Shown: one piece after another, positions 1-7,842 of the stretch
Numbering within the stretch: position 1 is the first letter of the stretch
How the letters are laid out: each line of letters begins with the position of its first letter
Source: a virus
Taxonomy: Duplodnaviria > Heunggongvirae > Uroviricota > Caudoviricetes
DNA: 7,842 bases
Virus record (IMG/VR): IMGVR_UViG_2675903654_000004
Strand: one strand, 5' to 3'
Notes under the pieces: generated by a model
What the model saw: the letters and a program-made list of their open reading frames with translations, nothing else
What the model was told of the DNA's origin: nothing
Database searches by the model: none
Made by a program: the position numbers and the translations under genes

Positions 1-2139
1 GGGGATTCCACGCTTTCAGCGTTTAATAAAACCCTGGTTCTTTCCGGTAATCAGTCCGGACTGACTGCCGATCGCATGTTGACGCTCTCCAGAGCCGGAC
101 AGGCCGCAGGGCTGACGTTTAACCAGGCGAGTGAGTCACTGGCAGCCCTGGTGAATGCCGGTGTGCGTGGTGGTGAACAGTTTGATGCCATCAACCAGAG
201 TGTCGCGCGTTTTGCTTCTGCATCCGGTGTGGAGGTGGACAAGGTTGCAGAGGCTTTCGGAAAGCTGACCACCGACCCTACGTCGGGGCTGATTGCGATG
301 GCGCGCCAGTTCCGTAACGTGACGGCAGAGCAGATTGCGTATGTTGCGCAGCTGCAGCGTTCCGGTGATGAGGCCGGGGCCTTACAGGCGGCGAACGATA
401 TCGCCACGAAAGGCTTTGATGAGCAGACCCGCCGCCTGAAAGAGAACATGGGCACGCTGGAGACCTGGGCAGACAGGACTGCACGGGCATTCAAATCCAT
501 GTGGGATGCGGTGCTGGATATTGGTCGTCCTGATACCGCGCAGGAGATGCTGATTAAGGCAGAGGCTGCGTTTAAGAAAGCAGACGACATCTGGAATCTG
601 CGCAAGGATGATTATTTTGTTAACGATGAAGCGCGGGCGCGTTACTGGGATGATCGTGAAAAGGCCCGTCTTGCGCTTGAAGCCGCCCGAAAGAAGGCTG
701 AGCAGCAGACTCAACAGGACAAAAATGCGCAGCAGCAGAGCGATACCGAAGCGTCACGGCTGAAATATACCGAAGAGGCGCAGAAGGCTTACGAACGGCT
801 GCAGACGCCGCTGGAGAAATATACCGCCCGTCAGGAAGAACTGAACAAGGCACTGAAAGACGGGAAAATCCTGCAGGCGGATTACAACACGCTGATGGCG
901 GCGGCGAAAAAGGATTATGAAGCGACGCTGAAAAAGCCGAAACAGTCCAGCGTGAAGGTGTCTGCGGGCGATCGTCAGGAAGACAGTGCTCATGCTGCCC
1001 TGCTGACGCTTCAGGCAGAACTCCGGACGCTGGAGAAGCATGCCGGAGCAAATGAGAAAATCAGCCAGCAGCGCCGGGATTTGTGGAAGGCGGAGAGTCA
1101 GTTCGCGGTACTGGAGGAGGCGGCGCAACGTCGCCAGCTGTCTGCACAGGAGAAATCCCTGCTGGCGCATAAAGATGAGACGCTGGAGTACAAACGCCAG
1201 CTGGCTGCACTTGGCGACAAGGTTACGTATCAGGAGCGCCTGAACGCGCTGGCGCAGCAGGCGGATAAATTCGCACAGCAGCAACGGGCAAAACGGGCCG
1301 CCATTGATGCGAAAAGCCGGGGGCTGACTGACCGGCAGGCAGAACGGGAAGCCACGGAACAGCGCCTGAAGGAACAGTATGGCGATAATCCGCTGGCGCT
1401 GAATAACGTCATGTCAGAGCAGAAAAAGACCTGGGCGGCTGAAGACCAGCTTCGCGGGAACTGGATGGCAGGCCTGAAGTCCGGCTGGAGTGAGTGGGAA
1501 GAGAGCGCCACGGACAGTATGTCGCAGGTAAAAAGTGCAGCCACGCAGACCTTTGATGGTATTGCACAGAATATGGTGGCGATGCTGACCGGCAGTGAGC
1601 AGAACTGGCGCAGCTTCACCCGTTCCGTGCTGTCCATGATGACAGAAATTCTGCTTAAGCAGGCAATGGTGGGGATTGTCGGGAGTATCGGCAGCGCCAT
1701 TGGCGGGGCTGTTGGTGGCGGCGCATCCGCGTCAGGCGGTACAGCCATTCAGGCCGCTGCGGCGAAATTCCATTTTGCAACCGGAGGATTTACGGGAACC
1801 GGCGGCAAATATGAGCCAGCGGGGATTGTTCACCGTGGTGAGTTTGTCTTCACGAAGGAGGCAACCAGCCGGATTGGCGTGGGGAATCTTTACCGGCTGA
1901 TGCGCGGCTATGCCACCGGCGGTTATGTCGGTACACCGGGCAGCATGGCAGACAGCCGGTCGCAGGCGTCCGGGACGTTTGAGCAGAATAACCATGTGGT
2001 GATTAACAACGACGGCACGAACGGGCAGATAGGTCCGGCTGCTCTGAAGGCGGTGTATGACATGGCCCGCAAGGGTGCCCGTGATGAAATTCAGACACAG
2101 ATGCGTGATGGTGGCCTGTTCTCCGGAGGTGGACGATGA
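1..2139 (+). CDS. H: Tail tape measure protein (lambda gpH-like), 5'-truncated by window edge; 712 codons present
   Basis: Frame 1 is open from base 1 (no stop before the first Met at 76 reported by the ORF track) to TGA at 2137-2139. Long Ala/Glu/Lys/Gln/Arg-rich predicted coiled-coil middle, Gly-rich hydrophobic C-terminal segment (MVGIVGSIGSAIGGAVGGGASASGG) and ...RDGGLFSGGGR terminus that I recognise as lambda gpH. Sits immediately upstream of M-L-K-I-J. Confidence 0.95.
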   Translation, partial: GDSTLSAFNKTLVLSGNQSGLTADRMLTLSRAGQAAGLTFNQASESLAALVNAGVRGGEQFDAINQSVARFASASGVEVDKVAEAFGKLTTDPTSGLIAMARQFRNVTAEQIAYVAQLQRSGDEAGALQAANDIATKGFDEQTRRLKENMGTLETWADRTARAFKSMWDAVLDIGRPDTAQEMLIKAEAAFKKADDIWNLRKDDYFVNDEARARYWDDREKARLALEAARKKAEQQTQQDKNAQQQSDTEASRLKYTEEAQKAYERLQTPLEKYTARQEELNKALKDGKILQADYNTLMAAAKKDYEATLKKPKQSSVKVSAGDRQEDSAHAALLTLQAELRTLEKHAGANEKISQQRRDLWKAESQFAVLEEAAQRRQLSAQEKSLLAHKDETLEYKRQLAALGDKVTYQERLNALAQQADKFAQQQRAKRAAIDAKSRGLTDRQAEREATEQRLKEQYGDNPLALNNVMSEQKKTWAAEDQLRGNWMAGLKSGWSEWEESATDSMSQVKSAATQTFDGIAQNMVAMLTGSEQNWRSFTRSVLSMMTEILLKQAMVGIVGSIGSAIGGAVGGGASASGGTAIQAAAAKFHFATGGFTGTGGKYEPAGIVHRGEFVFTKEATSRIGVGNLYRLMRGYATGGYVGTPGSMADSRSQASGTFEQNNHVVINNDGTNGQIGPAALKAVYDMARKGARDEIQTQMRDGGLFSGGGR
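2125..2129 (+). promoter_or_regulatory. Shine-Dalgarno (GGAGG) for M, 6-nt spacer to ATG 2136
   Basis: GGAGG read directly at 2125-2129 inside the 3' end of H. Confidence 0.6.
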
Positions 2140-2465
2140 AGACCTTCCGCTGGAAAGTGAAACCCGGTATGGATGTGGCTTCGGTCCCTTCTGTAAGAAA
2201 GGTGCGCTTTGGTGATGGCTATTCTCAGCGAGCGCCTGCCGGGCTGAATGCCAACCTGAAAACGTACAGCGTGACGCTTTCTGTCCCCCGTGAGGAGGCC
2301 ACGGTACTGGAGTCGTTTCTGGAAGAGCACGGGGGCTGGAAATCCTTTCTGTGGACGCCGCCTTATGAGTGGCGGCAGATAAAGGTGACCTGCGCAAAAT
2401 GGTCGTCGCGGGTCAGTATGCTGCGTGTTGAGTTCAGCGCAGAGTTTGAACAGGTGGTGAACTGA
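2136..2465 (+). CDS. M: Tail tip assembly / minor tail protein M (lambda gpM-like), 109 aa
   Basis: ATG at 2136 overlaps the H stop (ATGA); ORF ends TGA 2463-2465. Protein MKTFRWKVKPGMDVASVPSVRKVRFGDGYSQRAPAGL... matches lambda gpM as I recall it; correct size and position. Confidence 0.95.
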   Translation: MKTFRWKVKPGMDVASVPSVRKVRFGDGYSQRAPAGLNANLKTYSVTLSVPREEATVLESFLEEHGGWKSFLWTPPYEWRQIKVTCAKWSSRVSMLRVEFSAEFEQVVN

Positions 2466-3163
2466 TGCAGGATATCCGGCAGGAAACACTGAATGAATGC
2501 ACCCGTGCGGAGCAGTCGGCCAGCGTGGTGCTCTGGGAAATCGACCTGACAGAGGTCGGTGGAGAACGTTATTTTTTCTGTAATGAGCAGAACGAAAAAG
2601 GTGAGCCGGTCACCTGGCAGGGGCGACAGTATCAGCCGTATCCCATTCAGGGGAGCGGTTTTGAACTGAATGGCAAAGGCACCAGTACGCGCCCCACGCT
2701 GACGGTTTCTAACCTGTACGGTATGGTCACCGGGATGGCGGAAGATATGCAGAGTCTGGTCGGCGGAACGGTGGTCCGGCGTAAGGTTTACGCCCGTTTT
2801 CTGGATGCGGTGAACTTCGTCAACGGAAACAGTTACGCCGATCCGGAGCAGGAGGTGATCAGCCGCTGGCGCATTGAGCAGTGCAGCGAACTGAGCGCGG
2901 TGAGTGCCTCCTTTGTACTGTCCACGCCGACGGAAACGGATGGCGCTGTTTTTCCGGGACGTATCATGCTGGCCAACACCTGCACCTGGACCTATCGCGG
3001 TGACGAGTGCGGTTATAGCGGTCCGGCTGTCGCGGATGAATATGACCAGCCAACGTCCGATATCACGAAGGATAAATGCAGCAAATGCCTGAGCGGTTGT
3101 AAGTTCCGCAATAACGTCGGCAACTTTGGCGGCTTCCTTTCCATTAACAAACTTTCGCAGTAA
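2465..3163 (+). CDS. L: Tail tip protein L (lambda gpL-like), 232 aa, with C-terminal cysteine cluster
   Basis: ATG at 2465 overlaps the M stop (TGATG); possible SD AGGTGG at 2452-2457; ends TAA 3161-3163. Protein MQDIRQETLNECTRAEQSASVVLWEIDL... with C-terminal cysteines C173, C182, C205, C208, C212, characteristic of gpL-family proteins. Confidence 0.95.
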   Translation: MQDIRQETLNECTRAEQSASVVLWEIDLTEVGGERYFFCNEQNEKGEPVTWQGRQYQPYPIQGSGFELNGKGTSTRPTLTVSNLYGMVTGMAEDMQSLVGGTVVRRKVYARFLDAVNFVNGNSYADPEQEVISRWRIEQCSELSAVSASFVLSTPTETDGAVFPGRIMLANTCTWTYRGDECGYSGPAVADEYDQPTSDITKDKCSKCLSGCKFRNNVGNFGGFLSINKLSQ

Positions 3164-3168
3164 ATCCC

Positions 3169-3912
3169 ATGACACAGACAGAATCAGCGATTCTGGCGCA
3201 CGCCCGGCGATGTGCGCCAGCGGAGTCGTGCGGCTTCGTGGTAAGCACGCCGGAGGGGGAAAGATATTTCCCCTGCGTGAATATCTCCGGTGAGCCGGAG
3301 GCGTATTTCCGTATGTCGCCGGAAGACTGGCTGCAGGCAGAAATGCAGGGGGAGATTGTGGCGCTGGTCCACAGCCACCCCGGTGGTCTGCCCTGGCTGA
3401 GTGAGGCCGACCGGCGGCTGCAGGTGCAGAGTGATTTGCCGTGGTGGCTGGTCTGCCGGGGTGAGATTCATAAGTTCCGCTGTGTGCCGCATCTCACCGG
3501 GCGGCGCTTTGAGCACGGTGTGACGGACTGTTACACACTGTTCCGGGATGCTTATCATCTGGCGGAGATTGAGATGCCGGATTTTGTGCGTGAGGATGAC
3601 TGGTGGCGTAACGGTCAGAATCTCTATCTGGATAATCTGGAGGCCACAGGGCTGTATCAGGTGCCGTTGTCAGCGGCGCAGCCGGGCGATGTGCTGCTGT
3701 GCTGTTTTGGTTCATCGGTGCCGAATCACGCCGCTATTTACTGTGGTGACGGCGAGCTGCTGCACCATATTCCTGAACAACTGAGTAAACGGGAGAGGTA
3801 TACCGACAAATGGCAGCGACGCACACACTCCCTCTGGCGTCACCGGGAATGGCACGCATCTGCCTTTACGGGGATTTGCAACGATTTGGCCGCCGCATCG
3901 ACCTTCGTGTGA
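3169..3912 (+). CDS. K: Tail tip assembly protein K (lambda gpK-like): N-terminal JAB/MPN (JAMM) metalloprotease domain plus C-terminal NlpC/P60-like cysteine peptidase domain. Maximal ORF 247 aa; the classical lambda K start corresponds to the internal Met49 at 3313 (199 aa)
   Basis: ORF from ATG 3169 (5 nt after the L stop) to TGA 3910-3912. JAMM motif H68-S-H70-x7-S78-x2-D81 (HSHPGGLPWLSEAD) with upstream E19-S-C-G-F-V-V (E-x-x-G-hydrophobic). NlpC/P60-like Cys in TDCYT (C121) and His in NHAAIY (H187) and LLHH (H199/H200). The start is uncertain: no SD precedes 3169, whereas GGAGG at 3297-3301 precedes ATG 3313. Confidence 0.85.
   Translation: MTQTESAILAHARRCAPAESCGFVVSTPEGERYFPCVNISGEPEAYFRMSPEDWLQAEMQGEIVALVHSHPGGLPWLSEADRRLQVQSDLPWWLVCRGEIHKFRCVPHLTGRRFEHGVTDCYTLFRDAYHLAEIEMPDFVREDDWWRNGQNLYLDNLEATGLYQVPLSAAQPGDVLLCCFGSSVPNHAAIYCGDGELLHHIPEQLSKRERYTDKWQRRTHSLWRHREWHASAFTGICNDLAAASTFV
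3791..3798 (+). promoter_or_regulatory. Shine-Dalgarno (GGGAGAGG) for I, 11-nt spacer to ATG 3810
   Basis: Purine-rich GGGAGAGG read directly at 3791-3798, inside the K coding sequence. Confidence 0.55.
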
Positions 3913-4481
3913 AAACGGGGGCTGAAGCCATCCGCGCACTGGCCACACAGCTCCCGGCGTTTCGTCAGAAACTGAGCGACGGCTGGTATCAGGTACGGAT
4001 TGCCGGGCGGGACGTCAGCGCGTCCGGGTTAACGGCGCAGTTACATGAGACTCTGCCTGATGGCGCTGTGATTCATATTGTTCCCAGAGTCGCCGGGGCC
4101 AAGTCAGGTGGCGTATTCCAGATTGTCCTGGGGGCTGCCGCCATTGCCGGATCATTCTTTACCGCCGGAGCCACCCTTGCAGCATGGGGGGCAGCCATTG
4201 GGGCCGGTGGTATGACCGGCATCCTGTTTTCTCTCGGTGCCAGTATGGTGCTCGGTGGTGTGGCGCAGATGCTGGCACCGAAAGCCAGAACTCCCCGTAC
4301 ACAGACAACGGATAACGGTAAGCAGAACACCTATTTCTCCTCACTGGATAACATGGTTGCCCAGGGCAATGTTCTGCCTGTTCTGTACGGGGAAATGCGC
4401 GTGGGGTCTCGCGTGGTTTCTCAGGAGATCAGCACGGCAGACGAAGGGGACGGTGGTCAGGTTGTGGTGATTGGTCGCTGA
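3810..4481 (+). CDS. I: Tail tip assembly protein I (lambda gpI-like), 223 aa: N-terminal ubiquitin-like (beta-grasp) domain ending in Gly-Gly, then a Gly/Ala-rich hydrophobic segment
   Basis: ATG 3810 to TGA 4479-4481. Overlaps the K 3' end by 103 nt in a different frame. Protein MAATHTLPLASPGMARICLYGDLQRFGRRIDLRVKTG... matches lambda gpI as I recall it. ...VPRVAGAKSGG (G100-G101) is followed by VFQIVLGAAAIAGSFFTAGATLAAWGAAIGAGGMTGILFSLGASMVLGG. Confidence 0.92.
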   Translation: MAATHTLPLASPGMARICLYGDLQRFGRRIDLRVKTGAEAIRALATQLPAFRQKLSDGWYQVRIAGRDVSASGLTAQLHETLPDGAVIHIVPRVAGAKSGGVFQIVLGAAAIAGSFFTAGATLAAWGAAIGAGGMTGILFSLGASMVLGGVAQMLAPKARTPRTQTTDNGKQNTYFSSLDNMVAQGNVLPVLYGEMRVGSRVVSQEISTADEGDGGQVVVIGR

Positions 4482-4499
4482 TGCAAAATGTTTTATGTG

Positions 4500-4530
4500 A
4501 AACCGCCTGCGGGCGGTTTTGTCGTTTATG
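4500..4530 (+). terminator. Hairpin with U-rich tail in the I-J intergenic gap; possible weak intrinsic terminator, attenuator or RNA-stabilising structure
   Basis: Perfect inverted repeat AAACCGCC (4500-4507) / GGCGGTTT (4512-4519) around a TGCG loop, followed by TGTCGTTT. Read directly from the sequence; function not demonstrated. Confidence 0.35.
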
Positions 4531-4533
4531 GAG
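4530..4533 (+). promoter_or_regulatory. Shine-Dalgarno (GGAG) for J, 8-nt spacer to ATG 4542
   Basis: GGAG at 4530-4533; a second GAGG at 4537-4540 is too close to the ATG to serve. Confidence 0.55.
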
Positions 4534-4541
4534 CGTGAGGA

Positions 4542-7500
4542 ATGGGTAAAGGCAGCAGTAAGGGGCATACCCCGCGCGAAGCGAAGGACAACCTGAAGTC
4601 CACGCAGCTGCTGAGTGTGATCGATGCCATCAGTGAAGGGCCGGTTGAAGGTCCGGTGGATGGATTAAAAAGCGTGCTGCTGAACAGTACGCCGGTGCTG
4701 GACAGTGAGGGGAATACCAACATCTCCGGCGTCACGGTGGTGTTCCGGGCAGGTGAGCAGGAGCAGACACCGCCGGAAGGTTTTGAATCCTCCGGCTCCG
4801 AGACGGTGCTGGGTACGGAAGTGAAATATGACACGCCGATCACCCGCACCATCACGTCGGCAAACATCGACCGTCTGCGCTTTACCTTCGGTGTGCAGGC
4901 ACTGGTGGAAACCACCTCAAAGGGGGACCGGAATCCGTCGGAAGTCCGCCTGCTGGTTCAGATACAGCGTAACGGTGGCTGGGTGACGGAAAAAGACATC
5001 ACCATTAAGGGCAAAACCACCTCGCAGTATCTGGCCTCGGTGGTGGATAACCTGCCGCCGCGCCCGTTTAATATCCGGATGCGCAGGATGACGCCGGACA
5101 GCACCACAGACCAGCTGCAGAACAAAACGCTCTGGTCGTCATACACCGAAATCATCGATGTGAAACAGTGCTACCCGAACACGGCACTGGTCGGCGTACA
5201 GGTGGACTCGGAGCAGTTCGGCAGCCAGCAGGTGAGTCGTAATTATCATCTTCGCGGGCGCATTCTGCAGGTGCCGTCGAACTATAACCCGCAGACGCGA
5301 CAATACAGCGGTATCTGGGACGGAACGTTAAAACCGGCATACAGCAACAACATGGCCTGGTGTCTGTGGGATATGCTGACCCACCCGCGCTACGGCATGG
5401 GGAAACGTCTTGGTGCGGCGGATGTGGACAAATGGGCGCTGTATGTCATCGGCCAGTACTGCGACCAGTCAGTGCCGGACGGCTCTGGCGGCACGGAGCC
5501 GCGCATCACCTGTAATGCGTACCTGACCACACAGCGCAAGGCGTGGGATGTGCTCAGTGATTTCTGCTCGGCGATGCGCTGTATGCCGGTATGGAACGGG
5601 CAGACGCTGACGTTCGTGCAGGACCGACCGTCGGATAAGGTGTGGACCTATAACCGCAGTAATGTGGTGATGCCGGATGATGGCGCGCCGTTCCGCTACA
5701 GCTTCAGCGCCCTGAAGGACCGCCATAATGCCGTTGAGGTGAACTGGATTGACCCGAACAACGGCTGGGAGACGGCGACAGAGCTTGTGGAGGATACGCA
5801 GGCCATTGCCCGTTACGGTCGTAACGTCACGAAGATGGATGCTTTTGGCTGTACCAGCCGGGGGCAGGCACACCGCGCCGGGCTGTGGCTGATTAAAACA
5901 GAACTGCTGGAAACGCAGACCGTGGACTTCAGCGTGGGCGCAGAAGGGCTTCGCCATGTGCCGGGCGATGTCATTGAAATCTGTGATGATGACTATGCCG
6001 GTATCAGCATCGGCGGGCGCGTGCTGGCGGTAAACAGCCAGACCCGGACGCTGACGCTCGACCGTGAAATCACGCTGCCATCCTCCGGTACCACGCTGAT
6101 AAGCCTGGTTGACGGGCAGGGTAATCCGGTGAGCGTGGAGGTCCAGTCCGTCACCGACGGCGTGAAGGTTAAAGTGAGCCGTGTTCCTGACGGCGTTGCC
6201 GGATACAGCGTGTGGGGGCTGAAGCTGCCGACGCTGCGCCAGCGCCTGTTCCGCTGCGTGAGTATCCGTGAGAACGATGACGGCACGTATGCCATCACCG
6301 CCGTGCAGCATGTACCGGAAAAAGAGGCCATCGTGGATAACGGGGCGCACTTTGACGGCGACCAGAGCGGCACGGTGAATGGTGTCACGCCGCCAGCGGT
6401 GCAGCACCTGACTGCCGAAGTCACCGCAGACAGCGGGGAATATCAGGTACTGGCGCGATGGGACACGCCGAAGGTGGTGAAGGGTGTGAGCTTCCTGCTT
6501 CGCCTGATCGTGGCAGCGGATGACGGCAGTGAGCGGCTGGTCAGCACAGCCCAGACGACGGAAACCACATACCGCTTCAGGCAGCTGGCGCTGGGGAACT
6601 ACAGGCTGACGGTCCGGGCGATAAATGCCCGGGGGCAGCAGGGCGAGCCGGCGTCGGTATCGTTCCGGATTGCCGCACCGGTAGCACCGTCGCGGATTGA
6701 GCTGACACCGGGCTATTTTCAGATAACAGCGGTCCCGCGTCTTGCGGTGTATGACCCGACGGTACAGTTTGAGTTCTGGTTTTCGGAGACAAAAATCGCA
6801 GACATATCTCAGGTGGAAACCTCTGCCCGTTATCTGGGGACCGGCAGTCAGTGGAGTGTATCCGGCCCGCACATTAAGCCCGGGAAGGATTTCTGGTTTT
6901 ACGTGCGCAGCGTCAACCTGGTGGGGAAATCTGCGTTTGTGGAAATCAGCGGGCAGCCCAGCAATGATGGTGAAGGGTATCTGGAATTTTTCCGGGAAAA
7001 AATAGGAAAACTGCATCTGGCTCAGGGGCTGTGGGAGCTGATAGACAACAGCCAGCTTGCGGATGAGATGGCGGAGATGAAGACCACCATCACCGAAACC
7101 CGCAATGAAATCACACAGACGGTCAGTAAAACGCTGGAGGACCAGAGCGCCACCATACAGCAGATACAGCGCGTGCAGAAGGACACAAATGATGACCTTG
7201 CTGCACTTTACATGCTGAAGGTACAGAAAACAAAAAATGGCATACCCTATGTTGCCGGTATTGGAGCGGGGATTGAGGATACTGATGGCCAGCCCCTGAG
7301 CAACATACTGCTGCTGGCTGACCGTATTGCGATGATTAACCCGGAGGACGGCAACACCACGCCGTTATTTGTGGCGCAGGGGAATCAGTTGTTCATGAAC
7401 GATGTGTTCCTGAAGCGGCTGTTTGCGGTGAGTATCACCTCGTCCGGCAATCCCCCGACGTTTTCCCTGACGCCGGAGGGCAGGCTGACCGCAAGAAATG

Positions 7501-7842
7501 CTGATATCAGCGGTAACGTGAATGCGAATTCCGGGACGCTCAACAACGTCACGATTAACGAGAACTGTCGGGTTCTGGGAAAACTGTCCGCGAACCAGAT
7601 TGAAGGCGATCTCGTTAAAACAGTGGGCAAAGCTTTCCCCCGGGATTCCCGTGCACCGGAGCGGTGGCCATCAGGGACCATTACCGTCAGGGTTTATGAC
7701 GATCAGCCGTTTGACCGGCAAATTGTTATTCCGGCGGTGGCATTCAGCGGCGCTAAACATGAGAGAGAGCATACTGATATTTACTCCTCATGCCGTCTGA
7801 TAGTGCGGAAAAACGGTGCTGAAATTTATAACCGTACCGCGC
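4542..7842 (+). CDS. J: Tail tip / central tail fibre host-specificity protein J (lambda gpJ-like), 3'-truncated by window edge; 1100 codons present
   Basis: ATG at 4542-4544. I translated the frame codon by codon to the window end and found no in-frame stop; phase was checked at 5100, 7020 and 7800. N-terminus [41 protein letters not shown]... matches lambda gpJ as I recall it. Absent from the supplied ORF track, apparently because it has no stop inside the window. Confidence 0.95.

Follow-up and report, generated by a model that had tools for sequence, protein, structure and literature searches.

Gene K of a lambda-type tail operon is most likely a single 247-codon gene encoding predicted JAMM/MPN+ and NlpC/P60 peptidase domains

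Gene K of phage lambda is classically annotated with 199 codons, whereas in the window studied here (the whole 7,842-nt stretch of DNA that was analysed) its reading frame is open for a further 48 codons upstream. The locus raises the question of where gene K begins and what it encodes when read from that point. Here we argue, with high though not complete confidence, that K is a single 247-codon gene with two peptidase domains, that the classical 199-aa K is an artefact of annotation, and that translation most likely starts at ATG 3169, coupled to L. The extension belongs to the gene in its normal state and is no peculiarity of this window.

According to the ORF list, the window carries genes in the order H-M-L-K-I, which make up the tail-tip section of a lambda-type late operon. 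They are the 3' part of H (ORF 76-2139), M (2136-2465), L (2465-3163, + strand, with its TAA stop at 3161-3163; annotated in lambda and relatives), K (3169-3912, + strand) and I (3810-4481, + strand), followed by the start of J. This order, running on into J, is common to lambda, HK630, Stx phages, Gifsy-2, and a Mannheimia phage. Positions 2465-4481 are 98.6% identical to phage lambda and lambda hybrids, and positions 3100-3420 match a prophage in E. coli 2013C-3342 at 100% identity. Two further phage records, MW057783.1 ('Campylobacter phage CJLB-4', 48,361 bp) and OR974322.1 ('lambda isolate', from chicken cloacal swabs), are nearly lambda over this region and share 98.6% identity with the window, as lambda itself does; lambda control DNA, and not a genuine isolate, is their probable source.

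A sequence-only reading of the window had noted that the K frame opens at ATG 3169, 5 nt past the L stop, and had equated the classical lambda start with Met49. We reproduced these coordinates: the long ORF spans 3169-3912 (247 codons plus TGA), and Met49 (ATG 3313-3315) matches the annotated K start at 14276 of J02459/NC_001416. The residue numbering on which that reading relied was also correct (A18-E19-S20-C21-G22-F23-V24-V25; H68, H70, S78, and D81), with E19 located 49 residues before H68. The 48 codons absent from the classical lambda annotation thus occupy 3169-3312. Taken alone, an open stretch of 48 codons is unremarkable; what makes this one more than chance is that the piece by itself matches a Prok-JAB profile, that its residues are strongly conserved, and that its substitutions fall mostly in third codon positions.

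The same reading had predicted that only the 247-aa form would be a catalytically complete JAMM/MPN+ enzyme, and had proposed a profile search of both translations as a check. In that search, only the long form gives a full-length, above-threshold match to Pfam Prok-JAB (PF14464; curated gathering score of 25 bits), with 52.6 bits over residues 3-105 and profile positions 3-113 of 114, in keeping with its predicted completeness. The 199-aa form scores 23.7 bits, below the cut-off, and covers profile positions 63-113 only, and the 48-aa piece by itself matches profile positions 3-41 (E=5.8e-5). The NCBIfam desampylase model (NF041370, JAMM family) matches residues 3-115 in the long form only, with a score of 29.9 that is far under its equivalog cut-off of 130. 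The zinc-ligand motif H-x-H-x7-S-x2-D is present as H68-S-H70-x7-S78-x2-D81 (3370-3411), and the E-x-x-G element that had been proposed upstream of it, E19-S-C-G22, does lie at a family-typical distance, its 49 residues before H68 falling inside the expected range of about 45-60. Glu19 (GAG codon, 3223-3225) is the predicted catalytic, water-activating glutamate of a P-x-E-x-C-G element, which in a PDB profile search aligns with the same element of the solved JAMMs 2KKS, 2KCQ, and PfJAMM1 (5LD9/5LDA).

The N-terminal domain of K (residues about 1-107, including E19, H68, H70, S78, and D81) is accordingly classified here as a predicted JAMM/MPN+ zinc metallo-(iso)peptidase. It shares the E...HxHx7Sx2D motif and a minimal MPN fold of ~110 residues with stand-alone prokaryotic JAMM/MPN+ isopeptidases (PfJAMM1, 5LD9/5LDA; the haloarchaeal desampylase HvJAMM1 family, NF041370; AfJAMM, 1R5X/1OI0; DSY2949, 2KKS). 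Unlike these, the K domain is fused to an NlpC/P60 domain, and its gene sits in a phage tail operon next to that of a ubiquitin-like protein, with no E1 or E2.

Alignment of K homologues, which the sequence-only reading had named as a further check, revealed that the residues ahead of Met49 are conserved as well, and none of the intact homologues translated has a stop in 3169-3312. Among 16 relatives with 69-97% identity, the N-terminal region is conserved as well as the rest of K. A search of 1.84 billion cluster representatives returned 2743 matches, and in homologues of 230-260 aa with 35-50% identity the alignment begins at query residue about 4-10. Residue counts were made over 94 homologues (31-97% identity), a selection that favoured full-length matches. 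In this set E19 is present in 93 homologues, C21 in 90, and G22 and N38 in all 94; the zinc-binding residues H68, H70, and D81 are each found in 94/94 and S78 in 90/94, such that E19, G22, and N38 are as strongly conserved as the zinc ligands. The bias towards full-length matches was checked separately: for 102 of 110 cluster representatives of 200-300 aa, the alignment starts at query residue 20 or earlier.

The second domain of K begins shortly after the first. The NlpC/P60 profile (PF00877) matches residues 111-224 (3499-3840) with 46.7 bits (cut-off 23) over profile positions 1-105 of 105, and the residues of a Cys-His-His triad are nearly invariant (C121 and H187 in 93/94 homologues each, H199 in 94/94). 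The C-terminal domain (residues about 111-225) is predicted to be an NlpC/P60 (C40) papain-like cysteine peptidase, sharing its papain-like fold and triad with the NlpC/P60 peptidoglycan endopeptidases (MepS/Spr, LytE, CwlO). In contrast to those enzymes, K has neither a signal peptide nor a cell-wall-binding module, and gpK is not found in virions. For this domain, proteolysis during assembly is as plausible a role as hydrolysis of the cell wall.

AlphaFold2, run on the K homologue alignment, produced a model with a mean pLDDT of 96.8 and a pTM of 0.91, in which residues 1-48 form a helix (3-15) and two strands (21-27 and 30-36), the core helix and hairpin of the MPN fold. In Foldseek searches the N-terminal half retrieved PfJAMM1 (107 columns, rmsd 2.6 Å, TM 0.67 on target), CSN5, AMSH, and Rpn11, and the C-terminal half retrieved MepS/Spr and LytE. 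On the evidence of the model, the N-terminal half of K has an MPN fold. The classical 199-aa lambda gpK (J02459 AAA96551.1, NC_001416 NP_040598.1) is the same protein as residues 49-247 of the window K; it is without the first 48 residues, hence without Glu19 and the three core MPN elements, and falls below the Prok-JAB threshold. A protein starting at Met49, deprived of the glutamate and of these three secondary-structure elements, cannot work as a JAMM enzyme. The 199-aa lambda K is a fragment that probably cannot fold.

Translation signals were the one point that the sequence-only reading had counted against the long form, and both of its observations hold: there is no SD-like purine run before 3169 (AACTTTCGCAGTAAATCCC), and a GGAGG is located upstream of 3313, at 3297-3301, leaving 11 nt before the ATG. 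The absent SD is nevertheless weak counter-evidence. It counts little because the L stop and ATG 3169 are 5 nt apart, an arrangement that is kept in relatives (3-10 nt), and because an SD does appear where K is uncoupled from L: in Stx2a_WGPS4 (AP012538.1), the sole relative whose K does not directly follow L, an AGGAG stands 5 nt ahead of the long-form ATG. From this geometry, translation would start at ATG 3169 by termination-reinitiation coupling to L, with the L stop close enough that an SD would not be needed. Such coupling fits the spacing pattern, which is also seen elsewhere in the operon (overlaps of 4 nt between H and M and of 1 nt between M and L), and initiation at ATG 3169 is probably coupled to L termination.

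The Stx2a_WGPS4 locus differs in other respects (L011, 1-500). L was not seen in the fetched stretch of AP012538.1, an antirepressor gene lies directly upstream of K at the usual place of L, and the K protein has a divergent N-terminus (MLYSNILAH...).

Is ATG 3313 then used in addition? Of the explanations that compete with a single 247-aa product, the one that survives best, although we consider it improbable, is that phages keeping the GGAGG-N11-ATG arrangement make two products, the 247-aa protein and, from an internal start at Met49, a 199-aa NlpC/P60 peptidase with an unfolded JAB remnant, in the manner of other nested lambda gene pairs. The GGAGG does stand at a usable distance from ATG 3313 as a putative SD of the classical start, but it lies within coding sequence, and its presence is accounted for by the conserved codons E42-P43-E44-A45. 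Gene finders often call the 3313 start, and 199-aa database clusters exist (P0063, P0064, P0067, P0083); in homologues, however, Met49 is found in only 18/94, with Ile at this position in 57/94. The ATG itself is ATT in ASU11, Stx1_EH1992, and PhiR12_2 and ATA in Gifsy-2, and the GGAGG is weakened to GGAAG in Stx2a_WGPS4 and absent in Gifsy-2. With the methionine mostly replaced by Ile, the ATG lost in close Stx-phage relatives and Gifsy-2, and the GGAGG lost or weakened, the internal start is not under selection, and the comparative data lend no support to the use of both starts. Phages whose TAPK has the NlpC/P60 domain only have been noted by Iyer et al. (PMC1779556), which would lend a shorter product some precedent, but initiation at Met49 would remove helix 3-15 and two core strands from what is confidently predicted to be a single domain.

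Under the single-gene reading, the 199-aa annotation is explained by one base. A G that is absent from J02459/NC_001416, the 1982 lambda reference, shifts the frame and splits the ORF, as seen from the alignment, frame translations, a published variant, and allele counts. J02459 is one G short of the window and of lambda imm21: it reads GGAGGC-TAT where the window and a re-sequenced lambda derivative read GGAGGCGTAT; the missing base corresponds to G3303 of the window, directly after lambda C14266 (14266/7). As a result, the first 45 K codons of J02459 are in a different frame from the sequence from Met49 onward. In a three-frame translation of J02459, the K frame is closed by a TGA that lies six codons ahead of the Met (REYLR, stop, AGGYFRMSPED), and the peptide MTQTESAILAHARRCAPAESCGFVV…GEPEA (MTQTES...GEPEA) continues in another frame, into nonsense. 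ATG 14276 was annotated as the start of K because it is the first start after a TGA that exists only through the missing base.

The distribution of the two alleles is uneven. Among the fetched loci, the 23-mer without the G occurs in four records only: J02459, its RefSeq copy NC_001416, and two that share the reference coordinates, namely an UNVERIFIED lambda record (strain lambdaS3243) and the cloacal-swab isolate OR974322, which is annotated at those coordinates. The G is present in lambda imm21, lambda PV340536, Lambda_AGU, KT232076, HK630, and E. coli prophages, and, among the lambda-derived records examined, also in the imm434 and h434 hybrids and DE3. In the re-sequenced lambda PV340536, the N-terminal region of the K ORF is identical to that of the window K, within surrounding DNA that is 98.6% identical. 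An exact-match search of IMG/VR returned at least 119 matches to the 24-mer containing the G and 0 matches to the 23-mer without it. The supplier's notes for commercial cI857 ind1 Sam7 DNA presumably list an extra G at 14266. A study of the MutaMouse lambda-gt10 transgene independently reports '14266 C > CG' as one of the constitutional differences relative to a lambda-gt10 reference that was assembled manually for that work (PMC6760142).

We rejected the allele without the G as a real polymorphism, as it has no IMG/VR match and is confined to the reference, its RefSeq copy, and the two records sharing its coordinates. By the same evidence it is very unlikely that laboratory lambda is truly frameshifted, which would mean that the reference is correct, that a 199-aa K is functional (possibly alongside a separate 78-aa N-terminal fragment), and that the JAB domain is dispensable. 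According to the literature, genuine laboratory frameshifts do exist in lambda PaPa, at least the one in stf, and four database records are without the G; however, these four reduce to the reference, its copy, and two records of shared coordinates, one UNVERIFIED and one from cloacal swabs, and the G is found in all the other lambda derivatives named above as well as in lambda-gt10 DNA.

Substitution patterns bear on the extension itself. By Nei-Gojobori counts, dN/dS over codons 1-48 is 0.06-0.37, with a third-position bias, and is similar to that of the rest of K, which indicates purifying selection on the 48 extra codons. That they are instead a decaying, non-translated remnant, open by chance in this window, has a negligible probability and was rejected: there is no SD before 3169 and an open stretch of this length is not improbable by itself, but the dN/dS values, the invariance of catalytic and structural residues across 31-97% identity, and a frame that is open in every intact homologue translated all stand against it.

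The 247-aa K is already known rather than new, given that the long form is standard annotation outside lambda, that its architecture was published in 2006, and that the base difference is on record. In the two PGAP-annotated E. coli copies examined, K is annotated as a 744-nt 'C40 family peptidase', and its start codon follows L at a distance of 5 nt; many phage records also carry a 744-nt or long-form K CDS, and the largest protein clusters are of 247 aa with both Pfam domains. [quoted passage not shown] The old 199-aa K persists in J02459, NC_001416, and the annotation copies HK630 and lambda imm21, and a 2020 review describes gpK as having 199 residues ('199 in total'), with only one peptidase domain found. 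The value of the long form is that of a correction worth propagating and not of a discovery: lambda K that is expressed, modelled, or mutated from the reference is a fragment without 48 residues and without the predicted catalytic glutamate.

Individual records depart from the standard annotation in their own ways. In phage cdtI (NC_009514.1; locus L013, 340-420), the L-K spacer has a 1-bp deletion (TAATCCCATG), and K is annotated from a later start, as 720 nt, despite an intact long ORF. The K region was matched in 4336 of 5426 complete E. coli genomes; the copy in the prophage of E. coli ET915 (NZ_CP100879.1; locus L020, 970-1713) has a stop inside the frame and is marked as a pseudogene, which illustrates how genes of resident prophages decay.

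What might the complete enzyme do? TAPK was described as a JAB plus NlpC/P60 protein encoded beside TAPI, a protein whose ThiS/MoaD-like ubiquitin fold has a conserved glycine at its end, and the JAB domain was proposed to release that domain (Iyer, Burroughs and Aravind 2006, PMC1779556). By analogy with this family, the K enzyme would act during tail-tip assembly and would not be kept in the virion, and its most likely substrate would be the ubiquitin-like N-terminal domain of gpI, the product of the next gene. Gene I (3810-4481) overlaps the end of K and encodes a ubiquitin-like domain, a Gly-rich hydrophobic linker, and a C-terminal plug domain (ORF, Pfam Lambda_tail_I, PDB 8IYK and 9E7M). 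The Pfam Lambda_tail_I match, which represents the ubiquitin-like domain, covers gpI residues 14-97. In virion cryo-EM structures (PDB 8IYK, 9E7M), only gpI residues 134/135-223 are resolved (window about 4209-4478), and in the literature gpK was not detected in virions. These three observations are consistent with JAB release of the gpI domain.

It is possible, and we put it forward tentatively as an idea that may well prove wrong, that complete gpK is the missing tail-tip processing enzyme, with the JAMM domain clipping the gpI ubiquitin-like domain at a conserved ...AKSGG (residues 97-101 of the 223-aa gpI), and that either the JAMM or the NlpC/P60 domain could also cut gpH to gpH*, a cleavage to which a structural paper assigns no catalyst. 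A lambda ORFeome two-hybrid study recorded no gpK interaction with other tail proteins; were gpK the processing enzyme, this lack would reflect the cloning of a misfolded fragment. A literature search for gpK together with JAMM or MPN turned up no experimental work on the protein. With the 247-aa form, the 2006 hypothesis that a phage JAB peptidase acts on a tail protein with a ubiquitin-like domain can be put to a proper test.

Annotations of gene I disagree on its start, with ATG 3810, ATG 3849, and GTG 3909 as alternatives. Classical I has 223 aa from ATG 3810; PGAP, PV340536, and KT232076 use 190 aa from GTG 3909, a start codon that forms a GTGA overlap with the K stop. The Lambda_tail_I match begins at gpI Met14, i.e. 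ATG 3849, and the 190-aa version matches profile positions 26-83 only, leaving the domain truncated. One PDB entry deposits gpI chains of residues 133-222 only. Genes K and I overlap in different frames by 103 nt (3810-3912), or by 64 nt if I begins at ATG 3849. The same DNA encodes the C-terminal helix of K (F233-T-G-I-x-N-D239, which does not vary among close relatives) and the initial strands of the ubiquitin-like domain of I.

What the first reader, a model, noticed from the sequence alone, without database searches (positions are those of the whole stretch)
3169..4481. K (JAB + NlpC/P60 peptidase) and I (ubiquitin-like domain ending in Gly-Gly) form a phage-encoded ubiquitin-like processing pair
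K combines a JAMM metallo-isopeptidase motif with an NlpC/P60-like Cys/His peptidase signature (C121 in TDCYT, H187 in NHAAIY, H199/H200). The adjacent, overlapping gene I encodes a small N-terminal domain that ends in ...IHIVPRVAGAKSGG (G100-G101, nt 4107-4112), reminiscent of the C-terminal diglycine of ubiquitin/ThiS/MoaD-like beta-grasp proteins, followed directly by a long Gly/Ala-rich hydrophobic segment with repeated small-xxx-small (glycine-zipper-like) spacing. This architecture has been noted in comparative-genomics literature for lambda K/I as a prokaryotic relative of ubiquitin signalling, with the prediction that the K JAB domain cleaves I after the Gly-Gly. It is not novel, but the biochemistry is poorly characterised and this window has the complete pair.
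Basis: partly seen in the sequence, partly recalled or inferred. Interest (0 to 1): 0.45.

Follow-up and report, generated by a model that had tools for sequence, protein, structure and literature searches.

The report
Lambda tail genes K and I
These are the phage lambda tail-tip assembly genes K (a deubiquitinase-like plus cell-wall-peptidase-like enzyme) and I (a ubiquitin-like domain fused to the plug of the tail tip); the pairing is real, but it was predicted in 2006 and has reportedly now been confirmed by experiment, so it is not new.

Summary
The window is a lambda-type tail-tip module, about 98% identical to phage lambda: H (C-terminal part), M, L, K, I and the start of J. K (3169-3912, 247 aa) has a complete JAMM motif (E19, H68-x-H70-x7-S78-x2-D81) and an NlpC/P60 domain (C121, H187, H199). 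I (3810-4481) has an N-terminal beta-grasp domain, two hydrophobic Gly/Ala-rich helices and a C-terminal plug domain.

K matches JAMM deubiquitinase-type enzymes and NlpC/P60 endopeptidases. I 13-93 matches SAMP1, MoaD, Urm1 and ubiquitin.

Iyer et al. predicted it in 2006. Cryo-EM shows only the C-terminal part of gpI in the virion and no gpK. [quoted passage not shown] An F-pyocin preprint shows the same N-domain removal.

Two corrections. The conserved glycine is G96 (P92-x3-G96), which aligns with the MoaD/SAMP1/ubiquitin terminal Gly-Gly. G100-G101 lies in a variable linker, and residue 101 is reportedly resolved in mature tails, so cleavage "after G101" is unlikely.

The parts
3169..3912 (+). 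Gene K, tail tip assembly protein K, 247 aa long form (JAB/JAMM domain plus NlpC/P60 domain)
   Evidence: ORF. Pfam Prok-JAB 3-105 and NLPC_P60 111-224. AF2 model pLDDT 90.1, pTM 0.84. Foldseek matches to JAMM1, Rpn11, CSN5 and to MepS, LytE and Acd autolysins. Most database homologues are annotated as 247 aa.
3169..3492 (+). K JAB/MPN+ domain (aa 1-108) with JAMM motif: E19 (nt 3223-3225), H68 (3370), H70 (3376), S78 (3400), D81 (3409)
   Evidence: Motif positions. E19 is invariant and H68, H70, S78 and D81 are at least 90% conserved in 39 homologues. E-x-C-G and H-x-H...S/T-x-x-D are present in 13/13 two-domain K proteins scanned from diverse phages. Residues 1-48 are confidently folded as part of the domain.
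3313..3315 (+). M49, the classical annotated start of lambda K (199-aa form); very probably not the functional start
   Evidence: Lambda imm21 annotates K from this codon. That form lacks E19, helix 3-15 and strands 21-27 and 30-36 of the MPN fold. Position 49 is not conserved in homologues. A GGAGG lies 11 nt upstream, which explains the historical call.
3493..3909 (+). K NlpC/P60 (C40, papain-like) domain with C121 (nt 3529), H187 (3727), H199 (3763), followed by a C-terminal helix 230-244
   Evidence: Pfam. C121, H187 and H199 are invariant in 39 homologues. Foldseek matches to NlpC/P60 endopeptidases.
3810..4481 (+). Gene I, tail tip assembly protein I (223 aa from ATG 3810; alternative start M14 at 3849 gives 210 aa)
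   Evidence: ORF. 99% identical to PDB lambda gpI (2 substitutions). Distant homologues begin at query residues 14-17. Residues 1-12 are low-confidence coil. Databases hold both the 223-aa and 210-aa forms.
3846..4088 (+). I ubiquitin-like beta-grasp domain (aa 13-93)
   Evidence: AF2 pLDDT above 92 across 13-93, with strands 13-19, 29-34, 59-64 and 87-93. Foldseek best hits are SAMP1, Urm1, MoaD, CysO, ThiS, ubiquitin and SUMO, with TM up to 0.76.
4083..4100 (+). Conserved Ubl tail P92-R-V-A-G96-A97; the most likely region of the scissile bond
   Evidence: P92 63/63, G96 61/63, position 97 is A, S or G in 61/63. Other clades show R or N at 97. hhalign places MoaD PPVTGG, SAMP1 PPVSGG and ubiquitin LRLRGG on PRVAGA.
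4101..4112 (+).
   Evidence: Variable length; G100 31/50 and G101 48/56. gpI is reported as resolved from residue 101 in closed-state tails (PMC11101478).
4113..4280 (+). Hydrophobic Gly/Ala-rich segment (aa 102-157), equal to helices H1 and H2, predicted transmembrane
   Evidence: Sequence and hydropathy. G108 is invariant. Described as H1/H2 with predicted transmembrane capability in PMC11101478.
4209..4478 (+). I C-terminal structural domain (aa about 134-223): the trimeric plug in the tail tip lumen that holds the C-terminus of the tape measure protein
   Evidence: Modelled in lambda cryo-EM as residues 135-223 (PMC10721106) and 134-222 (PMC12617516). PDB 9e7m chains cover query residues 133-222.

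Best explanation
K and I are the lambda-type tail tip assembly pair. I is made as a precursor with four parts: a ubiquitin-like beta-grasp domain (aa about 13-93), a short tail and linker, two hydrophobic Gly/Ala-rich helices, and a C-terminal plug domain.

The C-terminal part is built into the tail tip with J and L. There it forms a trimeric plug that holds the tape measure protein's C-terminus. The ubiquitin-like domain is a removable pro-domain. It probably keeps the hydrophobic precursor soluble and blocks the next assembly step until the tip is correctly formed.

K is a non-structural assembly enzyme. Its JAMM/MPN+ zinc-peptidase domain binds the extended Ubl tail, as a deubiquitinase or desampylase binds its substrate, and cuts the polypeptide at the end of the Ubl. 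The cut is most likely at or next to the invariant G96 (G96/A97), not after G101. This releases the Ubl and leaves mature gpI in the tail, while K and the Ubl are left out of the virion.

What rests on what:
- Shown here: the domain identities, the folds, motif conservation and obligate gene linkage.
- Taken from the literature: the absence of K and of the gpI N-domain from particles, and cleavage by gpK.
- Inferred: the exact scissile bond, the chaperone/checkpoint role of the Ubl, and the role of the NlpC/P60 domain.
For: - Identity: 98% nucleotide identity to lambda L-K-I-J; gpI is 99% identical to the PDB lambda gpI.
- Domains: Pfam Prok-JAB, NLPC_P60 and Lambda_tail_I.
- Catalytic motifs are complete and conserved.
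- K model (pLDDT 90) matches P. furiosus JAMM1, including its complex with the Ubl SAMP2, plus Rpn11 and CSN5, and also MepS and LytE.
- The nearest curated NCBIfam model to the JAB is desampylase, although sub-threshold.
- The I N-domain model (pLDDT 88.6) matches SAMP1, Urm1, MoaD, CysO, ThiS and ubiquitin.
- The Ubl tail P-x3-G is conserved and aligns to the terminal GG of MoaD, SAMP1 and ubiquitin.
- Linkage: in 16 phage genomes and about 60 viral contigs, every complete locus encodes a JAB upstream of a Ubl-bearing I. This holds even where JAB is a separate gene (Seuss) or where unrelated genes are inserted between K and I (Cla, Medea1).
- Literature: the prediction (PMC1779556). gpI 135-223 or 134-222 or from 101 onward in tails, and gpK absent. 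The single gpI peptide in virion mass spectrometry (9.87% coverage) can only be aa 202-223. A conference report that gpK cleaves the Ubl only after gpI engages the tip complex. The F-pyocin homologue PA0640 loses its N-domain during maturation, and the gpK homologue PA0639 is required for tip assembly.
Against: - The direct experimental evidence for lambda is available to me only as a one-paragraph conference summary, with no data, no cleavage site and no statement of which K domain is responsible.
- The F-pyocin preprint found that PA0640 expressed alone in E. coli loses its N-region to unknown host proteases, so a dedicated protease is not strictly needed for removal in vitro.
- Cryo-EM absence of the N-domain could also reflect disorder.
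- The lambda virion mass spectrometry rests on a single peptide.
Confidence: 0.77

Rival explanations
1. The NlpC/P60 (papain-like) domain of K, not the JAB domain, is the peptidase that removes the Ubl, or it makes a second cut near G101. On this reading JAB serves mainly as the Ubl-binding module.
For: The NlpC/P60 triad C121/H187/H199 is invariant, so the domain is probably catalytically active. No peptidoglycan-degrading role fits, because K is absent from virions. Most eukaryotic DUBs are papain-like, and Iyer et al. raised this possibility. There are two semi-conserved glycines (G96 and G101) and two peptidase domains.
Against: The JAMM catalytic residues are equally conserved. JAB tracks the Ubl even when it is split from NlpC/P60, as in Seuss. 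The conference summary attributes the activity to gpK's 'deubiquitinating domain'. The JAB's closest relatives are enzymes that cut after Ubl tails.
Confidence: 0.12
2. The Ubl domain is not specifically cleaved by K. It is either retained but disordered in the virion or trimmed non-specifically by host proteases, and K acts only as a chaperone or scaffold.
For: Cryo-EM authors describe the N-domain as 'unresolved' or 'unseen' rather than absent. PA0640 expressed alone in E. coli is trimmed by unknown host proteases.
Against: The N-domain of PA0640 is detectable in assembly-stalled mutants but not in mature F-pyocin. The only lambda virion peptide is C-terminal, although the N-domain has several good tryptic peptides. 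The conference report describes cleavage by gpK. Strict conservation of both catalytic centres would be unexplained.
Confidence: 0.07
3. K is a virion-delivered cell-wall hydrolase: its NlpC/P60 domain cuts peptidoglycan during DNA injection. The JAB-Ubl resemblance would be incidental.
For: NlpC/P60 enzymes are typically peptidoglycan endopeptidases (Foldseek hits to MepS, LytE and autolysins). NCBIfam TIGR02219 'putative phage cell wall peptidase' matches weakly and sub-threshold.
Against: gpK was not detected in lambda virions by mass spectrometry or cryo-EM. Lambda virions are reported to contain no peptidoglycan hydrolase (PMC12617516). This reading does not explain the JAB domain or its linkage to the Ubl.
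Confidence: 0.04

Closest known systems
Phage lambda gpK / gpI (TAPK / TAPI of Iyer, Burroughs and Aravind 2006; PDB 8IYK, 8IYL, 8K35, 8XCG, 9E7M for gpI)
   Same: Same genes. About 98% nucleotide identity, same order and same 103-nt overlap. I differs from lambda gpI at 2 residues (T71A, I164T) and K at 7 residues, none of them catalytic.
   Different: Only allelic differences. The window comes from a lambdoid phage or prophage slightly closer to phiSTEC1575-Stx2k and PhiR30_1 than to lambda itself (98.2% against 97.9%).
Archaeal SAMP / desampylase pair (HvJAMM1, P. furiosus JAMM1 with SAMP1 or SAMP2)
   Same: The best structural matches for both partners: K's JAB to PfJAMM1, including its complex with SAMP2, and I's N-domain to SAMP1. 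Complete JAMM motif. Ubl tail of the form P-x-x-x-G aligned to PPVSGG.
   Different: There is no E1-like activating enzyme and no conjugation. The Ubl is an N-terminal pro-domain fused in cis to its 'target', and it is cut at a peptide bond once. The tail is G-A rather than G-G. The desampylase NCBIfam score is far below its cut-off (29.9 against 130), so K is a relative, not a member.
F-type pyocin PA0639 / PA0640 (Pseudomonas aeruginosa tailocin)
   Same: Homologous gene pair in the same order. Only the C-terminal part of the plug protein is seen in particles. The N-domain is shown by mass spectrometry to be removed before the tip joins the tube. The K homologue is required and is absent from particles.
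   Different: It is a tailocin, not a phage. The protease responsible was left unassigned by those authors.
Ubiquitin-fusion precursors processed by deubiquitinases (polyubiquitin, Ub-ribosomal protein fusions)
   Same: An N-terminal Ubl is fused to a structural protein and removed by a dedicated Ubl-specific peptidase. The Ubl acts as a transient solubility or assembly aid.
   Different: The eukaryotic precursors are cut mostly by papain-like DUBs. Here the candidate enzyme is a JAMM metallopeptidase encoded next to its substrate.
Phage T5 pb3 plug domain
   Same: A trimeric plug closing the tail tip lumen at the same position as the gpI C-domain (PMC10721106).
   Different: In T5 the plug is an insertion within the baseplate hub protein. 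That paper describes no separate Ubl-bearing precursor or K-like protein for T5.

Membership tests
JAMM/MPN+ metallopeptidases (Pfam Prok-JAB PF14464) | MPN fold | tested here: met
   AF2 model pLDDT 90.1. Foldseek hits to PfJAMM1, Rpn11, CSN5 and AMSH at probability 1.00. Pfam 52.6 bits against a cut-off of 25.
JAMM/MPN+ metallopeptidases (Pfam Prok-JAB PF14464) | JAMM motif E ... H-x-H-x7-S-x2-D (zinc ligands and catalytic Glu) | tested here: met
   E19 and H68-S-H70-PGGLPWL-S78-EA-D81. Conserved in homologues. Met only with the 247-aa ORF; the 199-aa annotation lacks E19.
JAMM/MPN+ metallopeptidases (Pfam Prok-JAB PF14464) | Zinc-dependent cleavage after the C-terminal glycine of a Ubl | not testable with these tools
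   Only a conference summary reports gpK cleaving the gpI Ubl (PMC12908700).
NlpC/P60 (C40) papain-like peptidases (PF00877) | Papain-like fold with a Cys-His-His(/Asp/Glu) triad | tested here: met
   Pfam 46.7 bits against a cut-off of 23. C121, H187 and H199 are invariant. Foldseek hits to MepS, LytE and Acd autolysins.
NlpC/P60 (C40) papain-like peptidases (PF00877) | Peptidoglycan (gamma-D-Glu-mDAP) endopeptidase activity | not testable with these tools
   No activity data. K is absent from virions, and lambda virions reportedly lack a peptidoglycan hydrolase.
Ubiquitin-like beta-grasp proteins of the ThiS/MoaD/SAMP/Urm1 class | Beta-grasp fold | tested here: met
   AF2 pLDDT above 92 for residues 13-93. 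Best PDB matches are SAMP1, Urm1, MoaD, CysO, ThiS, then ubiquitin and SUMO.
Ubiquitin-like beta-grasp proteins of the ThiS/MoaD/SAMP/Urm1 class | Flexible C-terminal tail ending in a conserved Gly (Gly-Gly) | tested here: inconclusive
   The conserved tail is P92-x3-G96-[A/S/G, also R/N]. G96 is near-invariant and aligns with the terminal GG. It is G-A rather than G-G, and it is internal rather than C-terminal until cleaved. The literal G100-G101 is not conserved.
Ubiquitin-like beta-grasp proteins of the ThiS/MoaD/SAMP/Urm1 class | Activation by an E1-like adenylating enzyme, leading to conjugation or thiocarboxylation | tested here: not met
   No E1-like or E2-like gene is present in the window, where H, M, L, K, I and J fill the + strand, or in the sampled phage loci. 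It therefore works like a Ubl precursor cut by a DUB, not like a conjugation or sulphur-carrier system.
Lambda tail assembly protein I family (PF06805 plus TAPI-C) | N-terminal Lambda_tail_I domain, Gly-rich hydrophobic linker and C-terminal plug domain, encoded between K and J | tested here: met
   Pfam 98.5 bits against a cut-off of 23.8. 99% identity to PDB gpI. Gene order confirmed.

The most novel reading that the evidence does not exclude
K has more than one substrate. [quoted passage not shown] The protease and site for that event are stated to be unknown (PMC12617516). In this window, cutting gpH after any of the Gly-Gly pairs at H710, H714 or H721 would release a 13.8-14.6 kDa C-terminal fragment, matching the reported fragment of about 14 kDa. 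That fragment is the piece held by the mature gpI plug. A second non-excluded reading, already voiced by Hor et al., is that K's JAB also strips host Bil-type Ubl conjugates from the central tail fibre J.
Probability: 0.1. Interest if true: 0.65.

Novelty: already known. Interest (0 to 1): 0.22.

Why it matters
The K/I pair is the clearest bacterial-virus example of a ubiquitin-like domain working with a JAMM deubiquitinase-type enzyme without any conjugation machinery. It is of interest for the origin of ubiquitin signalling and as a proteolytic checkpoint in siphophage and F-pyocin tail assembly.

This window adds nothing new to that story, because it is essentially lambda itself. Three practical points come out of the check:
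- The conserved Ubl terminus is G96(-A97), not the eye-catching G100-G101. This should guide mutagenesis and mass-spectrometry searches.
- The widely propagated 199-aa gpK annotation removes the catalytic Glu and a third of the JAB domain. It has misled at least one published domain analysis (PMC7291167).
- The substrate of the conserved NlpC/P60 centre is still unassigned.

Tried and rejected
I replaced it with tblastn against phage genomes and with single-protein scans.
- Phage Seuss first appeared to have a K without JAB, which would have allowed a test of which glycine tracks JAB. Broadened HMMs and Pfam showed a separate, under-annotated JAB ORF with a perfect HxHx7SxxD motif. No true JAB-less, Ubl-positive locus was found, so that test could not be done.
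- L024 (an I C-domain without a Ubl) is a chimeric ORF with an unrelated N-terminus and no tail genes upstream. I discarded it as uninformative.
- The Gly-zipper (small-xxx-small) enrichment is not significant against shuffles.
- There is no canonical slippery heptamer in the K/I overlap. The rare K-I fusion proteins in databases are more likely frameshift errors or pseudogenes than programmed frameshift products.
- The paper describing PDB 8IYK (Structure 2024, doi 10.1016/j.str.2023.10.006) is not held. The 'resolved from residue 101' statement is therefore second-hand, from the same group's later paper.
- No full paper or preprint of the Davidson-lab K/I work was found.
Full report
**What the window is.** The 7842-nt window is a lambda-type tail-tip module. 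On the + strand it carries the C-terminal 712 codons of the tape measure gene H (to 2139), M (2136-2465), L (2465-3163), K (3169-3912), I (3810-4481) and the start of J (from 4543). The K-I region is 97.9-98.2% identical at the nucleotide level to phage lambda and close lambdoid phages. Pfam assigns Phage_min_tail to M, Phage_tail_L to L, Prok-JAB plus NLPC_P60 to K, and Lambda_tail_I to I, all far above gathering thresholds. The I protein differs from PDB lambda gpI at two residues (T71A, I164T). K differs from lambda K at seven non-catalytic residues.

**Checking the observation.**
- K has the complete JAMM signature.
- K also has the NlpC/P60 triad candidates C121, H187 and H199.
- In 39 homologues E19, C121, H187 and H199 are invariant, and H68, H70, S78 and D81 are at least 90% conserved.
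- The same motifs recur in 13 of 13 two-domain K proteins scanned from phages of Yersinia, Ralstonia, Citrobacter, Burkholderia, Synechococcus, Moraxella, Pseudomonas, Acinetobacter, Shigella, Klebsiella and E. coli.
- I has the sequence ...IHIVPRVAGAKSGG, followed by a 56-residue hydrophobic segment in which 25 residues are Gly or Ala.
- The claimed small-xxx-small periodicity is not significant once composition is controlled: 16 observed against 12.8 +/- 1.95 in shuffles.

- *K.* An AlphaFold2 model built on 39 sequences has pLDDT 90.1 and pTM 0.84. Foldseek against the PDB returns two classes of hit at probability 1.00. One class is JAMM/MPN+ enzymes: P. furiosus JAMM1 alone and bound to the Ubl SAMP2, Rpn11, CSN5 and AMSH. 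The other is NlpC/P60 endopeptidases: MepS/Spr, LytE and C. difficile autolysins. The nearest curated NCBIfam model to the first domain is the haloarchaeal desampylase. The score is sub-threshold, so K is a relative and not a member.
- *I.* A model of residues 1-101 built on 62 diverse sequences has pLDDT 88.6. Residues 13-93 score above 92 and have a beta-beta-alpha-beta...beta layout. Residues 1-12 and 94-101 are low-confidence coil. Its best PDB matches are SAMP1, Urm1, MoaD, CysO and ThiS, followed by ubiquitin and SUMO, with TM up to 0.76.

**Where the ubiquitin-like domain really ends.** I aligned 62 diverse full-length homologues, 29-60% identical to the query, taken from a search of 1.8 billion cluster representatives.
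- P92 is invariant.
- G96 is present in 61 of 63 rows.
- Position 97 is Ala, Ser or Gly in 61 of 63. Other clades show Arg or Asn there.
- G108 is invariant.
- G100 is Gly in only 31 of 50 non-gap rows and G101 in 48 of 56. They sit in a basic/Gly linker that varies in length.

hhalign of the family profile against MoaD, SAMP1 and ubiquitin places PPVTGG, PPVSGG and LRLRGG on gpI P92-RVA-G96-A97. In the model the last strand ends at R93, so G96/A97 lies three to four residues beyond it, as ubiquitin's G75-G76 lies beyond its last strand. G101 would be eight residues out.

[quoted passage not shown] therefore most plausibly corresponds to G96. In addition, Ge and Wang state that gpI is resolved 'from position 101 onward' in the closed lambda tail (PMC11101478). 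If so, G101 is retained in the mature protein and cleavage 'after G101' cannot be right. I put the scissile bond at G96/A97 with about 60% confidence, at G100/G101 with about 30%, and elsewhere with about 10%.

**Gene linkage.** I sampled 16 annotated phage genomes spread down a tblastn ranking of 1733 phage records. I added about 60 viral metagenome contigs and scored ORFs with HMMs for the four domains.
- Every locus with enough upstream sequence has a JAB domain encoded upstream of a Ubl-bearing I.
- The three apparent exceptions dissolve on inspection. Vibrio phage Cla and Pseudomonas phage Medea1 have antirepressor or regulator genes inserted between a normal JAB+NlpC/P60 K and I.
- Caulobacter phage Seuss has NlpC/P60 and JAB as two separate genes in swapped order. 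The JAB ORF is under-called in the annotation but carries HTHPGATANLSVGD.
- No Ubl-positive, JAB-negative phage was found.

**What the literature already establishes.**
- Iyer, Burroughs and Aravind (2006) identified the Ubl in tail assembly protein I and the JAB+NlpC/P60 architecture of K. They proposed that K's JAB releases the Ubl by cutting at its C-terminal glycine (PMC1779556).
- Three lambda cryo-EM studies find a trimer of the gpI C-terminal part (135-223, 134-222, or from 101) plugging the tail tip lumen and holding the C-terminal helix of gpH. None of them detects gpK (PMC10721106, PMC12617516, PMC11101478).
- In the virion mass spectrometry of PMC10721106, gpI is represented by one peptide with 9.87% coverage. 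Among lambda gpI tryptic peptides this can only be residues 202-223 (22 of 223). Several well-behaved N-domain peptides were not seen.
[quoted passage not shown] The cleavage happens only after gpI has engaged other tip proteins, which enforces stepwise assembly (PMC12908700).
- A 2026 preprint on F-type pyocin shows by mass spectrometry that the N-domain of the gpI homologue PA0640 is present in assembly-stalled tips and absent from mature particles, a 'proteolytic checkpoint'. The gpK homologue PA0639 is required for tip formation and absent from particles. The protease was left unassigned.
- I found no full paper on the lambda experiments.

**Mechanism.** The best-supported reading is as follows. 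I is a precursor whose N-terminal Ubl is a removable pro-domain. The hydrophobic helices and the plug domain are inserted into the J/L tip complex. K, a non-structural enzyme, binds the Ubl and its extended tail through the JAMM domain and cuts once, at or next to G96. The Ubl and K then leave, and the tip can accept the tape measure protein and the distal tail protein M.
- Shown here: the folds, motifs, conservation and linkage.
- Taken from the literature: the absence of K and of the N-domain from particles, and cleavage by gpK.
- Inferred: the exact bond, the chaperone/steric-shield role of the Ubl, and any role for NlpC/P60.

Rival readings are listed with their refutation tests. They are that NlpC/P60 is the processing enzyme, that trimming is non-specific with K acting as a chaperone, and that K is an injected muralytic enzyme. 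Together they carry about a quarter of the probability.

**Annotation issues.** The classical lambda annotation, still used in recent records, starts K at M49 to give 199 aa. That form lacks E19 and the first helix and two strands of the MPN fold, all confidently modelled. Position 49 is not conserved. Most database homologues are 247 aa, while the 199-aa clusters carry only the NlpC/P60 Pfam hit. A 2020 review working from the 199-aa sequence saw only 'a peptidase domain' in gpK (PMC7291167).

For I, the start is uncertain. The ATG at 3810 has the better Shine-Dalgarno sequence (GGGAGAGG, 12 nt upstream). However, distant homologues begin at the equivalent of M14 (3849), residues 1-12 are predicted to be disordered, and databases hold both the 223-aa and 210-aa forms.

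**Novelty and score.** This is lambda's own K/I pair. The hypothesis is 20 years old, and the key experiment has reportedly been done. Novelty: already known. Interest: 0.22. What remains is the site correction, the annotation point and the unassigned NlpC/P60 substrate.

The most novel reading not excluded is that K also processes gpH. The protease and site for gpH to gpH* are stated to be unknown. Cutting after the Gly-Gly pairs at H710, H714 or H721 in this window would give a 13.8-14.6 kDa fragment, matching the reported fragment of about 14 kDa. Against this, the cleavage is reported to occur only after tail assembly, and K is not found in finished particles. I give it about 10%.

Noticed in passing
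window 3169-3315 (K codons 1-49): The classical lambda annotation of K (199 aa, starting at M49, nt 3313) is still propagated in recent GenBank records. It truncates the JAB domain and removes the catalytic Glu E19. The 247-aa ORF is the conserved, foldable unit. A strong GGAGG lies 11 nt before M49, while no Shine-Dalgarno sequence precedes the ATG at 3169, which sits 5 nt after the L stop codon and suggests translational coupling to L.
   Followed up: yes
window 3810-3851 (I codons 1-14): The start of I is ambiguous. Databases hold the 223-aa (ATG 3810) and 210-aa (ATG 3849) forms, a published review quotes 190 aa, and some representative proteins begin at query residue 34. Distant homologues start at the equivalent of M14, and residues 1-12 are predicted to be disordered. 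A 190-aa form would cut into the beta-grasp domain.
   Followed up: partly
window 4497-4525 (between the I stop codon and the J start): A strong GC-rich hairpin (GAAACCGCC-UGCG-GGCGGUUUU) followed by a U-rich stretch; the 61-nt intergenic region folds at -21 kcal/mol, z = -2.9. Phage N15 has an annotated 'putative rho-independent terminator' stem-loop at the same position between its I and J homologues. It may set the I:J expression ratio or stabilise the mRNA.
   Followed up: partly
window 76-2139 (gpH C-terminal part; H residues about 688-745, nt about 1639-1810): gpH carries a hydrophobic Gly/Ala-rich segment (MTEILLKQAMVGIVGSIGSAIGGAVGGGASASGG...) similar in composition to the gpI H1/H2 segment. 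Cleavage after the Gly-Gly pairs at H710, H714 or H721 would release a 13.8-14.6 kDa fragment, matching the reported gpH C-terminal fragment of about 14 kDa. The protease and site for that cleavage are reported as unknown.
   Followed up: partly
L012:1619-1999 (Caulobacter phage Seuss, NC_047757.1): Seuss splits K into two genes in swapped order: NlpC/P60 first, then a separate 126-aa JAB ORF with a perfect HTHx7SxxD motif. The record annotates only the last 61 codons of the JAB ORF, as a hypothetical protein. The Seuss I junction is also atypical (LPALTFGKDGG).
   Followed up: partly
L076:2078-3671 (Vibrio phage Cla) and L077:733-4051 (Pseudomonas phage Medea1): In two unrelated phages the otherwise tight K-I junction is a site where unrelated genes have been inserted: antirepressor/KilA-N and Rha/Arc/HTH regulators, plus small ORFs including a zinc-ribbon protein.
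   Followed up: no
database proteins P0133, P0153, P0198, P0237, P0238: Rare single-member proteins fuse K (JAB+NlpC/P60) to I in one polypeptide, and others fuse L to K. The K frame to I frame shift is -1, but no canonical slippery heptamer lies in the 103-nt overlap. They are probably frameshift errors or pseudogenes rather than programmed fusions.
   Followed up: partly
window 5469-7016, minus strand: A 515-codon ORF runs antisense within gene J. I treated it as a probable chance antisense ORF and did not examine it.
   Followed up: no

Follow-up and report, generated by a model that had tools for sequence, protein, structure and literature searches.

The question raised by this stretch of phage DNA (7,842 nt, referred to here as the window) is whether its tail gene J is a mosaic, and if so, where its parts meet and which receptor its distal part would recognize. 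That lambdoid phages swap C-terminal portions of J has been known since the lambda/434 hybrids, and receptor use can shift with only a few changes in the protein, as in the host-range mutants of lambda. The side tail fibres, which also influence host range, lie outside the window.

J follows the tail genes H, M, L, K and I, and both the open reading frames and an alignment show that the window is collinear with lambda positions 10986-17958 (Table 1). M, L, K and I are 95-100% identical to their lambda counterparts, with the gene order unchanged, and H is 99-100% identical from position ~450 on and 65-94% before it (tiled DNA identity). The DNA between 450 and ~6690, which covers H, M, L, K, I and J codons 1-718, is about 95-100% identical to that of phage lambda (90-100% in single tiles), and the H-J alignment to lambda spans window positions 22 to 6992. 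The J reading frame is unbroken up to the window end at amino acid 1100; judging by the gpJ of the E. coli prophage UTME-12 (1159 aa), ~58 codons lie beyond it, more than the ~30 or so that the original prediction had given as a minimum. All six Pfam domains of the J series (Phage-tail_3, FNIII-A_GpJ and Ig_J in the proximal part, followed by Ig_J_second, Phage_Tail_Tip and Ig_GpJ_C) scored above their curated cut-offs, the Ig_GpJ_C match being cut by the window end. Lambda gpJ (P03749; PDB 8IYK, 8XCG-8XCK) shares with the window the gene order H-M-L-K-I-J and these six domains, as well as the series of hub, FNIII-1, FNIII-2, helical shaft, straight fibre and receptor-binding domain (RBD). Moreover, phmmer matched the distal part of J to chain J of the solved structure 8IYK (E = 8.9e-145), in two stretches on either side of a 28-residue insertion. 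By these features, J is a lambda-type tip attachment protein J, i.e., the central tail fibre. A promoter and terminator scan and an Rfam search of the region yielded nothing above background. A minus-strand ORF (7385-7681) and an alternative-frame ORF (7522-7800) were rejected as genes; both have low-complexity translations and look like chance ORFs inside J.

Table 1. Features of the window, with the basis or character of each assignment.
Feature	Position	Strand	Remarks
Tape measure gene H, 3' two-thirds	1-2139	+	5' end outside the window; context to the mosaic J
Tail tip gene M	2136-2465	+	lambda type; ORF, alignment to lambda
Tail tip gene L	2465-3163	+	lambda type; ORF, alignment to lambda
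Tail tip gene K	3169-3912	+	lambda type; ORF, alignment to lambda
Tail tip gene I	3810-4481	+	lambda type; ORF, alignment to lambda
J proximal part: hub domains and FNIII-1 (aa 1-718)	4542-6694	+	lambda type
Conserved joint at the FNIII-1/FNIII-2 boundary	6695-6790	+	contains the crossover
FNIII-2 (Pfam Ig_J_second)	6791-6992	+	EHEC/EPEC prophage type; alignment, Pfam match
Alpha-helical shaft, long variant	6993-7220	+	28 residues more than lambda
Central straight fibre (Pfam Phage_Tail_Tip)	7221-7538	+	contains a second conserved exchange joint
Receptor-binding domain, first 101 residues	7539-7842	+	1A2 (OmpC) type; Pfam Ig_GpJ_C from aa 1028

The N-terminal and central regions of J had been described as closely lambda-like, which the alignment bears out (the hub shares 98% and FNIII-1 93% of its residues with lambda gpJ). 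From codon 719 on, J is an allele other than lambda's. Protein identity to lambda stands at 63% in FNIII-2, 17% in the shaft, 68% in the straight fibre (75.6% at the nucleotide level over 7323-7568) and ~50% in the part of the RBD present in the window (50-51% to the LamB-binding domain, gpJ residues ~985-1132), the whole-domain value being 44%, as measured in a relative with no difference up to the window end. By tile BLAST, DNA identity to lambda is undetectable from ~6800. The distal part had been read correctly as homologous to lambda J and yet distinct from it, and the peptides quoted for it are all present in the translation (FWFSE at amino acid 745, nt 6774; GEGYLEFF... at 810; PERWPSG... 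at 1039).

The 28 additional residues are found in the shaft, a domain named after the lambda gpJ scheme (PMC11101478), where they appear as a gap on the lambda side. A single-sequence AlphaFold2 model of J amino acids 714-1100 contains a long helix at 839-891, which is weakly consistent with a shaft in a model of this low confidence (mean pLDDT 39; unfit for fold comparison). Simple heptad scoring revealed no clear register in the shaft, and so we do not claim that the additional residues represent four clean heptads.

To locate the change of closest relative, we used as informative sites those positions in 6300-6992 that separate lambda from the O55:H7 prophage JLK-2012. Up to the last lambda-type site, at 6694, 106 of 117 sites were of lambda type and 11 of JLK-2012 type, whereas from the first JLK-type site, at 6707, all 88 were of JLK-2012 type and none of lambda type (Fisher p = 3e-46). 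The closest relative shifts abruptly between these two positions, that is, at J codons 718-722, at the FNIII-1/FNIII-2 boundary, which is also that of Pfam Ig_J and Ig_J_second. The original prediction had placed the start of the mosaic region at 6780; the protein does first differ visibly there (6780-6790), but the true junction lies ~80 nt upstream, the offset arising because 6697-6790 is a conserved block. This block forms an island of identity between the J genes of lambda and JLK-2012 (85%, vs. 52-68% in its flanks), many J alleles in IMG/VR cease to align to the window at its far end (6787-6790), and the J gene of phage vB_EcoS_phi330 changes parent there as well.

Alternatively, J might have had a lambda-like ancestor and undergone no recombination, with diversifying selection for host range merely speeding up the change of its distal part. 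Receptor-binding regions are indeed fast-evolving, and the divergence is graded across the four distal domains, both of which fit such a scenario. Still, the breakpoint alignment with lambda and lambdoid J genes, which had been suggested as a check, yielded a step confined to 13 nt, with no lambda-type site to its right, which excludes a gradual divergence; moreover, the genes that match the distal DNA fully or at 99.7% identity are only 50-80% identical to the window in their proximal parts, as is the case for JLK-2012, and the same modules recur in other combinations. We consider faster divergence scarcely credible.

The relatives that carry the distal part further document the exchange. The distal 1.1-1.2 kb is found at 98-100% DNA identity in UTME-12, JLK-2012 and long-tailed Stx1a/Stx2a-converting phages (e.g., Stx1a_10012, Stx2a_1447 and Stx2a_WGPS2), and at ≥95% identity in ~10% of complete E. 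coli genomes; the tiling analysis did not include PhiR46_1 and 2G7b. FNIII-2 is 100% identical at the nucleotide level to both JLK-2012 and UTME-12. From the junction to the window end, J is 99.7% identical to that of JLK-2012 (three mismatches in 6780-7842), yet in the proximal part of J identity between JLK-2012 and the window is only ~50-85%, and the JLK-2012 gene has a nonsense codon, equivalent to window position 7344, that the window J lacks. UTME-12 (WP_347942153.1) shows no mismatch over 6648-7842 and has a lambda-like proximal J, as does the window, from which it differs by ~3-4% upstream of 6648 (96.8% identity over the whole window).

We also considered that the junction is an artefact, created by a short-read assembler that merged two J genes, from among several lambdoid prophages of the source genome, across the conserved block. 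E. coli genomes do hold multiple copies of the tail region (median 3, up to 15), the junction falls within a block conserved between J alleles, and its exact sequence was not found in any of the collections searched: among complete E. coli genomes the best identity across 6450-6950 was 96.6%, and among phage records it was 93.6%; a 60-mer and a 36-mer spanning the junction had no match in GTDB representative genomes, nor had the 60-mer in JGI metagenomes. The 36-mer matched 27 IMG/VR contigs, but each of these either departs from the window beyond 6787-6845 or reaches no more than 88-94% identity. Against an artefact, complete genomes also contain J genes in which this distal module follows a lambda-like proximal part, among them UTME-12, with no mismatch from 6648 on, and four others at 96.6% across the junction; the reading frame is intact throughout; and the lambda and JLK types are exactly identical at the switch over only ~12 nt, a stretch that would not suffice for a k-mer collapse unless the true parents resembled each other more closely. 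An assembly chimera is very improbable, and we are nearly certain that J is mosaic.

Two further J genes indicate that the distal part is itself modular. That of the E. coli prophage OkiPb01717 differs in its middle part (67% amino acid identity) and has an RBD identical in protein sequence to the window, with identity rising from 45-75% to 91-99% at ~7450-7550. Conversely, phi330 (PV189401), a Stx2a siphophage, carries an FNIII-2/shaft/fibre module with 96% protein identity to the window and an RBD of the A8 type ('gpJ A8', PDB 9WCA) that is 59% identical to the window RBD; our literature search found no publication describing 9WCA. The distal cassette has at least two exchangeable parts, a fibre part (6700 to ~7500) and an RBD (~7500 to the end), which occur in other combinations in OkiPb01717 and phi330.

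A local decrease in GC content had been taken as an additional sign of mosaicism. The sampled values were exact (53.3% in 7141-7200, 41.7% in 7201-7260 and 68.3% in 6001-6060), and the drop is real: GC falls from 0.604 in the proximal to 0.529 in the distal part of J, with its minimum in the shaft region. This might suggest a fresh import from a donor of lower GC that does not belong to the lambdoid pool, all the more so since the distal value is below that of any segment of equal size in 1-6696 (minimum 0.558). However, GC falls likewise, at the same codons, in lambda J (0.592 to 0.534), and also in the J genes of JLK-2012 and UTME-12, so the drop is not evidence of foreign origin relative to lambda; both GC3 and GC12 decrease, so that amino acid composition explains part of it; and the module is common in E. 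coli. Such an import is extremely improbable. The distal half of J is generally lower in GC, and the drop is no mark of its mosaic origin.

As for the receptor, the RBD in the window is nearly identical to the native C-terminus built into gpJ 1A2, a chimera described by Brödel et al., Nature 2024 (PMC11338833) and used in the anti-STEC vector EB003. From the equivalent of lambda amino acid 964, 106 of the 116 in-window residues were recovered, as were 159 of 174 in the full UTME-12 C-terminus; the 1A2 sequence came from a PDF whose machine-read text lacked some letters, so the other 10 of the 116 are OCR-damaged positions or include 1-3 real substitutions. UTME-12 and OkiPb01717 have the same RBD protein as the window up to amino acid 1100 (100% identity), followed by a 1A2-like end, and a 1A2-type ending, LDNTLIYSGVIDMPAGHGHMTLEFSVSAWLVN(D/N)WYPTASISDLLVVVMKKATAGI(S/T)IS, C-terminal to the window would support the assignment. 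Lambda itself uses LamB, whereas lambda particles with 1A2 deliver DNA via OmpC of the EDL933 type and not via LamB (PMC11338833; bioRxiv 10.1101/2025.02.28.640725). Both 1A2 and A8 use OmpC, 1A2 being active on the OmpC of EDL933 and not on that of MG1655 (same sources), whereas the A8-type RBD does work on K-12 OmpC. The A8-bearing phi330 requires OmpC as well, as found by Keio knockout and complementation (PMC12502783). For the PhiR phages we found no J receptor data, the paper located dealing with the tape measure protein and ManYZ. The window J and 1A2 differ in how they are built: 1A2, like A8, was engineered with its fusion point at lambda amino acid 964, within the central straight fibre (PMC11338833), and it retains the FNIII-2, short shaft and fibre of lambda in recoded DNA, whereas the window J is a natural recombinant fused at amino acid 719, with natural codons and a long shaft.

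It could be argued that J is mosaic and its receptor nonetheless still LamB, or a third outer-membrane protein, given that the RBD belongs to the same fold family (Pfam Ig_GpJ_C) and that its terminal loops lie beyond the window. We view this as unlikely, as the 1A2 chimeras had been obtained by selection on a strain lacking lamB, with OmpC variants supplied on plasmids being needed for their delivery (PMC11338833), and the window RBD differs from 1A2 at few positions at most, while only half of its residues match lambda. The different receptor specificity foreseen in the original prediction is supported by these same comparisons: a change of receptor from LamB, most likely to OmpC, appears well supported, and on the strength of the 1A2 match OmpC is probably the receptor of the window J.

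Taken together, we think it likely that J is a natural recombinant of a lambda-type proximal part and a distal cassette with an OmpC-binding, 1A2-type RBD. In the scenario we propose, a homologous crossover at nt 6694-6707, inside the ~95-nt conserved block, attached to a lambda-type H-M-L-K-I region and J codons 1-718 a cassette of FNIII-2, a 28-residue-longer alpha-helical shaft, central straight fibre and RBD that circulates in lambdoid prophages of EHEC, EPEC and other E. coli, such as JLK-2012, the long-tailed Stx1a/Stx2a phages and UTME-12. The trimeric tip would bind the porin OmpC (EDL933-like variants, not K-12 OmpC) in place of LamB, and binding would then trigger tail opening through the RBD-CSF-AHS-FNIII relay described for lambda (PMC11101478), the longer shaft presumably working like lambda's. 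One might further speculate that the conserved block and the second stretch in the straight fibre are kept as dedicated exchange joints, and that the longer shaft is co-selected with OmpC-type domains, tuning fibre reach or triggering. The long shaft was present in all three OmpC-type J proteins examined; even so, lambda's short shaft suffices in the engineered chimeras, whichever of the two OmpC domains they carry, which speaks against a long one being strictly required, and we find this idea improbable.

The mosaicism is of an ordinary, already known kind that had been correctly recognized; it opens no new question, and a binding domain of this type has already been exploited experimentally. 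Its use lies in prophage annotation and in the choice of natural fusion points for lambda-based delivery particles, and the case illustrates that a receptor prediction, here OmpC of the EDL933 type, is possible from sequence alone. For the phage, it means that a single crossover at the boundary between two domains may give a lambda-type tail a new host range.

Gene order and sequences in the window are those of phage lambda (Table), with positions 22-6992 aligning to lambda 10986-17958 in one blastn alignment at 95.9% identity; in 150-nt tiles, identity to lambda was 99-100% across ~450-3300 and 91-100% on to about 6600. No Rfam matches were found in the window and no promoter-like sites in 6500-7842, where terminator-like sites occurred at background level only. 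Two further open reading frames, 7385-7681 on the minus strand and 7522-7800 on the plus strand, were rejected, as their translations resemble chance frames inside J.

Genes in the window and Pfam matches in J
Feature	Position	Remark
H (tape measure), 3' part	to nt 2139	
M	2136-2465	
L	2465-3163	
K	3169-3912	
I	3810-4481	
J	start 4542, open to last base of window	1100 codons
Ig_J (Pfam)	J aa 609-713	
Ig_J_second (Pfam)	J aa 715-817	
Phage_Tail_Tip (Pfam)	J aa 872-999	
Ig_GpJ_C (Pfam)	from J aa 1028	

The original prediction held that J, the tip attachment protein gene, is mosaic relative to lambda from 6780 to 7842, and the peptides it quoted were located at J residues 745, 810 and 1039. The mosaicism was borne out: this segment is 99.7% identical (3 mismatches) to J of prophage JLK-2012 of E. 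coli O55:H7 and shares 98-99% identity with several long-tailed Stx1a- and Stx2a-converting phages, whereas in tiles of the proximal J of JLK-2012 identity to the window is no more than about 20-87%. Distal J is therefore near-identical to another lineage, and not merely divergent from lambda. To map the junction, we made a three-way alignment of the window, lambda and JLK-2012 and counted the sites that tell lambda from JLK-2012 over 6300-6992. Left of nt 6694 there were 106 lambda-type and 11 JLK-2012-type sites, and right of nt 6707 there were 0 and 88, respectively (left/right contrast, Fisher p = 3e-46), which confines the crossover to 13 nt spanning codons 718-722 (RIELT). Gradual divergence from a lambda-like J without recombination is excluded by this step-like pattern, and by the identity of the distal DNA in other phages. 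As for the predicted start at 6780 (FWFSE), the proteins do first visibly differ there, but the DNA switch lies ~80 nt upstream, since the intervening joint (~6697-6790) is conserved among J alleles. JLK-2012 J itself carries a nonsense codon at the window-equivalent of 7344 (GAG to TAG) and is for this reason annotated as two CDS; the window retains GAG and an open frame.

We then compared J with lambda gpJ by domain; the domain names are those of the cryo-EM work on the lambda protein (PMC11101478), and the Pfam matches agree with them. Protein identity is 98% in the hub domains, 93% in FNIII-1, 92% in the 36-residue linker and joint, 63% in the remainder of FNIII-2, 17% in the alpha-helical shaft (in which 28 residues are absent from lambda), 68% in the central straight fibre and 50% in the in-window part of the receptor-binding domain; the crossover coincides exactly with the FNIII-1/FNIII-2 boundary. 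Within the hub, J aa 168-170 (window 5043-5051) show a one-codon deletion plus a substitution (VVDNL in the window, VVMGNL in lambda, VVVGNL in UTME-12), so that the expected full-length J is 1158 aa and not 1159 aa.

The accompanying drop in GC content, though sampled exactly in the original prediction (53.3%, 41.7% and 68.3%), turned out to be no evidence of mosaicism. GC is 0.604 in J codons 1-718 and 0.529 in later codons, below the minimum of 0.558 among equal-sized windows upstream, with third as well as first and second codon positions affected. Import from a low-GC donor might be read from these values, but it is not supported: lambda J has a drop from 0.592 to 0.534 in the corresponding place, and so do JLK-2012 and UTME-12 J in theirs. 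The drop is a standing property of distal J throughout the family and cannot tell the window's J from lambda's.

An assembly chimera, joined across the conserved joint, is unlikely to matter, as the same architecture is present in complete genomes. In the complete genome of E. coli UTME-12, gpJ (1159 aa) combines a lambda-like proximal part with 0 mismatches to the window over 6648-7842 (96.8% identity over the whole window), and four more complete genomes are 96.6% identical across the junction. The exact junction sequence had no match in complete E. coli genomes, phage records, GTDB representative genomes or JGI metagenomes.

Other complete J genes show that the distal cassette is built of two or more parts that can be exchanged independently. 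Prophage OkiPb01717 matches the window at 99-100% identity across most of 1-5900 and at about 88-98% thence to about 6650; from 6700 to about 7450 its J is unlike the window's (67% protein identity), though it too has a long shaft, and from about 7500 on 98-99% identity is regained, with an identical receptor-binding domain. Conversely, the Stx2a siphophage phi330 has an FNIII-2/shaft/fibre part like that of the window (96% protein identity), with a different binding domain (59%). Its proximal J alternates between JLK-like and lambda-like segments, one switch falling at the window's FNIII-1/FNIII-2 joint: in window-equivalent positions, phi330 J is JLK-like to ~6459, 93-98% lambda-like over ~6459-6700, JLK-like again from ~6760 to ~7540, and beyond that has an A8-type binding domain (A8 being an engineered lambda gpJ chimera). 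Many IMG/VR J alleles with the joint align to the window only as far as 6787-6790, and when lambda is compared with JLK-2012 the joint stands out as an island, 85% identical in DNA with flanks at 52-68%. Together, these patterns indicate that this joint, like another conserved stretch within the straight fibre, behaves as a recurrent crossover site.

Other shifts in identity were seen elsewhere in the window. In H, identity to lambda is 65-94% over 1-450 and 99-100% past ~450, a second mosaic boundary, with OkiPb01717 99-100% identical throughout 1-450. Positions 2100-2400 (end of H and gene M) are a small exchange patch in the opposite direction, 100% identical to lambda and down to 85-93% in OkiPb01717. 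Two segments at about 95% identity to lambda amid 97-100% surroundings, 3450-3800 and 4500-4800, may be further small recombination tracts; OkiPb01717 is 100% identical to the window across 3450-3800 and 4650-4800 and about 96% at 4500-4650.

A search of solved structures with the window's J matched lambda gpJ and the 'A8 gpJ 713' chain (PDB 9WCA), whose binding domain is closer to the window's than lambda's is. A8 and 1A2 are chimeras of Brödel et al. (Nature 2024), in which lambda gpJ was fused at residue 964 to natural E. coli gpJ C-termini; OmpC takes the place of LamB in both, A8 being active on K-12 OmpC and 1A2 on EDL933-type but not K-12 OmpC (PMC11338833). The 1A2 gene was taken from the supplement of that paper as machine-read text with dropped letters, and all three reading frames were compared with the window. 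Counting from the fusion point, 106 of 116 residues inside the window were recovered exactly, as were 159/174 residues of the full UTME-12 C-terminus, those not recovered being damaged positions or a few real substitutions; the window's binding domain is accordingly of the 1A2 type. In phi330, which combines the window's fibre module with an A8-type domain, OmpC is required, as demonstrated by knockout and complementation (PMC12502783). Taken together, the 1A2-type domain and the OmpC dependence of phi330 point to OmpC, in its EDL933-like variants, as the most likely receptor, with the last 58 residues of J lying outside the window. A few residues can alter J specificity, as in lambda host-range mutants. 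Retention of LamB is unlikely given only about 50% identity to lambda's domain and the 1A2 match, both of which favor the different receptor specificity originally proposed.

As in the homologous lambda gpJ (PMC11101478), three chains of J would build the closed tail tip and central fibre, and binding of their terminal domains to a trimeric porin would spread the lower ends of these domains, twisting the straight fibre so that the helical shaft flips and partly refolds; the FNIII strings would then be released, the hub would open and DNA would exit. In the window, the hub and FNIII-1 are lambda's, and all parts that would sense and transmit receptor binding are those of the other lineage. The shaft, longer than lambda's by 28 residues, was modeled from the single sequence, at low confidence, as one long helix (aa 839-891) across the insertion; heptad scoring was unclear. 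OmpC use does not depend on the long shaft, since chimeras that pair an OmpC domain with lambda's short shaft are functional.

Downstream of J, OkiPb01717, UTME-12 and JLK-2012 all carry lom and a split side-tail-fibre gene followed by type III secretion effector genes (NleG-family in OkiPb01717, DUF1076 in UTME-12 and JLK-2012, NleA and EspV in JLK-2012), indicating that the distal J cassette travels in effector-carrying EHEC/EPEC lambdoid prophages. Among 5,426 complete E. coli genomes, 560 carry the distal module (6800-7842) at ≥95% identity and 29 at ≥99%. The cassette, with its long shaft, belongs to the EHEC/EPEC prophage type, and the window's J is a case of ordinary, already known lambdoid mosaicism, its distal module being present in roughly one in ten complete E. 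coli genomes.
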